Shown here piece after piece: positions 1 through 48,708 of a stretch of DNA of 48,708 nucleotides. The notes under the pieces were generated by a model. That model saw nothing but the letters and a program-made list of their open reading frames with translations. It ran no database searches and was not told the DNA's origin. This DNA comes from Chamaesiphon sp. GL140_3_metabinner_50 (GTDB lineage Bacteria; Cyanobacteriota; Cyanobacteriia; Cyanobacteriales; Chamaesiphonaceae): positions 1 through 48,708 of the forward strand of contig NZ_JANYJC010000263.1 of NCBI RefSeq assembly GCF_025361915.1, given 5' to 3'. The position numbers and the translations under genes were made by a program. Numbering within the stretch: the first letter of the stretch is position 1; the number at the start of each line of letters is the position of its first letter.

Positions 1-135
1 TGCATTCGCTCTCTCGCTCAAGGTGTCAAAGCCGCTCACATTATCGATGGCAGACTATCTCACTCCCTGCTACTAGAAATTTTCACCGATAATGGTACGG
101 GATCGATGATTGTTTCTTCGGGATCTGGGATTTAG
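1..135 (+). CDS. argB: Acetylglutamate kinase, 3' end (partial)
   Basis: Frame 1 reads [44 protein letters not shown], the typical ArgB C-terminus; not in the ORF track. Confidence 0.92.
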
Positions 136-191
136 TTGATAGTAGTTTAGTGGTTTAGTGGTTTAGCAATTGGTAATGTCAACCTCTGCCA

Positions 192-290
192 GTCCCCCCG
201 TCCCCCATCCCCCCGTCCCCCCGTCCCCCCGTTCCCCCGTTCCCCCGTCTCCCCGTCTCCCCGTCCCCCTATTCCCCTATTCCCCGTCCC
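192..290. repeat. STRR-type short tandem repeats (CCCCGTC / CCCCTATT units)
   Basis: Degenerate 7-8 nt tandem units; they explain the Pro-rich N-terminus of ORF 170..814. Confidence 0.85.
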
Positions 291-295
291 ACCCT

Positions 296-814
296 GTGAC
301 TCCCGACGCTGATTATCAATCTGGACAAATTGCCTTCGAGCGGGGAGAATACCGCCAAGCTGTCAGCTATTTAGTGGCGGCGGTGGCTCAAGTGCAGCCG
401 AATACCCGCATTGGGGGCGAGGTGCAGGTGTGGCTGGTGACAGCCTTTGAAGCCGCTGGACAAATCGCCGAAGCTAAAGCTCTATGTCAAAAACTTGCCA
501 ACCATCCCAATCTCGATACCCGTCAAGCCAGTAAACGGTTGCTGTATATCATGCAGGCTCCAGAATTGGCGCGGCGGGAAGAGTGGCTGACTCAAATTCC
601 CGATCTATCACATTTGGAAGATGCTGAGGGTAATTCTGCAATTAATAATACCTCGATCGCACCACCATCGCTACCAAAACCCCGATCGTTAGAGGAAAGA
701 TACGCACCTGTAGATCTGAGCCAAGTCAATACTAAAGATAATGGGTTTGTCTGGCTGGCGTTGATATTGACGTTGATGATTTTGCTAGGGTTGTGGTGGC
801 AGGTGCAGGGGTAA
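296..814 (+). CDS. TPR-like protein with C-terminal membrane anchor
   Basis: In-frame GTG at 296 after the repeat; helical TPR-like segment (YQSGQIAFERGEYRQAV); hydrophobic C-terminus FVWLALILTLMILLGLWW. Confidence 0.75.
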   Translation: MTPDADYQSGQIAFERGEYRQAVSYLVAAVAQVQPNTRIGGEVQVWLVTAFEAAGQIAEAKALCQKLANHPNLDTRQASKRLLYIMQAPELARREEWLTQIPDLSHLEDAEGNSAINNTSIAPPSLPKPRSLEERYAPVDLSQVNTKDNGFVWLALILTLMILLGLWWQVQG

Positions 815-845
815 ACATTTGGCAAGGATGAATTTTTACACCAAA

Positions 846-871
846 AACCCACCGCGTCGCTGCGGTGGGTT
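846..871. terminator. Hairpin between convergent genes
   Basis: AACCCACCGC-gtcgct-GCGGTGGGTT inverted repeat. Confidence 0.6.
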
Positions 872-904
872 CTCGATTGGCTAAAATTTATTCAACCACA
901 GCAA

Positions 905-1357
905 TTATGCATTGCCGTTTTTTTGACCCAGTACTTCTGATTTGAAACTATCGATTTCATCGGTCAGCTCCTTTCTAGTCGAAGCTTGGAGCAGATAACG
1001 ATACACGAACCAACTGGTGTATCCAATGCCTACTAATTCAAAAGTAGGTGCGAGTAAAGGAATTTCGTTAATAGCAGACAGAATTGCTAAAGTTAGCTTA
1101 ACGCCAACAATGATGCCAAAAAATAAGCCTAGAGTAATTACGGCACTCTTGTTATTTTTGTAAATTTGACCAAGATAAGCAGGTAGCTCGGCTAAAATAT
1201 CGGTCGCTTGTTTGGCCCAGTCTGGTAAATCTGCGGCTGAGAGGTTTGGCGAAACGTTAGAGATAGAGCCGCCGCCAGTGTTTAATCCGAGCGGATTTGC
1301 GGGAATATCAACGGTGGTAGTTTCTAATGGTTGGGTCGATTCTAGTGTATCGCTCAT
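905..1357 (-). CDS. curT: CAAD-domain thylakoid curvature protein (CurT/CURT1-like)
   Basis: AINEIPLLAPTFELVGIGYTSWFVYRYLL...RKEL is the CAAD signature. Confidence 0.85.
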   Translation of the reverse strand: MSDTLESTQPLETTTVDIPANPLGLNTGGGSISNVSPNLSAADLPDWAKQATDILAELPAYLGQIYKNNKSAVITLGLFFGIIVGVKLTLAILSAINEIPLLAPTFELVGIGYTSWFVYRYLLQASTRKELTDEIDSFKSEVLGQKNGNA

Positions 1358-1619
1358 ATGTTATTAGTCCTTATTTCAAAATTGACAGGGCTAGGCAAAT
1401 GGTATTCGACGTGCGCTGAAAATAGCGTTCTTAACAAATACTTGTGCCGATTCGATCGGGTTTAGTTACTCGATCTTAGTTTAAATTTGAGGTTAAACCC
1501 GATCTGAGAGTAACATAACTACATCAAAATCTGTCTGCTAGGTAGTTTACCAATCCTGTTCGTCCAAATTTTGACAGGCAATTTTGGTTTTATTTGCTCT
1601 AATTATAAACGACCATCAT

Positions 1620-1653
1620 CAGAGATTCGATCGACCGATCGACCGAATCTCTG
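1620..1653 (-). terminator. Hairpin downstream of PTPS gene
   Basis: CAGAGATTCG...CGAATCTCTG, 10-bp arms. Confidence 0.5.
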
Positions 1654-1679
1654 AAATTGCCATCGCTCTTCAGTAATCG

Positions 1680-2552
1680 TTAGACGCTAGCTAAGGCGAC
1701 TGTCGCGAGTTGACGAGTTGCCAGATTGCTAAAATCTTGGCTCCAGAGCAGTTCGCAAGAATTGTTAGGGCTTTCGATTAGCTTGAGCTTGTGCAGTTGC
1801 GCGCCGAGTTCGCGAATCGGTCGTTCGATTTGATACCCGATATACACGGCGATATTTTCGGCGGTGGGGACTACCTTGGCAAAATGCGGGATATCTTTAT
1901 TTAAGAAGGTATGATCTAAAGGCTCGACCGCATATTTATCGACTAGTTCGTGTAATTTAACCAAATCGACAATCATCCCCGTGCGATCGTCAATTTCGCC
2001 AGTAACGGTAACTTCGAGATGATAATTGTGTCCGTGTCCGTTTACTCGCGCACATTTGCCATAAATTTCACTATTTTGTTCGAGCGTGAGGCTATCGAGA
2101 GCCAGACGGTGAGCCGCGCTAAAATGAGTGCCGATTGTCAATGATGCTTCCATGTCTGTTCCTGTATATTCTGCAAATAGTTCGGGGTGTTCGTATAACT
2201 GAATGCGGACGAGTGGCAAATGTGGAGCTAGCTTTTGCCAAATTACCCTAGCAATATTTTCGGTGGTGGGGAGGGTTTGCTGAAATTCCGGCCACACATC
2301 ATTGAGGAAACTATAATCTAGTTGTCCGGTAACTTCTTTTTTAATAACGTGTTTGACATCGGAGAGGTTTAGCACCATTCCATAGTCGTCGATATCGCCA
2401 TAGAGCGAGATAAATAACTCATAATTGTGTCCGTGTCCGTGAGGTTGCGCGCATAAGCCAAATGCAGCCACGTTCTCGGCTTCGCTCAGTTCTGGCAACC
2501 AATACCGATGGCTAGCCGAAAACTGAGCGCGACGGTTAATAATACATTTCAT
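1680..2552 (-). CDS. queD: Two-domain 6-carboxytetrahydropterin / 6-pyruvoyltetrahydropterin synthase
   Basis: Two copies of FSAxHR...C....GHGHNY and PTxENIA motifs. Confidence 0.85.
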   Translation of the reverse strand: MKCIINRRAQFSASHRYWLPELSEAENVAAFGLCAQPHGHGHNYELFISLYGDIDDYGMVLNLSDVKHVIKKEVTGQLDYSFLNDVWPEFQQTLPTTENIARVIWQKLAPHLPLVRIQLYEHPELFAEYTGTDMEASLTIGTHFSAAHRLALDSLTLEQNSEIYGKCARVNGHGHNYHLEVTVTGEIDDRTGMIVDLVKLHELVDKYAVEPLDHTFLNKDIPHFAKVVPTAENIAVYIGYQIERPIRELGAQLHKLKLIESPNNSCELLWSQDFSNLATRQLATVALASV

Positions 2553-2702
2553 AAAAATTTACATAACGCTATCTGTCTACTAGGATAATGCTTTTTAGGT
2601 GTTAGGTTTTAGGCTTTAGGTTTTAGGGAAGAAAGGGTAAAGGTTGAATTTACCTCTCCGTCCCCCAGTCTCCCAGTCCCCTCGTCTCCCCATCTCCTAT
2701 CC

Positions 2703-3743
2703 CTATTCCCCCGTCATTACTCTTAGGCGGATGGCATTTTCGCCACTATCATCAAGGGGAACTTCGACAATTTCGCCAGAGAGACGTTCGACGCAGGCAA
2801 TGAGCGATCGCAAGTTGGGCGTACTGGCACCTGTATCGACGTACAATCGATCGACGAGGCTGCCCAAGCGTTTCCAGGTTAAGTAAAATTTGGTCATCGT
2901 CTGCTCTAACTGTGCGGCTTGTTTGAGCACATCGGCGGCAACGGGGAGACATCCCACCCGCATGGCTTCTTCTAAGGCTGTGGCTAAATCGACTTTAGAA
3001 TCATTAAGAACTTGCACCTGTGCGCCAGCATCGAGATATTTAGATAAACTCCGGGCATTGCTGGTGACGAGCTTGATATTATCTACGTCAGGGTTGGCGG
3101 CTATTTCGTCCCGGATGGCGTGTTGATGCGCTTCGGGTAGTTTCTCCATTTCTTTGACTAATGGGGCGATAAAACGCGGTGGTGTGGCTCCAGAGGCGGC
3201 TTGTTCTTTAACTTCATCAGGAATCAGATCGGAACTCATTGCCATCCATTCGTCGGAGAGTTGGCGGACTTCGCGACGGGTGATCCGATCTCCTCTTTCG
3301 GCGGCATCGGTAACTAGCTGTTGAACTTCTGGCGATGATTTGGCAGTTTCGACGAAAGCACGTTTGCTAAAATTCTTGAGTGTGGATGGAGATAATTCGC
3401 CATTCTCTAATAAAGTGTCGGCACTATTGGCAAGTTCGATCCAGGCGTAGGCTTGACTCTTACTCAATTCCCGATCTTTGAGCCAGTTGAGAAAACCCTC
3501 GCCGCGTCCATCTCCGCCTTTTTTTTCACGATCGCGAATCGCTCGTAAAATTCTACCGCGCCAGATCTCGGTTTGTAAATCGAAACTGTCGCAGACTATC
3601 CACGCATCATCGTACTGCTGTCGAAAATCAAAGTCTCCGACTGCTTCATCTTCAGGATCGGGCAAATCGAAGATGAGATCGGCATTTGCAGATAGAGCCG
3701 CTACAATTTCGAGATCCGTACTAGAGCCAACTGAAGCAACCAT
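2703..3743 (-). CDS. Hypothetical protein, helical, possible HTH-like N-terminal region
   Basis: 346-aa ORF with protein-like composition; no catalytic motif recognised. Confidence 0.75.
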   Translation of the reverse strand: MVASVGSSTDLEIVAALSANADLIFDLPDPEDEAVGDFDFRQQYDDAWIVCDSFDLQTEIWRGRILRAIRDREKKGGDGRGEGFLNWLKDRELSKSQAYAWIELANSADTLLENGELSPSTLKNFSKRAFVETAKSSPEVQQLVTDAAERGDRITRREVRQLSDEWMAMSSDLIPDEVKEQAASGATPPRFIAPLVKEMEKLPEAHQHAIRDEIAANPDVDNIKLVTSNARSLSKYLDAGAQVQVLNDSKVDLATALEEAMRVGCLPVAADVLKQAAQLEQTMTKFYLTWKRLGSLVDRLYVDTGASTPNLRSLIACVERLSGEIVEVPLDDSGENAIRLRVMTGE

Positions 3744-3852
3744 CGATCGTCCTCAAAGTAAATTAAAAATAGCGCGCGAAGACCGTAACGACTCTTGCAG
3801 ATCTGAGTCGAAAATTTATCATAGCATTAACCCAAGTTACCACCCATAACCT

Positions 3853-3959
3853 CAGCGGTTAGAAACCGCTGCTTGTGATGCAAAGTCCGCCTACGCGGAC
3901 TAAGATTTCAGTCCGCGTAGGCGGACTTTGCAGCATCAGCCACGACTTCAGTCGTTGGC
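3853..3959. repeat. REP/SDR-like palindromic cluster
   Basis: Perfect 23-bp inverted repeat 3879-3901/3910-3932, flanked by hairpins at 3853-3871 and 3939-3959. Confidence 0.8.
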
Positions 3960-3970
3960 ATAATTAAGAC

Positions 3971-4876
3971 TCACAGCAATACTGTCTGCGGGACTAATAA
4001 CTGCGCTCCGTCGATCTCCCGGAATTCGCCAATTCCCAAGCACCGATGTTCGCCGATAACCTGAAAATAACCGCCTAGTTCGGCAGTTGGAAGAGTAAGA
4101 TCTAGTTGCTCTGGGGTTAAGCGTTTGCCTTGACTCCAAAATTTAACTAGCTCGGCATCTGCCAGTGTAACTGTCGGTAGGTGCATTAGGGCTATATCGG
4201 GCGAAATCGGTTCAAATATACCTGCTTGTTGCTGTCGCTCTAGCTCTTCTAAAGTGATGCTATCTGCCAATTGCAGACCGCAACTCGCATTCCGTTCTAA
4301 AAATGCCAAAACGCCTCTAGTACCCAATTTAACGCCCAAATCGCGGGCGATCGAACGAATATATGTGCCGCCACCACAAGCAATTTGCACTTCAACTTCG
4401 GGGAAATCTCCTGGAGTCCAATTGAGGATCTCGATCGTATTGATGGTAACTTGGCGAGTGGGTACTTCGATTACTTCCCCGGCTCGTGCTAGCTTATACA
4501 ATCTTTTGCCGTTAACTTGAATCGCGCTGTACATCGGCGGTGTTTGCACGATCTCGCCGATAAATGTCGCTAAGGCTGCCTCAATTTTTTCGATACTGAT
4601 GTCAGTAACTGGTTCGGAGTAAATAATCTCGCCAGCAAGATCGTCGGTGGTGGTTTCGACTCCCAGCCGAATGACGGCGCGATATGCTTTCCCGGTTGGT
4701 AAGTATTGTAATAGACGAGTGGCTTTCCCGATCGCAATCGGCAATACACCCACTGCGGCGGGATCTAATGTGCCACCATGTCCGACTTTTTTTGTCTGCA
4801 AAATGCGACGCACTTTAGCAACGCAATCGTGAGAAGTCCAATCGGGTAGTTTCTGTAAGTTAATGAATCCGTCCAC
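3971..4876 (-). CDS. truB: tRNA pseudouridine(55) synthase
   Basis: KVGHGGTLDP, PPMYSAIQVNGKRLYKLAR, CGGGTYIRSIARDLG. Confidence 0.97.
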   Translation of the reverse strand: MDGFINLQKLPDWTSHDCVAKVRRILQTKKVGHGGTLDPAAVGVLPIAIGKATRLLQYLPTGKAYRAVIRLGVETTTDDLAGEIIYSEPVTDISIEKIEAALATFIGEIVQTPPMYSAIQVNGKRLYKLARAGEVIEVPTRQVTINTIEILNWTPGDFPEVEVQIACGGGTYIRSIARDLGVKLGTRGVLAFLERNASCGLQLADSITLEELERQQQAGIFEPISPDIALMHLPTVTLADAELVKFWSQGKRLTPEQLDLTLPTAELGGYFQVIGEHRCLGIGEFREIDGAQLLVPQTVLL

Positions 4877-5043
4877 AAGGTTTAGGTATTAGGCTTTAGT
4901 TATTAGGCTTTAATGGTCGAATTTTAAGATTGACTCGATCGACCATTTGAGGATCTTGGGTTATTATTAAGCATAACTCGCTGGCACAGCCTCAGCTTTG
5001 CTGAATCGCTCTCAATGTATGAAAATTGGATGTTTAACTATCA

Positions 5044-5964
5044 ATGATAAATATTGGCAAATCTAAATCTAGATCGGATCGGTATTGGTTGGAACGGTTT
5101 GGCAAACTAATCGATCGAGAGGATGTAGCAGCGGGAATATTTTTATTACCAGCCTTAATTATATTAGGTTTGTTTTTAGTTTTCCCAATTATCTATTTGG
5201 GCTATCTGAGCTTTACGGGGGGAAGTTTCACGCGATCGGGCGTACATTGGGTCGGTTTAAAAAATTATCTTCGATTGCTAGTCAGTCCAGATTTTTGGCA
5301 AGTTATTTTTAATACAATTTATTTTACAGTTGGGACGGTAATTCCTAGTACGATTATTCCGTTGGGGTTAGCAGTATTGCTTAATCGGAAGTTGCCCTTT
5401 ACAGGTGTATTTAGAACGATTTATTTTATTCCTTCGATCGTTTCATTAGTGGCGGCTGGATTGGGCTTTAGATGGCTGTTTCAAACCGATGGGGCGATCG
5501 ATAGTTTGCTCGGTAATTTTGGAGTTAATAAAATTGCCTGGTTGAGCGATTCGGTGTGGGCGATGCCTGTGGTTATTTTGGTTAGTGTTTGGAAACAAAT
5601 CGGTTTTAATTTGGTCGTGTTTTTAGCTGGATTGCAAGCTATTCCTACAAATCGTTATGAGGCTGCTGAATTAGATGGAGCTAATGGTTGGCAGCAGTTT
5701 TGGTTTATTACCATACCGGGATTACGATCGACATTAATTTTCACGGCAATTACCACTACGATTTTTACGCTTAAAAGTTTCGAGCAAGTATATATTATTA
5801 CTGGTGGCGGCCCGCTAAACTCTACTAATTTATTAGTCTATTATATCTACGATCGGGCTTTTTCAAGGTTTGATTTTGGCTATGCAGCAGCAGCAGCGAT
5901 GGTGTTATTTGCATTTACTTCTGTGCTAGTCTATCTACAACTCCAAACCTGGAAACAAGATTAG
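5044..5964 (+). CDS. Carbohydrate ABC transporter permease (UgpA/LacF family)
   Basis: EAA loop YEAAELDGANGWQQFWFITIP; multiple TM segments. Confidence 0.92.
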   Translation: MINIGKSKSRSDRYWLERFGKLIDREDVAAGIFLLPALIILGLFLVFPIIYLGYLSFTGGSFTRSGVHWVGLKNYLRLLVSPDFWQVIFNTIYFTVGTVIPSTIIPLGLAVLLNRKLPFTGVFRTIYFIPSIVSLVAAGLGFRWLFQTDGAIDSLLGNFGVNKIAWLSDSVWAMPVVILVSVWKQIGFNLVVFLAGLQAIPTNRYEAAELDGANGWQQFWFITIPGLRSTLIFTAITTTIFTLKSFEQVYIITGGGPLNSTNLLVYYIYDRAFSRFDFGYAAAAAMVLFAFTSVLVYLQLQTWKQD

Positions 5965-5972
5965 TATATATT

Positions 5973-7199
5973 CTATAATTGTGTTGCTAGTTTCGGCGTG
6001 TATTTACGCCGCTGGCGGATCGCGAAAAATAGGACGATAAATGTAAAAGCACCTGCTATATATAGCGGGTAGCCATAGGTTTCTGGGTGTCGTTGGTCTA
6101 CCATCAGTCCGGCAATAATTGGGCCGATACCGTTGGCAGCACTTAAATATGAAGCGTTCAATCCAGCCATTTTGCCCTGTTCTTCTGGGCTGGTATTGAG
6201 AGAGATTAATGTACTAATCATCGGCTGAACTAGCGAATTGAATAATGAAAAGATCGTAGCGATAATTAGGAAAAAATGAATGTCGGGTATAACTGGCATT
6301 AGGATGAAAGACAGACTTCTAAAAAATAAACCTATAAATAATATTTTTACTAAGCTCAGATATTTTGTCATAATCTTGACACCCTGAATTTGAACGACAA
6401 CACCGATAACACCAATAGCAAAAAATAATAGTGTTAAAGATTTACTATCTTGATGTAAAACCTTTAAATAATATGGTTGAAAAGCAAATGTAAATAAAGT
6501 AAATGTGGTGCCAACGCAGAAATTAATAATAAATAAAATTCCTAGCTTTGGAAAAGTAAATCCACTAATTAAATCTCGCAATCCGAGATCGAAGATATTT
6601 GTTGGCGATACCGATCTTTCTGGTAATGTTTCAGGCAAGAAAAATATCGTGATAATTAAGGCGATCGCTGCAAATACCGACGATACTAAAAATGCCGTAC
6701 CTAACGATCTTTGTTGAGCTACTAAACTCAAAACTGGCCCGATTACAAATCCTAAACCCAATGATGCGCCAAAGATGCCAAACCCTTTAGCTCGATTTGC
6801 TGGTGTCGTCACATCTGAAATTACGGCTTGAGCCACAGAGATATTGCCACCAGTAACGCCATCTAGAAATCTTGCGAAAAATAATACTGTGGCGTTCGGT
6901 GCCGTTCCTGCTAGAAAGTTGCCAATTACTGTACCTACTAAACTAATAATCAGTAACGGTCTTCTGCCAAATCGATCGGACAGTTTACCAATGATCGGTG
7001 TGGCAAAAAATTGAGCGATCGAAAATATTGCAAACAGAAAGCTAGTCTCAATATCACTCAGATTAAACTCCCGTCCGTATTGATAAATTGTGGGAATGAG
7101 AATCGTAAAACTCAGTGAGTTGATGACATTAATGAGCGCGATAATCCAGAAGCTGCGATTCATGAGGTTGGGGGTGAAGAATTTAAGGGAGGATCGCAT
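5973..7199 (-). CDS. MFS transporter, TetA/DHA1 family
   Basis: Motif A GKLSDRFGRRP; ARFLDGVTGGNISVAQA; about 12 TM segments. Confidence 0.92.
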   Translation of the reverse strand: MRSSLKFFTPNLMNRSFWIIALINVINSLSFTILIPTIYQYGREFNLSDIETSFLFAIFSIAQFFATPIIGKLSDRFGRRPLLIISLVGTVIGNFLAGTAPNATVLFFARFLDGVTGGNISVAQAVISDVTTPANRAKGFGIFGASLGLGFVIGPVLSLVAQQRSLGTAFLVSSVFAAIALIITIFFLPETLPERSVSPTNIFDLGLRDLISGFTFPKLGILFIINFCVGTTFTLFTFAFQPYYLKVLHQDSKSLTLLFFAIGVIGVVVQIQGVKIMTKYLSLVKILFIGLFFRSLSFILMPVIPDIHFFLIIATIFSLFNSLVQPMISTLISLNTSPEEQGKMAGLNASYLSAANGIGPIIAGLMVDQRHPETYGYPLYIAGAFTFIVLFFAIRQRRKYTPKLATQL

Positions 7200-7523
7200 C
7201 TACCGATCCGATCGAAATATACACACATACGTATTTACACGTAGACTCAGCCAAAATACATTTAAATAAATCCGGGGATCTTCGGATTAATATTGGATCG
7301 CTTTCGATTAAAATCGATTGTATTGAGTGGCACTTTCAGCAGTATTTAGCCTACAAATAATACTGTGAGCGATTTATATTCGGAAGCTCGGAACATCGAT
7401 CTAAGTCTAAATTTAAATATAGCTACAAAGCGAAAGGATCGTGTAGAGTGGATCGCTGACTCGACCGACTGCAAACATTGTTTTACTCTCACCCCGATTT
7501 GTTGCCGATTTCTTTAGTACCCT

Positions 7524-7835
7524 ATGTCACATCCCCGTCACCCGATATCTGCTTTCATTACTCCAATAGTTCGCGCGGCATTACCTACTGGTAAAGGGTT
7601 TGGCGGGTCGAACCTGCATGTGTTTCAATGCTCGAAATTATTAGTTCCGAGCATTGATGGTTCGGTAGTAAATGCACAGCATTCAGTATCTATTTACACT
7701 CAGCAATCGTCGCCATTAATCGTGAAAGTAGGTAAGATCTTAATACTTTCCTTGTGGTTATGGTGTGCGATCGGGGCTGATTTTTGTTTTAATAGCGTTC
7801 GGGCAATATCGACCTATAAGACTCAAGACGTTTGA
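7524..7835 (+). CDS. Possible hypothetical protein (doubtful)
   Basis: 103-aa ATG ORF filling an intergenic gap, with one hydrophobic stretch; no motif. Confidence 0.25.
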   Translation: MSHPRHPISAFITPIVRAALPTGKGFGGSNLHVFQCSKLLVPSIDGSVVNAQHSVSIYTQQSSPLIVKVGKILILSLWLWCAIGADFCFNSVRAISTYKTQDV

Positions 7836-7887
7836 ACCCTAACCATTTTGGAGCGCGAGATCTACCAATGCCAACAAAACCGATCGA

Positions 7888-9246
7888 CTAATCTTGATGC
7901 CATTTTGGTCGCCAACCGGGTTTAATAGTTTGATGCGATCGGGCGATTGCCAAACAATCATCAGGAATATCGCTGACGATTGTCGAACCTGCGGCGGTGG
8001 TAACTTGGGCACCGATATTTAATGGGGCGACTAACGTGTTATTGGAACCGATCCGGGTAAAATTACCAATAATAGTTTGATGCTTATTTTTACCATCATA
8101 ATTGACAGTAATCGTGCCAGCACCGATATTCACCCGATCGCCGACCGTCGCATCGCCGATATAAGACAAGTGGGCGATATTGGTATTGTCGCCGATCGTA
8201 CTCTTTTTCAGTTCGACAAAGTTACCCACCCGACAAGATTCACCGACACTTCCCTGTTGACGGATATGTGCGAATGGCCCGACATTAGCATTATTCCCGA
8301 TCGAACTATCGACAACCACTGAATACATTAACGTCACATTCGTGCCGATCTGACTGTTTTCTACTAAACTATTCGGCCCGATCCGGCTGCCGCTACCGAT
8401 GGTAGTATTACCGCGCAAATGAGTCTGAGGTTCGATAATTGCATCGACACCAATGCTCACAGTATCGTCGATCGTCACGCTATCTGGGTCGATCATCGTC
8501 ACGCCAGCAGCCATCCAGTTATCTTTAATTCGGGCTTGTAAAATCTCATAAGCAGTAGCCAATTGTCGTCGATCGTTAATGCCTAGAATCTCGCGATCGT
8601 CAGCGACATCGTATACCATCACAGGTGACAGAAAATTGACCGCATCGGTGATGTAATATTCTTGCTGGCTGTTATTGCTTTGCAATTTAGGTAAAACTTC
8701 TTGGAGTTTTTGCCAATTAAAGCAATATATCCCTGCATTTACCCGCAGATTTTGACGTTGATTGTCAGTGCAATCGCGATCTTCGATAATTTCTTGGAGC
8801 AGATTGTTACTATCGCAGAATACCCGCCCGTAGCCCTGCGGGTTAGCAATTTGAGCTGTAAGTATCGTGGCAGCATTTTGATGCTGCTGGTGCGTCTGTA
8901 AGAGTGCTATGAGGGTTTCGGGACGCAGTAGTGGGACATCGCCATTCAATACCAATAAATCTCCCTGAAAGTCGGCTAAATGGGGTAGTAATTGCTGAAC
9001 CGCATGTCCGGTACCCAATTGCTGCGTCTGCTCGACAAATTCTAAGTCAGGATAATCGACCATTGCTGCTTTAACTCGGTGGGCTTGATAGCCAACAATC
9101 GCTAATTGTCGTTCGGGTTGTAACGCTTGACAACCAATTAATACCCGCTCGACGAGCGATCGTCCTCCCAGTAAGTGTAATACTTTGGGTAAGTCCGATC
9201 TCATTCGCGTGCCTTTGCCCGCCGCTAGAATTGCTACTGCTACCAT
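7888..9246 (-). CDS. glmU: Bifunctional UDP-GlcNAc pyrophosphorylase / glucosamine-1-phosphate acetyltransferase
   Basis: [25 protein letters not shown], hexapeptide repeats, [13 protein letters not shown]. Confidence 0.98.
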
Positions 9247-9609
9247 AAATATGACTACTACCGAAGGAAACTAAATACAGCCTCTCTTAAAATACCCTAT
9301 TGCCCGAAGCATCGATGCAATCTGTGGCAAACTCTGTGCGAGTATTCCCACGATCTACAACTCTGACGATCGCGATTTTGCCCTTGATTAGCTGAGTATT
9401 CACCAGAGAATCGCGATCGATTGTTTGGGATACATCATGCTTCTCGTATAATCGTAGTACTCACATCTTGCACCAAATTGAAAAAGCAAGCAAAATTCAA
9501 GACATCAGATCGGCATTTTAACCTTTAGTCCGATCGTCAATGCCATTTGTCGCCGATCGTCAATGGTTGCAAGCTGTGAGATTACTAACGATCGATAACC
9601 AGAATTGAT

Positions 9610-10380
9610 ATGCCTTTGTGGTTTAGACGGTTCATTGCAGCAGTTTTATTAGGCGGACAAGCGATCGTGCATGTTCTGAGGGGAAAATTTAACTATCCTA
9701 ATATTGTCGAGCAAATGGCTCTAGTTGGCCCCGAATCATTGCTAATTGCCCTGGTGACATCAACTACAATTGGGATGGTATTTACCATTCAAGTCGCGCG
9801 GGAATTTATTAATATTGGCGCGGGGCAAGTTGTGGGTGGGGTACTATCACTGGCACTCACTCGCGAACTCGCACCCGTACTCACTGCGGTAGTCTTAGCT
9901 GCTAGAGTAGGTTCGGCATTTGCCGCCGAAATCGGCACCATGAAAGTTAGCGAACAAATCGATGCTCTTTACATTCTCAAAACAGATCCGGTCGATTATT
10001 TGGTAATTCCCCGCATCATTGCTTGTTGTATTATGCTGCCATTACTGACTATTTTGTCGATCGTCAGCGGAATGCTGGGTGGGTTGCTAATTGCGACGAC
10101 GATCTTTGGTTTGCCAGCACGAGTATTTTTAGATTCAGCACGGACTTTTTTAGATGGGTGGGATCTCTGTACCGCGCCAATTAAAGCAGTTTTCTTCGGG
10201 GCGTTGATTGCCATAATTGGGTGTAGTTGGGGCTTGACAACTACAGGCGGTGCCAAAGGTGTCGGACAATCGACAACCACTGCGGTGGTGACTTCTTTAC
10301 TCGCGATTTTTGTCTCAAATTTTTTCCTATCTTGGGTGATGTTTCAAGGTGTGGGCAGTTCAGTTTCTAAATCATTGTAG
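9610..10380 (+). CDS. mlaE: MlaE/Ycf63/TGD1 lipid ABC permease
   Basis: RELAPVLTAVVLAARVGSAFAAEIGTMKVSEQIDAL; GGAKGVGQSTT. Confidence 0.95.
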   Translation: MPLWFRRFIAAVLLGGQAIVHVLRGKFNYPNIVEQMALVGPESLLIALVTSTTIGMVFTIQVAREFINIGAGQVVGGVLSLALTRELAPVLTAVVLAARVGSAFAAEIGTMKVSEQIDALYILKTDPVDYLVIPRIIACCIMLPLLTILSIVSGMLGGLLIATTIFGLPARVFLDSARTFLDGWDLCTAPIKAVFFGALIAIIGCSWGLTTTGGAKGVGQSTTTAVVTSLLAIFVSNFFLSWVMFQGVGSSVSKSL

Positions 10381-10543
10381 CTAGGGAATAGAGGATCGGG
10401 GATAGGGAATATGGGATCGGGTAAAAGCTCTGGAACTGCGTTCTAGTGTTCTCTCTTCATATTCCCCTAATGGCTTCGCGTCAGCGTAGCTATTGCAAAG
10501 GCAGAAACCGTTGGAGATCTGCTATGGGTAAAATCACACTCCC

Positions 10544-11446
10544 CTATCCCCGATCTTCTATCCCCTCTACAAATCGATCGATCGTGCTGTTGGCTTGCGA
10601 TCGATAGCTCCCACCGAATAAATTATAGTGATTGAGAATGTGATAGAGGTTATATAAATCCTTGCGCTGCGAGTACCCAGGATCTAATGGGTAAACCTGT
10701 GCGTATCCTTGGTAAAAATCGACTGGAAAGCCAGCAAACAACTCTGTTAATGCTAAATCTACTTCGCGGTCGCCCCAATGGATTGCTGGGTCGAATATGA
10801 CGGGGATACCCGCAGTGGTAAAGCTGGCATTGCCACTCCACAAATCGCCATGTACTAATGATGGTTGTGGTTGACGATCTGCCAAAATTCGGGGAATTGC
10901 CTGAAGTAATTTCGCAGCATTGGGAAAAGAGCCACCTTTGGCTTGGGCGAGTTGCAATTGATAACCGATCCGGTGGTTGGTAAAAAAAGTCGCCCAATTG
11001 TTTTCCCAAGTGTTAATTTGGGGTGTAGAACCGATCGTATTACTAATCTGCCAGCCAAATTTTACCCGATCGACCGGGCGAAACCGATGCATTGCTGCCA
11101 AATTCCTGCCCATTTCCAGCCAATGTTGCGGAGTGGCGGCGGTTGTCAAATCTAGATATTCCAGCACGATATAACTATGTTTCCCCACGATTCCCCAGCA
11201 AATTGGGGCTGGGACTTTAATCGTTTGTGTCGCGGCTAATTCTGATAATCCAGCCGCTTCAGCTTCAAACATCGCAATTAGCGATGCCTGATTGAGTTTG
11301 AGTAAATACTCTTGGCGATCCGATCGACTGCGACCGCTAATTCGATACACTTGATTGATACAGCCACCACCGATCGACTGACGATCGACAATCTCAAATT
11401 GTTCGCCTGTAGCTTGGGTAATCTGCGCGCCAATTTCTGTCCACAT
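10544..11446 (-). CDS. Fructosamine kinase family protein
   Basis: IGGGCIN, FEAEAAGL, PSLVHGDLWSGN, FDPAIHWGDREVDLA. Confidence 0.93.
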   Translation of the reverse strand: MWTEIGAQITQATGEQFEIVDRQSIGGGCINQVYRISGRSRSDRQEYLLKLNQASLIAMFEAEAAGLSELAATQTIKVPAPICWGIVGKHSYIVLEYLDLTTAATPQHWLEMGRNLAAMHRFRPVDRVKFGWQISNTIGSTPQINTWENNWATFFTNHRIGYQLQLAQAKGGSFPNAAKLLQAIPRILADRQPQPSLVHGDLWSGNASFTTAGIPVIFDPAIHWGDREVDLALTELFAGFPVDFYQGYAQVYPLDPGYSQRKDLYNLYHILNHYNLFGGSYRSQANSTIDRFVEGIEDRG

Positions 11447-11474
11447 CTGAGTAGTTCCTGTTGACTTTATTACC

Positions 11475-13289
11475 CTAGCCCCGTTGGCGGAGCCTCTCCT
11501 TTGGAGAATCTCGTAATTGCTCGATTAACTCCATCGCCTTGGCACTCCAAATTTGGAGATTACGCCCGAATCTTTGAGCTTTAGCCGGAATCTTATTGGT
11601 AAAGGTGCGGATTTTAGCTTTGGTAATATTAAATAACTCGCTTGTCTGTGTTTGCCACGTTTTTTCGCTTGTGACTGTGGCTGGTGCGGTTGTTGCTGTT
11701 GGTGCTGCTGGAATTACTGGTGGTGCTGGAGTGGGATTTGGTTGCGGTGATTTTACTGGTAGAGATGGTGCGGTCGGCTTATCTGCTAACTTAACCTGAG
11801 GTGGCACGATCTCGACTTTCGATGGCTCCCGATTGACTGTTGGTGACAGGATTGGGTTCGGAATAACTATTTCAATTGGCTCTGGATTAGCTGGCGGCGA
11901 ATTTTTCGTCGGTTCGAGGGTAATCGGTTTGATTGGAGCGGGTTGTGCGACTATTGTTGGTACTGGAACGATAACAATCGGTGTGGCTGCTGGCGTTGGT
12001 AAAACGATCGGTAGCTTCTGGGGATTATCTACTCGGCTCGGCTGTTGAATTGGTGCTGAGACTGGATTGGGCGCAGTTTTGAGGATCGGTGCTGGTACTT
12101 CGATCGGAGTAGCATTAGGTAAGGTTTTTGCGATCGGTTCGGGCGTTAAAATTGGGCTAGGTTGAGGTTTAACTCCAGATGGTGCGATCGCAATCGGTGG
12201 TACTACTATCGGTGCTGGATTAGATCCTATATTTGGGGTTGGTTTAAGTTCGGGTGACGGTAGGATAACGATCGGGGTTGTTGTGGGCGTTGGGAGCGGC
12301 TTACTGACTGGTGTTGGGACGATCTCTGAAGCTGGTTCGATCGCTACATAATTAGGCTCTACTAGCGTTCGGGCTAAATCTGGACTGAGTTCGCCACCAA
12401 TCAATTTAGCTAGTGCATCCCGATTTTGAGGATCGTAAGTAAAGATCGCCAAAGTATCGTTATAAACATTGGGGATCGGGTTGCCGAGATCGTCTACTAG
12501 CTCCAACCTCACCCAGTTTTTACCTTTTTTAAAACCTTGCAGATAGATCGGTGCCCATCGATCTAGGCTAAATTGTTGGTCGTTGACGGTGACTCGTACG
12601 CGCCAGTTTGCTTCACTTTGCTCGCTATCTCGATCGGGAATATTGGTTAAATAATAATCCAGCATAATTGGCTCGGCACTATAAGTCCCCGCCGGACGAC
12701 TGTAAGTTAGTAAGGGTTGCTGGAGATCGGGCTGGTTTTCCGCAGTTTTGGTTAATACGTGAAATGTCACCAGATCGAATGCACCCTGATTTTTAAAACT
12801 TTCATGCCAAGGGCGCGATGCAAATACACGCAAAGTGTGGGTTCCAGCCGCTAAATTTTTAAAAACCAAGGGTTGACTCAAATCGTACACGCCTTGGTAA
12901 GTCTGTTTGTCGAGAATGACGTGTAAATGATTGCCCAATCCCAGTTCGGGCTGCTTGAATAGGGGTAAATCGCTGACCTTTAATTTAACAGTAACTCGAT
13001 CGTCAGCCAGTATTTCATCGGGTTTAGGGCTGATAATCTGCACTTGGGGCTGATACTTATCCAGGCTGGGGGCTAGTTGTAAGATACTTGCGGGGGTGTT
13101 GACTTCGGCTAATGGCCCATCACGATTAACAATTGGTGTAGCACTAACCTGAGGCTCGATCGAGACATCCTTAGTAGTAGGTGGCAAGTTGTCGCAACTA
13201 GAAATCCCGATCGTCAGCATCAGTACCAGACACGATCCGATTAGCAATTGAGATATTTTCCACTTTAGATTCGCTCTTAACACCCGCAC
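11475..13289 (-). CDS. Putative lipoprotein with two beta-rich domains and a long Pro/Thr-rich tail
   Basis: Signal with lipobox-like GISSC; GNHLHVILD and GTHTLRVFASRPWHES segments; Pro-rich C-terminal half. Confidence 0.75.
   Translation of the reverse strand: MRVLRANLKWKISQLLIGSCLVLMLTIGISSCDNLPPTTKDVSIEPQVSATPIVNRDGPLAEVNTPASILQLAPSLDKYQPQVQIISPKPDEILADDRVTVKLKVSDLPLFKQPELGLGNHLHVILDKQTYQGVYDLSQPLVFKNLAAGTHTLRVFASRPWHESFKNQGAFDLVTFHVLTKTAENQPDLQQPLLTYSRPAGTYSAEPIMLDYYLTNIPDRDSEQSEANWRVRVTVNDQQFSLDRWAPIYLQGFKKGKNWVRLELVDDLGNPIPNVYNDTLAIFTYDPQNRDALAKLIGGELSPDLARTLVEPNYVAIEPASEIVPTPVSKPLPTPTTTPIVILPSPELKPTPNIGSNPAPIVVPPIAIAPSGVKPQPSPILTPEPIAKTLPNATPIEVPAPILKTAPNPVSAPIQQPSRVDNPQKLPIVLPTPAATPIVIVPVPTIVAQPAPIKPITLEPTKNSPPANPEPIEIVIPNPILSPTVNREPSKVEIVPPQVKLADKPTAPSLPVKSPQPNPTPAPPVIPAAPTATTAPATVTSEKTWQTQTSELFNITKAKIRTFTNKIPAKAQRFGRNLQIWSAKAMELIEQLRDSPKERLRQRG
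11484..11507 (+). mobile_element. 24-nt HIP1-core-inserted micro-element, copy 1 (in CDS)
   Basis: CG|TTGGCGGAGCC-TCTC-CTTTG-GAGA|ATCT. Confidence 0.7.
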
Positions 13290-13442
13290 CTCTGCTGCCC
13301 AAGTTACTAGTTTGCAATGCCTATTTTACTAGGGTTGGCAAGTTTTTCACCGATTTCGGCTCGATCGACCGCCAACTTTTTTCAGATTCGATCGATTGCA
13401 ACCATTCCTACTGGCTTTCTTAGAGCTAAAAACCCAGCAGAC

Positions 13443-13982
13443 CTAGTTTAAATGACTGGTAATGCCGCTCGACTGTGCGAGTGGTCGATCGAGACCTAGA
13501 ATGAGAATTTGGATAGGTTCTAACCCATTTTCTTGCGGAACGATCGCCATGTGGCTGACAAAACTAAGCTGATTGACTTCGCGATAAGCGAGTGGAATCG
13601 ATCGAATGGTATCGGGAGCGATATCGAGCAAGACTGGTGCATCTTTGACGGGAAGACCGCACAGTTCGCCAGCCTGAGTATGAAAGAGAATCAGAAATTT
13701 AGAAGTATCTTGCTGGGGGTCGATCGTGGTAAATTTTTGACGTAAGTCTACAATTGTTAAGGTTCGATCGCCGAGATTCATCATGCCAATCCCGTCGCGG
13801 AGAATTGCTCGTTCGTTGGGATAAACGATCGCTCGATCGACTGCTGCTACTGGTAAAGCAAAGATATATTGCGAGATCGAGGTGTTCTCCATATTTGCCA
13901 GTGAGAACACGACCGTTCGCAGAGTGTCATCATCATCACTAACGCTAGATAGTCGTTTTGGTAAAAGAGATGGGGTTTGCAT
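13443..13982 (-). CDS. cheW: CheW-like coupling protein
   Basis: FALPVAAV, GIGMMNLGDRTLTIVDL, GELCGLPV; follows cheA. Confidence 0.8.
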   Translation of the reverse strand: MQTPSLLPKRLSSVSDDDDTLRTVVFSLANMENTSISQYIFALPVAAVDRAIVYPNERAILRDGIGMMNLGDRTLTIVDLRQKFTTIDPQQDTSKFLILFHTQAGELCGLPVKDAPVLLDIAPDTIRSIPLAYREVNQLSFVSHMAIVPQENGLEPIQILILGLDRPLAQSSGITSHLN

Positions 13983-13989
13983 TCTAGGA

Positions 13990-14051
13990 AGTAAGGAGTA
14001 AGGAGTAAGGAGTAAGGAGTAAGGAGTAAAGAGTAAGGAGTAAGGAGTAAG
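13990..14051. repeat. STRR heptamer array (AGTAAGG) x ~9
   Basis: Directly visible tandem repeat. Confidence 0.95.
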
Positions 14052-14118
14052 AATTAGGTATGCAATTAAGTAGCTAGGCGCAAATATTTGTTAGACATAA
14101 ATCGCCTGAAACTTAGAT

Positions 14119-14139
14119 GGTGGGCAGTGCCCACCCTAC
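14119..14139. repeat. REP-like small palindrome GGTGGGCAGTGCCCACCCTAC
   Basis: GGTGGGCA-G-TGCCCACC palindrome followed by CTAC, typical of cyanobacterial intergenic repeats. Confidence 0.65.
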
Positions 14140-14179
14140 GCAATATCTATCCCCTATTCCCTATTCCCTATCCCCTAAT

Positions 14180-17100
14180 TTAAACACCTACTTCACTGGG
14201 TTGAGCTAATTTAGCAATGATGTCTAAGAGTTCGCGATCGGATTGGGGTTTAGTGAGGTAGTCTTTGGCTCCTAGAGTCATGGCGAGATCGCGGTGTTTT
14301 TGACCGCCGCGAGTGGTGAGCATAACGATCGGGATTTGGGATAATTTAGGATCTTGACGACAGTAGCTCAGGAACTCAAAGCCATTCATTTGGGGCATTT
14401 CAATATCGCAAACTACCAAGCGAACTTTGGGGTGTTCTTGAAGGCGGAGGATGCCTTCTCTACCGTGACTGGCTTGGATGACTTGACAGCCAGCTTTACT
14501 CAGGGAACGCGCCAGACTTTGACGTTGGACGAGCGAATCATCGACGACAAGGACTTGTAACTGTCTGCCCTCTTGGGTGATGGTGCGGTTTTTGAGCCGA
14601 TCGATCGTTTGGGCAACTTCGTCGGGAAGTGGGGTGTCGGCGGCGGGAGGTAGTACTGCTTGAATATTACCCGGTAGCGCGGCGACTTTTTTCGCCGCCA
14701 GCGGTTGGGTGGCTGTGGCGGTTGTCCGTACTCGTGCTAGCAATTCGATCGGATCGAGTGCGAGGGTGAGGCTTCCGTCGCCTAAGACGCTGTAACCTTG
14801 AATGTAGCTGGGCAATCCAAATGTGGTACCGAGCGATTTGACTACTAGTTCTTGCTCGACGAGAATGCGGTTGACTTCGAGACAGATTTGTTCGTTGTCG
14901 ATTTCGAGTAGGAGTAGGGCGTTGGTGCTATTTTTAGCTTTGACGGGAAAGAGGTTGGTGACATTTTGCCGATCGGTTAAAATCGCACAGTGATAATCGA
15001 TTAAGCTACTAACGGGGTAAATAGGAATCAATTTGCGCTCTGAACCTTCACCCAGGCGGAGGAAATTAGTAGCGCGATCTGATTGTAAGGCTTGAGATTG
15101 AATCCGATCGGGGGTGGGGATTAATACCTGAGCGATCGCATCGGAGCGCAGCGCGTGAATGAAGCCTTCTGACTCGCAAATCATCAGCCTAGTGGTGGTG
15201 AGATTGAGCGGGAATTGCATTGTGAAAGTGGTACCTTGACCAGCCACAGAGCGAACGTCGATCGTCCCCTGTAAGGCTCCAATCCGGTCGCGGACGACAT
15301 CTAAACCGATGCCGCGACCGGAAAGATCGTTAACTTTCTCAGCGGTCGAAAATCCGGGGGCAAACATAATTTCGGCAAGTTCGGCTTCGCTGGCGGTATT
15401 GGCTGTAGCAGCTTCGAGCAGGTGGAGATCGATCGCGCGGTTGCGGATTCGATCCCAGTTTAAGCCTTGACCGTCATCGCTGACTTCAATTTTGGTACGG
15501 TTGCCTTGGTGGTAGACTTTGATGGTAAGTTGTCCGGTTTCGGATTTGCCGTGGAGCGCGCGCTGTTCGGGCGGCTCGATGCCATGATCGTAAGCGTTCC
15601 TAACCAGGTGGAGCAGCGGATCGTAGAGTTTTTCGGCAATGATTTTATCGATCGAGACTTCACTCCCGATTAGTTCCAAGCGGGCGGGTTTGCGATGGGA
15701 AGCTACCATCTGCTGGAGTAGACGGGGGAAGCGATTGAGTACGCCCGCAATTTCAATCATTCTGGCTTCAAATAGTTCTGACTGCGCCTCGCTAAGTAAT
15801 TGTTGGCGTTTGTGCATTGTCAGTCGCGATCTTTGAGTCATTTCGGCGAGGTTGCCGACTTGAACTCCTAATTCGGCAAGATCGTCGGTGAGATTTTGCA
15901 GTAAGATACTCAAGTCGCTGTAGACATCTAATTCGAGGCTATCGAATTGAGATTGAATTTGACTGTTGGCATTCTTTTTACCCGATTTAGATCGCTTTTT
16001 GATGGATTTACCGCGACGGGATGCTAGTTTCTGTCGATCGTCGATCGCGGCGTGTTTATCAGCCCAATCGCTGACTAGGCGCAGTTTTTGTTCGCAGCGA
16101 CGATATTGTTCGACGGTGACTTGAGTGAGTTTTTGGAGTTGTTGAGCGCGGAGATCTTGCTGGTTGTCGTCGATGAGCAGTTCGCCGATGGTGTGGCTGA
16201 GGCGTTCGAGTTGAACGGTAGCTACCCGCACGCTGACGGATAAATCGGCTGGTGCTTCGCGTTCTGGGGTGGGGCTGGTTTCAGCTAGATCTTCGCCTGT
16301 CGGTGCCAAATTGTCGAGCGAGATCGATTGGAAAATGCGATCGACTCCCGATTTAGTCACGATCGTCAGTTCGGTGCTGGAATGAGATTCAATTGCTTCG
16401 ACTAGATATTCTGTCGGCTCCGGCTCGAAAGAACCAATTTCGACAATCTCTGGTTCGAGATCTACAATAGTTGGTGCGGTAGTTTCATCGTCTACTAAAG
16501 ATAACCATTCCTCGGCATTATCGCCGCGATCGATCGCCATTGGCGGATCGGCGATGGTTTCATCGTCTGCTAATGCCAGCCATTCGGTTGCACGAAGATC
16601 GAGATTGGCTGTCTGTGCGGATTTCTCGCTCGTCGTGTCATCGTCTACTAACGACAGCCATTCGGTGGTAGTTGCATCGTCATCTACGCTCGCGACTAAT
16701 GGTTCGACGATCGTTTCATCATCTACTAACGACAGCCATTCGGATGAAGCCTCACTGTTACCGACGCTCGATGTCGGATCGTCTGTCGGTTCGTCATCTA
16801 CTAACGATAGCCACTCTAACGAATCAGAACTATTAGTGCTAACTTCAGCCTCCGCATCGCCGATATTAGTAAAACTAGTCGGCTCGACTAATGATAACCA
16901 ATCAGCCGCAGTATCTACCTCGATCGATTGTGCTGATGTAAATTGGGCTGGAGCCGAACCGACTCCCCAAGCTGCTAGTTCCGCAGATACCTCACCGCCT
17001 TTCGATCGATCTCCCCCAGCAATCTCGATTTGGGCTTGTTGGAAATTTGCTAAAGCGATCGGCGCAAGCTGCAAAACTCTAGCAGGATGGCATTCTAAGG

Positions 17101-17740
17101 CGTAGAGCGTAGTCTTGGCAATTGCCGCAATTCCGGGCAAACTGTAAGATCCGCCCAGCTCTAATAAAAATTCAGCTAGCGATCGGAGACTTTCACTAAC
17201 TTTATACTCTTGTTGACTGGCGATCGCCGCAGCTAAATCTTCAAAATCGTGGGGAATACTATCGGTAAAAATCGATCCGATCACATCGAATCCCAATTCC
17301 GCCGCCGTCGGTAAGGGTGTCTCGCGTCCGAAAAAGTCACCTAAATGAGTTTGTAATCTGGCAAATAATGTCGCCGTCCGCTCTAGAGTGGCAGCTTCAT
17401 CGTAGGGCACTTTGGCAAGTAAGGCACTCAAGGGGTCGTAGAGGCAATCGTAGCCCTCCATTAACAGTAACCCCAATTCGGGGTCGATCTCTAATTCGGG
17501 CGGGTACAGAGCCTGGAAGACATCTTCTAGGTGATGCGCGATCGTCTCGATCGTTTTAAATCCACAGTTAGCCGCACTACCTTTAATTGTATGTGCCGCC
17601 CGCATCAGAGTATGCACCCGCTCGATCGTTTTTTCTTCTACTAGGCTTAGTAGTGTTTGTTCGATCGTTTGCAGTAATTCCGCCGCTTCGATCTCAAAGT
17701 ATCGATCGAGTGACTCTTGAAAATCTAGATCGTCGGTCAT
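14180..17740 (-). CDS. cheA: Hybrid CheA histidine kinase / receiver (PixL-like)
   Basis: Hpt LMRAAHTIKG; HATPase HLVRNAYDHGIE, DDGQG, GFST..SGRGIGLDVV; CheW domain; C-terminal REC (CDIEMPQMNG). Confidence 0.96.
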   Translation of the reverse strand: MTDDLDFQESLDRYFEIEAAELLQTIEQTLLSLVEEKTIERVHTLMRAAHTIKGSAANCGFKTIETIAHHLEDVFQALYPPELEIDPELGLLLMEGYDCLYDPLSALLAKVPYDEAATLERTATLFARLQTHLGDFFGRETPLPTAAELGFDVIGSIFTDSIPHDFEDLAAAIASQQEYKVSESLRSLAEFLLELGGSYSLPGIAAIAKTTLYALECHPARVLQLAPIALANFQQAQIEIAGGDRSKGGEVSAELAAWGVGSAPAQFTSAQSIEVDTAADWLSLVEPTSFTNIGDAEAEVSTNSSDSLEWLSLVDDEPTDDPTSSVGNSEASSEWLSLVDDETIVEPLVASVDDDATTTEWLSLVDDDTTSEKSAQTANLDLRATEWLALADDETIADPPMAIDRGDNAEEWLSLVDDETTAPTIVDLEPEIVEIGSFEPEPTEYLVEAIESHSSTELTIVTKSGVDRIFQSISLDNLAPTGEDLAETSPTPEREAPADLSVSVRVATVQLERLSHTIGELLIDDNQQDLRAQQLQKLTQVTVEQYRRCEQKLRLVSDWADKHAAIDDRQKLASRRGKSIKKRSKSGKKNANSQIQSQFDSLELDVYSDLSILLQNLTDDLAELGVQVGNLAEMTQRSRLTMHKRQQLLSEAQSELFEARMIEIAGVLNRFPRLLQQMVASHRKPARLELIGSEVSIDKIIAEKLYDPLLHLVRNAYDHGIEPPEQRALHGKSETGQLTIKVYHQGNRTKIEVSDDGQGLNWDRIRNRAIDLHLLEAATANTASEAELAEIMFAPGFSTAEKVNDLSGRGIGLDVVRDRIGALQGTIDVRSVAGQGTTFTMQFPLNLTTTRLMICESEGFIHALRSDAIAQVLIPTPDRIQSQALQSDRATNFLRLGEGSERKLIPIYPVSSLIDYHCAILTDRQNVTNLFPVKAKNSTNALLLLEIDNEQICLEVNRILVEQELVVKSLGTTFGLPSYIQGYSVLGDGSLTLALDPIELLARVRTTATATQPLAAKKVAALPGNIQAVLPPAADTPLPDEVAQTIDRLKNRTITQEGRQLQVLVVDDSLVQRQSLARSLSKAGCQVIQASHGREGILRLQEHPKVRLVVCDIEMPQMNGFEFLSYCRQDPKLSQIPIVMLTTRGGQKHRDLAMTLGAKDYLTKPQSDRELLDIIAKLAQPSEVGV

Positions 17741-17744
17741 AATT

Positions 17745-17922
17745 AGTGAATAGTGAATAGTGGATAGTGGATAGTGGATGGTAAATAGTAGATGATGAAT
17801 AGTAGATGGTGAAATCGGGGCTTGAGGTCACATCCTTTGCTAAAAGGATGCTAGAGTGGACGCGCAAGCGTCCCAATCCGATCGCTAACCACTATTCACT
17901 AATTCACTATTCACTGATTCAC
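17745..17922. repeat. Oppositely oriented STRR blocks (TAGTGAA/TAGTGGA and TTCACTA)
   Basis: Heptamer arrays at ~17745-17812 and ~17891-17922 in the MCP-cheA spacer. Confidence 0.8.
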
Positions 17923-17925
17923 TTC

Positions 17926-20900
17926 CTAATCCACCTTAAAGCGGCTGACACTAGTCTCAAGCACTTGCGAGGTGGTAATTAGCTGTTGGCAAGATTCGGC
18001 AATTTGCATCGCGCTGTCGGAGGTGAGATTGGCGATGGTGGCTACATCTGTCATCACTTCGGTGAGTTTGCGAGACTGAATGTTTTGGGTACCCGCAGAT
18101 TTACCGATGGCTTTGACTAGTTCGCTAATTTGTCCGGTAGCCACGACGATTTCGCTGAGGCTCTGTCTGGTTTCGTTAACGAGGTTGGTACCTTGCACGA
18201 CTTGGGCGATGCCGATTTCCATTGCTTCGGTAACGTCGTTGGTGTCGATCCGAATTTCGTCTACCAAGCGTTCGATTTCGGTAGTTGCATTGGCAGATTG
18301 ATAAGCCAATGAGCGTACTTCGTCGGCGACGACGGCAAATCCTTTCCCATATTGTCCGGCGCGGGTGGCTTCGATCGAAGCATTAAGCGCAAGCAGGTTG
18401 GTTTGGGTGGCGAAGTTTTCGATTAAGTTAACGACTTTAGAGATTTTCCCGAAGGTTTCACCCAGACGTTTGATTTTTTTAGCGGTAGTAGATACAGTCG
18501 ATCGAATTTCGAGAATTTCTTCGACGGTGCTTTCCATCAGCGTGTCGCCATCTTGAACGGTGCGGTTGGCTGATTGGACTACTTGCTCGACTTTTTGGGC
18601 TAAGTCGGCGACTTCTTGGCTGGAGGCTGCCATTAAGTCTACTTGAGTCAAGGCGCGATCGAGTTGTTCGAGTTCTTGTTCGGCTTGAGCGGAAAGGTTA
18701 TTTACCAGCAGGTTGTTTTCGTTAGAGGTACCACTCACGCTAATGGCAGCGGTTTGAACTTGACGGACTAATTCCCGCAGGCTTTGAATGGTGGTGTTAT
18801 AACCGTCGGCAATTGTCCCGATCTCGGTTTCAGATAGCGGCGCACGGACGGTTAAATCGCCTCGGAAGGAGGGCGCGATCGCTTTGAGGACTTTTAAAGC
18901 CTCGTCTTCTAGTCCTTGGCGGTTAGCGCGTTCTCGATCGACTAGGGCGGAAAGTTCTTGCTCTTGGGTGCGGACTCGTTCGAGGTAGGCAGAAAGTTGT
19001 AATGCGGTACCGATTTGCATGGCGACTTGCTCGATCACGGCACGTTCGGATACATCCCAAGCGCGCGGTGCATCGTTTTGATAAACTCCCAACAATCCCC
19101 ACAGGGTATTCCCGATGAAAATCGGTGCCAAAATGTAAGCCTTGGCTTGATATTTTTCGAGAGAGTTAATATAGCAATCGGGGAAGTTTTGGGTGTAGAT
19201 ATCATCGATTGCGGTTGATTTCTCACCTTTGGCATATTTACCACCTTTGGTATTCTTGAGGTAGGTATCTTCTTCGGTGTTATCTTTTTGCGACCATTTG
19301 CGGAGGATGCAGCGATCGTTATTGGTACGATTGCCAGTTAAGACTTCATCTTTGGGTTGCTCGATTAGCAGCGATACCCAGCCACTACCAACGGCTTCGG
19401 CGACGACTTGACCGCTCCAGTCGGGGTTAAACTGATAAATGACAGATCGATCGGTTTTAGAAGCTTGGCGAACTTCTTGGACGACACTGGTAAAGACATC
19501 ATCGACGACTAACGATTGACGAATTTTATCGGCAATCCGGTTGATAGTTTGTTCTTGCTCGGCGCGTTTTTTGAGTTGTTCGATATAGTCGATTTGCTCC
19601 ATCGCAATCCCGACTTGTAGCCCCATTTGGCGCAGCGTTTCGATTTCTTCTTCTTGCCATTTCCGCACGCCAGAGTTTTGATAAGCGGCAATTAATCCCC
19701 ACAATTTACGATCGGCACCAAAGATCGGTGCGAGCATATAGGCTCTTGCTTCAAACTGTTCGAGCAGTTGAATGTGACAAGTTTGGTGTCCGACAGTGTA
19801 AATATCATCGACGGCAAAGCATTCACCATCTTTATACCGTCCGCCTTGAGTGCGTTGCAAGAAGGTATCTTGAACGATATGGACGGTTTCAATTAAATCG
19901 ATCCAGCCAGGAGCCGCTGATTCGGCAATAAATCTCCCACTCCAATCGGCATCGAATTGATAGATTGCCAGTCTGTCGCTATTAAGCAGTTTCCGCCCAT
20001 CTTGGGTCGCAACCTGAAACACAGTCCGCTCGTCTTTGGCACTTCTGAGCCGCTCTTGCAGCTTAGAAAGTCCCCGCTCCCGTTGGAGCCGTTCTTCCAT
20101 TTTCTGGGTCTGAAACTGAGCCAGACGGCGGCTGGTGGTTTGCTGAATTGGGAAGCTAAAACTTTTGGCATAGTCGAGCATAGCTTGGAGTTCGGACTCT
20201 TGCCAGTTGCGCGCGCCAGAGTTTTGGTACACACCTAACATGCCGACCAATTGATTGTTCTTCAAGACCGGGACGACGATGTACGCCTTCATTTGCAGCG
20301 GTTCGAGAGATTCTAATAAGCAGCGATCGAATCTTTTAGCAGCAATATCATTGACTACGTAATAAGGCTTATAGTTATTGCCGTTAATCGAGTAGTCCAA
20401 GTCTAGTGATGTTCCCGCCTTCGCCCAGTTAACGCCGACGGATTCAGCAATGACATTACTGCTCCAGTCAGGATTGTAAGCGACGACCATCGCTCGATCG
20501 GCTTGCAGATTGTGACGGATATTGTCTAGTGTTGCCTGCATCACTTCCTGGGCTTCAACCTCGATCGCGGCTAATAAATCGCGGCGTTGGGATAATTGCA
20601 GTAGCGGTTGATTGGGCTGAACTGCCAGCGTGAGTTCTAGGGATAATTGGGACAAGCAAGCAGTTTCGGCTTCCGACCAGGTGCGGGGACGATCGCATTG
20701 ATGAACGACCAATAAACCCCACACGCGACCCAAACTATAGCTGTCGTTGGCTGCGGAGTAACCGTTGATTAAAATTGGTACGGCGATCGTCGCCTGCACT
20801 TGATACTGTTCTAAAATTTGCTTTTGGTAAGGGCTGGTTTCGCTATTAATCAACGCGATCGTCCGTTGAGAGCGATCGTCAGTGAATTGCTCGAAGCCAA

Positions 20901-21411
20901 AGCCAATTTGGGGAATTTCCACATTCAGCGTCGGTGTCAAGCCGACTTGGACGGCTTCGGCGATCGACCGCCCCATGCTAGCCCCAGTCAATTGATAGAT
21001 CAGGACGCGATCGACATTGAGTAATGTTTTGATATCAGCAACAGCACTAATGAATGCCGCCATCGGTGAGGTCGCTTGTCTAATTTTGGTGGCAACTTGA
21101 TAGATGCGATCGGCATCGATACTGGGGGCAATTGCGATCGGTGCAGTAGCAGTAGGCATCGTCAAGAACCCAGCTAATTCTCGCGCTTTACGGAGGTTTT
21201 GGCGCAGGGTTTCGCTGTTGGGACTATTAGAATTTTCGAGTTTAGCTTGCGCTTCTTGAAGAATTGATAATAGCTGTTGTTTAGCGGTAGTGCTAGTCAT
21301 GGAACGCTCTGGTGTAGACATGGTTTTTTCTGGAGGTGTAGTGACTGAGTTAAGCAATTCTGCTGCTTTATCTTGTCGCTCGTCTGCCGAACTAAATAGA
21401 TTTTTTAACAT
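17926..21411 (-). CDS. pixJ: Soluble 4-GAF cyanobacteriochrome methyl-accepting chemotaxis protein (PixJ/PtxD-like)
   Basis: Four GAF repeats (DRxxIYQF..DWSG..AE...LWGLL..YQ...R.W); MCP tip [34 protein letters not shown]; no TM segment evident. Confidence 0.9.
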
Positions 21412-21462
21412 TTGGAATAGATATATTTACTAAATCTTCCGAACTAGGGCTGATGTTCGAGT

Positions 21463-22002
21463 CTAATTCATACTCAGGGAATTAATTACCCGATCGAGAT
21501 CGATAACTACCCGCGATTGTTGCTCGGCATCGATAAAATAGCCCGATAAAAATAACCGCATCCGATCGGCAAACATCGCTTCACCGATCGGTAAACATTG
21601 CTGGATGTCATAAGTTTCGATCGTCCCAACGCGATCGATTAATAATGCCACCGTTTCATTTTGAATCTGAAAGAGCATTCCCATTCCAGTTGTAAGTTGA
21701 GACTTACTCAAATAACCAGATCCACCCATTAAATGAGCCAAATCTAATACCCAAGTAGCCTTACCACCATAATTAATAATGCCCAATAATGATTCATTCA
21801 TTTTGGGAACTGGTAATATTTCAGCTAGCGAAATTTTTATGGTCGCTTGCAAATCCATTAACGGAATGAGCGCGTTCAAACTATCGCCGATCGTAAAGCC
21901 AAGAAATCGTCGATTATCTTCCTGAAGTTTTGGCTGATGAGTTACTAATTTTTGACTAGAAGAAGGTGACATCTGATTAATAATTTGACTCATAACTGAC
22001 AA
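21463..22002 (-). CDS. cheW: CheW (PixI-like)
   Basis: ILPVPKMNESLLGIINYGGKATWVLDL; operon position. Confidence 0.9.
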   Translation of the reverse strand: MSVMSQIINQMSPSSSQKLVTHQPKLQEDNRRFLGFTIGDSLNALIPLMDLQATIKISLAEILPVPKMNESLLGIINYGGKATWVLDLAHLMGGSGYLSKSQLTTGMGMLFQIQNETVALLIDRVGTIETYDIQQCLPIGEAMFADRMRLFLSGYFIDAEQQSRVVIDLDRVINSLSMN

Positions 22003-22030
22003 CTCATTATTGATAATTTACATGACGATC

Positions 22031-22393
22031 TCAACCAATCAACCGATTGACTGTTTGTAATAAAGTTGGCTCATCTACCGATTTGCTTAAATAAGCATCA
22101 GCACCACTCATATCGCCCCAAGTCCGATCGATCTGTTTATCTTTAGTCGAATAAATCACGATCGGAATATTTTGAGTAGATGGTTCGGTTTTGAGCTTGC
22201 GACAAAGTTCAAAGCCACTTTCTCCAGGCAAAATCACATCTAATACGATTAAATTTGGCTTGAAAGTTTTGAGTCTAATTTCGGCTTCCTCGCCACTAGT
22301 GACGACTAAAATCGAAAACCCTTGCCCTTCCAAACACTTTTTAAGTTTGTCCGCTTCTAACTTACTATCTTCAACAATTAAAATCTGACTCAT
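22031..22393 (-). CDS. CheY-like response regulator (PixH-like)
   Basis: ILIVED...LIVLDVILPGESGFELCRKLK...GADAYLSK. Confidence 0.92.
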   Translation of the reverse strand: MSQILIVEDSKLEADKLKKCLEGQGFSILVVTSGEEAEIRLKTFKPNLIVLDVILPGESGFELCRKLKTEPSTQNIPIVIYSTKDKQIDRTWGDMSGADAYLSKSVDEPTLLQTVNRLIG

Positions 22394-22395
22394 AA

Positions 22396-23724
22396 TTAAT
22401 TACCACCTACAACAAGATATTTATCGATCATTTTCAACACTGATTCCGCCTCGACTGGCTTACCCAAAAACCCCGTCGCCCCCACCATTTTCGATCGCAT
22501 CCGATCGATCAAGCCATCTTTACCAGTTAAAATAATTACTGGAATATGCTTCAAACTAGGAGTTTTCCGAATTTGTTCGCAGACTTCATAGCCATTAGTA
22601 ATTGGCATTAATAAATCTAAAAAGATAAAGTCAGGCTTATTTCTAATTAAACTCGGCATAATTTTAAGCGGATCTTGAACGCCATAACAGCGATAGCCGC
22701 TATCTGTCAGAATTCTTTCTAAAGATTGATAGATTAAGATACTATCGTCGATACAAGCAATTAATGAATCCTGACGATTGCCAGATTTTGGTGTTGCACC
22801 AGCAAGCGGTGGTTGCGCCAATCGTTCGCGAAGCGTCTCGGTACGAGAATCGATCGGTCGGTCGAGCGTACCAGTACTTAAATGATTACTGGTTCCGGTA
22901 CTTAATTGGTTACTAAATTCACTACTCAATGGGCTGCTATTGTCTAAATTAGTCGAGCGACTAATTCTAGACTTTTGTTGAGAAGATAAATTGATAAATC
23001 CCGATCGCAGTAATGGTAATAAAGTGCTAGTAAAATTGATGACAGATTGCCGACTATTAGCAGCCAAACTCCTCAACGAACGATTGCCATCGATCGCTAA
23101 AACAGTATGATGTAAATCGGGATTACCCGCTAACTGATTTAGATCGAGCGATGTGGACACCAGGGCAAACAAACTAGGTGCATAAGCCGCCAACCCAACA
23201 TTCGACCATTCTTGCCAAATCTGAATCGATCTAGTCAAAATTGGTTCGATTTCGAGTAAAGGCAATACCAAATTTAATTGAGCATTACCCGCCCCAGTCT
23301 GCGTCAATTGATACGATAAACGGTTACCGCTATGTTGACTGAATTGAATCACATCGAATAAACTTTCGATCGCCATTCTGCCTACCAATTCGGCACATTG
23401 TTGCCGATCGATTGACTCTTCAACTAACAATCCTGCTAATATATTTGAATCTAAGATGGTTTTGTGTGGATTATTAACTTCTGCCAATTTTTCTGGCGGT
23501 AAGTTAAGGTTAGCTAAATTGAGATTTCTCTGCCAACAACCAATCGGCTCAATGCCACCATCAACCCAGCCAAATCGTCCCAGTCGAAAGGAGAAAGTCC
23601 AACTAGGATATTTTTCAACTTTGATGACTAAGTTTCCACTAAAAGATTGAGATTTAATATTTTTTAGCTGAATTATTAAATCTTTAAAGCTAATACTTGT
23701 TAATTTTTCGCCACTTTCAATCAT
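22396..23724 (-). CDS. PatA-family response regulator (PixG-like)
   Basis: N-terminal PATAN-like domain (IDGNRSLRSLA); C-terminal REC (IACIDDS, FLDLLMPITNGYE). Confidence 0.92.
   Translation of the reverse strand: MIESGEKLTSISFKDLIIQLKNIKSQSFSGNLVIKVEKYPSWTFSFRLGRFGWVDGGIEPIGCWQRNLNLANLNLPPEKLAEVNNPHKTILDSNILAGLLVEESIDRQQCAELVGRMAIESLFDVIQFSQHSGNRLSYQLTQTGAGNAQLNLVLPLLEIEPILTRSIQIWQEWSNVGLAAYAPSLFALVSTSLDLNQLAGNPDLHHTVLAIDGNRSLRSLAANSRQSVINFTSTLLPLLRSGFINLSSQQKSRISRSTNLDNSSPLSSEFSNQLSTGTSNHLSTGTLDRPIDSRTETLRERLAQPPLAGATPKSGNRQDSLIACIDDSILIYQSLERILTDSGYRCYGVQDPLKIMPSLIRNKPDFIFLDLLMPITNGYEVCEQIRKTPSLKHIPVIILTGKDGLIDRMRSKMVGATGFLGKPVEAESVLKMIDKYLVVGGN
22825..22848 (+). mobile_element. 24-nt HIP1-core-inserted micro-element, copy 2 (in PatA linker)
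   Basis: CG|TTCGCGAAGCG-TCTC-GGTAC-GAGA|ATCG. Confidence 0.7.
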
Positions 23725-23828
23725 TTTCTTTTTTTATCAATCTTAATGGAAGATTTTTTATAGAAGTAATTACATACCGATTATCTACAGCGATCTTAAA
23801 ATACTAGCCTGTCGATAGAAAACGATCG

Positions 23829-23852
23829 TTGGCGTAGCCTCTCAATCGGAGA
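23829..23852 (+). mobile_element. 24-nt HIP1-core-inserted micro-element, copy 3
   Basis: CG|TTGGCGTAGCC-TCTC-AATCG-GAGA|ATCG. Confidence 0.75.
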
Positions 23853-24085
23853 ATCGAGCCTATCAAAAAATTCTGTAAATAATTTCTATGTGGGTACTCA
23901 ATTGCTATACTAGGTAAAATCTCAGTACTTTGTGTGCGATCTCGATCGCATAGTATTCCAGATGTTCCATCGGCGGCTGGTGTCAAAGCTAGTTTCGATC
24001 GTTACTTCGTTAGTGTTCCCAGATCTAACCCATAAGAAACCAGATCGCTGTAAAAATCTTTGAGCGGGGAGATGGGGGGAGTAAG

Positions 24086-24318
24086 AAGTCAAGACAGCGA
24101 AAAGTGCGTTCTTGGGCGCGAAGCTCTGAGTGGGAAGCTTCCCCCACAAACGTCGCTTGGTTTCCCCTGTCTTGTCTTGACGCACACAACCGGGAGGTTT
24201 CCTCCCGGTCGATGCGTCGCTGTCTCACCCTTTTTGACGGGGAAAATAACTAAAGGTGAGCCGCAAGTAAAGCACCTTTTCAAGAGAGGGGTGCCCGTAG
24301 GGCGGGGTGGGTGGATCT
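24086..24318. repeat. GC-rich multi-hairpin element (nested small dispersed repeats or structured RNA)
   Basis: Stems AGACAGCGA/TCGCTGTCT, GGGAAGCTTCCC, ACCGGGAGG/CCTCCCGGT, CTCACC/GGTGAG, GCACC/GGTGC, GCCC/GGGC. Confidence 0.65.
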
Positions 24319-24346
24319 TCGCTAAAACCCAATACCTATTCCCTAA

Positions 24347-25213
24347 TTAGCGGATTGCGCCTGTAAACACCGTATCGGCTAAATTTGTCTCGTGGAAAAT
24401 TGCTTGCTGGAGATTGGTGTAGCTGAGATCTGCGCCTGAAAGGTTTGCACCTGTAAAATCTGCACCAGCTAAATTTGCCCCAACTAGATTAGATCCGCGT
24501 AGATTTGTACCCTTTAAAATTGCCCCGACGAAACTAGTTTTTGCCAAATTTGCCCATGATAAATCCGCAGCGGTTAAATTCGTGCGCTCGAAATTGGCAA
24601 GCACCGCATAGACTGTGACTAAATGTGCGCCATAGAGCCGTGCGCCAGTAAAATTCGCTCGATATAAATGCGCCAAACCCAGTTCGGTTGCTGTTAAAAT
24701 TGCCTGAGTCAGATTGGCATGAGCTAAATTGGCACCAGCTAAATCGGCAGAACTGAGCGTAGCGCGATGTAAATTTATCCGATCGAGATCGGCACCCCGT
24801 AACTGGGCAGCGGTAAAATCGATCGCGATCGCATTAACGCCAGACAAATCGGCAGAGCGCAAATCGGCATCGGTAAAATTACTCCCCATCAGATTGGCAT
24901 CACTAAGCTGCGCACGCCGCAAATCCGTAGCTTTTGCCTGAAGATCTATCGCTTCGATCGATCTTAAATCAGCATCTACCAAATCGGCTCGATCGATAAT
25001 AGCACTACTCAGATTTGCCGCGACTAATTTTGCCGCCACCAACTTGGCATCGCTTAAATTGGCGCGGCGGAGATTGACACCATGCAAATCTGCCCCGCGC
25101 AAGTTCAGATCCATTAAGCATGTACCGCTCAAATCGGGCACAGCATGGTGCTTTCGCCACTCCAACCATGCCACCGCCCCGCGCCGTAACACCGATTCCG
25201 CACTCTCGCCCAT
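24347..25213 (-). CDS. Pentapeptide repeat protein
   Basis: Continuous A(D/N)LxX repeats. Confidence 0.95.
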   Translation of the reverse strand: MGESAESVLRRGAVAWLEWRKHHAVPDLSGTCLMDLNLRGADLHGVNLRRANLSDAKLVAAKLVAANLSSAIIDRADLVDADLRSIEAIDLQAKATDLRRAQLSDANLMGSNFTDADLRSADLSGVNAIAIDFTAAQLRGADLDRINLHRATLSSADLAGANLAHANLTQAILTATELGLAHLYRANFTGARLYGAHLVTVYAVLANFERTNLTAADLSWANLAKTSFVGAILKGTNLRGSNLVGANLAGADFTGANLSGADLSYTNLQQAIFHETNLADTVFTGAIR

Positions 25214-25216
25214 TAC

Positions 25217-25858
25217 CTACTCCTGTTGCCTGCGTTCGGGGAAAGGACGACCGGGTAAGCTCTCTAATGCGGCTAAAATCCCGGCTTCGGCTGCTTTAAT
25301 ATCCCGTTCTTCGCCACCTAAATACAACCGCCCGAACACGCCCACAGCCGAAATTTGGAGGATATTAATTAATGCCGACTTCTCTGCCTCATTCGCCGCA
25401 ATTGCGGCATACGCCGCTGGTTCTACTTCTAATACATACAAAGTTTGTCCCGCCAGAATCATATTACCCCGCCGACTGCGATTGATCATCTGGGTATGAT
25501 GGGCGGTAATATTCCGAATAATCCGACTCGAAATAACGCGCGGCTTGAGACAATCTGACTGACGCACCCCTAAATAAGCCAAAATCGCTTGCCCTGCGGC
25601 ATGAACGTCGCCCTGAGAGCTGGCATGAATTTCCATTAATCCATATAACCGCTCGATAATCTGTACCCCCGGTCGTACCTGGGCAGATTTGAGGGCGATA
25701 TCCATCATTTGATTGATTTCAATGCCTGGAGATACCTCGATCCACAAAGATGAATCCGCTGGCAATGGCAAAAACCCCTGAGCTTCAGTACCCAAGTATG
25801 CTGCATGTTGTAGTTGCAAGCGATCGATAAATACGTAGCTGCGGAGATCGATTCCCAA
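25217..25858 (-). CDS. ccmP: Carboxysome shell tandem-BMC protein CcmP
   Basis: [60 protein letters not shown]. Confidence 0.93.
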
Positions 25859-26040
25859 GGTAAATTAGCAGGTATGAAGTTAAAGCGGCTCAAGTCGGGA
25901 TTAAATTCCGACTATTGTTGGCGGATTCGGATCGATTGTTAAGGAGCATCGACAAAATACCAAGTCTCATCAGTATACCGCAGGTGGATGTCGATCGAGC
26001 TTCGAGGCAGTTAAGACATGCAAAACCTAAAACCTAAAAC

Positions 26041-26583
26041 CTATTTAGCCGCCGCTCGGTTGGCAACCCGAATCAATTGAGTCAACAAACCCTGCACGGC
26101 TTTTTGTCCGGTAGGCGCACCGCTAACCGCTTTATCAGCCCCGACTTCGCCGACTAGAGCTTTGACATATTCATTGTAGGCAACCACCGAGGCATTGAGC
26201 TTGACAGCATCGATATTCCCATTTCCAGCCCGCAGTCCTTGAATGGTAGTAGCTAGATTTGCCGCCGCTTTGCCAGTTGCGCCATCTATCGCAACACCAC
26301 TGGGCAACAATGCGGCAACTAATGTTGCTGGCGAACTGCCATTGATGACATCGAATGTCGCTGCATCGCCGACGCTATTGGCTGTTAAGGCTTGGGAAAA
26401 CTGGTTTACAGCAGTTTGACTCTGCGGCGCGTAAACGGTCTGACGATTGCCAGCTAGCGGGGCAGAGATCGCTTCTTTGCCGCTACCATTATCGTTACCA
26501 CCAGCGATTTGAGCTAATCCGGGGGTACTATTTGCCAGCATTGCGATCGTAGCCATTGCGAATAGATAAGTTAACTGTTTCAT
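26041..26583 (-). CDS. Small secreted Ala/Gly-rich helical protein, copy B
   Basis: Sec signal (..PGLA-QI); 95/121 identity by hand count to the core of 28652..29341. Confidence 0.85.
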   Translation of the reverse strand: MKQLTYLFAMATIAMLANSTPGLAQIAGGNDNGSGKEAISAPLAGNRQTVYAPQSQTAVNQFSQALTANSVGDAATFDVINGSSPATLVAALLPSGVAIDGATGKAAANLATTIQGLRAGNGNIDAVKLNASVVAYNEYVKALVGEVGADKAVSGAPTGQKAVQGLLTQLIRVANRAAAK

Positions 26584-26627
26584 AATTTAGATTAATTACC
26601 TCGATAAATATGAATGCAAAAAGTAAT

Positions 26628-28310
26628 TTAGAACCGGAAACCCAATCCCCCGTTGATGGTAAACCGCGAACCGCCAGTTTCTTTATTAACCAAATCGACA
26701 ACCGATGGCACCAATTGAATCGTGGCACTATCGCTTAAATACACCGTAATTGGTAAGCCCACGTTTAAATCTTGACCGTTCCAATCGGCAACCAGTGAGA
26801 AATTTGGCGATAACCGCGTACCCAAACTGCCAAATACCCCATAGCCATTTTTACCATTGCGAATATCGCCGACGCTGCGGAATCGCCCTGCGCCACCACC
26901 GACAGATATCGTCGTATTACTAAAAAAGCCCACATTGGCATCGGGATTGACTACAAAGCTGGCAACACCATAACCCGTCTGCCCGCCATCTAAATTTTGA
27001 CTCAACAGCACGGCATTTTCGTAGCCACCTGCGATCGCAAAGTTATCACCAAACTGCTTGTGTAGTTTGAAGCTGAGGCTACTATTTTTGAGGAAACCAC
27101 TAAAAATAGTGCTGTAAGATGTGGCAACTGTTTCCAACCCAATAAAGTTCCGCGCATCGCCTAAACCAAAACCCAGGTAAGCTGCACCATCTTTTCTAGA
27201 TTGACCTGTATTGGGCGGATCGATATACAAAGCCGCCCGCGTCGATGCTTGGTAAGAGGCACCAATAAAGACATTTCCCCAGCTCAACCCAAAGGCACTA
27301 GGAGTAGTTAAACCACCAACTGGATAGATGTTGGTATTAATCGCCCTCAGATCTGGCAGTCGATCGACTACACTAAGTTTAGAAATTGCTTCGTCGTTAC
27401 TCAAAGCGGCAATTCTGGGCGTAACATCAGAAATGGTAGTCGCATACGCGCCTTGAGGACAAGCCGCGATGTATTTATTAGCTGGGCTAGACTTATCGAG
27501 TGCGGTTAATTTACCCGTACTGACTAAAACTTGATGGATATAAGCGGCTACATCGGCGCGAGTCGCTACTGTCTGCGCGCCAAAGTTGCCCCCAGGCAGT
27601 TTGGAATTATCATATTCGACACCAACCGCGATACATTTCTGAGTGGCAGCAATTAGCGCATTCTGCCCATAGCTGGGGACTTGCTGGGCATCGCCATAGA
27701 CGCTATTGAGATCTAAGTTACCGCTGGGGGCGAATTTATTGCCATTAGTGAGGGCGACGATGCTCTCGATCCGATTAATTTGCCGATCGGGTGCGAAGGT
27801 AGCGTTGGGGTATCCAGCTAAAAAGCCACTCTGATAAGCTTTTTGAATAACCGCACTCGCCCAATACCTAGCCGCAACATCTGTAAATTTTGCTGGAGAG
27901 CGAACTGGCTGAAGGTCGAAAGCCCTGTTTAATAAGGCGGCAAACTCAGCTCTAGTTACAGGTCGATCGGGTTTAAAAGTACCGTCGGGGTAGCCTTTAA
28001 TAATATCTTTTTCGACTAGTGCTTTAATAAATGGCTCTGCCCAATTACCAGCTATATCGCTAGCCTGAGCGACTTTTTTAGTGGGTCGATTTGCTAGTGT
28101 TGTCGGATTGGTGGTGGCGTTAACAGCCTCAGCCAATGAGCCAGACACTGTTAATTTAGATAATAAATTACCGCCATCGACAGGCATGGGTTCGGCAAAT
28201 ACCGCTCCGGTATTAATAACTATGCTGGTAGAAACCGAGCCAATGAGTAAGAATGCGAGACTATCGATCCGAATGTTGCCGGGACGGGGTTCTTGATGAT
28301 TCTGGTTCAT
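26628..28310 (-). CDS. SLH-domain outer-membrane beta-barrel protein, copy B
   Basis: SLH repeats (IKGYPDGTFKPDRPVTRAEFA; LAGYPNATFAPDRQINR); amphipathic strands ending GLGFRF; start moved to ATG 28310 using the leader shared with copy A. Confidence 0.85.
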   Translation of the reverse strand: MNQNHQEPRPGNIRIDSLAFLLIGSVSTSIVINTGAVFAEPMPVDGGNLLSKLTVSGSLAEAVNATTNPTTLANRPTKKVAQASDIAGNWAEPFIKALVEKDIIKGYPDGTFKPDRPVTRAEFAALLNRAFDLQPVRSPAKFTDVAARYWASAVIQKAYQSGFLAGYPNATFAPDRQINRIESIVALTNGNKFAPSGNLDLNSVYGDAQQVPSYGQNALIAATQKCIAVGVEYDNSKLPGGNFGAQTVATRADVAAYIHQVLVSTGKLTALDKSSPANKYIAACPQGAYATTISDVTPRIAALSNDEAISKLSVVDRLPDLRAINTNIYPVGGLTTPSAFGLSWGNVFIGASYQASTRAALYIDPPNTGQSRKDGAAYLGFGLGDARNFIGLETVATSYSTIFSGFLKNSSLSFKLHKQFGDNFAIAGGYENAVLLSQNLDGGQTGYGVASFVVNPDANVGFFSNTTISVGGGAGRFRSVGDIRNGKNGYGVFGSLGTRLSPNFSLVADWNGQDLNVGLPITVYLSDSATIQLVPSVVDLVNKETGGSRFTINGGLGFRF

Positions 28311-28440
28311 GGTTTTCCTGGCGCACTCCTCACCGGAAAAGTTATCGATATCTATTATCGCATTACTGACGATCTTCTTATCTATATTTATCGTAGCAAT
28401 TGACTTTCTTTTGTTGGTGTTAAAAAGCACCAATCGCCCG

Positions 28441-28464
28441 TTGGCGGAGCCTCTCTGCAAGAGA
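28441..28464 (+). mobile_element. 24-nt HIP1-core-inserted micro-element, copy 4
   Basis: CG|TTGGCGGAGCC-TCTC-TGCAA-GAGA|ATCG. Confidence 0.75.
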
Positions 28465-28578
28465 ATCGGCAGTACGATCGCGATTTTGACTGCATATATT
28501 TAGCAAACGATTACTGTTAACGATTTGTTAATTTTGATGCAATCGCTCGTCACTAGTCCTTCAGAACATATTTACGGG

Positions 28579-28614
28579 AACAGGAGCGAGAAAACATGTT
28601 TTCTCACTCCTGTT
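28579..28614 (-). terminator. Hairpin after small protein A
   Basis: AACAGGAGCGAGAAAAC-at-GTTTTCTCACTCCTGTT; the single mismatch is a G-U pair on the minus strand. Confidence 0.65.
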
Positions 28615-28651
28615 AGTTGCGAATTAATTAGTAAATAATCGCGTTATTATC

Positions 28652-29341
28652 CTATTTAGGGGTCGGTGGAGTAGTAGGATCTGGAGTGCTAGGTGCAGGT
28701 GGAGTGCTAGGCGTAGATGGAGTGCTAGGCGCAGATGGAGTGCTAGGCACGGGTGGAGTAGGCGCAGATGGAGTAGACGCAGGTGCAGGTGCCGATTGGT
28801 TGGCAATTTGAATCAATTGACCCAAAACTCCTTGCAGAGCTTTTTGTCCGGCTGGTGCGCTGTTAATGGCTTTCTCTGGGCCGACTTCGCCGACTAGAGC
28901 TTTGACATACTCATTGTACGCGCCAACTGAAGCATTCAGCTTGGTCGCACTGATGTTACCATTACCCGATCGCATTCCCTGAACGGTAGATGCTAGATTA
29001 ACTGCGGCTTTACCTGTCGCGCCATCGGCAGCAACACCAGTAGGTAACAGTGCGGCGACTAGTGGTGCTGGTGCGGCACCATTGATGACATCAAATGTCG
29101 CTGCATCGCCAACGCTATTGGCTGTAAGCGACTGTGAAAACTGATTGACAGCACTTTGACTCGTCGAGGTATAAGATGGCTCGCCACCGCCAACGATACC
29201 GCCACCGCCAGTGTTGGTAATCGAATTAAAGGTGTTGCCATTATCGGAACCGTTACCGATTTGAGCTTGAGCTGGAGCGAGAGCGATCGTTGCTAAGGTA
29301 GCAACAACACCCACGCTTAATAAATAAGAAGAGATTTTCAT
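28652..29341 (-). CDS. Small secreted Ala/Gly-rich helical protein with Pro/Ser/Thr tail, copy A
   Basis: Signal peptide ..PAQA-QI; core shared with copy B; C-terminal (PST)n tail. Confidence 0.85.
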   Translation of the reverse strand: MKISSYLLSVGVVATLATIALAPAQAQIGNGSDNGNTFNSITNTGGGGIVGGGEPSYTSTSQSAVNQFSQSLTANSVGDAATFDVINGAAPAPLVAALLPTGVAADGATGKAAVNLASTVQGMRSGNGNISATKLNASVGAYNEYVKALVGEVGPEKAINSAPAGQKALQGVLGQLIQIANQSAPAPASTPSAPTPPVPSTPSAPSTPSTPSTPPAPSTPDPTTPPTPK

Positions 29342-29438
29342 GTTGACGATCGTAAAGAAAGGGATGAATAATACCGATCGAAAGAATGAGAATCGCTCGT
29401 CAACTTTCGATCGGGCAACTAATTAACGTCAGTAAAGG

Positions 29439-31169
29439 TTAGAAACTAAACCCTAAACCACCGCTGACAGTAAAGCGCGAACCACCAGTTTCGGGATTCA
29501 CTAGATCTACCAGTGCAGGAGTGATTTGGAAGGATGTACCGCCACCAAAAGGAATGGAAATAGGTAAACCAACGCCCAGATCTTGACCGTTCCAGTCAGC
29601 AACTAGCGAAACATTAGAGAATAACTTCGTACCGATACTGCCAAAGACGTTGATTGTATCGTTACCCCGACGAATATCGCCGACATTCCGGAACCGACCA
29701 GCACCAGCACCTACAGAGAGGGTAGTGTTGCTGAAGAAGCCTTGATTTGGATCGGGGTTAAGGATGAGGCTAGCGACACCGTAGCCAGTCCGACCGCCAT
29801 TGACACCACCATCGCGATTGCCAAAACCGCCGGAATTACTACCGAAGGTAATCGCATTTTCATAGCCACCTGCGATCGCAAAGTTATCACCTAGCAATTT
29901 ATGAACTTTAAAGCTGATCCCACCGTTTTCAAAAGAATTACCACCTTGGCGATTGTAGGTAGTAGCGACAGTTTCTAAGCCCAAGAAGTTGCGAGCATCG
30001 CCTAAACCAAGACCGACGGAATAGGCGTAGGTTTCTTGGCCTTTGACCTTATCTGCTGCTGTAGCATTGGCAGCGTTAGGCAGATTGGGATTGCTGTAAA
30101 TATTCGGGCGAGTTTGGTTTTGGTAACCCGCACCGAGGAAGAAGCCAGTATTAGCACCAAAAGCTGTTGGAGTGCCCAAACCGCCTACAGGGAAAGTACT
30201 TACGCCACCACGGCTAGCGATGTCGGGGACTTGACCGGGAATGCCTAATTTGGCGATTGCCTCGTCAGCAGTTATGGCTGTACGTGGTGCGGGATTATCG
30301 ACACCAGTAATAGTGGTGACATATACACCTTGAGGACAAGATGCGATGTATTTGTTAGCAGGGCTAGATTTGTCTAGTGCAGTCAACCTGCCAGCACCGA
30401 CCAATACTTGGTGAATGTATGCAGCAACATCGGCACGAGTCGCAATGGTGTTGGGGCCGAAGTTACCACCAGGAAGCTTGGAGCTATCGTATTCGACACT
30501 AACCGCGATACATTTTTGAGTGGCGGCTACCAGTGCGTTGTTACCGTAGCTAGGAACTTGAGCGGCATCACCAAAGACGCTGTTAAGGTCTAATGTGCCA
30601 CTAGGTTCGAGTTTGCTACCATTGACTAACGAAACTAAACCTTGAATCCGTAAGAGGTTTTGCTTGGGGCCGAAGCTGCCTGGATATCCAGCCAAAAATC
30701 CACTCCGATAAGCTTTTTGGATGACCTCAGCCGCCCAATAATTTGAAGGGACATCTTTAAATTTGCGCCCAGCCCGAATTGGTTTGAGATCGAAGGCTTT
30801 GTTTAGTAAGGCGGCAAATTCAGCCCGCGTGATCGGTTGGTCGGGTCTGAAGGTACCATCTGGATAGCCCTTGATGATATCTTTTTCGACTAAAACTTTA
30901 ATGAAAGGTTCTGCCCAGTTGCCAGCGACATCGCTAGCTTGTGCTACTTTGTTCGTGGCTGGAATTGCGGCGGGCGCGGTTGTAGTTGGTTTAATGGTGT
31001 TGGCTAACGGCGCAGTGGCAGCAACTTTATTTAACGAACTATTATTTGGTGCGGCTGTTGCTGGCGAGATGGCGACCAGTACACCTGTAACGATCGAACC
31101 TAGCAATAATGATGCAATTCGACCGATCTGTGCGCGTTCGATCTGTGATTTCTGATTTTTTTGGTTCAT
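29439..31169 (-). CDS. SLH-domain outer-membrane beta-barrel protein, copy A
   Basis: Signal peptide; SLH repeats (IKGYPDGTFRPDQPITRAEFA); barrel ending GLGFSF with terminal Phe; ATG at 31169. Confidence 0.85.
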   Translation of the reverse strand: MNQKNQKSQIERAQIGRIASLLLGSIVTGVLVAISPATAAPNNSSLNKVAATAPLANTIKPTTTAPAAIPATNKVAQASDVAGNWAEPFIKVLVEKDIIKGYPDGTFRPDQPITRAEFAALLNKAFDLKPIRAGRKFKDVPSNYWAAEVIQKAYRSGFLAGYPGSFGPKQNLLRIQGLVSLVNGSKLEPSGTLDLNSVFGDAAQVPSYGNNALVAATQKCIAVSVEYDSSKLPGGNFGPNTIATRADVAAYIHQVLVGAGRLTALDKSSPANKYIASCPQGVYVTTITGVDNPAPRTAITADEAIAKLGIPGQVPDIASRGGVSTFPVGGLGTPTAFGANTGFFLGAGYQNQTRPNIYSNPNLPNAANATAADKVKGQETYAYSVGLGLGDARNFLGLETVATTYNRQGGNSFENGGISFKVHKLLGDNFAIAGGYENAITFGSNSGGFGNRDGGVNGGRTGYGVASLILNPDPNQGFFSNTTLSVGAGAGRFRNVGDIRRGNDTINVFGSIGTKLFSNVSLVADWNGQDLGVGLPISIPFGGGTSFQITPALVDLVNPETGGSRFTVSGGLGFSF

Positions 31170-31646
31170 GGGTTTCCTTAGTACACTCCTCAACGAAAAA
31201 GTTAACACACTAATATTTTAGTGCAAATTTCCAAATCGAGAGAAGTTGATTATTTATTATAAGTTTACACAACAATCGAGAGTCGGGCAGGCTCGTTTTA
31301 TCCATCGGTTGAATTTACGCATGTGTCGCTCGAATATTTAAACATCCTGACGATCGATCGGTTGTTTTGAGCCTCTGTCTGCCAAGTTCAGAGATTTGGC
31401 TGAGTACATTTGAGGCGAAAAAATATACTTTAGATCTATCGACACAGCTCGTAAAATCTTATTTTTGGCATTTTAAGTTACCAAAAATCCTGAGTTTCGA
31501 TTGCGTCAATCCGCTCGTAATTCAATCTCTTACACCACAAGACAATGCTAATTGCCATCGAATTAGCAAAGGTCAAAAATCAAATTTTAGATTAAATCTA
31601 CCTTTGATTTGAACTTGTTAAAAACCGTCGATTGTGTCATAATATC

Positions 31647-33584
31647 ATGTCCACTAAAAGCCGATCTTTGTTGAGTATTGAAGCTACCGCAGCGACTCTT
31701 GAAAAACTTGTTAACGCGCTTTCCAATCATCAGAAGTATACGATCCTGACGGTAATCGATATCAGTTTGTTCCTGATCTCGATCGGGTTAGCAATCGGCT
31801 TCGAGTATGGGTTCGACCTCGTTCCTGCGGAAATGCTACACTTGGGTGATTTCACGATCGCCCAGATCGGGATCGAGATTGGATTATTTTGGTATTTTGG
31901 GATTTATCAGCAGGTATTACGATACATTGACGGTGGATTTATCTTCTCGATCGCTAAGGCGGTATGTGCCAGTACTGTCGCGACGATCGCGCTTTCGGGC
32001 TTGTTTGTAAACCCAGTAATTCCGATTGCGATCCCGCTAATGAATGGAATGCTGGCACTAATATTATCGATCGCATTTAGATTGTGCGTACGATTGACAT
32101 TGGGGAGAATGCGCCAGATTAATTATCCTTGTCAGGATATCAGTGGGGTCGCGATCTATGGGGCTGGGAGTGCTGGCTGTATCCTCGCGCAAGCTCTAGC
32201 TGGCGAACATGGCAAACGGGTAATTGGGTTTGTCGATGATAATCCCTATCTCCAAGGTCGCAACGTGCAAGGGATGAGGGTCTATTCGCCAGCCGAATTG
32301 CTGAAGTTAAAAGCCAATGTCGGATTTGAAGAAATCTTGCTGGCAATGCCCTCGATCGAAGGACACCGCAAACGCGATATTTTACAAAAGCTGCAAGTAT
32401 TGGGCGTATCTGTCAAAACAGTCCCCAGCATTACCGAAATTTTAAGCGGTCACGTCTCTGTTAATAAAGTCCGCGAACTCGATATTGAAGATTTATTAGG
32501 GCGTAAACCGATCGCCGCTCGACCCGAATTACTCCAGCACGATCTGACCGATCGGGTAGTATTAGTTACTGGGGGCGGTGGTTCGATCGGTTCGGAACTG
32601 TGTCGGCAAATTGCCAAGCAGCAGCCCAAAATGCTGATAATTTACGAGCTACATGAATTTGCGCTCTATCAGATGGATCTAGAGCTAGGCGAAAATTATC
32701 CCCATCTGCATAAAGTTGCTTGTCTGGGTTCGGTCACTGACGATCGCACCTTAACCCAAGTTCTAGAAAAATACAGTGTAGACACGATCTATCATGCCGC
32801 TGCTTACAAGCACGTCCCGATCGTCGAAGCAAATCCAGTTTCGGGCATTATTAACAATATCAATGGTACCCTGACCGCTGCCAAATGTGCGATCGCTTGC
32901 GGCGTGCCCAAATTTGTGCTGATCTCGACCGATAAAGCCGTGCGCCCGACTAATATTATGGGTGCTACCAAACGTGTAGCCGAATTGGTACTCCAAGGAT
33001 TAGCCGATCTGCCCAACCACGGTACCTGCTTTACGATGGTAAGATTTGGTAACGTTTTGGGTAGCAGCGGTTCTGTCGTCCCCCGCTTCCGCGCTCAGAT
33101 TGCGGCGGGTAAATCGATCACGTTGACTCATACAGACATTACGCGCTATTTTATGACCATCCCCGAAGCTGCGACGCTGGTAATTCAAGCTGGTGCGATG
33201 GCTAAAGGTGGTGAAGTATTTGTACTGGATATGGGCGAACCAGTCAAAATTTACGATTTAGCCGCCCAGATGATTCGCTTACACGGCTTAGAACCACTCA
33301 AAGATGTCAAAATCGAGGTGACTGGTTTGCGTCCCGGCGAGAAAATCTACGAAGAGCTACTAATCGACTGTAATGCGGCTGTTCCCACCGGACACCCCAA
33401 GATTTTCTGCGCCCGTGAGGCTAAACTAGCCTGGAAAGACCTTTCACCCCAGCTCACCAATTTACTCGACTCAGCGGCTGAATGCGATGTCACTGAGTGT
33501 GTAGCTGCACTGCACAAGTTAGTGCCCGAATACCAACCGATGGGACAATACGCCCAAGTTGAATACGAACCGATCGCGGTGTGA
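31647..33584 (+). CDS. Membrane-bound NDP-sugar 4,6-dehydratase (CapD/PglF/WbpM family)
   Basis: N-terminal TMs, IYGAGSAG, VTGGGGSIGSELCRQ, HAAAYKHVP, STDKAVRPTNIMGATKR, RFGNVLGSSGSVVP, GLRPGEK. Confidence 0.95.
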   Translation: MSTKSRSLLSIEATAATLEKLVNALSNHQKYTILTVIDISLFLISIGLAIGFEYGFDLVPAEMLHLGDFTIAQIGIEIGLFWYFGIYQQVLRYIDGGFIFSIAKAVCASTVATIALSGLFVNPVIPIAIPLMNGMLALILSIAFRLCVRLTLGRMRQINYPCQDISGVAIYGAGSAGCILAQALAGEHGKRVIGFVDDNPYLQGRNVQGMRVYSPAELLKLKANVGFEEILLAMPSIEGHRKRDILQKLQVLGVSVKTVPSITEILSGHVSVNKVRELDIEDLLGRKPIAARPELLQHDLTDRVVLVTGGGGSIGSELCRQIAKQQPKMLIIYELHEFALYQMDLELGENYPHLHKVACLGSVTDDRTLTQVLEKYSVDTIYHAAAYKHVPIVEANPVSGIINNINGTLTAAKCAIACGVPKFVLISTDKAVRPTNIMGATKRVAELVLQGLADLPNHGTCFTMVRFGNVLGSSGSVVPRFRAQIAAGKSITLTHTDITRYFMTIPEAATLVIQAGAMAKGGEVFVLDMGEPVKIYDLAAQMIRLHGLEPLKDVKIEVTGLRPGEKIYEELLIDCNAAVPTGHPKIFCAREAKLAWKDLSPQLTNLLDSAAECDVTECVAALHKLVPEYQPMGQYAQVEYEPIAV

Positions 33585-33726
33585 GGGGATAGGGGGTAGG
33601 GAATAGGGAATAGGGTTTACTGCGATCGCAGTTGCCTGATTTATCGCCTGTCAGCACGATTCTCGTTCCGAGCATCTGAGCCGACATAAATGTCGTCTAA
33701 GGGATGAACGGAACTTTGGGTGAGCT

Positions 33727-33757
33727 TGTTGAGTTTCATTCTTCAACCCAACCTACA
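33727..33757. repeat. REP-like repeat (TGTTGAGTTTCATTCTTCAACCCAACCTACA)
   Basis: Imperfect palindrome ending CCTACA in an intergenic region flanked by STRR blocks. Confidence 0.45.
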
Positions 33758-33900
33758 GATCTAAGACTATCCACTATCCACTATCCACTCTTCACTAAAA
33801 CACTACTAATTATGTTGTAATGCAAGATCCGAAATTACCAATCCCCGCCATAATGTCCGTCGTGGTAGTGTAAATAAGTAGCACCCTTACACCACCCTCT

Positions 33901-35499
33901 ATGGCAATCGCGATCGACTTTGGGACTAGCAATACCGTCATCAGCCGTTGGAATGCAGCGACACAAACCGCCGAAACGGTGACATTACCAGGGTTATCCC
34001 TCGTTGGCGGCATGAATCCAGCGTTGATTCCCAGCTTGGTATATGTCGAGGATGGAAGTACCGATCGAGTCTTGCTAGGTCAAATGGTACGCGATCGGGG
34101 GTTAGATCTCCAGAGCGACAATCGTTATTTTCGAGGGTTTAAGCGCGGCATTGGTGCAGAGATTCAGGGCTTTTTGCCAGAATTAGATGGCGTATCGATG
34201 ACTTTCGAGCGGGTGGGCGAGCTATTTTTAACTGGAATACTCAAACAGTTGCAGCAGTCGATCCCCGATGTTGGCGAGTCGCTAGTATTAACGGTACCCG
34301 TCGATAGTTTTGAGGTGTATCGCAACTGGTTGAGCGGGGTGTGTGAAACCCTTCCAGTCGAACGAATTCGCCTGTTAGACGAGCCAACGGCGGCAGCCTT
34401 GGGATATGGCATGACTGAGGCTGAAACGCTGTTAGTCCTCGATTTTGGCGGGGGCACGCTAGATTTATCGCTGGTGCAATTAACTAAGCAAGTTCAGCAG
34501 GGTAAAAAGCCGCTGGGTTTCTTATTAAAGTGGGGCGATAAATCGATCGAAGCGGCTACCCAACAGCCGCAGTTAGCAAGAGTAATTGCTAAGGCGGGGC
34601 AAAATTTGGGCGGAACGGATATCGATAATTGGGTGGCGCAGGAGTTAGCGCAAGCGCAGGGGATAACCGCAACGCCATTAATTACCAGGCTGGCGGAGAA
34701 GATCAAAATTCAGCTATCTTTGCAAACTCAAGCAACGGAAGTCTACTTTGACGATCGCACTTTCGATAGTTATGAGTTTAATCTGACTCGCGATGGGTTC
34801 GAGCAAATTTTACGATCTCATCAATTTTTCGACAGATTAGATGAATCGATGGTGCAAGTAATCCAACAAGCCAGACGACAAGGCATCGAAACTACCGATA
34901 TCGATGGTGTGCTATTAGTTGGCGGTACGGTACAAATTCCCGCCGTCCAAACTTGGGTGCGTCAGTATTTCGATGAGAGTAAGCTGCGCCAATCGAAACC
35001 ATTTGAAGCGATCGCCCACGGTGCTTTACAATTACTCCAAGGCATAGAGGTTCAAGATTTTCTCTATCATAGTTATGGCGTGCGCTATTGGGATAAACGC
35101 CGCAACGCTCACAATTGGCATCCAATTATTCAGTCTGGGCAAGCTTATCCAATGTCGGCACCTGTCGAATTAACTCTGGGTGCATCGCGCGAAAATCAAC
35201 CTAGTATCGAATTAATTATCGGCGAATTAGGTGCCACAACTGGCGGGACGGAAGTTTATTTCGATGGAGATCGCTTAATTACGCGCTGCTTAACTGGTGG
35301 GGTGAAAGATGTCAAAACTTTAAACGATCGCGATGGCGGTCGGAGTATTGCTAAACTAGAGCCAGCCGGATATCCTGGTGTCGATCGAGTAAAAGTAATG
35401 TTTAATGTCGATCGCGATCGACAGTTACGCATTACCGTTGAAGATCTGCTCACCAATAGCACTTTATTAGCAGATGGCATCGTCGCTCAATTAAGTTGA
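33901..35499 (+). CDS. Hsp70/DnaK-like family protein
   Basis: IAIDFGTSNT, DEPTAAALGY, VLDFGGGTLDLS, LGGTDID, LLVGG; lacks the full DnaK lid. Confidence 0.9.
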   Translation: MAIAIDFGTSNTVISRWNAATQTAETVTLPGLSLVGGMNPALIPSLVYVEDGSTDRVLLGQMVRDRGLDLQSDNRYFRGFKRGIGAEIQGFLPELDGVSMTFERVGELFLTGILKQLQQSIPDVGESLVLTVPVDSFEVYRNWLSGVCETLPVERIRLLDEPTAAALGYGMTEAETLLVLDFGGGTLDLSLVQLTKQVQQGKKPLGFLLKWGDKSIEAATQQPQLARVIAKAGQNLGGTDIDNWVAQELAQAQGITATPLITRLAEKIKIQLSLQTQATEVYFDDRTFDSYEFNLTRDGFEQILRSHQFFDRLDESMVQVIQQARRQGIETTDIDGVLLVGGTVQIPAVQTWVRQYFDESKLRQSKPFEAIAHGALQLLQGIEVQDFLYHSYGVRYWDKRRNAHNWHPIIQSGQAYPMSAPVELTLGASRENQPSIELIIGELGATTGGTEVYFDGDRLITRCLTGGVKDVKTLNDRDGGRSIAKLEPAGYPGVDRVKVMFNVDRDRQLRITVEDLLTNSTLLADGIVAQLS

Positions 35500-35507
35500 G
35501 GGGTATT

Positions 35508-35993
35508 TTAGAGCGGCGATGCAGCAATAACTATTTCGGCACAAGCCCGCGCATCGGAGAGAGCTTGATGGTGATTGAGAGTGATGTTTAGATAGCGGCA
35601 GACATCGGGAAGCTTGGTAGGATGGAGGTTCCAACGTTGGCGCGCCAAGGCTACCGTGCAAATAAACTTTTGTTTGGGATGGGGAATTTGGTATAAATCG
35701 CAGCAGGCATAAAGTACCCGCCGATCGAAACTAGCATTGTGAGCGACTAGCGCATCCGCCGTTTCGATTCTGGTAGCAATTTTCGTCCAGACTTGTCCAA
35801 AGGTGGGAGCTTGAGCCACATCAGCCCATAAAATGCCATGAATGTGGCTGAATTCAAAGCGATATGAGGGGGGACGAATTAGGAAAATTTCTTCGTGGGT
35901 AATGATTTCATTCTCGATTTGGACGATACCTAAAGCGCAAGCACTATTAGGATCTCGATTGGCAGTTTCAAAATCGATCGCGATTAATTTCAT
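35508..35993 (-). CDS. DEDDh 3'-5' exonuclease (Pol III epsilon-like)
   Basis: IAIDFETAN, VAHNASFD, HHQALSDA; ATG at 35993. Confidence 0.9.
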   Translation of the reverse strand: MKLIAIDFETANRDPNSACALGIVQIENEIITHEEIFLIRPPSYRFEFSHIHGILWADVAQAPTFGQVWTKIATRIETADALVAHNASFDRRVLYACCDLYQIPHPKQKFICTVALARQRWNLHPTKLPDVCRYLNITLNHHQALSDARACAEIVIAASPL

Positions 35994-36062
35994 CGGGTTT
36001 TGGCGATTGAGGTGAATAGTGAATAGTGGATAGTAGGCTCGATCGGTAATAATTTCGCTACA

Positions 36063-36167
36063 TATAGCAACCGCCAAGGCGATTAGGACAGTGAGATAGT
36101 GCTAGCTACAAACCCGACTTTTCCAAAAAGTCGGGTTTGTGTCCTAACCGATATGGCGGTGGATATA
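36063..36167. mobile_element. MITE-like element with imperfect 28-bp terminal inverted repeats and TA ends
   Basis: TATAGCAACCGCCAAGGCGATTAGGACA ... TGTCCTAACCGATATGGCGGTGGATATA; internal hairpin 36108-36140. Confidence 0.65.
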
Positions 36168-36174
36168 AAACAAA

Positions 36175-36209
36175 TAGTGCTGGATCGAATTTTATTCGAT
36201 CCAGCACTA
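36175..36209 (-). terminator. Perfect 16-bp hairpin downstream of the 72-aa gene
   Basis: TAGTGCTGGATCGAAT-ttt-ATTCGATCCAGCACTA. Confidence 0.55.
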
Positions 36210-36274
36210 AGTATACAATATTCAACTTCTTGTAGAAGTCGAATACTTGTTAGTTATTCAACCAAAGATTAGTT

Positions 36275-36493
36275 TTATAAGATCTCAAACGAATTAACAT
36301 TTAAAACCTTACCAATCATCGCTAGAGTCATGACATCATCGTTTAATGTCCCTTGCACCTTGACATGCAATCCTACCTCGCGTAAATCGCGAGGGCAATC
36401 TAGTAACTCGTAAGTAGTACCATCCTCGGCTACCAATGCCCAAGCACCAGTACCAAAACCTTTATGCTCAATTCCACCAATCACCGTAATCAT
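36275..36493 (-). CDS. Small beta-rich (OB-fold-like) hypothetical protein
   Basis: 72 aa; ATGA overlap with the protease stop; GAWALVAEDGTTYEL...GLHVKVQG. Confidence 0.75.
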   Translation of the reverse strand: MITVIGGIEHKGFGTGAWALVAEDGTTYELLDCPRDLREVGLHVKVQGTLNDDVMTLAMIGKVLNVNSFEIL

Positions 36494-38253
36494 ACTGTTT
36501 GAGAATCTCCTCTCGCCGCGAATCTAGCTAAACCAAAACATAACAATCCATTGACTATCAAGAAACCGCGTGCCATCCCGCCGTCGCCTAACCACCAAAC
36601 GCTTGGAGAGATTGCTGCACTAACAAATAGACAAGCTGCTACACCCAAACTAGTACCGACTGCAAACCATTTTCCTTGAGGAAGCGACCAGCAAGCCACT
36701 AGTAATACTACCGGAATTAGGACACTAGCGAATAGTGGGTTGAGAATACTATTACCTGAAATTGCGTTACCAAGTTCGGGAATCGAACTACCTAAAACGC
36801 GAAATGGTGCTTGAGGTAAGTCGAATATATAGAAACCTTTGAGGAAAAACAACCCACTGCTACCCGCAATCAAACCACTAAATAGTGGTAAGCCAAAGGG
36901 AAGATAGTTGCGAATCAAGAAGGCTAATAAATAAGATCCGAGTACCATTGCGACTTTTGGCAATAGCGCGATCGCACCACCATCGATCCAGAATTTGAGG
37001 TTGAGATAACCATTATCGCGCAACCACCGGAAGAAATCATTAAAGGTAATTTTACCTTTTTGGGCGAGTTTGACTGCCGCAGCAGCATCTAAATGTCCCG
37101 CACCATAATAGTTTTGCGGATCGGTATCAATTTTGCGAACCGATTGCTGCAATACGGCTAAGACTTCATCGGGAGCTGTTACGCCTGTAGACTTAATCAG
37201 CGCGACGACACCTGCAACGTGCGGAGCAGCCATACTCGTACCTTGGAAGCCAGCAATTACTGGCAGATTGGTACTAGGATCGATCGTTTCTTGCCAGATT
37301 TTACTACCATTACCGCCACCAGGAGCGGAGATATCTACACCTGCGCCATAGTTAGAAAATTCGGCTTTCTCGCCTTGAGCGTCGATGGCGGCAACGCTAA
37401 TCACACGAGCATAGCGCGCGGGATACGATGCCGAATCTCGGTTTTCATTACCCGCTGCGGCGACGATGACGACACCTTTCTTGTAGGCATACTCGATCGC
37501 ATCTTTCATAACTTGGCTTTCGCCGCCACCGCCGAGACTCATATTAATGACATCGGCTTTGTTATCGGCGGCAAATCTAATTGCTTCAGCAATATCGCTA
37601 ACTGTCCCGCCACCGCTACCTGATAAGACCTTGAGGGGCATGATTTTAGCTTCGTAAGCTACTCCCGCCACACCGTAGTTATTGTTGGTAGATTGGGCGA
37701 CAGTGCCCGCTACGTGGGTGCCGTGTCCGTTGTCATCGTCGGCGTTAACTTTGTTGTTGACAAAATCGTAACCCGCTACAAATTCGGTTTGGGCTAAGTC
37801 GGGAACTTGGCTGACACCAGTATCGATAATGGCGACAGTAATGCCTTTACCGCGATTTTCTTCCCATGCTTGTTCGGCGTGAATGTTGTGTAAGTGCCAC
37901 TGCTTGCTATATTGCGGGTCGTTGGGCGCAACTGTGGCACGATAGATATAGTTAGGCTCGATCGCTTCTACATCTTGACTGAGGCTCGATGCCCGCAATT
38001 TGTCGAGTAATGCGCGATCGCCTTTGACGGTATATGTCTGTTCGGATTGAGAAAATTGACTATTCAGGCGCGGTGCCAGGTGATATTCCCCTGTCAACAC
38101 CTGCAATTGTCGATCGATTTCGGTGGATGCAATATTCTCTTTAAAGTCAATAACTAGGGAGTCAAATTCTCCAGTGGTTGCCAATCCTTGGAAGTTGGAG
38201 ATGGCGAACCCGATGCCCAGACAGAATAGGCACAAGATTAACAGTTTCCGCAT
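36490..38253 (-). CDS. S8 subtilisin-like serine peptidase with C-terminal membrane domain
   Basis: VAIIDTG, HGTHVAG, AAGN, GTSMAAPHVAG; hydrophobic C-terminal helices. Confidence 0.95.
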   Translation of the reverse strand: MRKLLILCLFCLGIGFAISNFQGLATTGEFDSLVIDFKENIASTEIDRQLQVLTGEYHLAPRLNSQFSQSEQTYTVKGDRALLDKLRASSLSQDVEAIEPNYIYRATVAPNDPQYSKQWHLHNIHAEQAWEENRGKGITVAIIDTGVSQVPDLAQTEFVAGYDFVNNKVNADDDNGHGTHVAGTVAQSTNNNYGVAGVAYEAKIMPLKVLSGSGGGTVSDIAEAIRFAADNKADVINMSLGGGGESQVMKDAIEYAYKKGVVIVAAAGNENRDSASYPARYARVISVAAIDAQGEKAEFSNYGAGVDISAPGGGNGSKIWQETIDPSTNLPVIAGFQGTSMAAPHVAGVVALIKSTGVTAPDEVLAVLQQSVRKIDTDPQNYYGAGHLDAAAAVKLAQKGKITFNDFFRWLRDNGYLNLKFWIDGGAIALLPKVAMVLGSYLLAFLIRNYLPFGLPLFSGLIAGSSGLFFLKGFYIFDLPQAPFRVLGSSIPELGNAISGNSILNPLFASVLIPVVLLVACWSLPQGKWFAVGTSLGVAACLFVSAAISPSVWWLGDGGMARGFLIVNGLLCFGLARFAARGDSQTV

Positions 38254-38403
38254 ATACGGCGATCGCTTTTACACTTAATTAGTATCCCTAGCATAACTGA
38301 ACATTTTCAATTGTGCCGTAATTTAGGGGATAGGGGATAGGGAATAGGGAATAGGCTTTAGAAGTAATTACACTTCTTACTCCTTACTTCTTACTCCCAT
38401 CTC

Positions 38404-39732
38404 CTACCCCTTAACTAGCTGCTTAATTTTCTGGACTGTCTCTAAATACTGACTGTCTTTGCCTTGTTTTTGATACAGTTCGGCGGCGGTGACATAACTT
38501 GCCACTGCGCTGCGATTGTCGCCGAGTTGATGGTAGGCAAAGGCGCGACGGGTATAGGTCTCAGCCTCGTCAGGAGTGAGTGCGATCGCGCGATCGTAAT
38601 CTTTTAATGCACTTTGACAATTTTTTAATTCACACCAGGCAACTCCCCGCCCGACATAAGCTGATGAAATGTTGGGTTCGAGGGTGATTGCCAGATCGAA
38701 GTCGGATTTGGCACCTTGCCAATTAGCCAGCAAATTGCGGCTGTTACCGCGATGGAGATATGCCTCGGCATGTTGGGGCTTAACTTCGATGGCGCGCGTG
38801 TAGTCGGCTTCAGCTCCTTGCCAATCTTTAGTCAAACTTCGGGCAATCCCGCGCCGGAAATAGATTTCATCAAATTGGGGATTGAGTACCAGAGCGCGAT
38901 TATAGTCGGCGATCGCATTTTGATAGTCGCCCTTTTGAGATTTTTCTTGAGCGGCGATAAAAAAATCGTCGGCTGTGGGCTGCGACGATTTGGGGACTGG
39001 ATTTTGTCGCTCGATCTCGACATTTAGCTGACTGGCGATTTGGGTAAAGGTATCGATCGGAATTGCCAGTCCACTCACGGGTTTGACTCGTTCGCGATTG
39101 CCAGATCGATCGATATTCGGATCGATCGTGCCGACACTTTTACCGTTAATGCCAATTAAATTACCCGCTTCATTAAATAAACCACCACCGCTCATTCCTG
39201 GCAAAATCTCGGCATTGCCAATTGCCAATCCATAGCCGCGATCGCAATCTTGACGACCGATCGCGACAACCGTACCGGGATAAAATCGTAATGACTTAAC
39301 CTGAAAACCCGCTGCAAAAATTCGTTCGCCTCTGGCGATGTTACTAGAATTACCAAGTTCGGCAACGGTATAGTTACGATCGCTCTGAAAAGTCAGGGTA
39401 GCTAAATCGAGTGAATTTGGGGCAATTTTCACCTCACTCGGCGCGATCGTATATTGTTGACGATCGGGTGTAGTAACTGCCACAGGCAGGTTGTAGAGAT
39501 TATTCACCACATGGGCGGCAGTTAAAATCGTATAGGTATTGCCGATCCGTTTAATGATTACTCCCGAACCTTGTCCCGATCGTGTCTCGATCTGCACGAC
39601 TCGATCGATCGCAAAATCTTTAGAAACGATCGGATTTGTGGCAATCTGTGGTGATGCAAGTACGGGGACAATTGGAATTAAGGGCGTAGCGATACTAATC
39701 CCCAACAGAGCGAGTGTAAATTGTTGATGCAT
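38404..39732 (-). CDS. Secreted trypsin-like (S1) serine protease with TPR repeats
   Basis: Signal peptide; TAAHVV, LDLA, GMSGG triad; C-terminal TPRs. Confidence 0.92.
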   Translation of the reverse strand: MHQQFTLALLGISIATPLIPIVPVLASPQIATNPIVSKDFAIDRVVQIETRSGQGSGVIIKRIGNTYTILTAAHVVNNLYNLPVAVTTPDRQQYTIAPSEVKIAPNSLDLATLTFQSDRNYTVAELGNSSNIARGERIFAAGFQVKSLRFYPGTVVAIGRQDCDRGYGLAIGNAEILPGMSGGGLFNEAGNLIGINGKSVGTIDPNIDRSGNRERVKPVSGLAIPIDTFTQIASQLNVEIERQNPVPKSSQPTADDFFIAAQEKSQKGDYQNAIADYNRALVLNPQFDEIYFRRGIARSLTKDWQGAEADYTRAIEVKPQHAEAYLHRGNSRNLLANWQGAKSDFDLAITLEPNISSAYVGRGVAWCELKNCQSALKDYDRAIALTPDEAETYTRRAFAYHQLGDNRSAVASYVTAAELYQKQGKDSQYLETVQKIKQLVKG

Positions 39733-39926
39733 TAATTACAGAATGGTTCGCGATAAAGACAGTATCGATCGATTACGCTGCTAGCTCTTCAAGCCTAATG
39801 CCTAAAGGAGGGTATCGACTCATAAAATATAGCCCAAAAAGGTAATTCGGTCTATGCCCGACTAATTCGATCGGCGATCGTTGCCACAGATTGTGCCAAC
39901 ATGAAGATACTAAGAGATCTATCGAT

Positions 39927-39948
39927 TACCTTCGGTAGACTACGCCAA
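39927..39948 (-). mobile_element. 22-nt variant of the HIP1-core-inserted micro-element, copy 5
   Basis: Minus strand CG|TTGGCGTAGTC-TACC-GAA-GGTA|ATCG. Confidence 0.65.
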
Positions 39949-39964
39949 CGATAAGACCTAAATC

Positions 39965-41032
39965 ATGACTGAACTCACTGACAACCAACCACCCATCGAT
40001 ACCGACGCACTCCTGCTGATGTTGCGGCGCAAGGAGCGCAACTGGGTAGAATGGGGTAAAGCTTGCCAGCAACTCCAAAAAGCTGGACTCAAACCCCAAG
40101 AGATTTTTGAAGCGACTGGATTTGAGCCGATCCAGCAAAATCAAATTATTGTTGGTGCTCAAGTTTTTGATAGCATGATTAAAGTTGGGGTAGCTCCAGC
40201 CACAGAAACTCACTACCAACGCATGGGTAGCGATAGTCTCTACGAGCTACGCATTCTGTCTCAAGAAGATCGTGCGTCAACAGCCGACTATCTGTTCAAC
40301 CGCAATATTGACTCTGAAGGCTCGAAAGAAGTCGCCAAGGCATTTAAAGAATTTTCTTACATGCAGCAGCCTCCAGCGGGTTTTACCCACCATCCCGGCG
40401 ATGCTGTTGCTTATCAGTATTGGCGATATATCAAGCAACAAGGCGATCTGACTGAAAAAACCCGGCTAATCGCACGCGGATTGATGTTTGCTCACAGTCA
40501 AAGTGCCCGCAATCAGATTGAAAAATTACTGACAGCCCTCACCGCACCGCCCCAAAAGCCCGCTCCAGCTCTGCCAGTGTACCGATTGCAAGCAGACGAA
40601 GAGTTACCACGGACGATCGCACTCGCGGGAGAATTTCCGATCGCGAGTAGCTCTTTAGCTGATGTACCGCAAATGGCTAGTACTGGATCTTTCCAAATCG
40701 TGCGGAGTACGTGGGCGGCTGGTTGGGTGAGCCTACCCGGTTGGGGCGTGCTGTGTAAAACCGAAAATCCGGTGGCGATTCTGGGCAATAAAGATACTCT
40801 ACCGCCCAAACTAGTCGGTACATCGACTGAAACGATCGTCATTCTCGATCGGAATATCACCGAGTGGAATGAGTTTAACTATTTTGCAGTCGATCGCGAT
40901 GGACAACTAGCGATCGAGTGGTTCGATACTCAACCTACAATTGAGTTACTAGCTCAATTAGTCCTAATCGTGCATCTCAAACGTCCGATCGATCCCGATA
41001 CACCTAAAGATCTCTGGGAACTCGAAGATTAA
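39965..41032 (+). CDS. raf1: Rubisco accumulation factor 1
   Basis: LRRKERNWVEWGKACQQL, IFEATGFEPIQQNQIIVGAQV, LYELRIL, GFTHHPGDAVAY, acidic C-terminus WELED. Confidence 0.95.
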   Translation: MTELTDNQPPIDTDALLLMLRRKERNWVEWGKACQQLQKAGLKPQEIFEATGFEPIQQNQIIVGAQVFDSMIKVGVAPATETHYQRMGSDSLYELRILSQEDRASTADYLFNRNIDSEGSKEVAKAFKEFSYMQQPPAGFTHHPGDAVAYQYWRYIKQQGDLTEKTRLIARGLMFAHSQSARNQIEKLLTALTAPPQKPAPALPVYRLQADEELPRTIALAGEFPIASSSLADVPQMASTGSFQIVRSTWAAGWVSLPGWGVLCKTENPVAILGNKDTLPPKLVGTSTETIVILDRNITEWNEFNYFAVDRDGQLAIEWFDTQPTIELLAQLVLIVHLKRPIDPDTPKDLWELED

Positions 41033-41107
41033 TTGCTGTGGAATTTCTAGTGTTTTAGCGGGGTTTGCTTCGCTACTAGCATAATTTAACGGGAGGAAAA
41101 TTGATTT

Positions 41108-41187
41108 GCTTCGTTCCTACACCGCCCTGAACTGGAAGTTCGGGCTATTAGCCCCAAATTCATTTGAGGGCGGTGCAGGAACGAAGC
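41108..41187. repeat. 21-bp inverted repeat with nested hairpin (possible IS200/IS605-end-derived or REP composite)
   Basis: GCTTCGTTCCTACACCGCCCT / AGGGCGGTGCAGGAACGAAGC, 20/21 complementary. Confidence 0.6.
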
Positions 41188-41226
41188 CAGGAGTCATCAA
41201 GCGGGACAAGGATTCCCGAACTGACG

Positions 41227-41541
41227 TTAAGATAGTAGAAAAGCAACAAATAACCCAACTAATACCAAGATGGGAACTCCGCGAACTAAAATCCCCCAAA
41301 AGCCCATTCTAGTTCGTTCTTCCAGCTTGACATCGACAATTCTCAGTTCCGATTTAATAAATTCAACCTTGCCATCGAGCTTCGTTTCGATATTATTAAT
41401 TCGCCCTTCCATTTTGGTAAATCCCACTCGCACTTCTTCCCGCAATCCGGAGATCGAGGATGTCAGATCGGCGATCGCTTGACTATTTTGCTCGATCGCA
41501 TTTTTTAATTCTTGGATATCTCGATCTGTAGATTCTGTCAC
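41227..41541 (-). CDS. Small coiled-coil protein with C-terminal TM helix
   Basis: Heptad pattern (IQELKNAIE..ISGLREEVRVGFTKMEGRI) plus hydrophobic tail; GTG start. Confidence 0.7.
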   Translation of the reverse strand: MTESTDRDIQELKNAIEQNSQAIADLTSSISGLREEVRVGFTKMEGRINNIETKLDGKVEFIKSELRIVDVKLEERTRMGFWGILVRGVPILVLVGLFVAFLLS

Positions 41542-41646
41542 AATTTTGCCTATAAACTGATGTCGCTAGAGTATCCTTGTCGGTTGGAGCCGATCGGGTG
41601 GATATTATTATTTTATAAGTATTTTCCGCCGCAAAGATATCCGGTG

Positions 41647-43194
41647 TTATCGATCGTGAAGTTGACGGATCGCGATCTCCAGATCCTGAGTAGTATCGAT
41701 CGTGGTGACATAGCTGCGTTCTGCTGGGGTAAAATCTTCCCAAGCGGCTTGCTGACTGGCGAGTAAGTCTACCGTCGCATCAGCAATATCTCCGGTGCGA
41801 TGTGCCAGCCGATCGCGCAATACGGCTTCAGGTGCTGTGCAATGAATTATCTGCAAGGGAATCCCGCGATCGACGGCTAAATTGACCACGGCGGCACGTA
41901 AATCGCGGCAATCGTACTTTGCATCCAAAATCACAGTAAAGCCCTGTAGTGCTAATTTTGCCCCCAGTTCTAACACCCGCTGATAGGTTTTTGCTGTCAT
42001 TTCGGGCGTATACAAACTCGCATCGCCTTTGCTTAAAAGTGAGATCCCACCCAAATGCTTACGTACCGCATCGGAGCGCAGATGTACGCCGCCTAATGCC
42101 ATCGCGATGCGTTTACCTAAAGTACTTTTACCAGCCCCCGATAACCCCGATAGCATTATCAATTTTGGCGGGGTTGGATGCTGCGTATATGCCCAAGCTC
42201 GATGGTAATAGTCTCCCGCTGTTTTGGCTGCGGCTTGGCGATCTGTCGCGGAGATTGCCGGATCGTCGAGTAGAAAGGATGTTACTTTCGCTCGTACATA
42301 CGCCTGACGGCTGAGATAAAAGGGTAATACTTGCAATCCTTCCCAATCGCCTGTTTGTTCGGCGTAGGTATTTAAAAACCGATTGGCAAAATCTTTACGT
42401 CCTCTAGCTTCTAAATCCATCACGGCAAAAGCGATATCATGCATGGTATCGACATAGCGAAATGGTTCGTTAAATTCGATGCAATCAAATAGTAAAATTT
42501 TAGATTGCCACAAACAGATATTTCGCAAGTGTAAATCGCCATGACATTCGCGAATAAATCCGCCAGTTCGACGTTCGTTAAATAACCGATCGCGTTCTAG
42601 TAAGAATCGATCTGTGTATGCTTTAGTTTCGGTAAATTGCTGTTGAGTCTGAGCTAGTCCGATATATGGTTCGGTCTGGCGATAGTTATCGTCAATCGAT
42701 TGTCGAACCCGTTCTACTTCGCCAAAGCTACTAATATAGTCATTCGTCTGGGCGTTAGCATGAAACTGCGCTACAACCGTGCCCATTTCTTCGATTTGGG
42801 CGATCGTCATCGTCCCAGCTTCAAACATATTGCTGAGTAATGTTTTCTGCGGAAATTGCACCATTTTGACAGCATAGTCTACAATCTCGCCATGATTACC
42901 CAGATAGTATTTATTGCCTTGCTTGCCGATCGCTACTACTTCTAAATACAACTCTTTGGCACCACGTTGATTGAGTCGAATTTCTTCATGACAAAAGTGT
43001 TGGCGTTTGGAGATAGTTGAGTAATCTAAGAAGCCAAAATTAACTGGTTTCTTGAGCTTGTACGCAAATTTTCCTGTCAGTAAAACAATTGATGCATGAG
43101 TTTGCATTAATTGAATCGGCATCGTTACCGGATGAGGATAAAAATCCGGTGTCAACATCTGCTGGATTAATTCTGGAATTGCTACGTTCGACAT
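41647..43194 (-). CDS. Bifunctional APH-like kinase / AAA_33 P-loop protein
   Basis: YKLKKPVNFGFLDYST, RECHGDLHLRNI, FDCIEFN; Walker A GLSGAGKS; RSDAVRK. Confidence 0.9.
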   Translation of the reverse strand: MSNVAIPELIQQMLTPDFYPHPVTMPIQLMQTHASIVLLTGKFAYKLKKPVNFGFLDYSTISKRQHFCHEEIRLNQRGAKELYLEVVAIGKQGNKYYLGNHGEIVDYAVKMVQFPQKTLLSNMFEAGTMTIAQIEEMGTVVAQFHANAQTNDYISSFGEVERVRQSIDDNYRQTEPYIGLAQTQQQFTETKAYTDRFLLERDRLFNERRTGGFIRECHGDLHLRNICLWQSKILLFDCIEFNEPFRYVDTMHDIAFAVMDLEARGRKDFANRFLNTYAEQTGDWEGLQVLPFYLSRQAYVRAKVTSFLLDDPAISATDRQAAAKTAGDYYHRAWAYTQHPTPPKLIMLSGLSGAGKSTLGKRIAMALGGVHLRSDAVRKHLGGISLLSKGDASLYTPEMTAKTYQRVLELGAKLALQGFTVILDAKYDCRDLRAAVVNLAVDRGIPLQIIHCTAPEAVLRDRLAHRTGDIADATVDLLASQQAAWEDFTPAERSYVTTIDTTQDLEIAIRQLHDR

Positions 43195-43214
43195 AATTGC
43201 AATGTGATAAATCG

Positions 43215-43249
43215 AAAAACCCCGGTTTCCAATCGGAACCAGGGTTTTT
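43215..43249. repeat. Inverted repeat just upstream of the kinase gene
   Basis: AAAAACCCcGGTT...AACCaGGGTTTTT. Confidence 0.45.
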
Positions 43250-43468
43250 GTGCCAAATACTCAGTTGAAACTATATTTTAGCTGACTAACTTTTTGAGCT
43301 AGATTACTTCGAGAAATAGGGGGTTTAAGACAATCGGTAATGCTATTAAACATTTACTTTCTCCAAAAGCATACCCTAAATTTTCAGGTATGTCAAGCGT
43401 ATTTTGATGTAAATAAACTAGTTATTTTACTAATGTTTGTAATGGTAGCAAATAGCTAACACGATCGC

Positions 43469-45364
43469 TCAAGAAGCATTGTCCCGAATCGGTTGGCAGT
43501 GATAGAGTTGATATTTATAGCCATAAACGCCCTTAGTAAACTTTTTTTTGTCTCGATCGCACGTTGGCGGTAAGCTAGTCGGCGCATAGAAATTAACTAG
43601 CCACAGATCGATCGATCCAGAAAACCGCTCGACAGTTTGGCGAAGTAGTTTAGTTGCAGCACAATCTCGCTCGCAAAATTTCTGAGATTGACTGGCTAAC
43701 AGAAATTTAGTGGTAACACCTGGTTTTTCTTTCACAGCGGCTACTGGTAAAGATCGTAACCGCTCTGTGGGAGATATTATGCCAACCATCGGATCTGCTT
43801 GCTGGAGTTCCCAGGCTAATCCCATCATTTCCCCTACCTGAATCAGACTATTGTGTGTTGTAGCAATTAGTACGGGAATCGGTGCGGATTGCTGAATCAT
43901 CGGCACGATTTGTTCGGTGCGATAATATTTGTGATAACCATAATTGCCCGCGACGATCGCACTACTTACCAATCCCATTAATAGTACAATTTTAACTGCG
44001 CGCGTTCCCGATATCCATTTGGCGATCGACGGTTTGCTGTACCAACAACTCGCTAATCCCAACCCAACGAGCATCACAATGCCTGGAAAATAAACAAAGT
44101 GATACCGTGCGCCGCGCGTGATATCTACCCCAGTCAGCCAGGGTAAGAGTAAATATAACCCGATCGCGCTCGTGGTAAATGTCACGATTGCCATCGTCTC
44201 GATCTGAAACTGTGGCTGTCTGAGCTGCATCCCAATCCCACGATCGAGCATTGGTGTCACCCAGACAAAAAAGATTAGCATCAAAATCGCCGAGCCAATG
44301 ACGATCGGAATATTAAGATCGATCGGATTATCTGAAAAAATCGACAGCGTGGGTAATTCTGTCACTTCTACTAATAATAATGACATCATCGAGATCGACG
44401 CACCGACGATTTGGAAAAAAGGGTTTAAGATTTCGATCGATTTATGAGGTGCATTATCGATCCAGCCAGGTAAAGTGCGATCGACAGTCGTAATTAACAG
44501 CCACAGCCAGACAGACATCCCCGCGATCGTACTCAAAATTGCTACGATTAATTGCCACCATTTCGGCTGCAATCGCCTTTTTTTCGCCATCATGCAAGTG
44601 GCTGGCGGCGGGGGTTGGCAAATTTGTCGCCACCAGACAAATACTAATACGACAGCTTGCGCCAGCAGCGCGATCCCAAATAAGTAATGCGTTCCCATCC
44701 CCAAAATGTTGGCACTCACCCAGATCGTCATCAGGGGGATGGGTAAATTTTGTGCGCTAGTTAAATATCTACAGGCGATCGCCAGACAATTAATAACAAC
44801 GATCGTCCATAAGATCGCTAAACTATAATGACGCGCTTCTTGAGCGATAAATACACCATAGGGCGAAACAGCTAACATCGCCGCTGTCAGATTGGCGATC
44901 GATCGTGCCATTTTGCTGTCATCTTGACGCGATCTAAAGGTTAAATAACTGGCTATATACGCGCACGGAATTGTTAGAACCCCGATGAGTGCGGGTAAAG
45001 CTCTCGCACCCCACAAACTGACTAAACCACCATCGGTGGCAAATAATTTCATCCACAAAAATGCTAGCCCAAAATAAATTGGCGGCTGGCGATCTTCGAT
45101 CGATACTCGCTGAATAATATCACCCAATGTCACGCTGGGATTGGGAATTAATGGTGCGAGTAACTCTGATGAATCGATCGTTCGATCGAGTGGTACCGAT
45201 TGGAAACTATTGCCCAGGCTCAATACCAGCGTTCTAAATTCATCAGCCCACGGGGGTTTACCATCTAAATTAGCAAATCGTAACACAGCCCCCAAAATTA
45301 TCCAAAACATTAGCCACAACAACTGTTGTCGCCAGTGTCTATCTACGATCTTAGCGGCTAGCAT
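43469..45364 (-). CDS. GT-C fold membrane glycosyltransferase (GT39/PMT/ArnT-like)
   Basis: LRFANLDGKPPWADE, QPPIYF, VSPYGVFIAQEARHYSL, THYLF; multiple TMs. Confidence 0.85.
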   Translation of the reverse strand: MLAAKIVDRHWRQQLLWLMFWIILGAVLRFANLDGKPPWADEFRTLVLSLGNSFQSVPLDRTIDSSELLAPLIPNPSVTLGDIIQRVSIEDRQPPIYFGLAFLWMKLFATDGGLVSLWGARALPALIGVLTIPCAYIASYLTFRSRQDDSKMARSIANLTAAMLAVSPYGVFIAQEARHYSLAILWTIVVINCLAIACRYLTSAQNLPIPLMTIWVSANILGMGTHYLFGIALLAQAVVLVFVWWRQICQPPPPATCMMAKKRRLQPKWWQLIVAILSTIAGMSVWLWLLITTVDRTLPGWIDNAPHKSIEILNPFFQIVGASISMMSLLLVEVTELPTLSIFSDNPIDLNIPIVIGSAILMLIFFVWVTPMLDRGIGMQLRQPQFQIETMAIVTFTTSAIGLYLLLPWLTGVDITRGARYHFVYFPGIVMLVGLGLASCWYSKPSIAKWISGTRAVKIVLLMGLVSSAIVAGNYGYHKYYRTEQIVPMIQQSAPIPVLIATTHNSLIQVGEMMGLAWELQQADPMVGIISPTERLRSLPVAAVKEKPGVTTKFLLASQSQKFCERDCAATKLLRQTVERFSGSIDLWLVNFYAPTSLPPTCDRDKKKFTKGVYGYKYQLYHCQPIRDNAS

Positions 45365-45365
45365 A

Positions 45366-45854
45366 CTATACTAATTTATCAATTAATCCCGTAATCGATT
45401 TCTGAATTTTTTGCTTGCGTTGCCAATTTTGGAAAGCGCGATCGTAAGCTTCACCTCGACGCTGATAAAATAATTTCCAGGCATCTAACCCGACACCCAT
45501 ACCCCAGAAAATTAACACATATAAAGACCACGGAATTCCAAACCCTGTCAAAAAATTCAAGGCGACCAAACACGTATTGGTAATTGCATATTTACCAAAT
45601 TTATCTTGAAACTTCGATCGACGATAGGAATCGAATTTTTGCAGCTTGGCACTATCGCCTTGCTGAGTCAGCCAGGTAGTTTCAGCCAGCTTGAGCGTAC
45701 CCGGTGCAATCCGTAATTCGTCAGCTATTTCTAATAACTGAGCGTAAGACAATTCAGTATCGGCACTAGGATGTTGAGCCAGCGCAATGTTCAAAATTTG
45801 TTGGACATCTTCCTGGCTATAGGAGCGAGTTAAGGACTGTTCTGAGGAGTTCAT
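45366..45854 (-). CDS. 2TM-domain protein
   Basis: YSQEDVQQIL..LSYAQLLEIADEL; WSLYVLIFWGMG. Confidence 0.85.
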   Translation of the reverse strand: MNSSEQSLTRSYSQEDVQQILNIALAQHPSADTELSYAQLLEIADELRIAPGTLKLAETTWLTQQGDSAKLQKFDSYRRSKFQDKFGKYAITNTCLVALNFLTGFGIPWSLYVLIFWGMGVGLDAWKLFYQRRGEAYDRAFQNWQRKQKIQKSITGLIDKLV

Positions 45855-45974
45855 AGCCGATCGAACGCACTAATTAATTAGAGGTGAATGGGCACATACC
45901 CATATTTATTATGACATTTCTAATTAGGTGAGGTAGTCTCGACCGCTACCCCAATCGCCGTACTTGACACCATA

Positions 45975-46181
45975 TTAACCCACAATTTTCCACCAGCCCA
46001 AGCTCGGCCCGATCCCCCGCACCATCAACCACCCAAATACTAGCAACCCAATCCCAATCCAAGCTCCCTGAGTGCTAACTCGCACAAATTCCGACGATTG
46101 TGTCGTCGTCAGTGGCAACCACGAGACAATTCGCTTCGATTCGGGTGTTCCTTGTTCTTTCCGCCGTTTTGAATCGCCCAT
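45975..46181 (-). CDS. DUF2839-like small membrane protein
   Basis: MGDSKRRKE...GAWIGIGLL...GIGPSLGWW. Confidence 0.85.
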   Translation of the reverse strand: MGDSKRRKEQGTPESKRIVSWLPLTTTQSSEFVRVSTQGAWIGIGLLVFGWLMVRGIGPSLGWWKIVG

Positions 46182-46287
46182 ATCACCTAGTTTTAATTAA
46201 GCCCTATCTTCAAGCTAGATACGATCGACAGTTGCTGTCAAGCATCTGCAACTTATATTCATCAATCGCGATCTTACCTCTCCAAAA

Positions 46288-46341
46288 AAATATATCTCTC
46301 GATCGACTGCTAGCATTTAGGATCGATCGAGAGATATATTT
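46288..46341. repeat. Perfect 19-bp inverted repeat
   Basis: AAATATATCTCTCGATCGA-N16-TCGATCGAGAGATATATTT. Confidence 0.75.
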
Positions 46342-46563
46342 ACATTATAAATAATTAAGTGATTTCTGGAAATTCTCCCATAATATTGTCTGAACTTTGA
46401 TTAGCACGATCGACTGATAGACTGTGATGGACTGCTGTCCGATCGTCAAAGTCCATCATATTTATCAGATAAATCATAGTTCAGACGGTATATTCTCGAT
46501 CGAAAATCACCTTAGCTGTTTTCAGCAATTTGCTGCACATTTTTAGACAAATGTCAACCTAAC

Positions 46564-47736
46564 TTAATATTCCAGTACCGAAGCATCGACTTCGCGACTC
46601 CAAGCCTGAATGCCACCTTTAACATTAGTCCCCTCAATCCCAGCTTCCTTGAGAATAGACAGAGCTTTCGCCGAGCGTCCGCCCATTTTACAATGAGCGA
46701 TGAGGCGATGACCATTCAGAGCGGCTTTAACCTGCTCGATGCCTTTACCCTGCTCGATGTCTGGTAGCGGAATCAAAATCGAGCCAGGAATTTTGGCAAT
46801 ATCGTACTCGTTCGGGTTGCGAACGTCAATCAGGACAAAATCATCAGCACCGCTATCGATTAAGGCTTTGAGTTCCGTCACTGTCATTTCTGCTAACATA
46901 CTTTGTTGCTCGGCTTCAGCCGCTTTCGCTTGAGGAATTCCACAGAACATTTCGTAATCGATTAATTTCTCAATCACCGGACGCACGGGGTTCGGGCGTA
47001 ATTTCAGCTCGCGGAACTTCATTTCTAGGGCATTATATAACACCAACCGACCGCTAAGTGTCGTTCCTTGACCGAGAATAATCTTGACTGTTTCCGTTGC
47101 CTGAATCACCCCGATAATGCCACAGAGGATACCTAAAACACCACCTTCAGCACACGAAGGTACCATTCCTGGTGGCGGGGGTTCTGGATACAAATCGCGA
47201 TAGTTTGGCCCACCCTGATAGTTAAAGACTGTCGCCTGTCCTTCAAATCGGAAAATCGACCCATACACATTGGGCTTATCTAATAAAACACAAGCATCGT
47301 TAACCAGATAGCGCGTGGGGAAGTTATCTGTCCCATCGACGACGATATCGTATGGACGCATAATATCGAGCGCATTATCAGCACTCAAAGCTGTTTCGTA
47401 GAGGTCTACTTGACAGTAAGGATTGATTTCATGAATCCGGTTTTTCGCCGATTCAATTTTGGGTTTGCCCACCCAAGAGGTACCGTGAATGACCTGACGC
47501 TGGAGGTTGGAATGATCTACCACATCAAAATCGACAATGCCCAGCCGACCGACACCAGCCGCCGCCAAATAGAGTAACAACGGCGAACCGAGTCCCCCCG
47601 TACCGACGCACAGAACACTGGCGGCTTTGAGGCGTTTTTGACCGTCTAGACCGACTTCTGGGAGAATGAGATGCCGCGAATAGCGGGCATATTCTTCTGG
47701 TAATAACTGGATTTCGTCCAGGTTAGGATCGAGCAT
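46564..47736 (-). CDS. moeB: Molybdopterin-synthase adenylyltransferase with rhodanese domain (MoeB/MoeZ)
   Basis: RYSRHLIL, VGTGGLG, SNLQRQ, DGTDNF, SCAEGGVLG; rhodanese HCKMGGRS. Confidence 0.95.
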   Translation of the reverse strand: MLDPNLDEIQLLPEEYARYSRHLILPEVGLDGQKRLKAASVLCVGTGGLGSPLLLYLAAAGVGRLGIVDFDVVDHSNLQRQVIHGTSWVGKPKIESAKNRIHEINPYCQVDLYETALSADNALDIMRPYDIVVDGTDNFPTRYLVNDACVLLDKPNVYGSIFRFEGQATVFNYQGGPNYRDLYPEPPPPGMVPSCAEGGVLGILCGIIGVIQATETVKIILGQGTTLSGRLVLYNALEMKFRELKLRPNPVRPVIEKLIDYEMFCGIPQAKAAEAEQQSMLAEMTVTELKALIDSGADDFVLIDVRNPNEYDIAKIPGSILIPLPDIEQGKGIEQVKAALNGHRLIAHCKMGGRSAKALSILKEAGIEGTNVKGGIQAWSREVDASVLEY

Positions 47737-48014
47737 AGCTAGTTTAGTTAAAGCTGATGATTGGTGAGTTCAACAGCGATCGCCAAGAGGTTTGGTATCT
47801 AGAAACTAGCACTCTGACCGTCGCCGTTTGCATTGGGGTAAGCTTGCTGTCAGGTACAGCCTTAACTTGAGCCAATTCGGTCTCTAACAGATGTCTGAAA
47901 ATTTGACACTGTTTACCAGACTGATGCTTTATATTCTACCTCGTTTGCGGAGCATCTTCTTAGCAGAATGTTTGAAAATTCTCGATGCCAGCATACTTGG
48001 GATCTTCAGCTCAA

Positions 48015-48046
48015 AATCGGGATACATCCTAAGATATATCCCGATT
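48015..48046 (-). terminator. Hairpin after rpmA
   Basis: AATCGGGATACATC...GATATATCCCGATT, followed by a short T-run on the minus strand. Confidence 0.65.
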
Positions 48047-48070
48047 CGATCTCTAAATTAAATAATATTT

Positions 48071-48337
48071 CTAAGCTGCGACAGCGACTGGGTAAACGCT
48101 AATTTTTTTACCGTTTTTGCCTCTGCGCTCGAAAGTGACAACACCATCAACTAGAGCGTAGATGGTATAGTCTTTACCCAAACCGACATTATTGCCAACG
48201 TGGAAAGACGAACCGCGTTGACGAACGATGATGTTGCCAGCTTTGACTACTTCACCACCATACTTTTTGACACCCAATCTCTGGGCATTTGAGTCTCTGC
48301 CGTTTCTAGTACTACCCGTACCCTTCTTAGAAGCCAT
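48071..48337 (-). CDS. rpmA: 50S ribosomal protein L27
   Basis: [24 protein letters not shown]...RQRG. Confidence 0.98.
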
Positions 48338-48429
48338 AATTACCTCGGATTACTAAAATTATATTACTATCGCTCCCTTCCTGGAAGGGGCTGGGGGCGA
48401 TCCACTGAGAACCAACTAAGTGTAAGTTC

Positions 48430-48708
48430 CTAAACTGCAACTGCAACAGCTTCAGCCGTGGCGATAACGGCACCGTTGACACTAATCGAATCAACCATCA
48501 TCCGAGTCATTTCTTGACGGTGACCGCGTTTTTTACGGGTTTTCTTTTTGGGCTGCATTTTGTAGACGATAATTTTGCGCGCACGATAATGGCGCATGAT
48601 GGTACCTTCGACAGTGACACCAGCAACTAATGGTTGACCGATCTGAATGCTACCATTATTTTCAAGTAAGAATACTTTGTCGATCGACACCGTACTGTCT
48701 GGTTCGCC
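48430..48708 (-). CDS. rplU: 50S ribosomal protein L21 (5' end outside window)
   Basis: KIIVYKMQPKKKTRKKRGHRQ; upstream of rpmA. Confidence 0.95.
   Translation of the reverse strand, partial: GEPDSTVSIDKVFLLENNGSIQIGQPLVAGVTVEGTIMRHYRARKIIVYKMQPKKKTRKKRGHRQEMTRMMVDSISVNGAVIATAEAVAVAV

Follow-up and report, generated by a model that had tools for sequence, protein, structure and literature searches.

A duplicated gene pair in Chamaesiphon encoding a predicted barrel and a secreted partner: a candidate system for protein export and surface display

In a stretch of 48,708 nucleotides from Chamaesiphon sp. GL140_3_metabinner_50 (contig NZ_JANYJC010000263.1; the whole stretch is called the window), two genes for predicted outer-membrane barrels are each followed by a gene for a small secreted protein. 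This raises the question of what such a barrel does for its partner. The initial annotation described the locus as a tandemly duplicated module tethered by SLH repeats, in which the barrel might export, anchor or be plugged by its cognate small protein.

The tandem locus

The mapped coordinates bear out the proposed order on the minus strand, namely barrel A, small A, hairpin, barrel B and small B. The features are as follows.

31632..33584, plus: divergent neighbour, polysaccharide biosynthesis dehydratase (PF02719)
31170..31204, minus: barrel A leader with GAGGAG ribosome-binding site; a copy precedes barrel B
29439..31169, minus: barrel A gene, 576 aa; signal region, SLH repeats, linker and barrel domain (30203-29442)
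28652..29341, minus: small A gene, 229 aa; Sec-type signal (1-26), tag, disordered linker, helical core, Pro/Ser/Thr tail
29243..29257, minus: N-terminal tag of small A, G-N-G-S-D, residues 29-33, candidate recognition peptide
28793..29167, minus: helical core of small A, a predicted bundle without clear solved relative
28655..28792, minus: Pro/Ser/Thr-rich tail of small A, 18-nt tandem repeats, missing from small B
28579..28614, minus: stable hairpin 3' of small A, without U-tract
28311..28344, minus: barrel B leader
26628..28310, minus: barrel B gene, 560 aa; signal region, SLH repeats, linker and predicted 12-stranded barrel (27338-26631)
26041..26583, minus: small B gene, 180 aa; signal (1-24) and helical core, without tail
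near 26511-26491, minus: variant tag of small B, G-G-N-D

The start of barrel A was placed at the ATG behind the GAGGAG site, its fold was assigned by homology to the barrel B model, and signal peptides were called by eye and with a crude script. Barrels A and B are identical in 338 of 584 aligned columns, and the cores of the small proteins, previously put at ∼79% identity by hand count, agree at 95 of 121 aligned positions (78.5%). The conservation of the leaders between the two modules was likewise confirmed, and extends to one relative. Chamaesiphon relatives retain the tandem duplication; where a partner was detected, A-type barrels are accompanied by A-type partners (17/17) and B-type barrels by B-type partners (4/4). 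The window holds two cognate pairs with different tags that stem from an old duplication.

The hairpin reported between the modules is real by the shuffling test: it has 18-nt arms with 16 predicted pairs (z -5.7), and none of 200 shuffles folds equally well. It has no U-tract and is absent from the terminator-scan listing. Both the promoter and the terminator scans gave results at chance level. Stable 3' folds also trail most A-type partners in relatives, as counted without a control. In one RNA run (0.09 share), contigs of relatives cover both modules, a single one spanning barrel A to small A; such contigs give neither transcription nor level. Codon-bias ranking was uninformative because the reference set filled up with short genes.

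The barrel domain and its structural relatives

SLH repeats occupy the N-terminal part of both window barrels; two stretches per protein pass in Pfam, and a third repeat is recognizable by eye only. The barrel domain (236-254 aa) ends the chain and starts with (F/Y)PVGGLxTPxAFG in both copies, as had been noted. Both window proteins also end in the Phe that was taken as a signature, but many relatives run past this residue, so that it was rejected as a universal feature. SLH was the sole match of the barrels in Pfam and NCBIfam at E values up to 0.1: no barrel family of either collection was matched, and in Pfam this holds for DUF560, TPR, POTRA and ShlB as well as for the KdgM/NanC and COG4313 families. 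The domain organization resembles that of SLH-OprB porins of the SomA/SomB type, with an N-terminal SLH tether and a C-terminal barrel ending in Phe; however, the barrel is smaller and comes with an obligatory-looking partner gene. The view that it is unlike the classic SLH/OprB porin is upheld, since there was no OprB match and NF033921 scored 34 and 42.6 bits, far short of its cut-off of 100, with the SLH part alone matched. Nor was there an end-to-end match to any characterised porin.

The model of barrel B (pLDDT 92.5) covers residues 1-236 of the barrel domain and predicts 12 strands preceded by a plug-like segment (residues 1-21) with no predicted helix. The top match in a fold search was FapF, a protein-secretion channel (Z 18.0, rmsd 2.9, 200 residues aligned, model 1-236 onto chain 88-406, 11% identity), followed by KdgM (Z 17.8, rmsd 2.1, 159 aligned), COG4313 (Z 16.9), NalP (Z 16.5) and NanC (Z 16.0). 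As FapF lies within ∼1 Z unit of the small-solute channels KdgM and COG4313, protein export cannot be read from the fold. Foldseek returned generic barrels only, and a PDB sequence search with the barrel profile gave no barrel among its matches. A classical autotransporter (type Va) was considered on account of the NalP-like fold and rejected, given the lack of a PF03797 match, the SLH N-terminus and the partner encoded by a separate gene. On the inferred topology, 13 of 19 conserved charged or polar barrel positions lie at outer strand ends and in long loops; Lys/His/Arg residues in strand 4 and an Arg at the mouth are also conserved.

The N-terminal barrel of YjbH/GfcD is 12-stranded and FapF-like according to three reports (10.1101/2021.02.17.431615, PMC8592465, PMC11494523). 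The suggested likeness to these proteins stands as distant homology of the barrel: hhalign against a 10-row alignment of stand-alone YjbH-like barrels gave a probability of 96.9 (E 1.5e-10, 191 columns) and the Atlas a structure match with TM 0.73, whereas E. coli YjbH alone reached only E 0.22. As in group 4 capsule operons, a small low-complexity secreted gene lies in the same unit, and there is some link to glycan loci. However, the window protein is a single barrel without the middle domain or the second, 13-stranded barrel, and PF06082 matches neither the window proteins nor anything else in this genome. Moreover, the partner gene follows that of the barrel and mostly encodes a protein with a folded body, YjbE lacks the G-N-x-S-D tag, and no gfcB- or gfcC-like genes were found among the neighbours scanned (up to three per locus, first 320 aa). 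FapF shares the 12 strands, and the N-terminal segment of the model was aligned over its plug region. FapF has a long periplasmic N-terminal extension and a Sec-exported partner (PMC5557850), and both traits are predicted here as well. The differences are a plug-like segment without predicted helix where FapF has a helical plug, SLH repeats or an OmpA domain as tether where FapF has a periplasmic coiled coil, the lack of a FapD-like or C39 peptidase gene among the neighbours scanned, and a common partner predicted to be helical rather than an amyloid subunit.

Pairing across phyla and the partner tag

The barrel family is present in Cyanobacteria, Gemmatimonadota, Rhodothermota and green sulfur bacteria. 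The SLH repeats are not a defining part: they were found by a motif test in only ∼40 of 151 barrels and are replaced by an OmpA domain in some Gemmatimonadota; the cell-wall tether is optional in this family. The partner, by contrast, is a fixed companion: a co-oriented gene for a candidate secreted protein lies beside 142 of the 151 barrel genes, versus 445 of 1415 control genes in the genome of the window (31%). The barrel keeps a cognate secreted partner across phyla, as the first interpretation implied, and does not usually occur alone. No partner was found for barrels L103, L133/L190, L149 and L150.

A partner profile, which after a first iteration had drifted into low-complexity sequence, was trimmed to the C-terminal core. 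Helical-core matches lie within ∼2 kb downstream of a barrel in 52 of 55 cases from 301 genomes of the cyanobacterial phylum, many of which had also served to build the profile, and in 17 of 17 cases from 251 Gemmatimonadota genomes. One further core match (genome G074) was discarded, being weak, without signal peptide and without a barrel within 5.5 kb. At least five longer core-bearing proteins (282-342 aa) exist, none of them fused to a barrel among the matches listed. The 121-aa helical core does not define the partner, because green sulfur bacteria lack it. The partner is predicted to consist of a disordered N-terminus and a helical bundle. The best fold match of the core (Z 6.0) falls within the range common for helical bundles and names no family, and the best Atlas match of small B (score 0.85) has a TM under 0.4. 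Complex prediction for barrel A with mature small A scored 0.02 in each of two runs, where the mark is 0.32, and counts neither for nor against binding.

The commonest element shared by the partners is a G-N-x-S-D-type peptide directly after the signal peptide. A first motif was found for 82 of 151 barrels versus 5 of 1415 control genes, and a second, simpler one in 11 of 19 cases from Gemmatimonadota and in 9 of 14 from the Chlorobium-containing set versus 4 of 1650 controls, both having been written after the partner sequences had been viewed. The first motif is missing from the partners of ∼45% of the barrels; several partner sub-families carry other N-termini, and the tag of small B is degenerate. 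In small A, Q27 and D33 are ≥90% conserved (alignment A4). The tag is conserved on unrelated bodies, including the helical core, CHAT-domain proteins, proteins of ∼570 aa and bare low-complexity Ser/Thr/Pro/Gly tails. It is often repeated, and in one partner (L216) the repeats fill most of the mature protein. We rejected N-x-S as a plain glycosylation sequon, since no more than 24 of the 52 aligned tags have the Asn. On a quick tree, the classes of tag group by barrel clade (24 changes versus a shuffled mean of 67.8), a pattern that linkage and kinship would produce by themselves.

Proposed export and display versus other possible roles of the pair

Overall, the first interpretation survives in that the barrel is not of the OprB type, is distantly related to YjbH-type barrels and keeps a cognate partner; SLH and core as defining parts and a TpsA/TpsB relationship do not. 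Since the barrel is nearly always trailed by a partner, and the tag occurs on very different bodies, the pair would likely be a minimal export-and-display system. We give a probability of about one half to a dedicated two-component system in which the predicted barrel recognises the candidate tag, moves its partner outward and retains it at the surface. Sec would carry both proteins across the inner membrane, and BAM would insert the barrel; signal cleavage would expose the tag. The plug might then move and the partner thread through unfolded, as FapF substrates do, while the tag would remain docked at the conserved outer mouth. The variable body would in this way be displayed as a helical bundle, a protease-like CHAT domain or a Ser/Thr-rich spacer, possibly glycosylated. 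Partners of 480-800 aa, which would need threading through a narrow barrel, are a point against export.

In two-partner secretion (type Vb), TpsB is an Omp85-type protein with POTRA domains, and TpsA carries an N-terminal TPS domain and a beta-helix. The two-partner-like arrangement put forward for this locus does not make the proteins members of this class: the barrel has 12 predicted strands without a POTRA or ShlB match, and the partner is predicted to be helical. In curli secretion, the N-terminal peptide of the small secreted protein CsgF docks in the pore of CsgG, an oligomeric lipoprotein, and anchors the remainder outside; N-terminal docking of a small secreted protein would be a common trait, but neither sequence nor fold pointed to a relationship here. 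The pair resembles type XI (Slam, DUF560) and two-partner systems in that an outer-membrane barrel is encoded beside its own Sec-exported cargo (PMC8406197). The candidate cargo differs in having neither a TbpB-like barrel (no Pfam match, all-helical model) nor a TPS domain. Moreover, type XI cargo is targeted by a C-terminal domain, whereas the candidate signal here is a few N-terminal residues.

Docking without translocation fits all the pairing and tag evidence equally. The tag would bind the barrel, and the partner would act as a periplasmic plug, gate or adaptor, or be externalised by another route and do no more than dock. This would spare the threading of CHAT-domain and 570-800 aa partners. 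In addition, a peptide resembling the tag stands at the N-terminus of one Salinivenus barrel (L206) itself, which lies on the periplasmic side prior to folding. We nevertheless regard docking alone as unlikely, as most conserved polar barrel residues map to the inferred outer mouth and not to the periplasmic face, and the bare disordered tails have no evident periplasmic job.

By analogy with the role proposed for GfcA and GfcD, the Ser/Thr-rich partner might be a glycan carrier that ties exopolysaccharide of a capsule or sheath to the outer membrane via a stand-alone barrel; this role, compatible with export and display, seems to us quite improbable. The profile match to YjbH-like barrels is in its favour, and glycan genes are among the nearest neighbours at 14 of 48 barrel loci versus 5 of 40 control loci. 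This enrichment is weak, however (Fisher p 0.07), with test and control loci drawn from different genomes, and five of the 14 loci are kin sharing the same neighbour. Export-type genes occur at 6 of 48 barrel loci and at none of 40 control loci, and capsule-type genes adjoin 6 of 14 loci of the Chlorobium-containing set (neighbours picked by eye). A PF02719 gene adjoins the window pair and likewise each of the 6 tandems retrieved from relatives. However, most loci have unrelated neighbours, and the small protein of E. coli, YjbE, is tagless. GfcA has been proposed as glycosylated cargo of GfcD in PMC8592465.

The barrel might instead be a channel for small solutes like KdgM or COG4313, and its partner a lid or capture protein. 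This would suit the fold scores of KdgM, COG4313 and NanC and the conserved basic residues, but is very unlikely, as consistent catabolic or transporter neighbours were not found at the barrel loci scanned and partner bodies ranging from a protease-like domain to pure low complexity fit poorly with capture of a single solute.

Export and display remains our preferred reading of the pair. No description of it was found in the literature searched, and a single-protein scan of the species collection gave no match. Both families lack a Pfam or NCBIfam model, yet occur in four lineages. A homologue belongs to a cluster with accession BAB74568.1, which we take to be from Nostoc PCC 7120, so that genetics should be feasible; a search by locus tags of PCC 7120 and Anabaena variabilis, inferred from accession offsets, retrieved no paper. 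Type XI secretion was recognised through pairs of a barrel and its cognate cargo; here, the candidate export signal would be only a few residues long. Tentatively, and at rather less than even odds, the family may represent an undescribed, minimal type of protein secretion and surface display common to Cyanobacteria, Gemmatimonadota, Rhodothermota and green sulfur bacteria, in which a 230-residue barrel and an N-terminal tag of five to ten residues could serve any cargo. The N-terminal barrel of GfcD/YjbH would be a captured cousin, which, if true, would explain its role in group 4 capsules. If the tag is sufficient, cyanobacteria would gain a new route for export together with a surface-display tag of very small size, and whatever is transported or anchored by the FapF-like barrel of GfcD/YjbH would become open to testing.

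The duplicated module and its barrel-partner pairing

All four genes of the tandem module, together with its hairpin and the leader present in two copies, were found where the initial annotation had placed them, and its hand estimate of ∼79% identity between the cores of the small proteins agrees with our alignment (95 of 121 residues identical between small A and small B). Barrels A and B share 338 of 584 aligned columns, and the named homologues of the small protein all come from Chamaesiphon. Within this genus the barrel is present in 26 of 27 genomes, 7 of the 27 (own genome counted) having two SLH-type copies 2.6-2.9 kb apart. The own genome encodes four barrels. Two are those of the window; a third, on contig C314, carries SLH and has a homologous partner, and the fourth, on C110, lacks SLH and is followed by a different secreted partner. 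In 20 regions fetched from relatives, together with locus L002 and the window, A-type barrels were paired with A-type partners (17/17) and B-type barrels with B-type partners (4/4, counting cases with a detected partner); three further partner-bearing barrels were of neither type, and no partner match was obtained for five, of which three stand at a contig end. The duplication into A and B pairs is old, and there is no swapping between pairs. Moreover, duplication of the unit recurs, since tandem or clustered pairs were found in other lineages (L186 and L199 on G555:C4, L005 and L032 on G002:C2, L058 on G149:C30, L074 and L084).

The survey of co-occurrence proposed earlier revealed a candidate partner, i.e. 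a gene passing a crude signal test or having a core match, at 142 of 151 distinct barrel genes; a few of these are probably spurious, and the background rate of the same test, measured on long genes of the own genome, is 445 of 1415. The core itself was found at 102 of the 151. For seven barrel genes no downstream partner was found, and two had no room for one; three of the seven (L130, L136, L138) have a core gene nearby. In the 301 genomes of the own phylum, from which the core profile was partly built, the barrel occurs in 51 and the core in 39, of which 38 are barrel-positive. When coordinates were compared by hand, 52 of the 55 core matches lay on the same strand as a barrel and no more than about 2 kb downstream of it, the others being two matches at contig ends and a weak one without barrel. 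Gemmatimonadota contain 19 full barrels, leaving out two weak partial matches, in 13 of 251 genomes, and all 17 core matches stand behind a barrel, at least one of these genomes having contributed to the profiles. We conclude that the module is a real, conserved and undescribed pairing of a barrel with a tagged partner.

Mature small A is predicted to start with a disordered stretch of about 30 residues that leads into a helical bundle (pLDDT 82), for which fold comparison gave no clear solved relative. The C-terminal part of the bundle defines a family whose genes follow the barrel gene in Cyanobacteria and Gemmatimonadota and precede it at two Salinivenus loci. In the Salinivenus group (L206:1504-2460, minus strand, L138 and L139), the partner is upstream in two loci, and in the third the barrel's own start is a tag-like peptide. 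One barrel clade has a third secreted gene after the partner (G000:C110:12493-13131, L027:2663-3376, L028, L169), which may be a further component of the module; the L027 copy had no Pfam match at 1e-6.

The N-terminal tag and its carriers

Many partners begin with G-N-x-S-D-(V/I)-T-G right after the signal peptide; the tag reads G-N-G-S-D in small A and, in variant form, G-G-N-D in small B. This motif was present at 82 of 151 barrel loci versus 5 of 1415 control genes, and a second pattern at 11 of 19 loci from Gemmatimonadota and 9 of 14 from the Chlorobium-containing set (phylum of G327), versus 4 of 1650 controls; both patterns were written after the partners had been seen, so that the counts give a description and a background rate, not a blind test. 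The tag is borne by helical-core partners and by CHAT-domain proteins (alignment gave 7 loci, one of them Pfam-confirmed), as well as by short helical proteins, proteins of about 570 aa and bare tails. In the Chlorobium-containing set 12 of 151 genomes have the barrel, with 15 barrels in all, and five of six barrel proteins checked were named Chlorobium, Chlorobaculum or Pelodictyon. A core search in this set found none, and 12 of 14 partners there combine, by eye, a signal, the tag and a Ser/Thr/Pro/Gly-rich tail. Other sub-families have other partner N-termini (S-P-S-x-G repeats, T-P-R-G). In a quick tree these classes follow barrel clades (24 changes versus 67.8 shuffled), a clustering that linkage alone can give. 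At L216:1125-1500 (minus strand) the mature partner is mostly tag, in more than ten tandem copies. The own genome also encodes an untagged secreted protein of CHAT type (G000:C119:742-2148, minus strand), a homologue of the CHAT partners; its gene lies behind a partial gene that is autotransporter-like by eye.

Fold and relatives of the barrel

The barrel domain, modelled from a 146-row alignment, is predicted to have 12 strands (pLDDT 92.5), with an N-terminal segment placed with confidence but without regular structure. Among 48,161 solved chains the model matched best FapF (Z 18.0, rmsd 2.9, 200 aligned), then KdgM (17.8), COG4313 (16.9), NalP (16.5) and NanC (16.0), near-tied matches that indicate fold class and not function. 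Pfam and NCBIfam matched only the SLH part of the barrel proteins, leaving the barrel domain unmatched; sequence comparison with solved structures matched no barrel, and a PF06082 search of the own genome gave no match. The suggested likeness to YjbH is borne out by an Atlas structure match (TM 0.73) and a profile comparison (probability 96.9, E 1.5e-10) whose YjbH side combined nine stand-alone YjbH-like barrels with the E. coli N-terminal barrel; against E. coli YjbH alone, E was 0.22. Because of the Pfam, NCBIfam and PF06082 negatives and the YjbH matches, we consider that the barrels form an unnamed family of their own, a distant relative of the FapF-like N-terminal barrel in YjbH/GfcD. 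The papers PMC8592465, 10.1101/2021.02.17.431615, 10.1101/2022.02.11.480155 and PMC11494523 describe GfcD/YjbH as two-barrel proteins whose N-terminal, FapF-like barrel has an unknown role, GfcA or an amyloid-like peptide being proposed as its possible cargo. Stand-alone YjbH-like barrels of 240-280 aa (L174-L184) occur in 8 of the 301 own-phylum genomes, with no evident tagged partner at any.

The family comprises 704 representatives at 50% identity. SLH is carried by about 40 of 151 barrels (motif test), and most members are without any tether; in some Gemmatimonadota a C-terminal OmpA peptidoglycan-binding domain takes the place of SLH (L133:3902-5683, L150, L201), with a partner at L201 and none found for L133. 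When the long loops are assigned to the outside of the cell, the outer mouth contains 13 of the 19 conserved charged or polar residues, by manual count on the model.

Neighbourhood and proposed working of the module

Among the nearest neighbours, glycan genes occurred at 14 of 48 barrel loci versus 5 of 40 control loci (p 0.07), and polysaccharide export genes at 6 of 48 versus 0 of 40 (p 0.03), the controls being arbitrary loci from ten cyanobacterial genomes and both counts being inflated by kinship. A PF02719 gene adjoins the window pair and 6/6 related tandems. In Oscillatoria-like genomes (L072, L074, L086, L106, L127) pairs lie among trypsin-like protease, COP23 and fasciclin genes. Other features of the window and of the own genome are:

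25217-25858, minus strand: BMC-domain gene that directly follows small B (Pfam E 5e-5, which does not reach the cut-off) and resembles the carboxysome shell protein CcmP; not conserved beside the pair
17926-23724, minus strand: four-gene cluster, by eye a PatA-type regulator, CheY, CheW and a GAF-domain chemoreceptor
G000 C310:3603-3926, C139:5641-6379, C261:6562-7559, C174:17210-17899: short secreted Ala/Gly/Thr/Val-rich families, some tandem, heading the codon-bias list

The simplest putative mechanism, to which we give a probability of about 0.5, is that the barrel would recognise the partner's tag and export the tagged protein, which would dock at the cell surface. Three observations suggest this reading: in four lineages the barrel has retained a single partner gene, the partner varies least in the residues at its new N-terminus after signal cleavage, and conservation of the barrel is concentrated at what is taken to be its outer mouth. 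That the partner docks to the barrel without being exported is a less probable arrangement, at perhaps one chance in four. A role of the partner as a glycan-carrier anchor is rather unlikely, and would be compatible with export; a solute channel with the partner as its lid is the least probable.

The comparisons drew on generally known features of TpsB, autotransporters, BAM and CsgG-CsgF. Fap secretion and type XI secretion were taken as defined in PMC5557850 and PMC8406197, respectively. A full-text search, covering the main texts of a library with few subscription papers, found no paper on the barrel family, and proteome tables may list its members. In its putative working the module resembles a dedicated barrel-cargo system, and it belongs to none of the known systems tested. 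Should the tag be shown to be sufficient, the module would represent a new secretion type.
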